DNA from: Octopus vulgaris
Lineage: Eukaryota
Length of the DNA stretch: 64,000 nt
Reading direction: 5' to 3'
Assembly (NCBI GenBank): GCA_951406725.2
Contig: OX597815.1
Span: 66,092,001-66,156,000 of the forward strand
Every line of letters begins with the position of its first letter. The stretch's first letter is position 1. Shown one piece after another: positions 1-64,000 of the stretch. The notes under the pieces were generated by a model. The model searched no databases. It saw only the letters and a list, made by a program, of their open reading frames with translations, and was not told the origin of the DNA. A program made the translations under genes and the position numbers.

Positions 1-1867
1 TAAATAATTTGTTTGATGGGTTTTATAAACAAGAACAAAATTCTAGCTACATTCATTGATCTGGAGTAGCTTTGACTGAAGATAAACACAACATGGTTGA
101 AAAATCTTTATCTCTAAGTCCCCTTGTGGATATGACGAACACACATTCCTCTGAAAGTATAACTTGTTCCCCGATAACGAAATACAACAATTAGTATATT
201 CACGTTTGAATCTGTCGAAACGTATTAAGAATGAATATGTATGCCACTGTTTTGATTTTCAACGCACATGAAAATTATTATCTTATTCTCATATTTCATA
301 AATAAAATTAAATGGACACTATTCCTACAATTTCAGTTTTTACTCTCTTTTACGAAAAGTATTTAAAATATTTGTAAGGACATCTAAATTGAGCTTGTCC
401 GAGCCACCAATGACCATGGGGCCGGCCCTAACCCTATTTGCACGTATGCTGCTAATGCACTGCTTCTTAAATGTCCTCCTCCTATCTAAACTCAACGTTC
501 TTGTGTATATTGTGGTGATGGTTGTGTTTTGTCCGTAATTCTAAGACGTTACTTTGAAAGCACTGAGAGTTTGGTCTTCACGTAATGATTCAACAATTGT
601 AAAAGTTACCTAATGTATCTCATTCTTGAACAATAATGTGAAGGTGAAAGTTGATTTTACCATTGATGTTGGCCATAAAATGGCTAATTTTGCATCGTAT
701 ACAACAAGGAACCTACATCATCAAGTATCTACTTGTTTAGACCTAGTTGAACTTGGCCTTTAAGAATGAATAGTTTTGGCCACGAATACAGCGTTGTGGT
801 GATGATAAAGACACAATAGTGTACTTAGTTCTGTTCTTCTTTATTCTTAAGGAAAATCCTACAATGGTCCAGTTTTTCATCGATCAATAAAATAAACTAT
901 CAATAAAACAATCTATCAGTCATGTGATCATGGTAATCTATCAGTGTAAAGAATTTGATTCACTTAAAAATTCGAGATACGCAATAGAAATAGCATCAAA
1001 TTAATAAAAACAGCTATGTACTATTATTACACGTCTTTACATCGTTGAGAAGTATGATGCTGTGGCTTTTATCCGGGAGAGAATCTCTTCAAAAACATGC
1101 CGTGTTAAAAAAAAACATAGATATATACATAAATGTGTGTGTGTGTGTATCATTAACACGAACACAATCACCAACAGTAATATATGATGAAGTAGATCAG
1201 CAAATTTGTTTCAAATAAAACATATAATGTGGTGATCTCCTCAGGCACGTGCCGTCAGTAATTACTCAAGGTAGGTAGTTGATGACGTTTATGTAGTAAA
1301 ACACACACACAAAAAGCGAAACACAGGCGCGCGACTGAGTTGTAGGCAAATTTACTTCTGCCTTTATAGTGCGTAAAGAAAACGTTGTTGCAGGAATGTA
1401 CGCAGATCGTGTACTACAGCAGTCCTATGTGTAGCTTTAATACTGAGATTGAAAGGCAGGGGCGGATTATGCCTACTTAATCTACAAAAAAAATTAAATA
1501 TTTTGTATTTATGCAGAGTAATCAGAGTAACCTTCATAATTTTATTGAATTAGGTCCATATTTTACCATAAAAGGAAAACGTTACTATTGAACTGGTTCT
1601 ATTGTATTTTAAAAGTTGAATGAAATGTCTTTGATCTTAAGTATATGAGGTTTGACTTGAGACTAAAGAGCCACAGCAATACAATTAGCAAGAACAATAT
1701 AACCCCACACCACCAAGAATACCTGACCACTATCATTAACTTCTAAACCAATGCAACCCATATCATCATCACTATCAACCCACCAGCCTTTGAATCCAAC
1801 AGGCTACAACAGATATCAGCATGTACGCCAACACATGTGTGTTCATGAGTGTGTGTATCTGTGTGTG

Positions 1868-2165
1868 GTGAAGGCGCTTGGGTTAGCGGTTAGGGTATTC
1901 GGATTACGATCTTGAGTTCAATTCCCCGCTGCGCGTTTTGTCCTTGCGCAAGACACTTTATTTCACTCTGCTCCAGTGCACTCAGCTGTATTTCAAAGAG
2001 CCAGTCTTGTCACGTTTTGTGTCTCGCTGAATCTCTCTGAGAATTACGTTAAGGTTACGTGTCCCTGTGCAATACTCCGCTACTTGCACTTTAATTTCAC
2101 AAGCAGGCTGTTCCATTGATCGGGTCGACTAAAACACTTGTCATTGTAACCGACGGAGTGCCAGT
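1868..2165 (+). mobile_element. tRNA-derived SINE (family C)
   Basis: A/B-box-like head (GGTTAGCGG...GAGTTCAATTCC) followed by GTCCTTG...AAGACACTTTATTTCAC; related copies near 30990-31230 (-) and 50395-50580 (+). Confidence 0.65.
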
Positions 2166-2210
2166 CTGTGTCTGTGTATGAGTGTATGAGTTGTGTGTGG
2201 TGTGGTGTGA

Positions 2211-2256
2211 TGGTGGTGGTGGTGGTGGTGGTGGTGGTGGTGGTGGTGGTGGTGGT

Positions 2257-2306
<50 letters not shown>
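2211..2306. repeat. compound microsatellite (GGT)n-(GT)n
   Basis: seen directly. Confidence 0.95.
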
Positions 2307-2308
<2 letters not shown>

Positions 2309-2986
2309 TGTATGTGATTACATTTAAAAAAGACTCATATACATTTATATTCATCGTTAGACATCAGAAAGAATCAGAAATGCAACAAAAAATTTAAATA
2401 TCTAGGTCAAATGAAAGAAGATAGATAATGGGAAAATGGCACATGATAGAAAATTAACGAAACTCAACAAAATCTAAAAACTCAACATAAAATATTCTCT
2501 ACAGCTTCTTTAGGATCTGTTAGAGTGAAACTCTTTCTGATGTATTTACGCATCATGCGAAAAGAAATTATTGAAATTAGACATTACTCATTTAGCCCCA
2601 CTTAAGACTATGGGAAAATTGACTTGGAATCGTACACAGAAAAGAATTTTAATCCTTAAACACTAAAAATTATCCAGATATTTTATTGGCAATCTCAATT
2701 ACATTCGGGTCAAATTCCAGGAAAAATTTCTTGTAAAAATAGTATCTGTCACCTGACTATTTCAAACTTACTCAGCAACAGCTATGCTAGCCAATTTAAC
2801 TCCCAAAAATGATGCAAAAGTACAAGATGATGATGATGCAATACTTGCAATGCAATGATCGTGGTATAATGCAGCAAGAAAATGAGTTGCTTCATCCAGT
2901 CTCATACAATTGCAGCGTGGGAGGTGTTTTTAAGCCATTTAAGAAACACACAAAACCGTTAGATTCACTTCAACATATAAATTTAA

Positions 2987-3037
2987 TTTGTCAAAATATT
3001 TTCATCGCTTTGAGACCGCGACTTGTTCACGGACAAA
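2987..3037 (-). ncRNA. second (inverted) copy of the G3-C8 hammerhead fold
   Basis: reverse complement reads TTTGTCC-GTGAACA-A-GTCGC-ggtctcaaa-GCGAT-GAAA-ATAT-TT-TGACAAA. Confidence 0.6.
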
Positions 3038-3059
3038 ACTTCGTGCTGCATCACGAAGT

Positions 3060-3110
3060 TTTGTCAGTGAACAGGTCGCGGTCTCAAAGCGACGAAAATA
3101 TTTTGACAAA
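3060..3110 (+). ncRNA. minimal type-I hammerhead ribozyme, G3-C8 core variant
   Basis: stem I TTTGTCA(3060-66)/TGACAAA(3104-10); core GTGAACA(3067-73); one extra G; stem II GTCGC/GCGAC; GAAA(3094-97); palindromic loop ATAT; UU cleavage site, predicted cut after 3103. Confidence 0.7.
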
Positions 3111-3435
3111 TTAAATTTATATGTTGAAGTGAATCTAACGGTTTTGTGTGTTGTTTCTTAAATGGCTTATAAACACCCTCCACACTGCAATTGTTTTCGT
3201 TCCAGCACACGATCTCAGATCAAGTCACTCGCTATGCAAGTACATCTCCGTAGTATATATATATATGAGAAATATAAAAATATATAAAAGGGGCAAAAAT
3301 ACTGGAGACTCTGTATGCACCACGTGGCAAAATTAAGAGTTGAAAATATGTGGAAAGCATATATAAAAAGTGGAAGAGAAATGCCTTCCTTTCACATAGC
3401 TTAATATTTTTTTATAAAGAAATTTTTTTTAAATA

Positions 3436-3851
3436 TGCGCAGGAGTGGCTGTGTGGTAAGTAGCTTGTCTACCAACCACATGGTTCCGGGTTCAGTCCCA
3501 CTGCGTGGCACCTTGGGTAAGTGTCTTCTACTATAGCCTCGGGCCGACCAGAGCCTTGTGAGTGGATTTGGTAGACGGAAACTGAAGAAGCCCGTCGTAT
3601 ATATCTATATATATATATATATATATATATGCGTATGTGTGTTTGTGTGTCTGTATTTGTCCCCTAGCATTGCTTGACAACCGATGCTGGTGTGTTTATG
3701 TCCCCGTCACTTAGTGGTTCGGCAAAAGAGACCAATAGAATAAGTACTGGGCTTACAAAAGAATAAGTCCCGGGGTCGAGTTGCTCGATTAAATGCGGTG
3801 CTCCAGCATGGCCGCAGTCAAATGACTGAAACAAGTAAAAGAGTAAAAGAG
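3436..3851 (+). mobile_element. tRNA-derived SINE (family A), full length, CpG-rich copy
   Basis: TGGCTGTGTGG A box, GGTTCAGTCCC B box, internal (TA)n/(GT)n, tail GAAACAAGTAAAAGAGTAAAAGAG; other copies near 6305-6596(-), 12713-13128(-), 16590-16975(+), 33735-34105(-), 41795-42180(+), 43995-44675(-), 58806-59203(-), 62425-62740(-). Confidence 0.85.
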
Positions 3852-3874
3852 TATATATTTTATGGATGTAGTGA

Positions 3875-3918
3875 TATCCTACCGGTTTTCGCTATTTAAA
3901 TTAGCTTTTCAAGGGACA
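3875..3918 (-). ncRNA. hammerhead-like motif, U3-A8 variant, in Penelope pseudo-LTR
   Basis: reverse complement reads TGTCC-C-TTGAAAA-GCTA-atttaaa-TAGC-GAAA-ACCGG-TA-GGATA; the partner copy at about 4530-4573 (+) has a damaged cleavage site. Confidence 0.55.
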
Positions 3919-4064
3919 CTGTGAAGTAATCAATTCTTGTGACAAAGGAAAGGGGTCTCGCCATTTTGGATGTTTGAAAAGTAAGAATGAGTCTAGTGGG
4001 TAGACCAAGGGAGGTAATAGGTGGCAAGGGGGAAACTAACTCTTCAGTATAATTTTTTAAGTGT

Positions 4065-4416
4065 TCAAGTTTGTATATTAAGGTGTGGTCTGTACTTTTG
4101 TATGAACAGGTTTTCCTTGTTTAAGCGTTCTTGTAAGGAGATTGAATTTTTGCATTGGTATAATGGAAAGATATGGAAATTCAGCGTTTTATTTCTTGCG
4201 CATCTGTTGATATGTTCACTCCTGGCTATCTGCCTGTATTGAGGAAAGCGAATCTGTTCTTTATGCAGCGTGACTCTGCGTCTCAAAGTAAGGCTCCTTT
4301 GGCCAACATAATTGTGGCCACAACCTGAGCAGGTTAGGACATAGATAAGGTTCTGAGAAGCACATGCGAAGTTGGTCTTAATGTTTCTCCTTGCTTTGAT
4401 GTGAATTCCGAGCCTT
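4065..4416 (-). pseudogene. Penelope-type GIY-YIG endonuclease C-terminal fragment
   Basis: in-frame extension of ORF 4065..4286 reads KTNFACASQNLIYVLTCSGCGHNYVGQRSLTLRRRVTLHK...ERLNKENLFIQKYRPHLN (LIY...CxxC...YVG...R...H...E...LN pattern). Confidence 0.85.
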
Positions 4417-4692
4417 CAGTTAGGTATGCCACCAGTTACCTCCCTTGGTCCACTCTCTAGACTCTTTCTTATTTTTCAAGTATCCAAAATAGTGACACTC
4501 CTTTGTCACAAGAATTGATTACTTCACAATGTCCCTTGAAAAGCTAATTTAAATAACGAAAACCGGGTGGATATCACTACATCCATAAAATATATATATA
4601 TTTTTAAAAATTTCTTTATAAAAAGATATTAAGCTATGTGAAAGGAAGGCATTTCTCTTCCACTTTTTATGTTTTCCACATATTTTCAACCT

Positions 4693-4693
4693 A

Positions 4694-4729
<36 letters not shown>

Positions 4730-4751
4730 TGTATGTATGTATGTATGTATG

Positions 4752-4840
<89 letters not shown>

Positions 4841-4855
4841 ATATATATATACACG

Positions 4856-4895
<40 letters not shown>

Positions 4896-4905
4896 TATAT
4901 ATATG
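4693..4905. repeat. compound microsatellite (ATGT)n-(AT)n-(AC)n
   Basis: seen directly. Confidence 0.95.
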
Positions 4906-5160
4906 AGACACCATGTTGTTTATCGTTTGTGCCAAGTAGTAACTGCGATGAAGAGATCAAATTTGTTAGTGAGTCAGTTTAAAAGTAACAAAAAGAAGAC
5001 AAGAAACGAAGATAAGAAACAAACATTTCATCTGTTGCGTCAGACCGGCATTCTTTCCTCTGCTCTCCTGCAGAAAATCACGTGTCAGTTTGATCAAGTT
5101 ACTCCTCACATACAGACTTCAGCAGCTCGACACAAGTAACACGCGTGCACACGCACACAC

Positions 5161-5212
<52 letters not shown>

Positions 5213-5578
5213 ATACACACACACAGACACACACACACATATATATATACAAATAGTACCAGCTCTGTAATACAGTGTAGCTTAACAGCTCAAGGCCATT
5301 ACAAGAAACACAAGCCTTTTTCCTTTTTAAATAAACCAAAAAGAAAAACAAGAAACAAACAAAAAAAAGCAACTGCTCTCTTCTGTTACTCAATCAACTA
5401 ATAAACATTCTCTTATACACCACAAACATTCACTTGTCTTTAAACCTTCATCTCTTGTTTCACTTTTGTCTCCTCCTCCTCCTTCTCCTCCTTCGCCTTT
5501 ACTTTTTGCTATTTTATCCCTTTATATCTAATTTTTGTTTACATTCATTCACATACTCTGTCTTGTCTGCTTTTTTCT

Positions 5579-5629
<51 letters not shown>

Positions 5630-8248
5630 CGTGTGACTGAGTGAGTGAGTGTCACTCTCTTAGTATCTCGCTATCTCTCCCTCTTCGTCTCCCTTCACAT
5701 CTCTCTTCCCATTCCCCCTTTCCCCTTCTCTTATCCCCACTACCCCTCTCGCCCCTTTTCCGTCTGTATATATATATGTCTGACTGTCTCCCCTCTTTCT
5801 GTCGCTCCTTCTCTCTCTGTCTCCCTCTCTCTCTATCTGTCTGCCTGTCTCCCCCAACTCTCTCTCAATTTCCTTCCTAAACATTTCTTCCCCGAATTCA
5901 TTTTCCTTTCGTCCCATCCCTCACCTCATTAAGTTACAATAACTCTTAGTTAAATATTTCACTTTAAATCGTAAACATTTTATCCCCACTACTACCGCCA
6001 CCACTACCCTACACTATCCCCTTTACAAAAAAATTCGAGGGTAGACAAGAGAATAGGGAAGCAAACGATCAGAGGTTCATATTGTGTCATCGGCAATGAA
6101 TTGAGTTTGTAGGTGAAGACGTTTTAAATATCAAACAAGTAGGTGAACGTAGCTGTAAACAGCTACAAGGAAGGCGTCCATGAGAAATTTAGCAAGCCGA
6201 AACAATACTGTCTCCGAGCGCAGGTAGTTGGGATAACTCTCTTATCTTTTGTACCGCCTTGAATGAATTTGGTCGAACAAATCGCCCACAGTACTTTTTT
6301 TTTTTAAAGTTTGGTATTTATTCTATCATTCTCTTTTACTGAACCGCTGAAGTGCAGGTACGTTAACAAACCAACACTGGTTGTCAAGTTGTGTGAGGGG
6401 GGGGACACAAACTCTGACGTCAAGATACACACACATAGATATAAACGACGTGCTTCCATAGTTTCCGTCGACCAAAATTCACTCACATAGCATTGATCAG
6501 CCTGGAGCTAGGACACTTGCTCGAGGTGTTGCGCAGTGAGACCGAACTCGAAAACACATGGTTGCAACGCGAGCTTCTTATAAAGCCGTACCTGTGCTTA
6601 GATGTTTAACAATGCTTAATCTGACTTCTGGCTTTAAATTTATATTGGACTGTAAATAGCTGAAAAAGTGTCGGTAAGAAAAATCATTTTATGTGGACAG
6701 AAACTATGTGTTCTGTGTATAAAAAGGATATTAGAATATTAAATCTACTTTGGATTATATAACTAGAAACGGAATCTTGAGTCACAGAAAAAAAAACTGA
6801 AAATTATGACATAACGTCAATTCAGAGAATTATAAAATTTGAAAGATTTTTGTTCAGTTCACTGAAATAATTAATTATAGTTATTACATGCATAGTGAAG
6901 TTGAAAATTCTATTAAAATTCATATAAATGTTTTCAAAAAGCTTTTGAGTAATGCAGACAAGAAGTTAGGCAAGCTATGTGAGATGATGTCAATAAATGA
7001 AAAAATGTTAAATATCGTATTATTTTACATAGATTCTTGTTTAATGATCCTATAATATGTCGGAAAACATTCCCCTTTCCAAACAGAAGAAAGAAAATAT
7101 TGAAAGAGCTCGTATAAATATGATGTTGCCAACTGGTTATTCAACTTCTCACCTGCATCGCTCAAAGGTATTTTCAAACATTTATATCACGCACCATTAC
7201 AATGTCTCAAGTAAATTACATTCTATTATAATAATCAACGTTGTCAAATGTTGGTCATAAAAGGTGGTCATTTCAACATTTCAGATATTTAAATTCTCCA
7301 ACATCTCTATTCATTTAAATAACCAATTCTAAATCTCTCAGAAGCGAATATTTTTCTAGAAGTGAGATCACTAAATGTTATAAATTTGATCATACTGACG
7401 GCGATCGAGAGAATTTAAGATTCTGACAGATTTCTATTCCAATAAATAATCAAGTTTTAACAGATCTAGATTTATGAAACTAAGATATTTTCATCTTTAT
7501 GTGTGACTTAAAATTATTTATCTCCATCATTTTACGTCCATCAAAAAATGATTATATTCTTATATTCGCAATTGCGAAAACTTGTGAATTTTGTCAAGTC
7601 AATGACCTAATTTTAATAGATTTGACTCTGATTACTGATGGAATTTTAAATGTTCACTCTCTGGCTGGTTATAGATTATAAATTGAAACACATCTCTTCT
7701 TGAAATCCAATACTTACTTTAGAAGAACGGAAGTAAAGGTTAACCTATTCACTTATAGAGCAAAAGTAATGATGCCGCTTTCATGACTGAACTAGGGCTC
7801 TTGCAGAAATGCTCTTGGGTACTTAGAATCTTCGATACAGAATACCATTTCTAAAACAATAAAGATTTTCATATGATTTTAAAGATAAATCTAAAAACAA
7901 TTGTGAAAGATATTCCTTTTTTTTTTTTTTTACCTTTATCATTTCTTTCTACAAACTTACTACCAAACAGTTGCGCTGTCATAACAATATGGGACAAAAT
8001 ACGTAACATCTTCAATACTACTTTCAATGAATTCTCTAGAGAGTGCACTTCTTATGCCCAGACTACTCAAATTCTACCCCTTTCAGCCACATAAATGGAG
8101 CTATAAAGTTATGTAAATGAGGACTCATTTAGATTCGTTTCCTATTACTTATTGTTCCCAGCCAGCATTTCTAATCTACTATAAATTACCATTTTCACTA
8201 CGTCAGTCACAAATTTTGCTTTCAAAATTCTGGGTATGTAGTTAAGTA

Positions 8249-11200
8249 TATAATAATAATAATGTTCGTCCTTCGGGTTCGAAGATGACCATTGACATCA
8301 TTTGGTGGAATTGCTGCTATGAGACCGGAGGTGGCTGGTGAGGCCAATCCGGGCAAGAAAGCCCCTCCCACAGGTGGGGCAGAAGTGGGTAGGGGCTGTG
8401 CTATTGGCTTTCCGCATCTGGCGTTTCTGTTCTGCTGACTGAATCCGTCTCTCCTCGGCTGTCTTTGCTCCTCTGGTGATTGCGCTGCGCCAGGATGAGC
8501 GGTCGGCAGCAAGTGTCTCCCAAGTCTCTGTTCCGATGGAGAAGTCTTTGAGAGAGACTTTGAGACTGTCCTTGAAGCGCTTCTTCTGCCCTCCGACTTT
8601 GCGTTTGCCCTGGCTGAGTTCACCGTAGAAGAGCTGTTTTGGGATGCGAGTCGGACATGCGGGAGACGTGGCCTGCCCATCTCAGCTGGGCCTTGCGCAT
8701 GATCGTGATGGTGCTAGGGAGATCTGCCTGCTTCAGAACTTCCGTGTCTGGGACTTTGTCCTGCCAGCGGATGTGAAGGAGGTTCCGAAGACACCTGAGG
8801 TGGAAGTGGTTTATCTGGCGCTCGTGCCTTCGGTAAGCAGTCCACGTCTCGCAGCCGTATAGTAGGGTGGCAAGCACGACTGCCCGGTAGACTTTCAGCT
8901 TGGTGTTGAGGCTGATTCCTCTCCGCTCCCAGACTTTCTTTCGCAGTCTCCCAAACGCGCTGCTTGCATTGGAGATTCTGTTGATAATTTCAGCATCTAT
9001 GTTGGCATTGCAGGAGAGAGTGCTGCCTAGGTAGGTGAAGTTTTCCACCGCTCGTAGGATCCGTCCGTTCACCTTTATCTGAGGCTCATGGTATTGTTTG
9101 CCGGGGGCTGGCTGAAACATCACTTCGGTTTTCTTGGCACTGACGGTGAGACCGAAGTTGTCACAGGCTGATGAGAACCTGTCCATCCCGAGCTGCATCT
9201 CCTGCTCATCGATTGCGTTAAGGGCGCAATCGTCAGCAAAGAGAAAGTCTCTGACGACTGTCTCCCTCACCTTTGTGACGGCCTGCAATCTTCTGGAGTT
9301 GAAAAATTTCCCGTCCGTCCTGTACTTGATGTCGATACCGGACTTGTAGTCCCTGAAGGCGTCGGACAGCATTGCTGAGAATATGATGCTGAACAGTGTT
9401 GGGGCCAGGACACAGCCCTGCCTGACTCCGTTGGTCACCTGGAAGACTTCAGATGAGTTGCCGTCTTCAAGGACTCTGGCTGTCATTCCGTCGTGGAACT
9501 GGCAGACAATTGCAATAAATTTGCTGGGGCAACCAAATTTTCCCATAACCTTCCAGAGTCCCTCCCGACTGACTGTATCGAAAGCCCTGGTGAGGTCAAC
9601 AAAGGTCATGCAGAGGTCAAGGTGCTGCTCCATGCATTTCTCCTGGAGCTGGCGGGCGGCGAATATCATGTCAGTGGTCCCTCGGCCCGCGCGGAAGCCA
9701 CACTGGATCTCAGGGAGAAGGCCTTGCTCCAAGTGTTCCAGAAGGCGGTCAAGCAAGACTCGGGCCAGGATCTTGCCTGCTATGGACAAGAGGGAGATTC
9801 CTCGGTGGTTGTCGCAGGACTGGCGATCTCCATTCCGCTTATAAATGTGGACGATTGTTGCGTCCCGGAAATCTTGAGGGAGTTGTTCCCTGTCCCACAT
9901 CGACTGAAACAGGCTGGTGAGCTGACTGATCATGGTAGGGCCGCCCGACTTGAACACCTCTGCAGGGATGGCGTCAGAGCCTGGAGATTTGCCGGTGGAC
10001 ATTTTTTTTATGGCTCTGCTCACTTCCTCAACTGCAGGGGGAACAGCCAGCTCGTGGTTTGTCGGCACCTGGGGGAGTCGTGCGATGGCTTCCTCGTTGA
10101 TCTGGGCTGGTCGGTTGAGCACGATGTTGAAATGCTCCGCCCATCTCTCCAGGATCAGCCTCTTGTTAGTCAGGAGTGAGGTTCCATCCGAGCTGAGCAG
10201 GGGATTGATCCAAAGGAGGACTACGGTCCATAGACAGCTTTCAGCGCCTCGTATAATTTCTTGGTGTCGTGTTTGTCTGCGTATCCCTGAATCTCATCCG
10301 CCTTGGCGCTTAACCATGCGTCTTGCATGAGGCGGAGTTTTGCCTGGACTGTGCTGCGAAAGTTGTTGAAAGCAGCCTTCTTTGCCGTGCAGGTAGTGTC
10401 ATTTTGGTGGGCCCGCAGCAGACGGCGTTTCTCTTCCAGGAGCTTTTGGATTTCCTGGTCGTTTTCGTCGAACCAGTCCTGGTGGTTCCTCGTAATTTGG
10501 CCTAGAGTTTCAAGGGCGATGGAATGAACCGTGTCCCTGAATGATTCCCACTGCTCATCGATGCTGGACTGGTCATTCCGAATGTCCAACAGCTTGCTGT
10601 CCATACGTGACTGGAGATCTTGTGCAGTCAGCTGGTTCTTTAATTTCGTGATGTTAAGCTTCCTCGTCACTTTCTGACCCTGTGGTCTTCTCTTAGGTTG
10701 GATGTAGAAATCCATCCTGGAGATGATGAGGTGATGGTCCGTCCAGCAATCAGCTCCACACATGGCTTTGACCAGTCTCACGTCCCGCCTGTCTTTCGCC
10801 CTGCCGATGACGTAATCTATCAGATGGCAGTGTTTGGAGCGTGGATGCATCCATGATGTCTTGTTGCGTGTTGGCAGACGGAACAAGGTGTTGGCGATGG
10901 TAAGATCATGAGAGGCGCACGCCCGCAGGAGGAGCTGCCCGTTGTTGTAGCACTTTCCGATTCTTTGCTTTCCCAGTACGCGATGCCAGGCTTGGTGGTC
11001 AGTCCCGACACGGGCGTTAAAGTCCCCAAGGAGGATGAGCTTCCCAGGCTGGGCTGACGTGATGAGGGAGTCGAGTTCCTCATAGAACCTGTCCTTAACT
11101 TCTTCAGGGTTGGTCATGGTGGGGGCGTAAGCGCTGATGATGGTCGCACTAGTCTTGTTTCCAAGTGGGAGCTGCATCTTCATCAGCCGATCGTTGATAC

Positions 11201-12215
11201 CCTCGGGGGAGCTTTCCAGTTTCCGCACGTGTACTGACTTGATGGCAAAACCAACACCAGCCTCACGACGCTCTTCGCTGCTGCGACCACTCCAAAAGAA
11301 AGTGTAGCCGCCGCCTGTCTCTGTCAGCTGGCCTTTGTCCGCAAGGCGGGTCTCGCTCAGTACTGCGATATCGACATTGTATCGGCTCAGTTCTCTGGCC
11401 ACCAAGGCAGTTCGTCTCTCTGGTCTGTCCGCTTTGGTGTTATCAAGCAGAGTTCTCACGTTCCAAGTTGCGAAAGTGAGCACCTTTGTTCGTTTTCTTT
11501 CTTTGTTTCGACCGCTTGGAAAGGATCCCCGCCAGCCGCGATTTGCTGACCAGGGTGAGGTGAGGCAGGCTATGTTTAGGGCAACCTTTTCTAGCCCCGT
11601 CCTCATGCTGCGGAGACGAGCAGAGCGATCCTGAAGAGGGCTGCTCGGTCACTCAGGAGGTTGCCGGACTCCACTGCTGCCTCAGTTCAGTGAGGGGCGA
11701 CCACATGTCCTGAGCCGCCTGTGTGTGGGTTCACGACTGCAGCTCCCAGTGTATCCTCACCTGCTACTTCGCCGTTTCCCCATCGCCACAGGACTTTGTG
11801 ATGTTGGTGTCATGATGTCATGACGTGCACGTGACTTGGATTATAGTGAGGGTGACTTGCGCAGGATCAGCCTCACTCTCTCGTCCTGGTGCGCCGGATC
11901 CAGTGGCAAGACAAAGTCAAGACGGCTGGGGGTAGACCAGGATGCAGGAGCTGCCGGAAGGTGGCACGCATGGCGCAATCCAACCGCCTTAGGGGCTCCA
12001 CTCCGGATTTATGTAGGTTTTTGGATGGCCATTGACTCATGAGAGAGTTCCTCTGCCCTTTGACAGGTTTTGTTTTTAGTCCTGCTGGGTGTCCAAATCA
12101 CCCTCCTCACCAAGAAATCTTGGTGGGGTTTTGCCAGTTTAGTCGCCAACGACCCGACCGTGTAACAGGTTGTACTGGGTTACATGTTACCAGTAGCTCC
12201 AAGCGGAGACCTGAC
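8249..12215 (-). mobile_element. near full-length RTE-clade LINE (about 4 kb) with 5' UTR, APE-RT ORF and (ATT)n tail
   Basis: GC-rich island; APE motifs TWNVRTL, LSETR, LLGDFNARVG, LIDY, TDH; RT motifs GVRQGCVLAP and LFADD; short 3' UTR followed by (ATT)n. Confidence 0.95.
8298..11606 (-). pseudogene. RTE endonuclease-reverse transcriptase ORF, disrupted
   Basis: ORF 10221..11606 (APE) ends at a TAG with a frameshift at about 10205 (PLLSSDGTSLLTNKRLILERWAEHF continues in the frame of ORF 8620..10122); a second frameshift at about 8642 leads to PKQLFYGEL...CPTCGRGFLARIGLTSHLRSH (C2H2) and TGA at 8298-8300. Confidence 0.9.
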
Positions 12216-12285
12216 ACATGTGTGTGTGTGTGTGTGTGTTTGTGTGTGTCTGTGTGTATGGGAAATTATGACTAACTCCTCAGTT

Positions 12286-12354
<69 letters not shown>

Positions 12355-12656
12355 ACACAGCTGATTTCATGGTTTCGTTCTCTAAGCTAGACTACTTTAT
12401 GGTGTGTATTTTAACATTTACTGTACGTATTTTAATATGATTTTATTCTTACTTACTCAGTAACATGATTTTATGTGCGTTTAACGGTTTTCTAGTGATT
12501 TTACGATTCCAATATTTATGGCGGACAGATGTAAAGTCGAGTAAAATGACTTAACTTGATTTTTATTTTTCCATACATTATTTTTGAAAACCGACGTATA
12601 ATCGAGAACGACTTAAATCGAAACGAGTTAAGCCAAGGTATGCCTGTATACATATA

Positions 12657-12873
12657 CTAGCAGTAATACCCGTCGTTTACTCTTTCTCGGGAGCCACATT
12701 CAAAGTGTTATTCTTTTATTTGTTTCAGTCATTTGACTACGGCCATGCTGAAGCACCACCTTTAGTTGATCAAATCGGCCCCAGGACTTATTCTTTGTAA
12801 CCGCTAAGTTACGGGGACGTAAACACACCAACATCGGTTGTCAAGCGATGGTGGAGGGACAAACACAGACATA

Positions 12874-12972
<99 letters not shown>

Positions 12973-15872
12973 GACAGCCGCCTTCAATTTCCGTCTGCCA
13001 AATCCACTCATAAAGCTTTGGTCGGCCCGAGGCTATAGTAGAAGACACTTGCCCAAGGTGCTACGCAGTGGGACTAAACCCGGAACCATATGGTTGGTAA
13101 GCATGCTACTTACCACACAGCCACTCCTATAATTTATTCCTCCTATATATGTGTATTTTATAAGAGAGAAACATGTAATAATTGAAGTAGAAAAAGATCA
13201 ATCACATACACGAACTTCTGTTTACTTATTATATGACAGTAATAAGTGAGTTGTATATGTTATTTCATTTATCAATACACTAATAGCAATTATATAATGC
13301 ACTTCATTTAAATAGTTAATTTACTCATTCTTGAAAGCAATGACAATAATGGCAAATTAAGTTCTTGAAATATCCATGTTGCATTAAGAGTGAATATTTC
13401 TTTATAAACAATGTTTTTTTTTTTGTCCTATTTCGGGGTACATAAGCAAAAAAGATTTGCTTTTGCTCCCACACGTGATACCTCTACGTAAAGTTGACTA
13501 TGTGAAAAGCGTGGTTCTTCAAGTTGCAATCCAGTAATTTTTAGTGTTTAGCCCTAATTTTATTAATGCTCATGGCAAAAGAAACTTGGATAGGAAACTG
13601 TAACCGTTTAAATTGGAATGGGATATTAGATGGTATTACTGGCATGCGAGGAATGAGGACGAACTCACTTTTACCACAACCAGTGGGAATATTTGCCTCA
13701 ATGCATTTCCTTAAAAGTTTGTGCACAATTAGTGTTGTACCATTGCATAATTTTGGTTGAGACAAATTGCGCAATAGCATAAATAGGAGTCCTTTTCTTC
13801 AGCTGAAGACAATGAGGAGCTGTACCTGGTGGTTTAGTGAGTTCAAAAATTCGATGGAGTAGTTAATACTATCCTGATCATCAACAACACTGTCAATTGA
13901 GTTATAAGTGTATACTTCTCCCGGAAGTTTATTCAATAGCATATTATTAATGCTATTTACAACAACGTTTTTGGAGCCAGGATAGCTCGCTCACAGATCC
14001 AATCTGTATTGTTGTATATTATGAAGAAGATTCGGAAAGATTTCACCTGAATTACATATTGGATTGAGTTTAAGAAACTGTTCCTCATCAATTGCAACTT
14101 CCTCTTCACTGAGTTTCAAAAGCTGGCTTGCAAATAGTTCCGCTGATCGATCTCTTGAAAGCATCGATATCATATTTGTCGAAAGCTGAAGTGTTTTTAC
14201 ATGGTGCCATAATACAGAAGACTTTATCGAAGCATTGAGCACATTCACTTTTGTTCCTCTCCGAACAACTGATAGTGTTTGTCGAAAGCCTCCTGATAAT
14301 AATACTGTGACATTTCCTATCATGGAATTAAAACTTTTAATATCTCATAATGTTTAGTCCATAGCTTCAAAAGCATTTTTGTGGGCCATGGTACATTCGT
14401 CCCAGACAGTTAAGTGACATTTTTGTATTAGTTAACCCATTCCAGAATTTTTAGATATATTACAAACTGGATCTTCTTTGTGAGATAAATCTGAAGGTAA
14501 CTTGAATGTTGAATGGGCAGTCCGACCTCCGGGTAGTAATGTTGCTGCAATCCCAGAAGTAGCAGTAGATAAAGCTTTTTTTTTTTTTACGAACTTTATC
14601 CTGGAGGAACTTAATTACAAATGTTTTCCCAGTACCTCCTGGAGCATGTAAGAAATAAAGTCTTCCTATGTTACTGCTAATACCTGCATATTCCACTATG
14701 ACAGTGGAATATGCAGGTAGAAGCTTGGGAAGATTATTATTTAGGTAGATGGTCAGTTCCTCCATATTATAGGAAATTTCCCTCATTATTTCACTGTGGA
14801 CAGACTGCTAAGATCCTCTCTATTAGTTAGTAGGAAACCTAAATTTTCTATAGGCCCACCTCCTATCGAAACAATTTGAATTTCTATTTCAATCAAAGCC
14901 GCATTGGATATAGCATCAGTGAAACCAGTATCTTGCTCAGGATTACTCAGCTGAACTTGGTGCTTGAAATCTTCTGCAAAATCATTTCTGAACTTATTCC
15001 ACTGTTCAACAGAATTACTTACTTCACAATTTTTAAGAATAATAGCAAAAAGACCGCTTAAACTCTCTGGTGTTTTTTATATTGAAGCTTCTTCCAGTGT
15101 TGCTTCCCATTACTGATCATTTACAAGCAACTTCAAATACGCTTCTCGATATGTCCTGCAAACCTAGCCATCAACTTCTTTCAAACTTTCCATGAAATTG
15201 GTCCTTTTTTTACATGAAGAAGCATTCTGAGATGAAAGCATTCATTTTCGTTAGGATGTACAGTGTATACTCTACTAATTGTTGTACCAAACTTAATCCC
15301 AGAATGACTTTGAACCTTTGTGCCTATTTTGCGTCGTTTTCCATTTATTATTACTCTATGTGTAATAAGATATAGCAGCGTTTTTGCTGCTCATGATATA
15401 GCAGCATTTTTGTTGCTCATGATATAGCAGCGTTTTTGCAAAGTTGTCCTCCCTACAAAGATTGAAAAAAAGCTGTTAAAGTGCTATATTTTGGATTTGG
15501 AACTTGATTTGCAGCTGTCTCAGCAGTGAAGTAAACCCTTTGACCATTTTCTAAATGCATAGAAAGTTGTTGAATGGCTGGGTGCCTTTCGTGGATTAGG
15601 AATCCAATTATGCGCCAGAAGGCCTCATTATTGCTTATATATCTCCTTAATTGGTATTGTTTAACTTGATAAACCGTATTCTCAAGGAGAATTGAAATGC
15701 TCAGTTTTGAATCTGAACCAGAGTGAGACTACTCCAACAGATTTACTATCTTAACTTTCATTTTGACAGAGAGTTTCGAATCTGAACCAGTATGAGACTA
15801 CTCCTACAGATTTTCTGTTTTTACTTTCATTTTGACTGACAAACAAACAAACAGACAGAAATTCAGTTTTAT
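12657..15872 (-). mobile_element. decayed Helitron (Rep/Pif1 helicase), interrupted by a SINE at 12713-13128
   Basis: Pif1 motifs APGGTGKTF, VWDECTMAHK, LLRNL..KLCNGT, RLQFPIQVSFAMSINK, FSHSQLYV; upstream FWRIIGFLIHERHPAIQQL; 3' end ...CGGGTATTACTGCTAG followed by T at 12657-12660; 5' region TATAAAACTG...GTCTGTTTGTTTG. Confidence 0.85.
13400..15660 (-). pseudogene. Helitron RepHel coding remnant with many stops and frameshifts
   Basis: ORF fragments 13541..13780, 13991..14323 and 14460..14786 are collinear pieces of a Pif1-like helicase. Confidence 0.85.
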
Positions 15873-16230
15873 ACACACGCGCACCCCCCCCCCCCACACA
15901 CACACGTATGTATGTATATACGTATATATAAATATATTGGTAATACTTTTCTTCAACCTCTTTAACTCTTGATACCATTTCTATTCTGTGTAAGTCAGAC
16001 CTTTCTCTATGTAAACATAGATACATTTTTTTGTATTTCATGTATTTAACATACTTTGTACATTGATCTGCCTAACATGCTTATCCTTACATTTATCTCC
16101 CTACCCGCTCAAGTTTAAACCTCTCGAGCACTATAAGTGTATTCTATACGGAAAATATATTATTTTCATCTATGAACTATATATATATATAGATAGATAA
16201 GAAAGTTGGTTTGTGAAAGCACGTGGGTGA

Positions 16231-16568
16231 ATATATAGAAAATAGTAAAGAGTGAAAAAACTACAGAAGGCTTAAATGTTAAGAAATATATATATTTGAG
16301 TCAATATGTCTGAAGAATATTAGAAAATTTAAAAAAAATTTTTTTTTCTCTTATAATGACATAATTTAAAAGAAAGACCGGTTTTGCGTGTAAGAAATTT
16401 GAAAAGCTACACGCGAAACCGGTCTTTCTTTTAAATTATGTCATTATAAGAGAAAAAAAATTTTTTTTTTAATTTTCTAATATTCTTCAGACATATTGAC
16501 GCAAATATATATATTTTTTAACATTTAAGCCTTCTGTAGTTTTTTCACTCTTTACTATTTTCTATATA
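16231..16568. repeat. long palindrome (about 160-bp arms) with a hammerhead at its centre
   Basis: 16231-16392 is the reverse complement of 16408-16568. Confidence 0.9.
16392..16430 (+). ncRNA. minimal type-I hammerhead fold, U3-A8 variant
   Basis: AAGAAA-T-TTGAAAA-GC-tacac-GC-GAAA-CCGG-TC-TTTCTT; palindromic loop III CCGG; predicted cut after 16424. Confidence 0.65.
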
Positions 16569-17081
16569 TATATATATATACTTCCCAACAATATGTATGG
16601 TTCCGAGTTTGGTCCCACTGCGTGGTACCTTGGTCAAGTGTCTTTTACTATTACCTCGGGCTGACCAAAGCCGTGTGAGTGGATTTAGTAGACGGCAACT
16701 GAAAAAAACCTGTGGTATGTGTGCGTGTGTGTGTGTGTATGTATGTAGCTATGTGTATGTCTCTTTGTGTCTGTGAGTGTCGCCCCATCAGTGCTTGACA
16801 ACCGGTGCTGGTGTGTTTACATCCCAGTAACTAGCAGCGGTTCAGCAAAAAAAGAAATGTGATAGAATAAGTACCAGGCTTAAAAAATAAGTCTTAGGTC
16901 GATTTGTTCGACTAAAACCCGTAACGCGATGCTCCAGCATGGCCGTAGTCAAATGACAGAAACAAAAGAATAAGATAATATATATGAATATTAATCATAT
17001 ATGCGTATGTACGTGTGTGTGTGTGTGTCTGAGTGTGTGTGTCTATGTATGTGTGTGTCTGTGTGTGATTGTGTGTGTCTC

Positions 17082-17151
<70 letters not shown>

Positions 17152-17280
17152 GTTGACATCAAAAGAATTTATAAACTTTCGAGAGAACGAGAAATAATTC
17201 TTTTCTGAAACTAATCTCAAAGCACACAAAGCTATAAATATCATTTACATGCTATTATTGGTTTTATGTGTGCTTCTAGG

Positions 17281-17355
<75 letters not shown>

Positions 17356-17902
17356 GACAGACAGACAGACATACAGACAGAGACAGAGACAGAGACAGAC
17401 AGACAGACAGAGACAGACAGACAGACAGACAGAGAGGGAGAGATAATATTGCAACTAGTGGTTTCACGAGTTCAGTGCTCCCACAGTGAAGAATATTTAC
17501 AAACTCTCAGCAGACATTTGAATCTATAAATTCAGGATTTGTAGAGAAAAATGTGACAGTTGTTGTAACCTTAAGACGTAATGACACGTCTTCTATGTGG
17601 TTATGAAATTAGGAGGGATGGGGTGTAATTTAACAGTTAATATTTGCACATTCACTGATTTATAAATATTTAAACAGGCGAACAAGCAAACATTGAGGTA
17701 TTGCTATGAATATGCTACAACGAGTATGGGAGAAGAGTATATAAATAGGGAAACATAGCTATATTAGTCTAAAACATAACAACAACAACGAGGACGACGA
17801 CGATGATGATGAGGAGGAGGAGGATAATTTCAGGCGTTGTGCCTATAGTAGAAAGAATTATTATCATCATCATCATCATCACCATCATTCTTCTTCTTCT
17901 TC

Positions 17903-17943
<41 letters not shown>

Positions 17944-17944
17944 G

Positions 17945-18735
17945 GGTGAGAGAGCATGCCATCACAGTGACACTAGGGTCAAATATACGAAGCCCAATAT
18001 ACCCATCATGACTCTCCGTCTGATAAGGGTACGCCAGACACATGCATCACAGCCATGCGTGACATGGTGATCTCATAACAAGATAAACAGCGCATGACTT
18101 TGCAGGAGGGACTCAGTTAGAGCATTCTTCGGGTTGAGTAACCCATCCCGCCCAACTGATCCTTGACTAAGAGTTGTTTAAGGATGTTGAATGAAACACC
18201 CATGTTTCCAGAAGTGAATTATTCAAGCGCCAAAGAATTCCTCTCAACACATAGCGCTTCCCCATTAGTTCTGCACGTGATCAGAACTGCACATATCGTC
18301 AACCACCAAAGGGCCTGCTCAACAGGTTATGGTCAAACAACTGACATGCAGATCTGTGGTATTGCGTAAAATATTTGCTATAGCCAATCTTTTATACCTA
18401 TTTCTTTATTACCCACAATGGGCTAAACATAGATGGGACAAACAAGGACAGACATTGGTATTAAGTCGATTAGATCGACCCCAGTGCGTAACTGGTACTT
18501 ACTTTATCGACCCCGAAAGGATGAAAGGCAAACTCAACCTCGGCGGAATTTGACCTCACAACGTAACGACAGACGAAATACAGCTACGCATTTCGCCCGG
18601 CGTGCTAACGTTTCTGCCAGCTCGCCGCCTTTGCCAATCTTTTATACCAAGACAAAACGACATGATATCACTTCCAGTCAGTTAAGAGGAGAAGCCACGA
18701 GAGTCAGTGCCTGGTACTGTATCAGTGCATTTTAT
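17945..18735. mobile_element. about 530-bp non-coding interspersed element within (ATT)n tracts; this copy is split by a family-B SINE (about 18400-18632)
   Basis: same sequence at 18840-19360, 47336-47878 and 47893-48422, with fragments at 20094-20150 and 23460-23620(-); full copies are flanked by (ATT)n. Confidence 0.8.
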
Positions 18736-18769
18736 TTTTATTATTATTATTATCATTATTATTATTATA

Positions 18770-18820
<51 letters not shown>

Positions 18821-18839
18821 AATGAAAAGGATGTTTACA

Positions 18840-19360
18840 CCGGGGTAAAATATACGAAGCCCAGTATACCTATTATGATTACCCATCTAATAAGGGTACA
18901 CTGGGCACATGCACCACAACCATATGTGTGCAATATAGTGATCTCATATCAAGATAAACAGCACGTCCTTGCAGGTGGGGCCCAGTTAGAATTTTCTTCA
19001 GGTCGAGTAACCCATCCCACTCAAAAGGTCCCTGAATAAGGGTTGTTTAAGGATGATGAACAAAACACCCATGTTTCCAAATATGAATTATTCAAACCCC
19101 AAAGATTCCTCTCAAAACATGGCTATGATGCTTCCCCACTACTTCTGATCGGGATCAGAGAAGCACACATCGTCAACCACTAAGGGACATGCTCAACTGG
19201 TTAAAGTCAAACGACTGACAAACAAATCTGTGGTATTGAGCAAAATATTTGCCGTAGCCCAACTTTTATACCAAGACAAAGCAATGTACAGGACAACACT
19301 TCCAATCAGTTAAGATCAGAAGCTATGAGAGCCACTGCATGGTACTGTATCACGGTATTT
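18840..19360. mobile_element. second tandem copy of the about 530-bp (ATT)n-associated element
   Basis: direct similarity to 47893-48422. Confidence 0.8.
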
Positions 19361-19384
19361 ATTATTATTATTATTATTATTACC

Positions 19385-19849
19385 ATTACCTTTGCACAGC
19401 TTCTAATGCGTGAGATGTTCCATGTACTTCTCAAGATTTTTACCCAGTTCTCAAGACTCCGACAATCATTGGTACCACTGCCACCTTTTTCAACGAACAC
19501 AACTGCTTAACCTCCCAAGCTAACCTATCATACCTATCAACTTTTCTTTCTTCCTTATCGCATACCTTGTTGTCAGCTGGGCATGCTATATCTATGATCC
19601 AGAATAGTTTACTTTCTTTCTCAATTAAGACTATGTCTGGCTTCCTATTTTCTATCTCATGGTCGCACTGAATCATAAAATTCCACAGGATCTTTGCATT
19701 ATCATTTTCGGTGATGCCTTCGGGTTTGTAGTCATACCAATTTTTTTCTCTGACAAGACCATACTTGTTGCAAAGTGTCCAATAGACAATCCCTGCTATA
19801 TTGTCATTACGTCTCTTATATTCTTTCTGGGCTAGTAGCGTACATTGGC

Positions 19850-19855
<6 letters not shown>
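19385..19855 (-). mobile_element. R4/Dong-type non-LTR retrotransposon fragment (restriction-like endonuclease domain)
   Basis: LAQKEYKRRNDNIAGIVYW...KILWNFMIQCDHEIENRKPDIVLIEK...IIDIACP...ERKVDRY (RHD/RPD...D...K.Y pattern); embedded in (TAA)n. Confidence 0.85.
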
Positions 19856-19889
<34 letters not shown>

Positions 19890-20390
19890 GTTATTATTAT
19901 TATAATTATTATTATTATTGTTATTATTATTATTATTTTATGTTTGACTTTTGCTTTGCATTTGTACAAGTTGGCTCCAAGTCTCAACCAGAGACCTCAA
20001 GAGACAACAAGTTAGAAGTTAATGTTGGTGTTATGCTTTGGGTGCCATATATTTGGTTTTGTACATAGTATTATTACTATTATTATTATTATTGAGTGAG
20101 AGAGCAGTGCATGCCATCAAAGTGAAATATACGAAGCCCAATATACCCTTCGTACACGTAAAATAGTCACGGTTGAAAAATTCGAAAAATAAATTGTGGT
20201 TCCATAAAATAAGACGTGAGGGTCGCGGTGGATTTTTAATTTCATTTTTAATATTTAATATTTATTTAATTTTTTAGCGCGGTCCTATTCCTATGTTCCA
20301 TTAGCAACCCATTCTTGTAAATTACACGAATAAAGGTGTCTTTGTGACAGTTTGTCTTTTTTTATTCGTTGTTTGTCTGTGCGTGTGTGT

Positions 20391-20450
<60 letters not shown>

Positions 20451-22019
20451 TAGACAGACCGACAGAGAAATCATTATAACGAATTTTTCTTTTATATTTC
20501 ATCAATTTCGACAAATCAATGTTCTTTCTTTCAACAACATAAAGGTACAGTTGCTACCTATATGATGGAAGTACTCTTGTAACTCACCCGCTCAAAATCA
20601 TGAACAAAATTCAATCAAAACCCTCAAAATACGCTACAGATGCAAGACCGCGAAATTACCTTTGGTTTCTAATATCCCAAGACTTCTCTATGAGGTCAGT
20701 AAAATACTTCCATTCCCTACATGTGTTAACTCTACTGTCCCAGGTGTGACAGAAGTATCCTAATAGATGCAGACAGGGGTCATTCGGTTAATTGGCATGA
20801 CGTTGCCCACCAACACATTAAAAACCTCTACCTGTAGGCGTACATCTCCTTGCTCGGGGTATTCTACAGCTATTAAAATTACTTCTGCTCCCTGTTGCTG
20901 GGTCTTGTCATGCCACTCCCTATCAGGTTCACCCATCTCTTCACCGATGTTGTAATTAACCTCGGCTTTAACCAGTTTTACCCACCAAGCACCTAACGTT
21001 ACCTCACTGCTTATGTTTTTCCACTTGTCGTCGGCTTTCAGTTATTCATGAAGAGCACCAACCACATAGATATCACCAGTCTGGGACGGCTTGCTAAGGT
21101 CATAGCAAATCATCAAAAAAGTTCGCCATTTGTGTAAATACACCGGATATGAGTGTGCTGCACGTCCAAATGAGATAGTATTTCAAGACAAATTGCCGCA
21201 GTGATATCCCTATCATGATGTACTAAGTATGATATGTAAACAGCTGCTGCTGTTTCACATAGCGGATTTTAAAACTTATTCCTTTAAAAACAGGCACAGT
21301 AAGCATGAAATTTAAAAAAAAGAAGTTACATAACTCTTCTCAATAAGCAAGACTACTTTGTTAAAAACGTAAGTTATGTCTCCATCCACCAACCACGCAG
21401 ATAATACTTAAGAGATTTAAATATCTGACTATTTTCAATTACCAATTATTTTCCTGTCAAACGATACGTATATCAAAGAACATATGTATCGTGGTTTTCA
21501 TAACTTTCGTTGAGGTTAGAGCAAACAATACGTTCGTCTGTATTAAAAGGAAGTATTGTCTTTAAAATGACTTATCAAAGTAGCAACAACGAATAAAGAT
21601 TATAAGAAAGCAATCAAAACAAAAACTATCACAGTTCTCCGACTTAAGCATCATTTAGTAGAAAAATTATAGTTAGAAACTATTTAAAGAGAACGGTCTG
21701 ATTGTTTTGATTAAAATCCAAGTTTTCTTTCTGTCTACCCCCCTCTCTCTCTCACTCTCAAGACAAAACATCCTTAACCTTACAATAACTACCGTATTTT
21801 AACGTGTATATGGAACTCATTTTTATCAAAAATTAGACTTAAAAATATGGGAGTTTTTATACTCTGATAATATTATAATCTCTTAGGGGGTTCCTTTTAT
21901 ACTTTAAAATAGGCAATTCCCTTTAAAAGAAACATGCAAGGAAAGTAACTCAGATATTTTCAGCAGTTTACTTCAGAAAAGTTATCTCCCCTATACCTTT
22001 TTTTTTTTTCATAAGTCTT

Positions 22020-22905
22020 CCTAATTTTGGCACAAGGCTAGCAGTTTTATGGGGAAGGAGAAGTCTATTACATCGATCCCAGTGCTCAAATGGTACCTAT
22101 TTTATCGACCCCAAAGTATGAAAGGTAAAGTTGACCTCAGTGGCATTTCAACTCTAAAAGTAAGGAAATGCCACTGAGCATTTTGTCCGATGCAGTAAGG
22201 ATTCTACCAGCTTGCCACAGTAATAACTCTGTACTATTGGCACAAAGCCTGAAATTTTGCTGAGGAGGCAAAAGTCCCTAGTGCATAACTAGTACTTAAT
22301 TTATCAACCACAAAAGGATGGTATACAAAGTCGACTTCTGTTGAGGTCGACTTTGCCTTCCATCCTTTAGTGGTTGAATTCAGAATGTAAAAACTGACAA
22401 AATGCCACTAAGTTAACAAATCCTTCAGCTCACAGCCTTAACAATGATAAAAATAGTTTTAAATTTTGGCACAAGGCCAGCAAATTCGGAGAAGGAATTA
22501 AGTTAACTACAACGACCCCACTACTCAGCTGGTTCTTATTTCACCAACCTCCTGAAAAGATGAAAGGCCAAATTGACCTCAGTAGAATCTATCTATAATA
22601 GATGAATTACCACAAAGTATTTTGACCAGCATGTTAACAATTCTGCCAGCTCACTGCCTCAACTATAAGAGTCTTTCTACTATAGGGACCAGGCCTGGTT
22701 TTTTTTTTTTTTTTTTGTTACAGGGTCAGTAGGTAAATCAATTACATCAACTCAAGTACTCAACTGATACTTCTTTTTTTACCCCGAAAGGGACGAAAGG
22801 CAAAGTCAACCTCAGCAGAATTTGAACTCAGAACATAAAGGCAGATGAAACGCTGCTAAGCATTTTGACCAGTGTGTTAATGATTCTGCCGACTCCCTGC
22901 CTTAA
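22020..22905 (-). mobile_element. tandem head-to-tail array of four family-B tRNA-type SINE copies
   Basis: repeated unit TTGGCACAAGGCC...GACCCC...GATGAAAGGCAAAGTCGACCTC...GAACTCAGAA...AAGCATTT...TTCTGCCAGCTC; other copies near 18400-18632, 25830-26390 (x3), 26660-26865, 27050-27255, 45708-45933, 60714-60951. Confidence 0.8.
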
Positions 22906-24794
22906 TAATAATAACAATAATGCCATATTTTGCAGCATAGTAGATGTTGCATCATGAAAGACATAAGCCCCATCCATATGAATGGGCAGTGATCAGCAAA
23001 CACATGCTAAATGACAGTTTTCAGATAAAACTGGCAGATAAACCAGTGGGGTACTCATGCCTTTCACTGAGCAAAATCACCAAATAATGGCCACCTACCT
23101 GGTGGTTTGCTGCTCTTTATTTTAACTGTCCTGTGTTTCTCAATTAACATCATGGATGTTAAATCTTCCTCAAATCTCACTCTACTATCTTTCAGAAAGG
23201 AAGAATGAGTCAGAAAAAGTAGTGTGTTGACTATAGATGGAATGTCTTTGATAACACCGTAACAAAATTTTTATCTTTGTTTGTCTCTTGTCAGTAAGTG
23301 TTATTTCCTATTTGCTTCTATCTAGAAATCAAAGGAAATGACTACTATTCCTTTCAAATTTTGCTTTTGTGACCTGGACATCAATGTTTTGAAATTGATC
23401 TATTTTCCATTACATTTCAGACAGATTCAGCACTGAATTGCTAAAGCAGAAATACCCTTATAGCAAATATTCTACTCAATACCACAGATTTGCTTGTCAG
23501 TTACTTGACCATAACCACTTGAGCATATCCCTTAGTAGCTGACAATGTGTGCACCTCTGATCATGAGTAGGAATAGTGGCAGAGCATCATAGCCATGTGA
23601 TGAAAGGGTTCTTTGGGGGTGTGAATAAACATAACAAAAGCAAATTTTGAAGGAAATATTAGCCATTTGTTATACTGTCTAGAGGTAAGCAAATAGGAAA
23701 TAACAGTTACTACCCAAGAACAAAAATCATGTAATGCAGTGTTGCAGGTTACGTAGATGAGAGCAGATCTGAGACTAAAGAACAACAAGGATGAAATGGC
23801 AATCTTGACAATAACAACAATGATTATTCAAATATTCAATTTATTTTCCAGAATAAACAGATTAATCGACATAGTAACAATTACATTTAACAGTCTTGAC
23901 TAGCTTCGTGAAACTTTTACAAAATATTTTCTGAACAACTTTCAAAAAGAAGTGTAAAAATGAGAGAAATAGTAAATGTTTAAAGTATTCAGGGCATGAA
24001 GATAATTATATATAATATAATATAATACATAACCATATAATATAATATGATATAATATAACATATATAATCATATAACATTGTATATGCAAACCATGATT
24101 AGAGGAAAGAAACAAATGAAAGGATAATCTTGTTTTTACATTGAATACAGATTCTTGTTATTTGGTTCTGCATCAGAAAAAAAAAAGTAATTTGACAGTT
24201 ACAGCTCGGTGGGTTGATTGAGTGCTAACCAAGCTGGCTTATCTGTTTAAGAAGTGGTGGGTGATCCTGGGACTGTACTGCGTTAATACTGTGTTCTTAG
24301 TCAAGACACCTGACTCTCAATGTCACAGTCTACCTAGTTATAAATATGCACTATGGGAAGGAAGCATAAATCACCACTATAAGCAACAAACACATTATAA
24401 GATATGGTGTTTTGTTAGCACAGTTATCATCATGTCCACTTTTTCATGCTTGCATGGGTCAGACAGAGTTTAATGAGGCAGATTTTCTGTGGCATGATGC
24501 CCTTCCTGTCACCAACCCTAATCTGTTTCCAAGCAAGGAAATATTTCCCCATGACCAGGCATATTTTCACAGAATAACAGAAATGAATGACACCGCTTAT
24601 ATGACAGGGACATTCATTTATAACTATCATGCAATGTCAGGGCAAGGAAACACACTTACACACACACACAAACACAGATATTAATGTTCGTTTTTATGTC
24701 AAGTTATATATAAAAATAATTCAACATTAAACTGATGAATTACTCATTACTCATTAGTAAAGTACATTATTTATTAAACTTTTACAAGTAAGCT

Positions 24795-24838
24795 GACAGT
24801 GACTTTAAAGTTTCAACCTGCTAGCCTTCATCAGTTCT
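24795..24838 (-). ncRNA. degenerate type-I hammerhead with canonical CUGAUGA core
   Basis: reverse complement reads CTGATGA-AGGC-tagca-GGTT-GAAAC-TTTAAA-GTC-ACTG; palindromic loop III; stems I and II decayed. Confidence 0.5.
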
Positions 24839-24969
24839 GGGTTCCTTTTTTTTTTTTTTTGCTTTATAGTCTTTGGCAAGTTCCCTTTCTTGGATATGTG
24901 GAGCAATGTGAAATGAAGTTTATAGGTCTGGGGAGTAGATGTATAGGAAGGAGGATAAAAGAGGACAGT

Positions 24970-25014
24970 ACAGTCTGATGAAAGCTAAGAGGCCAAAACT
25001 TCACAGCCACTGTC
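24970..25014 (+). ncRNA. degenerate type-I hammerhead, divergent partner of 24795-24838
   Basis: ACAGT-CTGATGA-AAGC-taaga-GGCC-AAAAC-TTCACA-GCC-ACTGT; stem I intact, G12 and U16.1 mutated. Confidence 0.45.
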
Positions 25015-28000
25015 ATCTCTCTGGTAAAATATATATATATATATATATATATATACTGGCATTAGAAAGGGCATCCAGCCATAGAAACCATGTTAAAACA
25101 GACAATGGAGCCTGATGCAGCTTCTGGCCTTACCAGCTCCTATCAAACTGCCCAACCCATGCCAGCATAGAAAACAATGTTAAATGTTGATGATGATGAC
25201 ATACATACATACACAACACATACACACATGTGTGTATAAACAAACTTTCCAATCAGTTCAAATATGTTTGGGACATATTTGAACTGAAAAAAAAAAGTCC
25301 TTTTCTCTGCAGTTTGCCATAGAGAAAAATTCTCACTTTAAACAAATGGAGTAAAACACCAAATTCAGTTTGGAGTACCACGAACTAATATATGCATTTC
25401 GAGCTCTTTATGCTTTCCTAAGTATTAAATACCAAGCAAGACAACTCTGAAATGATTGGAAACCTTTGACTCCTTATAAGAAATTAGTAGAAACCACATA
25501 AACCAAAGCATACTGCAGCTGGCAAGCCAAAACAAAATACACAGTTGGCACATAATGCAGTATTGTGAAATAAACACATTTTTCAGTCAGTTAAAATATG
25601 CAAGTGATATCCTTTTGTTTCCAATATTCTATGATGAACATGCTTGGTTCTGGGGAAATATAAACTTGCTTAGAAACTAGTGAGGGTTGGCAATATGAAG
25701 GGGATCTGTTCATAGAAAATATATCTCAACAAAGTCTGTGTCCCATATGAGCATGAAAAAGTGGACATTAAAATGATGATGATGATATACATGTGATGTT
25801 TTCATAGAAATAACTATAATAAGAATAGTTTCTAACTTAGGCACAAGGCCTGAAATATGGATGAGGTAGTGGTTGATTAAATTGCCCCCAGTACTTGACT
25901 AGTACTTTATTTTATCAACCCCAGAGGGATGAAAAGCAAAGGTGACCCCAACAAGATTTGAATTCAGAAGGTTAAGTATTAGAATGAGTGCAACATTTTG
26001 TATGAGGCTCAACTGATTTTGCCAGGCACAAGACCATCAATTTTGAGAGGTGGCTGGTAGTCAATTAGATTAATCTCAATACTTTATAAACAAGGACAAA
26101 GCTGATCTTGGTGAGATTTGAACTCTAAACATACTCAGAATAAATACTGCAATGCATTTTCCTGATGCTCTGACTATTTACCAGTTCACAATTTTTAACA
26201 AGGTTTTTGATTTAGGCCCAAAGAAAGTAATTTTGAAAGGATTAGTTCATACTATCATCCCTAGTACTTGACAACTACTTTATTCTATCAGCCCCACAAA
26301 AGGGTGAAAAGCAAAGTTGACCTCAGTGAGATTTGATTCAAAATTTAAAGAACTGGAATAAATACTGCAAAGTATTTTGCTTGACACCCTGATACTATCA
26401 TCACCATCACTATCATCAATATGTTACATATCTAAATCATTGTTTTCAGCTAAGTAGTACAGGAACAGTTTCTCATCATCTTCTAATGTAAGCATGAAAC
26501 TTCCATTTGTCAACTGTAGACAGGCAGTGGTGACTTTGATGCCTTTTCCAAGGCAGTGGTGATATGAAATGGTTCCCACTTGGAAATCAAATGCAGGTAT
26601 TTGATGCAGTTCTTCATTGTAAACCTACTGCCACTTCACAACACGCCAATGCTAATATTGGTTTCCAATTGGCACAGGGCCAGTAGTTTTGGGGGATGAG
26701 CAAGTCAATTACATTGACCCTAGTACTCAACTGTGCTTATTTTATTGACCCCAGAAGGATGAAAATCAAAGTCAAACTTGGCAAAATTTGAACTTAGAAT
26801 GTAAAACAAAATGCTGCTAAGCATTTTACCCAGCATGCTAATGCTTCTGCCAGCTCATCACCTTGGTTTATGCTAATATTAAATGTTAATGATCACAGAT
26901 TTGTTGATTAAAATGTTGGCACATAAATTTGTTAAAAATAATTAATTGATACTAGCTTCATTAACAAGAATCTTATTGCAATCAGTGTATTACATTCATT
27001 TGGTTTTGCATTAGTAAGATCAACATTATTTTGGTACCAATATTAATGGTTTCAAATTTTGGCATAAGGCCAACAAATTTAAGCAGAGGGCAAGTCGATT
27101 AAATAAACCCTAATCCTTGACAGGTACTTATTTTATTGACCCCCAAAGGGATGAAGGGCAAAGTTGACCTAGATGGTATTTGAACTCAGAATGTAAAACT
27201 AGAAGAAATGCTGCTGAGTATTTTGTCCAGCATGCTAATAATTCTGGGAGCTCATTAATAATTCCAAGTGTAAAACTTTAACACAATCAGCTCACCTGAA
27301 GACAAGATGGCTCCCTTTAACTATGGCTGGGGGTTACATTGTTTTAGGGGTACATTCTCAATAAATTGAGTCTTTAAGTAGTCATAGTTACGGAAATGGT
27401 CATAATAAAAATTTTCTTATTTGTAGCTGCCATTTCTTCTAAAAATACATTGATTTCAAGAGATCTGTCATTGGGGAAAATAATATAATAAAAATGTTAA
27501 AAAATGAAAAAAATGATACAATACAAATGTCACATGACAAAAGTAACATTATCATGTCATGATATAGACATGATCATACACAGACAAGCATTATCATAAT
27601 TCTAGCAATAATAGTATCATAGTCTTCTATTGACCTTATATGGTTAATAGGAAATAGAATAAATATGTGCACAGAAATGTGATAAAAAGATTAAATTGCT
27701 TAACCTTTCATGGATATAAACATTCATAACTGGGGGAGAAGGGGCCAGACCCCAGAATAACATCATGTGAAGATTTATAATATTTGAAAGAATACAGGGT
27801 GTGGCAGAAAAACTGCCCATATAACATTTAAAAAGAATATTGAATGTGGGAAGTTTTTTTGCCACATTCTAGACAAAGTTGCTTGTTAGACTGACTAAAG
27901 AACATGTATTCAAGTCACTAGAATTGCATATGGAGTTAATCATTGGTTAAAGATGTGAAACATGTCTTTGTCTACTTAGGTGGGTGATGGTGTACTTGCA

Positions 28001-28399
28001 TATATGAAAACTCATAGAAAACACTACAGCGTTTAGGGTCTTCACAACTAAAACAAGAGCTTGGAAAATTTGCAGATCATAAATAATAGCATTATCAAAA
28101 ATGGTTATATTTTATTCATTTTACCAGTTATTAAGATGATTAATGACTAAACTGAGTTTTATTTTTTCTTCCTGAAAATATTCAAACATTCATATATGTG
28201 AAGTAAAAGGTGCAATGATCAGAAGAGGAGATAAAATAATAAAATATAAAAGAAAATGAAAGAAAAATTCTTACATTTGTCATTAAAAAAAAACAGAAGC
28301 ACATTTTAATGGTACAATATTTCAGTTTGAACCATGAAAAAAATTTAAAATGATTCATAAGGCACATTTTTATTTTCTTAATATATTTTAATGGTGAAT

Positions 28400-28437
<38 letters not shown>

Positions 28438-29058
28438 GTACCTTGAGGGTATGCCCTGACACCTCATCCTGACCATTTTTTTACTCTCTTTCCAATGTAT
28501 CTCCTCTACTACACACCTGTTCCTGTTGGTGAATGGATTCGTGTGTGATTTTCAATACAAAGTAAACTCTCACAGAATTGAGGTTACAAATCACTTTCAC
28601 TCCTGGCTGAAGCTGATATTCTTAGATTTACTAACTCTCTTAAGGAATATTGCATCCAGTACCAAGACATATTCTGTAAATCACTCTCAATGAGGCCAAC
28701 ACTAAAACATCATCATCATTGTTGTTTTAATGCCCACTTTTCCATACTTGCATGGATTGGACAGAATTTGCTGAGGCAGCTTTTCTATGGCCATGTACCC
28801 TTTCTAACACCAACCACTTTACAGTGAGTTATCTGTTGGTAATAAATTGTGGCTACTGAAGAAACGATGTACTCAACATTTTAATATTATAATGACATAA
28901 ACAAGAACATATTTTGGTGAAATAAATGCCATTCCTTAACATAAGAAAATATATCTATGTATATACAAATAGTGAAGAAAGTGTGAAACAGAAATACACA
29001 GCAGAGAGGAGTATAACAACTACAACACCCTAGCAATCGCTCCTAATGTAGTCATAGA

Positions 29059-29097
<39 letters not shown>

Positions 29098-29455
29098 CGC
29101 ATGTGCATGCATGTGCATGTATGTATGTATCATCATCATTTAACATTCATCTGCCATGCTAGCATGGGTTTGATGGGATTCAAGCCAGAGGACTGCATCA
29201 ACTCCAGTCAACCATTTCAAAGGGTGCATTTTACATGGCACCAGCAATACTGACATTACCAAGTAACTTGCAACAATTGGAGTGTAGTATTAAGCAAGCT
29301 GGTTTTATGCTAGATGTGGAAAGGTGATAAAAAGACAGGAACAAATGTCTTATTGCTGAGGTGATATGTGGCTACTCCAGTTGGAAAGTGAAAAAAGAGA
29401 AGACGATGATTGAGTGTAAGAGTGTAAACAATAGAGAACATATACATATATATAT

Positions 29456-30340
29456 CAGTGGTGTATGGTGGTTGTTGTCAATAGGTGTGCTGCCACACAG
29501 ACCATACTATGGCTAACATTAGTATTACTCAAATTAAGCATAAAAACTGTATTTCTATTCAAAATGCAGGATCCAAAATGTAAATAATGTAAACTAAAAA
29601 ATATTTCTCCAAAATTAAATCATTCAAATTTATGAAAAACTTCACTTGGCATTATACTAGGCTACATTGGCCTCTCACAGGTTATGATTTAGGCTACAAA
29701 ACTCCTAAATTTTGTTACAAATATATAAGTATATAATCACTGAAAATTAAATTAAAAGTGCATATCTCTATGACTGTAAAAGCATTAAAGACCAACACAA
29801 ATTAAGCTTTAAATAAAATGTCTTAAGCACACAACTAAGAAAATCATAAAATTACTGAGCAAACTATCAGTACACAATCTTTCAGAATTCGACCTGACTT
29901 AAGTTTTGTTTCTGACTTCTAAAAGTGTATTATTAATCTTGAAAACAAATAAGATCAAAGTTATATCATGATATTGTAAGAAAAAAATTATTGTAAAAAA
30001 AAACGAGTTTTAGTTAAAGAATTTTAAATTAATTTAAACATATAACTTCTCGCCATCAAAACAAACATGCAACCATGCTTGTCAAAGCTGTCACACACAC
30101 TTCGCCATTAATTTTTTGCCATTATTCTACAATATGCCTGGTACCATATTATGATACAATGAACCATGAGGTGTGCAGTGTTATTTCATGACACCGCCAA
30201 CATTTTAAGTAGAGATATAACAAAAGTTTTCCATTATGATTTGTGATTAAATTAATGAGTAAGGCTAATATTTATAAGGAATTTGCCACTTTCGACGGTT
30301 GTGCAATGCACACCTAGTACACCCAAAATATACGCCCCTG
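29456..30340. mobile_element. non-autonomous hAT-like DNA transposon remnant
   Basis: imperfect TIRs CAGTGGTGTAT...TAGGTGTGC and GCACACCTA...ATACGCCCCTG; both flanks ATATATAT (low-complexity candidate 8-bp TSD). Confidence 0.55.
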
Positions 30341-30921
30341 ATATATATATGCATATACACACACACACATACATGCATATATATCTATATACACACACAC
30401 ACATACATATAAATGCTTAGTGATGTGCAGTAATGCACAACTTGTTCCCATACATATTATGTATTAAACTCCACCACATTAAACTCCCTATTGCTGTAAT
30501 GCATTGTATAAAGTGGCATAGATTTAGATTAAAGCTGTAACATAGTAAAAAGAGCCACTTATTGTGGACATAATCACAGAAAAAAATGGTTTATTGGCAT
30601 TGCAATTCACACACTGATGACATGACAGGAATGCAGAAACCATGTACTGATCACTAGAAGGTAAATAAGAATATCATTTGATAAATATAATAGCTATAAA
30701 TCACAATGTACAAAACAGACAGAATGAAATCAATGGAAGAGTAATGTAGAAGTGAATTAGTAGTACATTGTGATTGGTGTGGTTAAGAAGTTTGCTTCAT
30801 AACCATATAGTTTCAGGTTCAATACCATTATGTGGCATCTTGGACAAATGTCCCTTACCATAGTCCTGGGCCAACTAAAGCCTTGTGAGTGGATTTAGTT
30901 AGATAGAAACTGAAAGAAGCC

Positions 30922-30974
<53 letters not shown>

Positions 30975-31744
30975 ATGTATGAGGGTTTGACAATTTCTCA
31001 CTGAACAACCACACAGATGATTTATTTATAGTGATCAGGTGTTTGTGTAGACATAAGCTCATTCTCTCCATCAGATTGACATTACCTGTACAGGTGTCGA
31101 AATGATCACAGAGCAACATGAAATGAAGTGCTTTGCTCAAGAACACAATGCAACACCCAGTTTGGGAGTCGAACCCATGATCTCGCAATTGTGAGTGCAA
31201 CACCTTAACCACTAAGCCATGCACCTTCACATACACACACTGTGTGTGTGTATTTAATCAGCAGAAGTTTTCCTGCTTATATCACCAAGCCTGAGCATGT
31301 GTGAGTGCATACGTACATGTGTATGTATGTTTGTATAAGTGTGTGTACGGATGTGTGTGTATGTGAGTGTGTGTTAATGTCTCCCTGTCTTGACAATGTA
31401 TGTTAGTTGTAAACAATCATCAATATCACACAAGGGTGTTCTTGATTTCCAATCTTTCGAGGGATAAATATTATCTCACTTGAAAACAGTAAAGGTTTGG
31501 CAATGGGGAAGGGCAGAGAACATAAAAATCAAATCACAGATTCTGGGAACTTAGTGTGCTTTTTGTTGTTTGGAAGTTGAAGGATGACACCAAGCATAAG
31601 GAAATTAAAACTCTGGGAGGCTTTGGCAGGCAGCTGATTAGAAACAGAGACATAGAGATGTTTCTGTGCTTTTATTCTAAAATATACAAAATGTTACACT
31701 ACCAAACACCCATAGAGTTAATGTCATACAGAAGTATAAGGTTT

Positions 31745-31968
31745 TCAACCTTTTAGCATTTAAACCAGCCATAACTGGCTCAAATATACTGTTTTATGTT
31801 CAAACTGTCAAAATCTGGCCTCTCACACCTACCCTAAAATGTCATTCTAAAAAATAAATAATCACATCTTTGAAATTTCAAAGTTCAAGATAATGCATGA
31901 TTAATTCAAAACAATGCAAATTAATAGGTATTAAATTTGACAGTGTAATCTGAATGCTAAAGGGTTAA
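31745..31968. mobile_element. about 220-bp piggyBac-like MITE
   Basis: ends resemble TTAA-CCCTTTAGCATT and AATGCTAAAGGG-TTAA; other copies at 32942-33113, 39150-39367, 50080-50304, 52377-52582. Confidence 0.7.
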
Positions 31969-32453
31969 ACATTCATGATACAGTGCTCCTCAAAATATTA
32001 TTACACTAAGCACTAATAAGATATTCTGAGAAACCCACAATTAAAAGATATAAATGATCATAGTGAGATTTTTAATTGTTGCTAGCACAAAACAAGGAAT
32101 TTTAGGAGTGGATAGCTTAGTCCCCCACCTTTCCTCAGTACTTCCCTGGTATTTTATTTTATTTCTACAGATTTAAGTGCACTGCTAATACTGTAGTACA
32201 TGGTATTGACTTATAAAATTGTTTAATATACTTTGTAGCATATTATGGTTGCATAATGAAATACCGTGTGCCTACAAGTCATTAATCTTTATTTTATTGT
32301 CCCCCCAAAATTAAAAGGTAAACTTGCTCTTGGCAGGATTTGATCTCAGAAAATAAATAAAGGCTCAAAACAAATACCACAAATCATTTTTGCCAATGCT
32401 CTAACATTTCTGCCAATTCACCTGCCTAAGCCATAATAAACACACACACAGAT

Positions 32454-32503
<50 letters not shown>

Positions 32504-35500
32504 TACATACACACAGAGAAAGAGAGAGAGAGAAAAGCAATGTGAATATTTCAGGAATGCTAGAAAAAAAGCAGTTTAGACATTGAACTGAAAATATTGA
32601 GTGAAAACTGGAATCTAAAAAGATTAAAACGTTAAAATTAAATAGAAATATATAAAAAATAAATTAATGTGGAAATGATTCCAAAAATTCTGGAAATTCT
32701 GAAATTGACATTCAGCATCCAAACTATTGATTTTTATTTCTACTATTGCTGGTTATACTACAGTACCATAGAAAATCAGGACTTCTACCTCTACCATCAT
32801 AGATACAATATGTACCTTAATATAATGCAAGTTGCTAAATATAAGGTGGCCTTGTTATATGAAAAGATATTAATTTTCCTAATGAAAAGAATAAAACAGC
32901 AGAAAAATATGTTTGCTTGTCAACTGAACATTTATTAGATTTTAACCCTTTATCATTAATAGCATCCATATCTGGCCCAAATATTTTATTTGTAGATATA
33001 AACAATCACATCATCAGAATCTTGAAAGTACAAGATTATGCGTGAGTAATTCAAAACAATGTTAATAAATAAGCATTACATTTGAAAGAATAATCTGAAT
33101 GACAAAGAGTTAAGTAATTAGGTAACTGGCATTATGTGAATCTAAGAGAATTAGATAATGGTTGCAATCAAGTGGTTGCAATCAAAATGCATTTCACAAT
33201 ACTGCACTGGAAATCTCAGTCCCCCATTAAGAATGTCCTTCAATTTCATGTCGTGTGTCTCTACCAATAACATCAATGTACTTCAGTGGTCTCTGTTCTC
33301 TATAAGAATTCTGGAAGTCACCAAAATATTCACAATGTACCAAACTTGAATGGAAAATCCAAACATTTTATAGAATTTCTGAAACTTCAGGACATGATAT
33401 CCAGATTTTCCTAGATATTCTATAAATTACTGAGTAACATGTGTGAAATGACCACAATATGTATCTATGTGTGTGTGTGTGTGTTTTTGTTTCTGTTCTT
33501 GTACCTACCACCACGACTGCTTGACAACTGGTGTCAGTTTGTTTATATCCACATAAGCTAGCAGTCTGACAGAATAAATACCAGACTTAAAAAATAAGTA
33601 CTACAACATTATTTTTCCTTCAGCAGAAAAGCAAACAGTATTTATTGAGGTTATCCTACATGCCCTTCTATCTGAGTTCAAATTAAAATTACTTATTTGG
33701 AAAATATTTAAAAACTTTTCTATATGATTGTTCTTTTATTCTTTTACTTGTTTCAGTCATTTGACTGTGGCCATACTGGAGCTCCGCCTTTAGTCGAGCA
33801 AATCGACCTCATGACTTATTCTTTGTATGCCTAGTACTTATACTATCTGTCTCTTTTGCCAAACTGCTAAGTTACGGGGCTGTAAACACACCAGCATCAG
33901 TTGTCAAGTGATGGTAGGGGGACAAACATGGACACACACACACATATATACGACAGGCTTCTTTCAGTTTCCATCTACCAAATCCACTCACAAGGTTTTG
34001 GTCAGCCCGAGGCTATAGAAAACACTTGCCCAAGGTGCCATGCAGTAGGACTGAACCCGGAACTATGTGGTTGGCTAGCAAGCTACCTACCACACAGCCA
34101 CTCCGGCGCCACATTTTATCACTAATTCGTTTCTGGAGTTTAATAACTTGCATTTTGATGTAAGAACGTAGAATATTTCTTCCAAGCAGAGATCATATTT
34201 CTGACTCCCATCAGTATATGGTGATGTACTACCAAGAAGAAAACATTTAATGGTTAATTATTTGGTGTCCCTATCTTTTAAAGTTCAAATGAATCCACTC
34301 TAACTTGTACAGTTAATTTTTTTCTCTGTTTTTGAAAGAAGAAAGATGATCACATAATCTTCTTTTAAAGTCAGTAGAACATGAATCTATGTAATAATTA
34401 GAAATACCTTCAGTCGTTTATATACTATATTATCTTTGATATATTTTCTGCAAGCAGACGTTTTGAGACATTTTCCTGCAAGCAGTTACAATTATGCCTA
34501 TTGTCATAAACCTTATGCCTGTTACTATCAGAAGTATTATACATTCTGCTTAGAGTGTTAGCTATTACTTTCTGGATATTAGTTTCACAAAAGATTAAAT
34601 TAGGTATGCTATTGTATTCCATGCTCAGTTTATTTAACTAATGGGAATGTAAATTGAGCTCAGTTACCTCCCTTACATTAACTTCAGTAAATTCATTACT
34701 GTTTCCACTATGCTAGCCATACAGTTGTTGACAACCTCCCTTCATATCATGCCCCACCCCAACTAGATAGCTACTATTACCAGTCATATTATTATTATTA
34801 TTTATATTTGTGTGATTATTTGCGTTTATTGAGTTCACTAATGTGAACTCTCTAATTCTCTTAAAATTGTAGACTGCAATAATTTGGACAAGATTTCTGG
34901 TTGTCAAAAAAGTAAACCTGATCATGTGTTTATTGAATATGCCACTGTATTTGCTGGATGGTGGAAAGTGTCTATCTAATACAGTGAAAAATTTGCAAAT
35001 ATATTTGTGGCTATTTGAGCTCCAAAGGCTGCATTAGACACCTATACAGTAGAAACACATGTCAGAATGGAATATGAAGAAAGTTAATAAATAAATTTTG
35101 AAGATGTATAATTCTCTATTTTACCTTATCATGTCTTGATTATATACTCTCTATGTGACATAGAATCCAGTGAAGTGAACTCGGGATTTAGCAATCAAAT
35201 GAAGTACAGTTTAATTGCTGATCTTGAACGATTCTGAATGTTCCCTATCATTTGATGTGGTTAACCAGATCTGGATTGTATTAGTGTGCTCACAAGATAC
35301 CTTCCCTGATTTAAAATCCCTATTTCTTTACATTATTACTTGAATAACTCTAAGCACTTACAGTGGAATACCTTGTAATGGAGAAACTATTTATTAAACA
35401 CCTTTAAAAGACATCACTACCACCCAAAAAAGAATAAATGAAAAATCTGATAGATAAAACTAACACTTTTATACACCATATGAGATGGCAAATGAGTCAC

Positions 35501-35574
35501 TTTGATAGGAAGAACACTGATCTAGTCAATAATGATTATGGATTAAAGTATATATTTAAATCTTGGCAGAACTC

Positions 35575-35942
35575 TACCATGTAACCTATAACTAGCTTTG
35601 AAGATGAACAATAGAATATAATCAGGATATAAAGTTTCACTTATCAGTTAAGGAGCTGCACACAGATAAAACTGGTAATATATACCAGTGGGATTACAAA
35701 CCCTATTCTTCTCTGATTAGGAAATAAATTCTTAAAAATTATAAATTAACTTCTGAAAATATCCTATTGAGTATTAACTTACAAACAAAGAAAATAGTCG
35801 AAGGATTTCATCTGGATGACAGAACAGAACACTACGTTTTTAAAACTCCTAGTACAAATGTGAAGGATCATAAGCCCAACTTTACTACTAGTCCCTTATT
35901 TAGACTTATATGCCCTTTTCAATCAGATATAGGCAAATTATA
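35575..35942 (+). mobile_element. Penelope-like reverse transcriptase fragment
   Basis: VKDHKPNFTTSPLFRLICPFQSDIGKL resembles the KDHK.NF...RLI.P..S.IGK motif at the start of some PLE RTs. Confidence 0.6.
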
Positions 35943-36992
35943 TATATACTAATATTGTTGTATATACATATATATTATTATAATTTGTTTAGGATTCAGT
36001 ATAAGAGCACAAATACAACACCCTCATCTCTCTTGTCTATTATATTACAATATAATAGATATCACAATATATTAGACAATTATAATAGCTGTCACTATAA
36101 TATACAATTTACTATTATACTAATTATTAATAATAGATATTACTGTGATAATTTCAATTTATCAATAAAATGTCCAGTCCCTGCTGTCTGTCATACTACA
36201 ATTAGCATAAAAAATGCTACACCTTCTACAAAATAACCAGATGTTATATCAAAATAGCTTGGTAAAGTGTATATGGTCAGAATCAAATAAGTTCATTTCA
36301 GACTTTGCCTAAAACTGCTGAAAATTCAACAGAATACACAGGTATCCAATACAGCACCTTAGTTTCACATAATGCCAGTAGTGTGTATATATATATACAT
36401 ACATACATATATAAATACACACATATATATTTAAACTACAAGTATATAAAAGTTAACTGAATTTTTTTCTCCCATTTTTCCATGCGATCATGGATTAAAG
36501 GTTTGTGTAAGGTAGAATCAATTATTTTTACAGCTCAAGAATCAAGCTGTAAGAATAAAACACTTATCAGTCAGGTAGTCTGAGGCAACAAGTAGAGCTG
36601 TGTGTCTTGCCCAAGAACACAATAGAAAGAATAAGGTTTGGAAGTGGTCAATGCTTAAACCTCACAAGTCCTTTCACTTTCTTCTTTCTATATTCTTGTA
36701 ATTATTACATTGTAATATTTCCTTTTTTTTTTAATATTTAAAACTTTGCAAAATTTCAAATATTAAAAAAAATCAAACAAATTTTCAGAAATAATGCATA
36801 AGTATAAACAGGCCTCACCTTATATTCAGGCAATATATGTTTAAGTCGACTTTTTTACAAATAACCAGGTTTTGTAGGTGTGTTTCTATACAGATCCATT
36901 TGTGTTATCACTGATAACATCATGTTAATGAAAAAAAATATAAAATTTACAGTGGAAGAAAAATAATGATATTTACATATGGGTTTTTTTTA

Positions 36993-37343
36993 TCATAAAC
37001 TTCCAATATCATTAAATTTCTTCAGCATAGGAGGGAAGTTATCTTTATAAAGCACTGGATCTGCCCGGAATTCCACAGTTCGGAGAGCAACAGTGCCATA
37101 TATATCTACAAACCTGTTGATGCATTCTGTACGTTCAACCATGTGATTTAAATCTAAAGACAGAAAACTGTTGTTAAGACATTTTGGACACTTGAACTTT
37201 TTGCGTGGTGTGACCTTTATTGGTGCTTTACCTGTGGTGTTTGTAATCAAGAAATTAAATGCAATATCTTCACAGTTCATGTGTTCATCGACCCAGGTTT
37301 TGATGTTGCCTGGCATTGAATAAGTATAGAGGAAGTTGTAAAA
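36993..37343 (-). CDS. EXT2: exostosin-2, last coding exon (GT64 domain C-terminus)
   Basis: [32 protein letters not shown]...[10 protein letters not shown]...[24 protein letters not shown]; acceptor ttttcag, phase 0. Confidence 0.97.
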
Positions 37344-37663
37344 CTGAAAAGAAGAAAAATAAATATATTTCATTATTGCAATAAACAATATATCATTATC
37401 ATTTAACGTCCATTTTCAATGCTGGCACAGGTTGGACAGTTTGACTGAAAACTGGTAAGCTGGGGAGTTGCACCAGGTCCAAATCTGATTTGGCATGATT
37501 TCTACAGCTGAATGCCCTTTCTAATACCAACCATACCTAGAGTGTAGTGGGTGCTTTTTATGTGCCACTGACACACACACATATATATATATATATATAC
37601 ACACATACACACACATACATACACACACATATATATATATACACACACACACATATATATGTA

Positions 37664-37765
<102 letters not shown>

Positions 37766-38216
37766 CATTATAATCATTATCATTTTAACATCTACTTTTC
37801 CATGCTTGTATAGATCAGATGGCATTTGTCAAAGCATATTTTCTACAGCTTGATGCCATTACTGTCACCAACCCTCACCTGTTTCCAAACAAGGTAATAT
37901 TTCCCCATGGAGAGATATGTTTTTCAGAGAAGATTGAAAACAAACAACACCACTTTTCTGATAGTGATGCTTGTTTACAACCCTCAAATGATGTCAAGAC
38001 AAGGATACAAGGGCTCCTTTCAATTTCCATCTACTACATGTACTCCAAAAGCTTTGGTTGGTCTGGAGCTGTAGCTGAAGACACTAACGCAAGGTGTTAT
38101 TTAGTGGGATTGAATCTGAAACACATGGTTGGTAAATTAAGCCTCTTAACCACACAGCCATACACATAAACACATATGGTGTAATGAAATAGTAAAAAAA
38201 ACAATGATGCTACAAT

Positions 38217-38371
38217 TCTATATTTAAGAGATGAGGAATTATTTACATTCGATGGATTTTGTCCTCATCTTGTTTGTTGTTAAAACGTTTTGGCTGATAT
38301 ACCCTCCAGCCATCTTCAGGTGTCTTGAAGAAATTTCAAACCTGGGTTCTCATTCCTAAGGTATTTTTCAA

Positions 38372-38372
<1 letters not shown>
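38217..38372 (-). mobile_element. short repeat with a decayed hammerhead-like motif (about 38275-38325)
   Basis: reverse complement reads GACAC-CTGAAGA-T-GGCTG-gagggtatat-CAGCC-AAAA-CGTT; stem II intact, G12 lost, 3' strand of stem I missing. Confidence 0.4.
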
Positions 38373-38410
<38 letters not shown>

Positions 38411-39708
38411 CATTATTGTTCAGGTCACTGCTTGGAATCAAACTCGGAATCTTAAGGTTAGTAACCTGCGCTCTTAACCACTACGCCATATGCCCGTGTA
38501 ACAATGATGCTATTTTAACTTTCATCATCTTTATCATTTTATATCAGCTTCCTGTGCCAGCATGGGTTGGGCAATTTGACAAGATTTAACAACTCAGAGG
38601 GCCATTTCATGCTCCAATATCTCTGTTTAGACTTGGTTTCTATGGTTGGATACCTTTCCTAATCTCACCCACTTTATACAGTATACAGGATACTTGGAGG
38701 AGGACACCAGCCCTAGTACAAAACTAAAGATCTTAAACAGGCTCCCATAAAACACATGTTATTGTTTAGTCCTAAGTCAGCTCTGACTGAAAGCACATAT
38801 CATCAAAGACATTCCAGTCATGACCATTGCATCTTTTTGTCTCAAACAGCATATCTAGGACTACATTATCCAATGTCCTGGAGGAGATGGGAGTGGAAGA
38901 AAAACTGGTGACAATGGTAGGACAGCAAAAACTGCTTTATTTCAACCACATTATCAGGACTCAGACCCTCTGTGCCCACATTCTATAGGGCTGGGGATGG
39001 ATGGAAAATGGGCTCACAAGCAACAAAAAATAAAGATAGAGTGACGACATTAAGAACTGGGTGGCAGAATCCTTGGAATGTACATGAGACTACTGTGTGT
39101 GGTGAGGGATGGTGGTCTCTCTACAGGAATATACCCTAACATTTCTGCTTTAACCCTTTAGCATTTCGATTACTCTGTCAAATATAATGCTTATTTATTC
39201 ACAATGTTCTGAATTAATCTTTTATTATCACACAGCTTTTGATGATGTGATTTTTTATATTTAGAACATTGTAGGCTAGGTGTGAGAGGCCAGGTCTGGC
39301 TAGTTTTAATGTAAAACAGGTAACATATCTGGGCTGGATATGACCAGTTCAAAAGCGAAAGAGTTAATGTGTCTCATTGCAAAGAAAAGCAATCCTCTCA
39401 CTTAACCATCTGTTGTAAGCAAAAAAGGTTGTTAGAAATCAAAACAAACACAGGCATAGTTTGTAGAGAACTTGTCCCTATGCCTTCTCTTCAATAGACT
39501 ACTGGTACTTAGGTACACCTTGTCAATCTACAGAATATGAAATGCAAATGTAATTCAAGGTCTGAAATGAAAAATATAAGACACTGAAATAATTTCTATA
39601 TAATTTCTAGATGAACTTTAATCATAAATATGCTCAATCAAAGATGAGCCTTTTCTCATTCACAAGCTCAGCCAAGACAAAATATTTTGGAAATAATCAT
39701 TAACTTAC

Positions 39709-39852
39709 TTTGTGATAAAATGCTGCTCCAGTAAGCACCATAGATATGGAATTGGTCCATTCTGATTCATATTTCCACTTTTGAGTGACATTATCAAGTA
39801 AATGTACTCGAGATGGGAAACCCACCAATCGATCTGAGAATTCTCGCCAAAC
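39709..39852 (-). CDS. EXT2: exostosin-2 exon (144 bp)
   Basis: [17 protein letters not shown]...[24 protein letters not shown]; cag acceptor, GTAAGT donor. Confidence 0.97.
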
Positions 39853-39882
39853 CTGTGAAAGAAAACAATATATGATATAATA

Positions 39883-39922
<40 letters not shown>

Positions 39923-40076
39923 AGAGAGAGAGAGGGGCGGGAGAAAGGGGGGGGAGAGAGAGAGAGAGAGTAAAAGAGCAAAGAAATAGACCCAGGAGAC
40001 TTGACAGTGATTATTATTTAAAACTCAAAGATTCCAAATTAATTTCTGTTTCTGCTGTAAACAAACACTGACTTAC

Positions 40077-40173
40077 CTGATAACCAAATTCTAATTCATC
40101 AGCTGTCAACATTATGATATCATCATCTAATGCCAAAATGCAATCTGTTTTAATTTCACTGTAAGGGAAAAAC
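40077..40173 (-). CDS. EXT2: exostosin-2 exon (97 bp) with the DXD motif; not in the ORF track
   Basis: (R)[32 protein letters not shown]; ttacag acceptor, GTAAGT donor. Confidence 0.95.
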
Positions 40174-41289
40174 CTGTAATAAAGAAAAATAAGAAATGTC
40201 TAATCTATTACAATATCCGCAAAAGAATTGTTTTGAATGAAAAAAGAGGGTGTATACATCAATTACTGCCACCTAAAAATGAATGATTGAGTCCTGGAAG
40301 AGATGAGATTGGAACAAAAGTTGATGATGATAGCCAGCTGAAGAAAACTGCAATATTTTAGCTTCACTTTCAAAGCCAAGAGTCTCTGTGTTACGCAACC
40401 CTTCAGACTATTTGTCAATTTTCATTTAGTGCAACATTGCAGAGATTCTGTTTCCTTCGTTTTTGTTTATTCCACTCTTGGGTGAATTGGTGTTCATGTT
40501 TTGGTAAGCATGAAGTATACTGAAATACATGTCGAAGAATAAAAATCTATGAATTTTTAATGAAATATCAAAACTCTATCTTCTTAGGTATTGCACTGTC
40601 TGTCTACTTTGACTATCAAAATTAAATAAAATTAGTCATCTGGAGAGGAGTGAGGTTAAACAGGTGAATGAGTAACATTAAGAGAGAGTTTCATTTTAGG
40701 TAACTTAAGAAAATAACTGGACATCTAAAGTATTGGTTAGCATATGAATGTAGGGGATACTACTGTTTCAACATTTGATACAAAAGGAAGACTGCATGCC
40801 AGGCAAAAGTGTGTTGTAAACTACAGGTGGAAAAAAAAATTATTATCATTATTTTATGTATGTCTTCCATGTTGGTATAAGTAGGATTATTCAACAGCAT
40901 CTGACAAGCTGCAGGATTGCGTCCAAAGCCAATGTCTGCTTTGACATGATTTCTACAGCTGATTACAATCCATGTTGGCAGGGGTTGGATGGTTTGACAG
41001 GATCCAATAAGCTGGAGGACTGTGTTGAACTCATATCTAGTGGTATTCATGAAAATGACAGATTGAAAGGATTTGGGGAGATAACGAGGTAAGTTAGACA
41101 AGAATATAGAGCTTTAGGCCATACAAAAGAAATAACAGAGAATTAAGATAAAGGGGGAGATGTCATATTAATGGTCTGTACAACTCATAATAGCACTTAC
41201 AAACTGGCTTAAAACCTGTAGATGTGATACTGGTGTGGTAGATGTGATAGTGGAATTGGTGGGTCTAAAAGAAAGGGGCAGTACCTATG

Positions 41290-41740
41290 GATCTGACAGT
41301 GTCCATGAGTACTTGCTGGTCCTGGAAGAAGGAGAAGTCTTTGCAGCCATTTGAGACTGATGCTATTTATTAATGGTCTTCTTGAATTTTTCCAAGTCAA
41401 CACCTGAAGGAAAGATATGAAGAGAATTTCAGAGGGCCAACATTCTGGGAAGGAAGGACTTGGTATAGCCATGAGTGCAAAGCCCAGTGGATGGGAGGGA
41501 GGGAAGACTGAACATAAGGGTGATTAAGGGAGGAGAGATAAAAGCGTCATAAATGCCTAAGTGGAGGTGGCATGAGTGCAATTTCTCCAAGAAGCAGAAG
41601 TTATTAGAGAAGACAGGAAACCTGTGGGCCAAAAGCTTGAGTATGTCCATTAGTGACTTTATGCCAAGCAACTGGATGGCTCTATTTTGGATGTGGTTTA
41701 AGCTACTTGCATGTGCAACAACAGCAGCACTGCCCTAGAT
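41290..41740 (-). mobile_element. highly decayed LINE 3'-end remnant (CR1/Jockey-like)
   Basis: IQNRAIQLLGIKSLMDILKLLAHR resembles a LINE ORF2 C-terminus; frames are broken. Confidence 0.35.
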
Positions 41741-42670
41741 GGTCTACCTCTGTTAGGGTTATAAACTCAAAACAACATCATGAAATGTGTGTGATATGAA
41801 GCTTGCTTCCCGACCACATGCTTCTGGGTACAGTCCCACTGCATGTCTTCTACTTTAGTCTTGGGCCAACCAAAGCCTTGTAATTAGATTTGGTAGATGG
41901 AAACTGAAAGAAGCCCATCGTATATATGTGTGCGTGTATGTATCTATGTGTGTATGTCTTTGTGTCTGTGTTTGCCCCCCCCCCCCCCCCAATCATCATT
42001 TGGCAACAGATTGTAGTGTGTTTACATCCCTGTAACTTAGCAGTTTAGCTAAAGAGACCAACAGAATAAGTACTTGGTTTAAAAATTAAGTTCTGGGGTC
42101 AATTTTTTTTAATAAAACCCTTCAAGGTGGTACTCCAGCATGGCCAGAGTCAAATGACTGAAACAAGTAAAGAATAAAAGAATTCCTTCGTTCGTTGTAT
42201 ATCTATCTTTCCATGCTAACATGAGTTAGACAAAAATATCATTGAGGTACTGTTTTACACATGAATGCCCTTCTTGTAACCTTTAACTGGTTTTCAAGTA
42301 GGAGATTTTAATCTTACATGAAAGTGCAGAGTGGACTGTTAACAGGAAAAGTGACTTTCACAGAGCCCAAATGTAAATACACACACATACTCATATATAG
42401 ATACACACATGCATACACATACATATACACAAGATGGGTTTCATTCAGTTTCCATCCACCAAATTCATTCAGAAGGCTTTGGTCAGTCTAGACTATAGCA
42501 GAAAACACCTACTCAAGAAGCTGTTACTTGTCAAAAATTGTGAACACCTTTAATAAAACAAAATCAACTTGGCTGGATATGAAAAGTGACAAATATTAGA
42601 ACCAAACAGAGACACTATTTAAAGTGTAGTTTAAAACAGAGAGGGTAAAAAATATATATATGTCCCTTAC

Positions 42671-42734
42671 CTGTTTCCTAATTTATTTTCACGTGTCTTC
42701 ACAACTTTTAATGGTTTACCTATTTTGGGCCAAC
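42671..42734 (-). CDS. EXT2: exostosin-2 exon (64 bp); not in the ORF track
   Basis: (S)WPKIGKPLKVVKTRENKLGN(R); tag acceptor, GTAAGG donor; phases 1 and 2 fit the neighbours. Confidence 0.88.
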
Positions 42735-42933
42735 CTACATCAAAATGTAAAATAATTTGCATTAACAGAGAATAACTAAAAACCTTTCAAATTCAAAATA
42801 TAAACAAATATAAACCACAAATGCAACCTATAGACACAGTATTTATTTCTGACTAGTGAAAGTGTTTTCCTCTCATAAACCTTATTCTTCCTGAAACAAC
42901 TCAAGAATTTTAAAATTAAATTATGATACATAC

Positions 42934-43117
42934 TCTGAGGAGGTTCTTTATTTTGGTTATTCCATACAACAAATACTTTTGCCAAACTTGGAACACGAGC
43001 CACTTGCTGAATTACATTAAACAGTGAATCAAGACGATCATAGGTCAAAATGACAGCAGTAAAACCAGGTGACTGAGGTGTAATCATGGGCAGAAACACT
43101 TGGCGTCGAACTCCAAG
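42934..43117 (-). CDS. EXT2: exostosin-2 exon (184 bp)
   Basis: [33 protein letters not shown]...[12 protein letters not shown]; atag acceptor, GTATGT donor. Confidence 0.93.
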
Positions 43118-44231
43118 CTATGATGAAACATAAAGACCAGTCAGTATTTTCAGAAATAAAGTAAGAGTAGTGGAAGTTGGCAACAAAATATAAGAAAGAA
43201 ATACAAATACTTGTAAACACATTGAATATTTAACATTTACAAATCAGCACAATTCAAGCGTATAAGATAAGAAACTAAGCAGCAAAAGGTTTTCCCATAA
43301 GAGGCATCCCTTTTTTTATACGTTTCAACCCGTAACACCTTACACTCTTGAGTAATAGGAAAGCCACACCTAGGTCATGATTCTTGGATGCACCTCTGCA
43401 GCCACATTCTGTGCAACTGTTTTTATTGCAACCAATGCCTTCATGGATGGTTAAGGAGTCCTGAAACCACTTCAGTTTGAGACATCAGTTGACTGTAGAA
43501 AAAATTTAGCCTTCTAGCCAGATCCAACTGGAACTTTTCTCAGCTGCATCTGCCATTGCCTTAAAAACTCTGATCCTCTTTTTCCAAAAGTTGAAAGCCA
43601 TTTCATGTGATCCTGAACATATTTGCTCACAAACCTCTTTGCAACCACCTTTATGGCAAGGAAGCCAAATTCACCATTCTGCTTTTGTATGACATAGTGA
43701 GTTCAAGGAGAATCATTTGTTTTGATGAAAGTGAGTTGAGGACAGGGGAAAGTCAAAACTAAATTGATAAAAATTCAAAGGATACTGTATAAGTTAAACT
43801 AATTTAATACTTTATGGGCCTAATTTGAATGGAAGGAATGTATCTGATCACATTGGTATAAAGGTTAGCACAGTCATCTGGATTATGACAGATACCCGAC
43901 TGAAGTCTCAGGGGTATACATTTATTTCCATTTTGGATCAATGTTTATAAAAGGACCTGATTTTAATTTACTTTAAAGCTTATCTTTTTCTTTTTGTCTT
44001 TTACTTGTTTCAGTCATTAGACTGTAGTAATGCTGGAGCAACGCCTTGAAGAGATTTTAGTCATACAAACCAACCCCAGAACTTCCATTTTTTTAAAGCT
44101 TGGTACTTATTCTCTTTTAACAAATTGCTAAGTTACAGGGATGTAAACAGACCAACACTGGTTGTCAAGTGGTGGGGTGGGGGTGGCGGGAAACACAGGC
44201 ACAAAAACACACACACATAGATATACATGTA

Positions 44232-44268
<37 letters not shown>

Positions 44269-44476
44269 CATCATCATCATCATCATCGTCTAATGTCTGC
44301 TTTCCATGCTAGCATGGGTTGGACGATTTGACTGAGGACTGGTGAACCAGATGGCTGCACCAGGCTCCAATCTGATCTGGCAGAGTTTCTACAGCTGGAT
44401 GCCCTTCCTAATGCCAACCACTCCGAGAGTGTAGTGGGTGCTTTTACGTGCCACTGGCATGAGCGCCAGTCAGGCG

Positions 44477-44519
<43 letters not shown>

Positions 44520-45077
44520 CAGGCTTTTTTTCAGTTTCCACCAACCAAATCCACTCACAAGACTTTGGTTAGCCTGAGACTATACTAGAAGACACTTGCC
44601 CAAGGTGCCAGGCAGTGGGATTGAACCCAGAATCATGTGGTTGGGGAGCAAGCTTCTTATCACACAGCCACACTTGTACATAGAATCAATAAAATAAAAA
44701 TAATTATTTTAAAACTAAGATGAGAAAGTAAAACTTTCAATCATAGTGTTTAGTTGCTTTTTCTAGATCTGACATTGTATTTTGACAGAATTACTAGCTT
44801 AAAAAATAATTTGAAAATAAAATTATGGAAATATAATTACTGCTCATCAATGACATATGTGGCTATTAAAATGTTTCTATTTGACAATCCACTCACTCAC
44901 AAGGCCCAGGACTAGAGTAGAAGATACTTGTCCAAGGTGCTATACAGTGAGACACAACTTGAAACCATGTGGCAGGGAAGCAAATTTTTCAACCACATGG
45001 TCATATCTTTGGAAAAAAAAACTTGATATACATCAATCCAGAATTAAAAGCAAGGAATCATTAATTCAACAACTTAC

Positions 45078-45300
45078 TGAAGGTGGTTCATTCCAATCCT
45101 CATAGGGGCGTGCAGCATAGGGAAACACCCTATCATTTATAATTTGTAAAGTGGTTAAAGTAATATCTTTCAGGGACTTGAAATATCGATCCCAATAAAA
45201 CTGAACTTGTCGCCTCATTTCATAGATTCGTTCCATTGAAAATGCCTTCACAATATTTAGCACTTGGCCAAGTTCATCTTCTCGAATGACCACAGCAGCT
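45078..45300 (-). CDS. EXT2: exostosin-2 exon (223 bp)
   Basis: (R)AAVVIREDE...MRRQVQFYWDRYF...TLQIINDRVFPYAARPYEDWNEPPS; atag acceptor, GTAAGT donor. Confidence 0.95.
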
Positions 45301-47142
45301 CTATAAAATTAAAAGAAAAAAAAATGGAAATGAAAAAGAATTCAAATAATTTTCTGAATGTACATATAATCAACATCATCACCACCACCACTGCTTTTAT
45401 GCTCCAATTTCTTGCTGGTGTAGGCTACACAAGTTATCATGAGTCATTTTCTATTAGTAAATACTGCTCTCATAGATTGGCGCTTATACGCATCATTTGG
45501 CTTGGTTTCTACAGCCAAATGCCCTTCCTATAACCAGCCATTTTACAGAGTATACTGGATGCATTTTCTCATCGTACCAGCCACCGCATAGGTTAATAAG
45601 TCTTTGGCAAGACTGGACTAAAGGTACCTAACAACTCTAATGCTTTCTCCACTTGTTTGTCATCCACAGATTATTAAACACATTTTAAATACATTTTATT
45701 AGTATTTCTTATTTCTTTACTGCCCAGAAGGGGCTAAACATAGTGGGGGCAAACAAGGACACACGAAGCGATTACATTGACCCCAGTGCGTAACTGGGAC
45801 TTAATTTATTGACCCCGAAAGGGTGAAAGGCAAAGTCGACCTTGACAGAATTTGAACTCAGAACATAACAGGAGACAAAATACCGCTAAGCATTTCGCCC
45901 AGCATGCTAATGTTTCTGCCAGCTCACTGCCTTTATTAGTATTTCTACGCATGCATGCATGTGTGTCTACTTATAAATAAATTCCATTCATATTTACCTA
46001 GTATGTGAGTAAATGCTGGAATTGCCTACATTAAATGGGTCATAACTCATATTGAGTTCAGAAAAATGTCTGCATTAATCTTTTAATTCTAACTTTTTTT
46101 TTTTTTTACTACAGGCAAACACATGTGACTAAGAGAACTTCTTACAATTTGTTAATATAATTAGTATCATTTTTATTTACATTGATATTAGATATTAATA
46201 TTTGGTGCTATGAAAAAAGAATTAAGTACACTCTGTAAATTGGTTGGCATTAGGAAGGGAGTCCAAACATAGAGGTCATGTCAAAGCAGACACAGGAGCA
46301 TGATGCAATTCTCCAACTCATCAGATCCCATCAAACAGTCCAACCCAGGCCAACATAGAAGACAGATATTAAATGATAATTATAAGCACTAATTTGACAC
46401 TGAAAAGAGAAACAGCCCCATTGAGGGATTCAGCCCATATATTTATTGTTTGTCAAGTGACTGTACAGTCAACTACAAGACAGAGCCCTTGTCAACCTTC
46501 TGTTACTTTCTATGCTGTACGTTAAGCAAGTGTCTTCTATTACTGCTTTGGGCAGATGACATATAGCTTGTGAGTGAAAATGGCAAACTGAAACTGCATG
46601 AAAGCCCATCATAAATACATGTACATATCATCTTCATCATTTATCTTTATCATCATTTAACATGTCTTCATGCTAACATGGATTGGATGGTTTGACAAGA
46701 CCCAATGAGCTACAGGACTGTATCAAGCTCCAATGTTTATTTTATCATGATTGATTGATTGATGGATGCATGCATACATATATGTGTGTGCATAAAAGAT
46801 GTCATTTTAGCTTCTGGCATGAAGCTGAGTGAAAAAAAGCAATACTGCCTTAAATATGTACCCATTTAACTTATGCCAGTATAGAAACAGTGGATATCAA
46901 ATGAATGGATGAACTTAGAATCATGGCTTGGAGTCTGTTAGTGAAGCTGTTTTTCTTTTCAGTTTTTATAATTCTTACAATGTCTAATATCATTTTACAT
47001 GGAAAATATTTTCAGCTTTCTTTTCATAAATTAATTATCATTCCAATTAGTATATTTGTATATAAAAAAAAGAACAGAAAAGTGCAGTGAATAAATAGAT
47101 GATTGATAACAATAATTATGAAAAAATACAATAATTAAATAC

Positions 47143-47282
47143 CTTTTCCAGTCAAGAACTTCAGAAAACGGTAATACATAACCATCAGCAACAGTAACAG
47201 GGATGCAACCAGCTTTTAAGGCATCACTGAATGCTGACTGGCCCAAACGAGCCCGACGAATAACCAGACAGAATGTAGCATT
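47143..47282 (-). CDS. EXT2: exostosin-2 exon (140 bp, GT47 domain)
   Basis: [46 protein letters not shown](R); ttttcag acceptor, GTATTT donor. Confidence 0.96.
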
Positions 47283-47335
47283 CTGAAAAGTGAAACAGTT
47301 AATAAACATTATTATTGTTGTTACTATTATTATTA

Positions 47336-48420
47336 TTGAGTGAGGAAGTAACGCATGCCATCAAAGTGATGGGTATATTAGGCTTCATACATTTGTACGA
47401 AGCCCAATATACCCATCATGACTATCCACCTGGTAAGGGTACACAACCACATGTGCACAACATGGTGATCTCATATCAAGTTAAACAGTACATGACCTTG
47501 CAGGTGAGGCCCAGTTAGAATTTTCTTCAGTCCAAGTAGCCCATACCACTCAAAAGGTCCCTGAATAAGGCTTATTTTAAGGACAATGAACAAAACACCC
47601 ATATTTCCAGAAGTGAATTATTCAAACCCAAAAGAATTCCCTTCAACACATGGCTATGATGCTCCCCCAATACTTCTACTTGTGATCAGAGATGCACATA
47701 TTACCAGCCACTAAGGTATATGCTCAACTGGTTATGGTCAAACAACTGACAAGCAAATCTGTGGTATTGAGTAGAATATTTGCTGTAGCCCATCTTTTAT
47801 ACCAATTCAAAACAATGTACCTGATAACACTTCACTTGAGTTCAAAAAGCCACTATCTAGTACTGCATCAGGGCATTTATTATTATTATTATTGAGTGAG
47901 AGAGCAGTTCATGCCATCAAAGTGACACTGGGGTAAAATATACAAAGTCCAATATACCCATCATGACTACCCGTCTGATAAGGGTACACCAGGCACATGC
48001 ATCACAACCAAATGTGCGCGACATAGTGATCTCATATCAAGATAAACAGCACATGACCTTGCAGGTGGGACCCAGTTAGAATTTTCTTCAGGTTGAGTAG
48101 CCCATCCCACTCAAACAGTCCCTGAATAAGGGTTGTTTAAGGATGGTGAATTATTCAAACCCCAAAGAATCCCTCTTAACACATGGCTATGATGCTCCCC
48201 CACTACTTCTGCTCGTGATCAGAGATGCACATATCATCAGCCACTAAGGGACATGCTCAACTGGTTAAGGTCAAACAACTGACAAGCAAATCTGTGGTAT
48301 TGAGCAGAATATTTGCTGTAGCCCATCTTTTATACCAAGACAAAACAATGTACATGATAACACTTCCAATCAGTTAAGATCAGAAGCCATGAGAGCCACT
48401 GCCTGGTACTGCATCAGGAC

Positions 48421-48422
<2 letters not shown>
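47336..48422. mobile_element. two tandem copies of the about 530-bp (ATT)n-associated element in an EXT2 intron
   Basis: 47336-47878 and 47893-48422, separated and flanked by (ATT)n. Confidence 0.85.
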
Positions 48423-48451
<29 letters not shown>

Positions 48452-49377
48452 GGTGGTGGTGGGGTGGCAAGTTGGCAGAAGCATTTGCTTAGTGGAATTT
48501 CATCCCACTTTGTCCTCAGTTCAAATTCTGTCAAGGTCAACTTTGCCTTTCATCCCTTTGAGGTCAGAGCATTGGAATCAAAGTAATCAACTAGTACCTT
48601 CCCCTTCAAAATTTCAAGCCTTGTGTCTATAATAAAAAGAATTGTTGTTATTGTTATAATTGAAGCAAAATACAATGAAAAACAACCACAAAAATACAAA
48701 TAGTGACTTCTTTCCTAACCACAAGGCAGAGAGAACAGAAATAATCAAAAAAGAATCAATAAAAGATCTTTACAAAAGCTTTCTTTTATTTGTTTTATCT
48801 TTTAGTCAGGCAGGAAGGTAGTACCCATGAACCTTTACAGGGCTTCTGAGACTGGGGAGTCAGAGGGAGGAAGGTATCCTCAAACTGAAGATCTGGTCCA
48901 AATGTTTGCAACAGAGTGAAGTCCACCACAATGCTAGATGGTGTTGTTAAATTGGTTGATAGATTAAGTCTACTACCCAGGTAGGTCATAGCAGTATTTA
49001 AACTTAGAACACAAAGAGCTAAAACAAATATCATAAGGAACTTGTCCAATATTCTGAAGACTACTAGTTCACTACCCTAAACTGGTACTTTATTTACTGA
49101 TCTTGGAGGGATTAAAATCAAAATTGACTTTGGCAGGATTTGAACCTGAATGCAAGATACCAGAATACATACTGTAATGCATTTTGTCCTATGCTCTAAT
49201 AACTCTGCCAACTTGTAACCTTTAAGAATATTGATAACACTACAATGAAAAGGTGAGTAAGCTATGGTAGAATATATAAATGATAATTTTATAGACATAT
49301 ACACATATATATGAACACTGCATATTTTTTTCTCTCTCTGTTTTTTTCATTCTCTTTCCATTTTTTTCCTTGTTATC

Positions 49378-49410
49378 CTTTCTGTTGAGCGTAGGCTTGA
49401 AACGTAAAAG
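49378..49410 (+). ncRNA. degenerate hammerhead-like motif
   Basis: CTTT-CTGTTGA-GC-gtag-GC(TT)-GAAA-CG-TA-AAAG; stem I closes the motif but A6 is U. Confidence 0.3.
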
Positions 49411-52037
49411 ACCTCCCCCCCCCCCCCAGTGTTAAACTAATACACCTGCTTGTTGTTCCTACACCTGTCTTTTTCTTTTGTTTTCTGTAAATTTGAACTA
49501 TATATATGTATATATTTCATTGACAATATAATTACATTTGAGATTTATTTTCCTTTTTAATAAAAACACTGCTCCAGCATGACCACCAAAATTCTTGATA
49601 AATACTTAACTGCACATATGCTAATAATACCAGTTTAATACATTCCCAGTGTGTGGGAGGGGGTGCACATGTGTGTGTGTGTGGGTGGGTGCACATGTGT
49701 GTCTGTATGTTCAGACATAGCTTCACATCTGGTATTTTTAAATCTATAGAAACCAGAACTAAAACAATGCCGTAGTTAACAAGTATTCTCAGGTTTCCAA
49801 CATAATTTGGTCCTGTAAATTCAGGTGTAGTCCAAGAATTGGTGCAAAATGTGGCTGACACCTTGATATATGTAATTAGAGAGATTAAACCATTAATTAT
49901 TCTTCAGCAGGGTTGGCCGAATCAAGGAATCAAGAAGAACAATGTCCTTTGTCTAATGTCACACTGTAATGGCAATGACATGACTAATGTCACACTGTAA
50001 TGGCAATGACATGACTTGAACTTTTGACCAATTAGGTAGTAATTAACTAAAAAGTGGAAAAAAATAATCATTTTCCTTATTAAATCTTTCGCATATTTAA
50101 ATCAACCATATCCAACCAAAATATTCAACTTGTTTTATATCAAACCAACCAGATCTGGCCTCTCACATCTCTCCTACAATGTCATTCTAAAAATATTCAA
50201 TCATATCATTGAAATCGCAAAGCTAAGAGCTAATACATGATCAAAAACAATGTGAATAAATAAGAACTGCACTTGACAGAGTAATCTGAATGCCAAAGGG
50301 TTAAATCCTGAGCAGAAATGAACAGAGGAGCCATCAAGAACAATGTAGATGTCACAGAGAAAGCATTTGAATGGTTGTAGCCAAGAAATCTGAAGGTGTG
50401 TGGCCTAATGGTTAGGGTGTTGCACTTACAATCATAAGATCATAATTTTTGATTCCTGGACTGGGCGGTGTATTGTGTTCTTGTGCAAAACACTTCATTT
50501 CCTATTGTTCCACTGCATTCAGCTGTAAATGAGTTCAAATAATAGCTGAAAAGTTAACCTTTGACAGACCAGCATTCTGTTCAGGAGGAAGTGATGTAAT
50601 CTAGACAAATTGGGTTAAGCTCCAACCTTATACACCTTAGGTCTCATGACAGACTTTAGAAAATATAACAAATATTTGTGACCAGTGAGATCAGTAGAGT
50701 GCCACTTGGATACAGGTGTAGATTTGATTAAAATAGGTTGGATCACCTAAATGAAATTACATGCTGTAATACATGAAACACCCAAAAACATCATGTTATA
50801 ACACTTGCGATGTATCCAGGTATTACATTTTCAGAAGTATGTACAACTAAAATGCCAATTAATTACCAGCAAATATGCAACAGAGTGGGAAGAATCAACA
50901 TAAAATACATATAAATGTGGTCTGTAAGGCCAAAACAAAGTAAATATAAGGGTAGTTAGTTGGGAGGAAAACATAAAAAGAGTTAAGAGAAGAAAAAGAT
51001 GTTGTAGTAATTAATAGAGAAAAGCAAAACATAAAAATTTCACAGTTGTAGTTGTTTAGCAAATGATTTGATCTGAGACTGTGTTGAAACTGAAGCAGCT
51101 ACATTGTAGAAGAATCTATTCTAGCTGTTTAATAATACATCATCATCATTATCATTTAACATCGATGTTCCATGTTGGCATAGAGTGGACAGTTCAACAG
51201 GATCAGATGGGTCCAAGGAATGCATTGTGCTCCAGTGTCGAGTTTGGCATGGTTTCTATGGCTGAATGCCCTACCTAAAACAAAGCTATTAAATTCTCTT
51301 TAAATTTATTTTTATTCCATGAGGTGTCAATTTTTTTATTGCACAACTGTGTCAGTAACCAGGCTGCAGTTGTATGGCAAAAATGTCAAAACTTCATGAA
51401 ATAAATATGAATATATATTTAAAGAGAATTTAGGAGGTTTGATTCTCATCACACTGACACTGTTGTGTTCCTGTTTTAGTGCATTAGCAAGGATACTGAA
51501 GATTTTGTTCAACCTATATAAACTGACAAGGTTTGGTCTGCCATTCAGCTGTCCAGCTATTATCAGAAAATCCACTAAGTGGTTATGACAAATAAAAAGG
51601 AGTCACAAACAACAAGATGGCAAAATGAATAGATTTACTGAATCATGATAGCTAAGGCCAAGTAGAGAACTATATGGAATTTAAAAAAAAAACACTGAAC
51701 TGATGTTATATTTGGGAAGTGATAAAGTCTACAGACACACTTAACAGAGTATATTTCATTTCTCTTACTTTTTCAAAACATTTGCAGTGAAAAATATTTT
51801 TGAGGACATAAACAAACATCAACTACTTTGAAATACAGAAGTGAAATATAGACAAGCAACAATTGGAGAGGGTGCATATAGGCTTTATTACTTATGACCC
51901 TTTCCAATATTACAAATATTGGTTTCAACAGTTCAGATCACAATTCTTGCAAAATAATTCAAAACTTAATTAATAAACAACAACAGAAAAACAAAACAAA
52001 ATAAAATAAAATAAGAATTTAGATGATGAATAATAAC

Positions 52038-52230
52038 CTGTAAAACTTCAGGATATTTGTAGACAACAGATTCCCGGCATCTCTGAGAGAAATTAGAAGG
52101 TTTCTCATCACTCTGACATCGATCGAGCAACAAAAGACGTCCATCTCCGCGCGCTAGGTGATTCAGTTCTTCTCTATATTCACGGTGCAAACCTGCCTGA
52201 GCTGATATCAATAGCCATCTTCTTGTTTCA
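52038..52230 (-). CDS. EXT2: exostosin-2 exon (193 bp), most 5' exon found in the window
   Basis: ETRRWLLISAQAGLHREYREELNHL...LLLLDRC...RCRESVVYKYPEVLQ; ttgtag acceptor, GTTATT donor. Confidence 0.92.
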
Positions 52231-52672
52231 CTACAAGAGAAACACATGAAGAGTAATGTCTCTGCCTGGTATAGCATTTGAGTTGCAAGTGTACATAAAT
52301 GCATACTGGCACACACATGCACACATATACACAAACATACATGTATATAGGTAAGGATATTTATTTATTTTGTGTATTAACCCATTAACATTTAAACCAG
52401 CCAAAATATTCTACTTGTTTTATGTTCAAACCAGCCAGATTCAGCCTCTCACACCTACCCTACAACATCATTCTAAAAATTAACAATCATACCATCAAAA
52501 TCGTGAAGCTACAAGATACTGCATGATTAATTCAAAGCAATGTGAATAAATAACATTTGACAGAGTAATCTAAATGCTAAAACCAATTGGCCAACTACTG
52601 ATATACAGAAGTATCCATCAATGGGTTGTATCAGCTCATCTCTCTTCAAGGATCTGAGAATGGGATTTATTA

Positions 52673-53922
52673 TCAGGTCATTAAGAATGAAATGTCCAGT
52701 TTTGAACTGAAAGTTTATTTTACTTTATCTCAACAAAAAGCAATGCAGTTAATCAAAGTATGCACCTAAATTATCAACACAATTTTGCCATTTTATCAGT
52801 AGTTTATTTATGCTGGCAGCGAAAAATTCTGGAGAGCAAGAGGTCATGAAATCACAAAAGGCTGTTTTTGCATCTTCGTCAGATTTGAAGATTTTTCCTT
52901 GCAAAAAGTTGTTTAATACCTGAATAACATGATATTAGTTGGTGCAAGGACCAGTGAATATGGTGGATTACTGAGTACTTCCAAGTTCAGTTCCTGTAAC
53001 TTGAATAGCATTCTTTGTGCAACATGTGGTCAAGCATTGTCTTACAAGAGAATTGTCCTGTCTCTATTGACCAATCTTGGTTGTTTAATTGCAAGTTCAC
53101 TCATCATATCAACCAATTGGTTGATATATACATCCACTGTAATTGACTTGTCGGGTCTCATGAAGCTGTAGTGGATGACATCAGCATTGGACCACCAAAC
53201 AGTCACCGTTAGCTTTTTTTGATGAATATTATTTTGGACTGTGTTTTGGCACTTCATCCAACCACTGTACAGAACACTTCCTATGGTTGAAAAGAATCCA
53301 TTTTTCATCACATGTAACAATACAATGCAAAAGTGGTTTGCTTTTATGTCATGACAGCAAAGAACAGCAAATTTCAAGATGATGTGTCATTTGATGCCTT
53401 TTCGGTTCATGTGGTACCCACTTGTCCAGCTTCTTTACCATGTTGATTTGTTTCTGAAAGTCCAATACAGTTGGGATCAAAACATAAAACCTTGCTGCTG
53501 ACTCATGCGTAGTTTGAGATGTATCTGCTTCTACTACAGTTTCCAGCTCATCCTGATCCACCTTGTTCTCAGGTCAACCACGGGGCTGATTTTCAAGAGT
53601 AAAGTCACCAGACCAGAACTTCTCAAACCATCAACATACAGTGCACTCATTCACCACATCTTCACCAAACACCTCATTGATGTTTCAAGCTGAAACTCAT
53701 ATTCATAAGCAACACAAATTTTTTATCTATCCATAGGTACACAAAACTGATTTACAAGAGAAAACTCACAATATAATGAGACACCATGAACTGCATTTCA
53801 AAAAGTGATGATGTAACTCTACAATGTTGTAAAACAAAGAATTGTCAGGAAAAAACATTAGAGTTAATGAATGTCAAACTTTGTGCATAAGAAAATCGAA
53901 CATTTCATTCTTAATGACCTGA
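52673..53922 (-). mobile_element. complete, decayed mariner transposon (1250 bp)
   Basis: 22-bp perfect TIRs TCAGGTCATTAAGAATGAAATG and CATTTCATTCTTAATGACCTGA with TA on both sides; transposase pieces KKLDKWVPHE, KLTVTVWWS, DNA.PH, PPYS..LAP. Confidence 0.92.
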
Positions 53923-54036
53923 TACATTTATGCATTTTCTATAGACACTGGAACAGAAACGGTATGTGTGCATGTGTATGTGCAGGCATGTATGTATGTG
54001 TGTGTGTGTGTGTGTGTGTGTATGATTGTGTGTTAT

Positions 54037-56546
54037 CATCATCATCATCATCATTTAATGTCCACTTTCCATGCTGGCATGGGTTGGATGGTTTGACTGA
54101 GGACTGGCAAACCAGGAGGCTGCACAAAACCCCAGTCTGATTTGGCAAGGTTTCTACAGCTGGATGCCCTTCCTAATGCCAACCATTCTGAGAATGTAGT
54201 GGGTGCTTTTTACATGCACGGGGGCTGGTCAGATGGCACTGGCATCAACCACGATCAAATGGTGCTTTTATATGCCACCAGCACTGGCATCAGCCACACT
54301 CGAATGGTGCTTTTTACATGCCACCGGTACAGGTGCCAGTCAGGCAGTACTGACATTGGCCACAACTATGATTTCATTTGACTCAACAGGTCTTCTCAAG
54401 AATAGCATATTGCCTAACGATTGAAGGGTGCTTTTAAACAGACCAGTTATGCATCACTGACATCGGTCACGGCTATGATCTCACTTGGCTTACTGGGTCT
54501 TCTCAAGCACAGCATATCTCCAAAGGTCTCAGTCACTTATTGCCTCTGTGAGGCCTAACATTTAAAGGTCGTGCTTCACCACCTAATCCCATGTCTTCCT
54601 GGGTCTACCTCTTCCACAGGTTCCCTCCACTGTTTGGGTGTTACACTTCTTCACACAGCTGTCCTCATCCATATGCAGCACATGACCATAGTAGTGCAGT
54701 CATCTCTCATGCACACTACATCTGATGCTTCTTATGTCTAACTTTTCTCTCAGGGCGTTTACACTTTGTCGTGTAAGCACACTGACATTACACATCCAGC
54801 GGAGCAAACTACATTTCTTTCAAGCCTACGCATGTCCTAAGCAGTCACAGCCCATGTTTCACTGCTGTGTAGCATGGCTGTTCACACAGACACATCATAC
54901 AATCTACCTTTCACTCTGAGTGAGAGGCCGTTAGTTACCAGCAGAGGTAGGAGCTCTCTGAACTTTGCCCAGGCTATTTTTATTCTAGCAGCAATGCTCT
55001 CAGAACATTCACTCCTGCTACTGATTTGGTCAACTAGGTAATGGAAGCCATCAACTACTAGTTTTTTTCCTTGGGATGTGATGGAATCTGTTTTCTGTAC
55101 ATCTTCAGTGTTTATTGCACCTGTGCATCTGCAACACACAAAAACTATCTTCCCAGTTAGCTTTCTTTTGATATTGCTGCACAACTTATGTGTCCATAGC
55201 TTACACCACGTACATCTTATGTACCTACGCCTTTTCTACAGATCAAGCAGGGCTATCTACCTGAAGGGGTTTATAATTTGTCTGCCTTCCTACCTACTAA
55301 GACTTTGGTTTTTGCTAGATTGACTTTAAGGCCCTTCAATTCTAGACATTGCTTCCACTCCTGGAACTTTTTCTCTAGTTCTAGTAGTGATTCAGCTATC
55401 AGAACAAGGTCATCAGCATGAAAGAGTTCCCAGAAGCAGTCTGTCTTGAATTCCTCTGTTATTGCCTGGAGGACTATCATGAATAGGAGGGGGCTGAGGA
55501 CTGATCCTTGGTGAACTCCTACTTCTACTTAATTCTTTACTATACTTATTGCCAACCCTCACGTGACAGCATCTCTGTGCATGGCTTGTACAGCTCTCAC
55601 CAACCAGTATCACTGTCCCTAGTTTCTGCATTGACCACCAGATAAGGGATCAGGGGACCCTATCAAAAGTTTTCTCCGTGTCAATGAAAGCCAGGTACAG
55701 AGGTTTATTTTTGGCTAAGAATTTCTCCTGCAGCTGTCTTACCAGAAATATAACATCAGTGGTGCATCTCCCTGGCACAAACCCAAACTGCATCTCATCT
55801 AAACTAACTCTTCGTAATTAGTTGAGCTATGACCTTCTTCATGACTTTCATCACTTGGTCCAACAATTTGAAACCTCTGTAATTATTCCTATCTAATGCA
55901 TCTCCTTTACCTTTGTAGCAGTTGACAAAGGTGCTGCTACACTAGTCACTGAGTATGACTCCTTCATGTATCATCTGGTTGACTATAGCCTACAGCACCA
56001 GATATTTTAAGCATCTCTGCAGTGATACCTGATGGGCTGGGGGCTTTCCCTGTCTTCATACTCTTAATTGCTTTATTTACCAAGGTACTGCCAATTCTAT
56101 TAGCTGGTCCCTCTTTTGGGTCAACATTTGGTAGACTCTTTTTCCCATTCCTTCTCTTCATTTAGCAACATTTCATAGTGGTGTCGTCAAGTCTCTCTTT
56201 TTGCAGCATCATTAAATGCAAGTGAGCCATCATCCATGCAGACACATTTCTCTCCTATGACATCAAGATTCTCTCTCACAAACTGTCTTGCAATATGAAA
56301 CACTTCAAGTCTCTGGTCCTCACGACGTAGATCATTGGCAAATTTTTTCTGATATGCTTCCCCTCTGGCTAAGTAAACCTGTTTCCTAGCTTCCCTTCTG
56401 GTAATCTGATACAGTTCCCTGCTACCACCACACTTCCAGTCCTTCCATGCCTGTTTCTTTTCCCTAATGGCCCTATCAACTACATTGTTCCACCACCACG
56501 TTACCTTAGGTCAAGAGGGAACTTTGCACCAGCCACAGATCTAGTC
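54037..56546 (-). mobile_element. 5'-truncated, decayed RTE-like LINE with (GAT)n tail
   Basis: KTGKAPSPSGITAEMLK, WELFHADDLVLIAES, GLKVNLAKTKV, ARIKIAWAKFRELLPLL; its 3' UTR matches many short (CAT)n-TTTAACGTCC...CCATGCT..CATGGGTTGG fragments (near 24425, 28690, 29130, 37395, 44270, 46650, 51140, 61450). Confidence 0.85.
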
Positions 56547-56621
56547 AGTAGATCTTGTCTCGTAGGAACCTCCAGCATATATATATATATATATATCATC
56601 ATCATCATATTATTATTATTA

Positions 56622-56622
56622 T

Positions 56623-56716
<94 letters not shown>
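56622..56716. repeat. (AGT)n microsatellite
   Basis: seen directly. Confidence 0.95.
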
Positions 56717-56717
<1 letters not shown>

Positions 56718-58762
56718 TTTTTATTATTATTATTGGCAAATAATAATATTATTATTTTTATCATTATTTCCAGGCAAGTATGGATCAGATCAAGTTTATT
56801 GAAGCAGATTTTCTACAGCTAAGTGACCTTCCTGTCACCAACCTTCACCTGCTTCCAAGCAAGAAATAGGAAACATTTTATTGTTAAATGATGCAACATT
56901 CCCCCAAGTATTTTCCCAATCCTAGCAACTATACAATCATTATTTGTTCCAATTCCAACATTGAGTGCATCAACTAATTCAATACAAACTAATGAAGGAA
57001 CCTTTATGTGGTTGTTCGAAAAGCAGCCAAATCTTCAGATCACATATTTAGATGCATTATAACTAAGGGGGAAAAAACTGGATGGTTTCATGGCTGGAAT
57101 TGCACCCTGCTATCCCTCAGATTGCGCTCTGCTATCTTAAAAGCAAGAGGATAAACTTGATAATATGATATCCCTCATATATGGGAGGAAAAAAAAGATA
57201 GGATGGTTTCATAGCTGGAACATTTATTATCATAGGTTTGCTGGCCTTGTAGCTAAACTACACCAGTAATAAATAAGCTAACAGAGTTTCATCACTCTGA
57301 TGATTACTGATACTCATCAATACTCTATCTAATGAAGAAAGTTGCTTTTGCATTAGTTGAGAGTATGTGACTTTTACTAAAAGAAGTAATTATTAAAGTT
57401 TATGCTATCTAAAAAAATTCTTAAAAATTTTAATATTAATATATATTTTTATCAAAATGTGGTTTTTAAAAATCTTTTATTATGAAGATTTCAACTACAG
57501 AAAACTAATTTTTATTCACTGTGAGATAGCATATATTCATACTACAAGATATCATTTCCCCCGTCTCTCTCTCTTACACTTCATGATGCTACTTTCTACA
57601 GACATGTTAGCAAAAACATTTTTCCAGATTGTAATCCAGCACCAATCAAGTTATGTTGATTCCAGTATCCTTTCATATTTGTTAGAATATGATTCTAAAT
57701 TTATTTACTGAGCAAGTGAGTGATATTCAGTGAATAACAGATACAAAAAGACATATATCAGAAAAATTACACAAATTGAGAGTCAGATGTGTAATATTAT
57801 TTAGCAACTAGCAGAAAACTGCTCAAAGGGCAGTGTTTCTTGCTAGTTATATTTAATGCATCTAGGGTATTGAAAGATATGGATTTCTTTGCATCCCAAT
57901 TGTTTTAACAACACAAGTGTTCTTGTCTCTTCTATTCTACACTATTTTTTTTTTACCAACAAGAACAGTCACCTGATACCACTAGAATTTTATTAAGCAT
58001 TATTTTTATGTTTTATAGTTTATGGACCAACCAGAACTCTAAACCATCCATAAGTACACATACATTCACACACATAACTGTATATCTAGTGGGCTCTGAA
58101 AGCTAATATATGTATACTTCACATACTCTTGCTTGATTGATTTGTTTTAGTTCAAGACATCCTAGCAGATTTTTGATTCCAGAATAACAACCTAACCATT
58201 TTAAAATTAGATTATCCAATTAGATACTAAGCATACAACTTGTCCAGTTACTCTAATTAAAATTTGCTGGATCCCACAATAGTACCAATATCTACTTCAC
58301 AAATTATGTAGATGACACTTCATCTGAAAAAACTAGGTTTTAAAAGTGATAACAGCAAACACCTATCTCAGAATGATACTAACTACATTTAGTATACTTC
58401 ATTACATTACAGACAACAATGTGCAAATTTGAAGAGAAATTAGCTTAGGTTTTGGTTGTCACTAAACTTCAATTCTGATTTCTGTAATAATACCCATTAA
58501 CCTTTATCAGACAAAGGAATAGAGTCAACCTTTCCAATAGTATATATACTTCAGTAGTATATATATATGCCATATTATTGTACATTTTAACAGCATACAT
58601 ATAAATATTTATATATAATTATCGTTGGTGCAATCAGAGAAGTAGTAACATGGAACTTAAAGTGTTTGGACTTTAAGTTAAATTCACTGAAACAATTCTG
58701 ACTCTGAATTCCATAGCTAACAAGAGGTGTTTCCATATTCCACTTCAATTTTATCTCCCTCC

Positions 58763-58802
<40 letters not shown>

Positions 58803-59200
58803 TTCTCTTTTCTCTTTTACTTGTTTCAGTCATTTGACTGTGGCCATGCTGGAGCACCGCCTTTAATCGAGCAACTCGACCCCGAGACTTATTCTTTGTA
58901 AGCCCAGTAATTATTCTATCGGTCTCTTTTTTGCCGAACCGCTAAGTGATGGGGACGTAAACACACCAGCATCGGTTGTCAAGCGATGCTAGGGGGACAA
59001 ACACAGACACACAAACACACACATATATATATATATACATATATACGACAGGCTTCTTTCAGTTTCCGTCTACCAAATCCACTCACAAGGCATTGGTTGG
59101 CCCGGGGCTATAGCAGAAGACACTTGCCCAAGATGCCACGCAGTGGGACTGAACCCGGAACCATGTGGTTGGTTAGCAAGCTACTTACCACACAGCCACT

Positions 59201-59251
<51 letters not shown>

Positions 59252-59992
59252 TATATATAAGATCACCATTTTAATGTCTACTTTTCCATGCTTGCAAAGG
59301 TTGGATGGAGTTCATCAAAACAAATTTGCTCTTGCTGGATGCTATTCCTGTTGGCAACCATCACTTGTTTCCCAAGAAGGTAATCCCAAACAGATTTTCA
59401 AAGTAGAGTGGAAATGAAGGACACAAATTGTATGATAGTGACACTCATTTATGACTATAATGTGATGTCAAACTGAAGAGATACAAGCATATGCATATAC
59501 ACACACACCAGCCTTTTTTCAGCTTCCATCTACCAAATCCACTCACAAGGCTTTGATCAGCCTGGACCTAAAGTAAAGAACACTTACCCAAGATGCCATA
59601 CAGTAGAACTGAACCTGAAACTACATGGTTGAGAAGCAAATTTCTTAAACATACAGCCACGCCTGTCCATATTATATTCATAAGAAAAGAAGTCACACAC
59701 GTATGTGTGTGTGTGATCAGCTTTCAATTTCCATGTACTAAATCCACTCACAAGGCGTCGGCCAGTTCAGGGCTATTTCTTTACTACACAGACATGCCAC
59801 TACCTCATTAATTCAGACCTATATATCAACAGTAGGCTTGTAACCAGCTATAGTTCTCTTCCATTTGGCATCACGGTTTAATGTGTGTAATTAACACTGA
59901 ATCAACATGTTAGTTCTATACACAATACTCTCACACATTCTTTGTAATTTTAGCCACTGATTTCAATCTCAACCATTGTTTAGTATCTCATT

Positions 59993-60030
<38 letters not shown>

Positions 60031-61888
60031 TCACTTGCTCACACATAAGCACTAGCATTCAATATTAGACAATGTAGTCATGGTCCAGTTAATGAGATAT
60101 TGTATGAGAAAAGACAATACACAACCAAGTTCTTTTGTATCATTGGGAACTTCAGCTATTTTTCTAGCAATATAAATAAATAAATAAATAAATATACCAT
60201 GTGCACACACACACACACAAAGTTATGTTCAGGCTAGTGTTTTAAGCCTTTAGTGCTGCAGCATGAACCTAATGATAAATATTTCTTTAAATGATTTTAG
60301 TCTATCATAGGTAACTTTTTCAAAAAGGGCCAGAGCACATGTTCTTGTTTAACCCATTATCATTCTTTAATGAGTAGACCTATGATCAAATATGCTCCAG
60401 CTGTGATCATCTTGTCTTTATAGGGATAGGTATGACTACACTAGCCAATATGCGTGGTTAAAGAAGACTGGCTTCTAGTTTTAACAGATTACGTAATCAT
60501 GTACAGACCTCTTTGATCCTTTTGATACTAATTCATCTGAATTCTATGATACAAACTTACTTTCATACAAAAACTGCCAGTATGAGGTTCTCAAAAAGAC
60601 TAGCTCTCTTCAGCAAAATTTAGTTCTGTAAGTGCTATATTTTGAGTTCTATACCTGTTACAGTGACTCCCTCCCTTCATGCACTATGTCTACATATTCC
60701 TCCTCCCTCTCTCTTATTTCTTATTTCTTTATTGCCCACAAGGGGCTACACACAGAGGGGACAAACAAGGACAGACAAATGGATTAAGTCGATTATATCG
60801 ACCCCAGTGCATAACTGGTACTTATTTAATCAACCCCGAAAGGATGAAAGGCAAACAGCCTCGGCGGAATTTGAACTTAGAACATTAAGACAGACGAAAT
60901 ACTGCTAAGCATTTCGCCTGGTGTGCTAACGTTTCTGCCAGCTTGCCGCCTTTCCTCCCTCTCTCTTGTCCCACTACCACCAGCAACTGTATCTTCTTTA
61001 TTGCTCTTGCTATTCACTATCCCATGCTTCAGAATCCCTCTATTATCCCCAGCTCATAATTCTTGTCTTATTCTTCCTTCAACCCTACCCATTTTAGCAG
61101 CCAGCTCTCTTCATCATTCACTTTCCCTTACAATCTTGCAAACCACCCATCCACTTCTACTCAGCTTATGCTTCCTGGTATCACCTGGGCACCTTATCAC
61201 TATTATCTATGTCTTGCACCACCCACTGATCATTCCCCCACAACACTTTTTTTTTTCTACATAGTAGCCATGCAGGGCCCTCTGCAGGAACCTGCTCTGC
61301 TGAACCTTTCTCATAGTTAATCTCCATCATCTCCAAGCATGAAGCTGACCCCACCTCCTACCTACACCAGTGCCCGTAATCTTGTGAACTGCATGGCAAC
61401 CTCAGTAGTGTTGCTAGCATGAAAACACACAGTCCATGCTATAAAATCATTAGCATTAGGAAGGGCATCCAATCATAGAAGCCAAGCCAAAACTGACATT
61501 GGAGCTTGATGCAGTGCTTGGACAAATTGGTTCCCATCCAACCCATGTCAGCATGGAACATGGATGTTAAATGACAATGATGATAAATATATGTACAGAC
61601 ACACATACATACACACATGCATGCACAGAATATGTCTAAATCAGTAAGATGACTAATGAGCCAAGAGGCCAGCATTCAAGACAGAAGATAAATTAACACA
61701 CACACATTCACTCACACAAGCATGTGTCACACATGCATAGACTACAAGGACTACATCATGTCTGTGAAATTACAGAAAATTGTAAGACATCATCACTCAA
61801 ACAAGAAAAGATGATAAGAAATTGCTATTTGCTACATAGCTCCACTCATACATTCTTTTCAGAAAGATAAATATTGATTGGGTCACTG

Positions 61889-61922
<34 letters not shown>

Positions 61923-64000
61923 CATACAGACAGACAGAGAGTACATGCATGTGCACAAATACAAATGTATGTTCTGTATTTCCTCCCAGTCCACGCCATA
62001 AAAGTGATATAAAAACATAAAAGAGATAACAAGACAATATACAAAAATCAAACATTATGTATGTCTAGTTTTTAGGAGAGGTGGGCATAGAAATAATGCT
62101 AAATTTCTCTGCTCAAAGAAAAAAAAAGAAAAAAAACCAGTTAAGTAAAGTAGGTAACGATTTCTGCACTGAATAAAATCTGAAATGAAGATAATAATCC
62201 TTTGAATAGAGAAGAAAAAGAAAAATGAACAAACTTCTGTTCTGGAAACAGAAGTGATAAAGATTTTAGATGCTTCTTAGGATCAGATCAATAAATGCTA
62301 CCAATGGTAAAAGGAAAGGTGATTAGAAAAACAAGCACAAGTATATGCATTAATAAATCCATACAGATAAACACACACAGGTATAAAGGTCTGTTTGGTC
62401 ATTATTTCATTATTTATGTACCTTTTATCTTTTACTAGTTTAAGTAATCTGGCCTGCAGCCACACTGGGGCACTGCCTTGAAGGGTTTAGTTGAACAAAT
62501 TAAAATCCGTACTTATTTCTTTTAAAAGTCTGGTACTTATTCTTTCAGTCTCTTGTGTTGAACAGCTAATTTAAAGGGATGTAAACAAACCAACACCAGT
62601 TGTCAAGTGATGAGGACACACACACACAGACATACACCTGACAGGCTTCAACACAGCTTTTATATACCAAATTCACTCACAAGGTATTGGGTGACTCAGG
62701 GCCATAATAGAAGAGACATGGCCAAGTGCAGTTGAACTCAAGGCATTATTTTACAGCTGGAAGCCCTTCAAATCACCAGCCTTTGGCTGCTTTTCAAGTA
62801 AAAGACCTCCACACATCTTCTAAGGCACAAAGCTGGAGAGGTGACAACAGTACTGCATGTAGCAAGTGGCTATTATAGGGCACAAATTGTGAAATTTGGT
62901 ATTATCCAGACCAAGTATTAACCATATCAATTTCACCTACCTCAGAGGGCCTGCAAAACTACAGTCCCTTCTTCTAAATCAAACATAACCTTATTGGGAG
63001 AGCCTGCAAAAACTATGCACACAGCTTCAGAGAAAACATTAATCACATCAGTCTCATCCATCTCAAAGAATATGGAGAAGGCCAAGGCCACAGCCAATTC
63101 CCCCAGACTAACCCATGGTGTCTATGGCTGGATGCCCTTCCTAAGGCCTACCACTTTACAGAGTGTGCTAGGTAATTTTTATGAGCCACTGGCATGGATA
63201 CACTCACATAGCACCGACACATATGCACTTTACATGGCACCAGCACGAGTGCATTTTATGTGGCACCAGCACCTCCAAAGGACATGCCTATATGTATGGA
63301 TGGCCACAATTTTACTTAGCTTGACATGTCTTCTCAAGTACAGCAAATCACCAAAAGTCCCGGTCTCTTGTCATCTCCTCAGTGAGGCCCAGCATCTGAA
63401 AATCCTTTCTCACCACTTCATCCCAAGCCTAATTATTTGTTTTACAAAATATTGCCATAGTTCAGTTAAATTGGAAAAAAAAAATCATAGCTGTTTCAGT
63501 GTTGAGTAAGCAACTACCTCTTATTAAAAATAAACAAAAAAAAAATCTGCTACAGAAAATTCAGATGTAGATGTGAAAAATTTGTAATAACTACCCACTT
63601 ACTGTTATAAAAGACAAAAGAAAATAAGACAGGTTAAAATAAAATAAAATAAAATAAACAATAAGGAACTTACAAAGAAAATGCCAAGTGAAACTCAACA
63701 CATCAAATATCTTCCCTATAGTTTTGATTTTTAGAAATAATATTTTTTTTACCATTAGTGTATGTTGGAAAATAAATACAGATTCTTTTAACAATTCTAA
63801 AGAAATAGGTTAGAGACAAAAATATATATATATATATAATATTGTTTACTTAAAAGCTCTTTTAACTGAGACACTTTTGGTTGTTGTTTTGTTTCTTTTT
63901 GCTAGTTAAAAAACAGAAAACAATGAAAAAAAAACTATTATCTATCATCGCACATTTTTGATTCAGCTTTTTATATATAAATGTGTGTGTGTGTGTGTGT

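What the first reader, a model, noticed from the sequence alone, without database searches (positions are those of the whole stretch)
2987..3110. Divergent pair of minimal hammerhead ribozymes with an inverted G3-C8 core pair
Seen: the centre of the 2907-3193 palindrome parses as a type-I hammerhead. It has a 7-bp stem I, core GUGAACA, one extra nucleotide, a 5-bp stem II, GAAA, loop AUAU and a UU site. The core differs from CUGANGA only at positions 3 and 8, and both copies share the change. The extra nucleotide is G in one copy and A in the other, as expected for a bulge. Established: C3 and G8 form a Watson-Crick pair and compensatory swaps can keep activity; Penelope-type hammerheads have a minimal stem III with a palindromic loop and can cleave as dimers. 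Inference: a natural G3-C8 family on a non-autonomous Penelope/retrozyme-like element, which CUGANGA-based motif searches would miss.
Basis: partly seen in the sequence, partly recalled or inferred. Interest (0 to 1): 0.82.

Follow-up and report, generated by a model that had tools for sequence, protein, structure and literature searches.

The report
Swapped-core hammerhead in octopus Penelope retroelements
The palindrome is a broken, doubled-back end of a Penelope-type jumping gene whose hammerhead-shaped RNA motif has two paired core letters swapped (G3-C8) in over 6,000 genomic copies while sister families keep the usual C3-G8, so it is likely a natural variant of a self-cutting RNA that standard searches miss, though cutting is untested.

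Summary
The motif is real and sits at the stated coordinates. It is not a designed pair and not a retrozyme. 3049-3252 is the 3' end (pseudo-LTR plus tail) of a Penelope-like element with reverse transcriptase and C-terminal GIY-YIG endonuclease. The left arm is the inverted 5'-truncated copy typical of these elements and comes from the same template. So the agreement of the two copies and the G/A 'bulge' are not independent evidence.

The independent evidence is between families. Homologous Penelope families in this genome carry the same scaffold at the same place with canonical C3-G8 (5,363 matches) against G3-C8 (6,248), with covarying stems. G3-C8 marks one clade, including an older family and a young subfamily.

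Against: no cleavage or RNA-end data; a young sister family mostly has C9 for A9; this locus would fold as one long hairpin. Five literature searches found no natural G3-C8, but one key paper was unavailable. This scan noted G3-C8 before in phages and in single retroelement motifs (unchecked notes). Verdict: new variant of a known kind.

The parts
2906..3048 (-). Inverted, 5'-truncated partial copy of the element end; stops at the 'short' 3' end (no tail)
   Evidence: 92% identical to the right arm over 146 nt; alignment; inverted upstream partners in 19 of 30 sampled copies
2987..3037 (-). Left hammerhead motif, G3-C8 core, with three private substitutions (2.1, extra nt, 11.1)
3049..3252 (+). 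3' end of a Penelope-like element (family A): end of the pseudo-LTR plus tail
   Evidence: 1,581 first-look candidates, best 40 scored at 94-97%; sharp 3' end at 3252; lies about 1-1.3 kb downstream of the GIY-YIG stop on the same strand in 11 of 20 ORF-end loci, the query's own locus included
3060..3110 (+). Right minimal type I hammerhead motif: stem I 3060-3066/3104-3110, core 3067-3073 (G3=3067, C8=3072), extra G 3074, stem II 3075-3079/3089-3093, GAAA 3094-3097, palindromic ATAT 3098-3101, predicted cut after 3103
3162..3251 (+). First 30 codons of the element's ORF (ATG at 3162), cut off at the insertion end
   Evidence: In L386 and L394 the same stretch runs on into the ORF N-terminus, 34% identical to intact family D (E 4e-40 and 1e-33); peptide aligns with the ORF starts of families B, C, D, E
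3195..3252 (+). 'Tail': the stretch between the two preferred 3' ends (about 58 nt)
   Evidence: 14 long, 14 short, 2 other ends among 30 sampled copies; same two ends in family D
3254..3267 (.). (TA)n run at the insertion end, the likely target site
   Evidence: similar AT-rich or (TA)n flanks in many copies

Best explanation
This is a 5'-truncated insertion, with an inverted partial duplicate, of the end of a Penelope-like retroelement whose pseudo-LTR carries a minimal type I hammerhead motif with G3-C8 in place of C3-G8, and the motif likely works as a slow self-cleaving ribozyme in transcripts of full-length tandem elements rather than at this locus. Shown: the element anatomy (motif, 59 nt, ORF start, RT, CX3CXXC linker, GIY-YIG, about 1 kb, motif again, tail), the swap, and its restriction to one clade with canonical sister families. 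Inferred: the double change was fixed in a source element because the 3-8 Watson-Crick pair is needed for the active fold. Two motifs, from tandem pseudo-LTRs of one precursor or from two RNAs, would pair through A-AUAU-U to build stem III, probably helped by the element's protein, and cut after U17 (3103) to trim the precursor just upstream of the ORF. The thousands of short genomic copies, this one included, are products of reverse transcription started at one of two sites inside the ORF start, and they decay neutrally.
For: Element: RT with YVDD, linker TCQNNCAVC and GIY-YIG with CCHH upstream of the motif (Pfam PF01541 E 9e-5). One open frame holds both RT and EN motifs in 6 of 12 fetched stretches, and 7 of 12 have a G3-C8 motif about 1 kb downstream. 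Six such copies are 98.2-99.9% identical over RT-EN. Covariation: families B, C, D have C3-G8 in the same scaffold and position, and their ORF starts and 3' ends align with family A (RT 53%, EN 48% identity A against D). On 17 distinct real copies the 3-8 pair is paired in 17 of 17 (C-G 11, G-C 5, U-G 1), stem II 97.6%, and pair 15.2-16.2 is A-U, G-U or G-C; overall 90% of cells pair against 30-50% for slid controls (I chose the rows and they are related). Genome counts: G3-C8 6,248 and C3-G8 5,363 of 12,972 scaffold matches. With 3 and 8 both free and N7=C, 64 matches gave G-C 36, C-G 5, G-G 0, C-C 2 (tallied by hand). An older family E keeps G3-C8 while N7, loop II and loop III differ. A tree built without the motif puts A+E on one branch, support 100/100. 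Literature: C3G/G8C partly restores cleavage in a Penelope hammerhead, which needs the protein (PMC11167929); the extra nucleotide, palindromic loop, dimer model and opposite-strand pairs are described for PLE hammerheads (PMC4209133).
Against: No cleavage assay, and no raw RNA reads to show ends at 3103. In vitro, hammerhead mutants did not affect insertion by the anole element, and no RNA-seq reads ended at its cut site (PMC11167929). The young intact sister family D mostly has C9 instead of A9, so core letters can change in a successful family. G3-G8 copies number 209, more than the mutation spectrum at G3 suggests; 11 of 13 inverted partners have C8, which points to later mutation, but the excess is unexplained. 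The 209-nt unit's minimum-energy fold forms stem II but not stem I, and cofolding two motifs did not give the stem III dimer. No Rfam hammerhead hit. No fully intact family-A ORF was found: L394 has one stop, L386 several breaks.
Confidence: 0.75

Rival explanations
1. The motif descends from a hammerhead but is kept for structure or protein binding (or merely inherited), not for catalysis; the 3-8 swap keeps the fold while cutting is negligible in vivo.
For: Cleavage is dispensable for insertion in vitro and no cut ends were seen in RNA-seq for the anole element; A9C in young family D; low activity of minimal PLE hammerheads; Naiads thrive without canonical hammerheads.
Against: All other core letters (U4 G5 A6 A9 G12 A13 A14 A15.1 U16.1, UH site) are kept in A and E across a branch of about 0.5 changes per column in the flank. 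The 3-8 pair is a tertiary pair of the active fold.
Confidence: 0.18
2. The swap is an accident: two neutral substitutions in a dead motif that a source element happened to amplify.
For: Family A copies descend from few sources, so thousands of copies count as few events; one origin on the tree; no within-family excess conservation of the core.
Against: That two changes among 13 core positions hit exactly 3 and 8 and are complementary has a rough chance of 0.004. The pair persisted through families E and A and the young subfamily while loops changed.
Confidence: 0.04
3. A non-autonomous retrozyme-like element or a palindromic MITE, with the two motifs as a functional pair.
For: Most copies are short and carry no ORF; the window copy looks like a terminal inverted repeat.
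Against: 5' ends are ragged, the inverted arm varies in length and is absent from 11 of 30 sampled copies; long copies run into RT-EN; no head-to-tail arrays of the 205-nt unit were seen among the loci read.
Confidence: 0.03

Closest known systems
Minimal type I hammerheads of metazoan Penelope-like elements (Cervera and De la Pena 2014, PMC4209133)
   Same: Position in the pseudo-LTR, extra nucleotide between 9 and 10.1, G10.1-C11.1, palindromic stem III/loop, UH site, pairs on opposite strands in truncated copies.
   Different: Core pair is G3-C8. That paper reports C3-G8 and U3-A8; of its 56 aligned representatives 53 start CUGA, 3 UUGA, none GUGA. The extra nucleotide is G here, while their consensus has H. 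No cephalopod row.
PAc (Poseidon, Anolis carolinensis) hammerhead and its engineered C3G/G8C double mutant (Frangieh et al. 2024, PMC11167929)
   Same: Same 3-8 combination in a PLE hammerhead, partly active; tail defined by two RT start sites inside the ORF start; AT-rich targets.
   Different: There the swap is a laboratory mutant; here it is the natural state of a clade. Different PLE clade (no Cys linker in Penelope/Poseidon); the ORF starts 59 nt after the cut site, not inside stem II; tail about 58 nt.
Neptune/Nematis-type C-terminal-endonuclease PLEs (Craig et al. 2021, PMC8557442)
   Same: RT followed by CX2-5CXXC linker and GIY-YIG with CCHH; partial tandems, inverted 5'-truncated copy, tail, microsatellite targets.
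   Different: Clade placement by phylogeny not done here; the hammerhead is non-canonical and would fail the 'cuganga' descriptor used there.
Natural U3-A8 hammerheads (Perreault et al. 2011, PMC3088659)
   Same: Natural covariation at the 3-8 pair.
   Different: Different pair; the section read (section 8) names no G3-C8 example.
Non-LTR retrozymes (Li et al. 2026, 10.64898/2026.07.22.740005)
   Same: Type I hammerhead, derived from PLE pseudo-LTRs.
   Different: Retrozymes are tandem non-coding arrays; this family is dispersed and has a coding parent.

Membership tests
Penelope-like element, C-terminal EN | RT and C-terminal GIY-YIG in one ORF | tested here: met
   For the family, not the window fragment:
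Penelope-like element, C-terminal EN | Pseudo-LTR with inverted 5'-truncated copy | tested here: met
   19 of 30 sampled copies; motif both before and after the ORF
Penelope-like element, C-terminal EN | Optional tail equal to the ORF start | tested here: met
   Two 3' ends about 58 nt apart, longer than the 30-40 bp; runs on into the ORF in L386 and L394
Penelope-like element, C-terminal EN | Intron in the 5' UTR near the hammerhead | tested here: inconclusive
   Branch-point-like CTAAC, pyrimidines and AG about 15 nt before stem I in longer copies; no spliced reads seen
Neptune/Nematis clade | CX2-5CXXC linker and CCHH motif in EN | tested here: met
   CQNNCAVC linker; C..C between the GIY- and YIG-like halves, H..H downstream (definition)
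Neptune/Nematis clade | RT phylogeny with reference elements | not tested
Minimal type I hammerhead | Core CUGANGA ... GAAA ... UH | tested here: not met
   Literal consensus fails at 3 and 8 only (G3, C8); all other positions match
Minimal type I hammerhead | Watson-Crick pair between 3 and 8 | tested here: met
Minimal type I hammerhead | Stems I and II, G10.1-C11.1, extra nucleotide, palindromic stem III, with covariation | tested here: met
   stem I is weaker across families (78.8% paired, bulges in B and D)
Minimal type I hammerhead | Match to an Rfam hammerhead model | tested here: not met
   No hit at E<=5
Minimal type I hammerhead | Site-specific self-cleavage, as dimer or with protein | not testable with these tools
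   Only contigs, no raw RNA reads
Non-LTR retrozyme | Tandem head-to-tail non-coding units, each with a hammerhead | tested here: not met
   Dispersed or inverted copies with a coding parent
MITE / palindromic DNA transposon | Fixed terminal inverted repeats | tested here: not met
   Arms of variable length, often absent

The most novel reading that the evidence does not exclude
A long-lived clade of octopus Penelope retroelements runs on an active natural G3-C8 hammerhead, the first high-copy example in an animal. Its persistence beside C3-G8 sisters shows that the catalytic fold is under selection in vivo although it is dispensable for insertion in vitro. CUGANGA-based surveys miss about half of this genome's hammerheads of this scaffold.
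Probability: 0.55. Interest if true: 0.68.

Novelty: new variant of a known kind. Interest (0 to 1): 0.55.

Why it matters
What hammerheads do for Penelope elements is open: they are nearly universal there, cut poorly in vitro and were dispensable for insertion in the one reconstituted system. A compensatory swap of the catalytic 3-8 pair, fixed in one clade with canonical sister families in the same genome, is evolutionary evidence that the active fold matters. It also supplies matched natural constructs (G3-C8, C3-G8, and C3-G8 with C9) for one assay. Search descriptors should let the 3-8 pair vary: here G3-C8 matches (6,248) outnumber C3-G8 ones (5,363) in the same scaffold pattern.

Tried and rejected
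Rfam scan: only repeat-driven miRNA hits, no hammerhead.

A G3-G8 'intermediate lineage': 4 of 13 older-type against 0 of 87 younger-type copies had G8. Direct sampling showed G8 on several subfamily backgrounds and C8 in 11 of 13 inverted partners, so it was rejected as a source lineage; the excess stays unexplained.

Within-family core-versus-flank conservation: no difference, as expected for dead copies.

Sequencing runs: no RNA holder listed; four runs laid were contigs only and cannot show RNA ends.

Cofolding and duplex energies did not reproduce the stem III dimer and are crude for this topology.

Metagenome relatives: 7 of 21 PLE-related loci gave a credible minimal hammerhead, none G3-C8 (5 C-G, 1 U-A, 1 A-U; one G-C parse with a 39-nt stem II region was discarded as spurious).

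Families B and C could not be tied to their own ORFs within 1.5 kb; their link rests on the ORF-start peptide and 3' ends. Pfam missed the RT in two proteins. One search used a mis-registered structure string and is superseded.

Literature: searches found no natural G3-C8 hammerhead, and one search found no octopus PLE hammerhead paper apart from Craig et al. Lunse et al. (RNA Biol 14:1499) and Przybilski and Hammann 2007 were not available, and one supplementary file of PMC4209133 could not be searched, so a prior report there is not excluded.

Full report
Observation. The left copy on the minus strand has the same core but a C-U mismatch at the first pair of stem I, A at the extra position and a G-U wobble at 10.1-11.1. 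A descriptor scan of the whole window with positions 3 and 8 free returned only the right copy. Rfam has no matching hammerhead model hit.

What the DNA is. The right arm is one copy of a dispersed repeat: 1,581 first-look candidates in a 2.8-Gb genome and 4,072 exact matches to a 23-mer from its flank. Copies have a ragged 5' end and two preferred 3' ends, 14 long, 14 short and 2 other among the first 30 places on contig C1; 19 of these 30 have an inverted partial copy directly upstream. Longer copies continue upstream through about 1 kb of microsatellite-rich DNA into an endonuclease C-terminus. A search with that end gave loci with RT (YVDD), a CX3CXXC linker and a GIY-YIG domain with the CCHH motif (Pfam PF01541, E 9e-5), and 11 of 20 had the motif downstream on the same strand. 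In 12 further stretches, 6 held RT and EN motifs in one open frame and 7 had a G3-C8 motif about 1 kb behind the stop; six of them are 98.2-99.9% identical over RT-EN, so the lineage moved recently. In L386 the motif is followed by the ATG seen at window 3162, and the tail runs on into an N-terminus 34% identical to an intact sister family. This is the anatomy of C-terminal-endonuclease Penelope-like elements of Neptune/Nematis type (PMC8557442, passages), with the tail as the stretch between two RT start sites (PMC11167929, parts 1-2 of 4 and passages). The host is likely Octopus vulgaris: a protein so named by NCBI matches the genome at 100%.

The two arms come from one template. Both carry a private T at 3120/2977 where about 99% of contig depth has the other base, and across 81 arm pairs minor subfamily bases are often shared (at 3116, 52 of 56 covered pairs agree, 5 of them on the minor base; at 3106, 41 of 52, 8 on the minor base). 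The extra nucleotide is G in 26 of 26 covered copies. Each strand holds one sense motif, and RNA across the palindrome folds as a single hairpin. This locus is therefore very likely inert, and the element is not a retrozyme.

Is the swap meaningful? Patterns with positions 3 and 8 relaxed found sister families. Family C has the same stems I and II, extra G, GAAA and UU with CTGATGA or CTGAAGA (L144, L118, L130); family B has CTGAAGA (L143, L124); young intact family D, with ORFs of about 1,310 codons, has CTGATG followed by C or A. Their ORF-start peptides and both 3' ends line up with family A, so the motifs are positional homologues. On an alignment of 18 real copies that I chose (17 distinct), the 3-8 pair is C-G in 11, G-C in 5 and U-G in 1; pair 15.2-16.2 is A-U, G-U or G-C; a stem II pair goes G-C, G-U, A-U; 90% of cells pair against 30-50% in slid controls (rows are related, so this is not a probability). 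Genome-wide the scaffold has 12,972 matches against 8 for the control: 6,248 are G3-C8 with A9 and 5,363 are C3-G8. An older, decayed family E also has G3-C8 but C at 7, a different loop II and a 2-nt loop III. Among all 64 matches of a pattern with N7=C and both positions free, my hand tally is G-C 36, C-G 5, G-G 0, C-C 2, the other 21 decay-type changes. Trees of 30 copies, with the motif and with the first 60 bases removed, place A and E together on one branch, support 100/99 and 100/100. C3-G8 is the state of the sisters and of 5 of 7 hammerhead-bearing metagenome PLE loci, so one derived origin is the simplest reading; the trees are unrooted. The rough chance that two core changes hit 3 and 8 and stay complementary is 0.004.

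How it likely works. Shown: anatomy and covariation. From the literature: C3 and G8 pair in the active fold; single C3G or G8C abolish cleavage and the double change partly restores it, also in a Penelope hammerhead that cut only with its protein present (PMC8495972, one passage); minimal PLE hammerheads cut weakly and as dimers (PMC4209133, parts 1-2 of 4; review PMC6765202, passages and part of section 11). Inferred: in tandem precursors two motifs pair through A-AUAU-U, likely chaperoned by the element's protein, and cut 59 nt before the ORF.

Results against. There is no cleavage or RNA-end evidence. The anole hammerhead was dispensable for insertion and left no read ends. Family D, young and intact, mostly has C9, so core changes do not stop transposition. 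There are 209 G3-G8 copies. In the first 100 rows C8G is about as common as C8A (about 19 against 15), whereas G3C is about a quarter as common as G3T (hand counts); 11 of 13 inverted partners keep C8, so these look like later mutations, but the excess is unexplained. Energy folding of the isolated unit does not form stem I, and cofolding did not give the stem III dimer. No family-A copy with a wholly unbroken ORF was found among those fetched.

Comparison and novelty. It works like, and by all testable structural features belongs with, the minimal type I hammerheads of PLEs; it fails only the literal CUGANGA consensus and Rfam. Natural U3-A8 is published (PMC3088659 section 8; PMC4209133). 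None of the 56 representatives in the PMC4209133 supplement (file 2, parts 1-2 of 3) has a GUGA core. In the papers seen, G3-C8 appears only as an engineered mutant (PMC3884650 passages), and searches found no natural case. Lunse et al., which I know only from its title in reference lists and from recall, was unavailable and could contain one. Other papers: 10.64898/2026.07.22.740005 part 1 and passages; PMC8557442 supplement rows; 10.1101/2024.12.09.627507 passages. Earlier notes of this scan report G3-C8 in phages and in two single motifs behind Penelope-type RTs (unchecked); none matched this sequence. What is distinctive here is the copy number and the in-genome canonical sister families. 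Verdict: new variant of a known kind, interest 0.55.

Noticed in passing
window 3852-4596: A second, unrelated inverted-arm insertion around a weak PLE endonuclease hit. Its arms hold a hammerhead-like motif with a U3-A8-like core, 4-bp stem II, GAAAA and a CCGG palindrome, needing one or two extra nucleotides to parse; 300 first-look candidates in the genome, motif similar in 25 loci read.
   Followed up: partly
L210:50-100 and family D generally: The young, intact PLE family D mostly has C instead of the conserved A9, while more diverged D copies have A9.
   Followed up: partly
G000 contig C16: 24 of the 40 best ORF-end matches of family A lie on C16, about 2% of the genome (best-hit selection may bias this). 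Chromosome 16 is reported as the Z chromosome of O. vulgaris; that C16 is that chromosome was not checked.
   Followed up: partly
L335:1118 and L319:1239: Metagenome PLE-related loci with A3-U8 and U3-A8 minimal hammerhead cores; single examples, and L335 is only a weak PLE match.
   Followed up: no
family A position 8 (window 3072): Excess of C-to-G changes at position 8 (209 G3-G8 copies), mostly in one arm only; a mutation hotspot or a minor source is not resolved.
   Followed up: partly
L386:1190-1225; L002, L026, L030: Branch-point-like CTAAC, pyrimidine run and AG about 15 nt before stem I, preceded by a microsatellite-rich kilobase: a possible 5' UTR intron as in Drosophila Penelope.
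   Followed up: no
window 16231-16569: Another near-perfect palindrome (162-nt arms, 97%), with no hammerhead parse.
   Followed up: no
window 8001-12000: GC-rich block (52-55% against about 35%), probably another retroelement.
   Followed up: no
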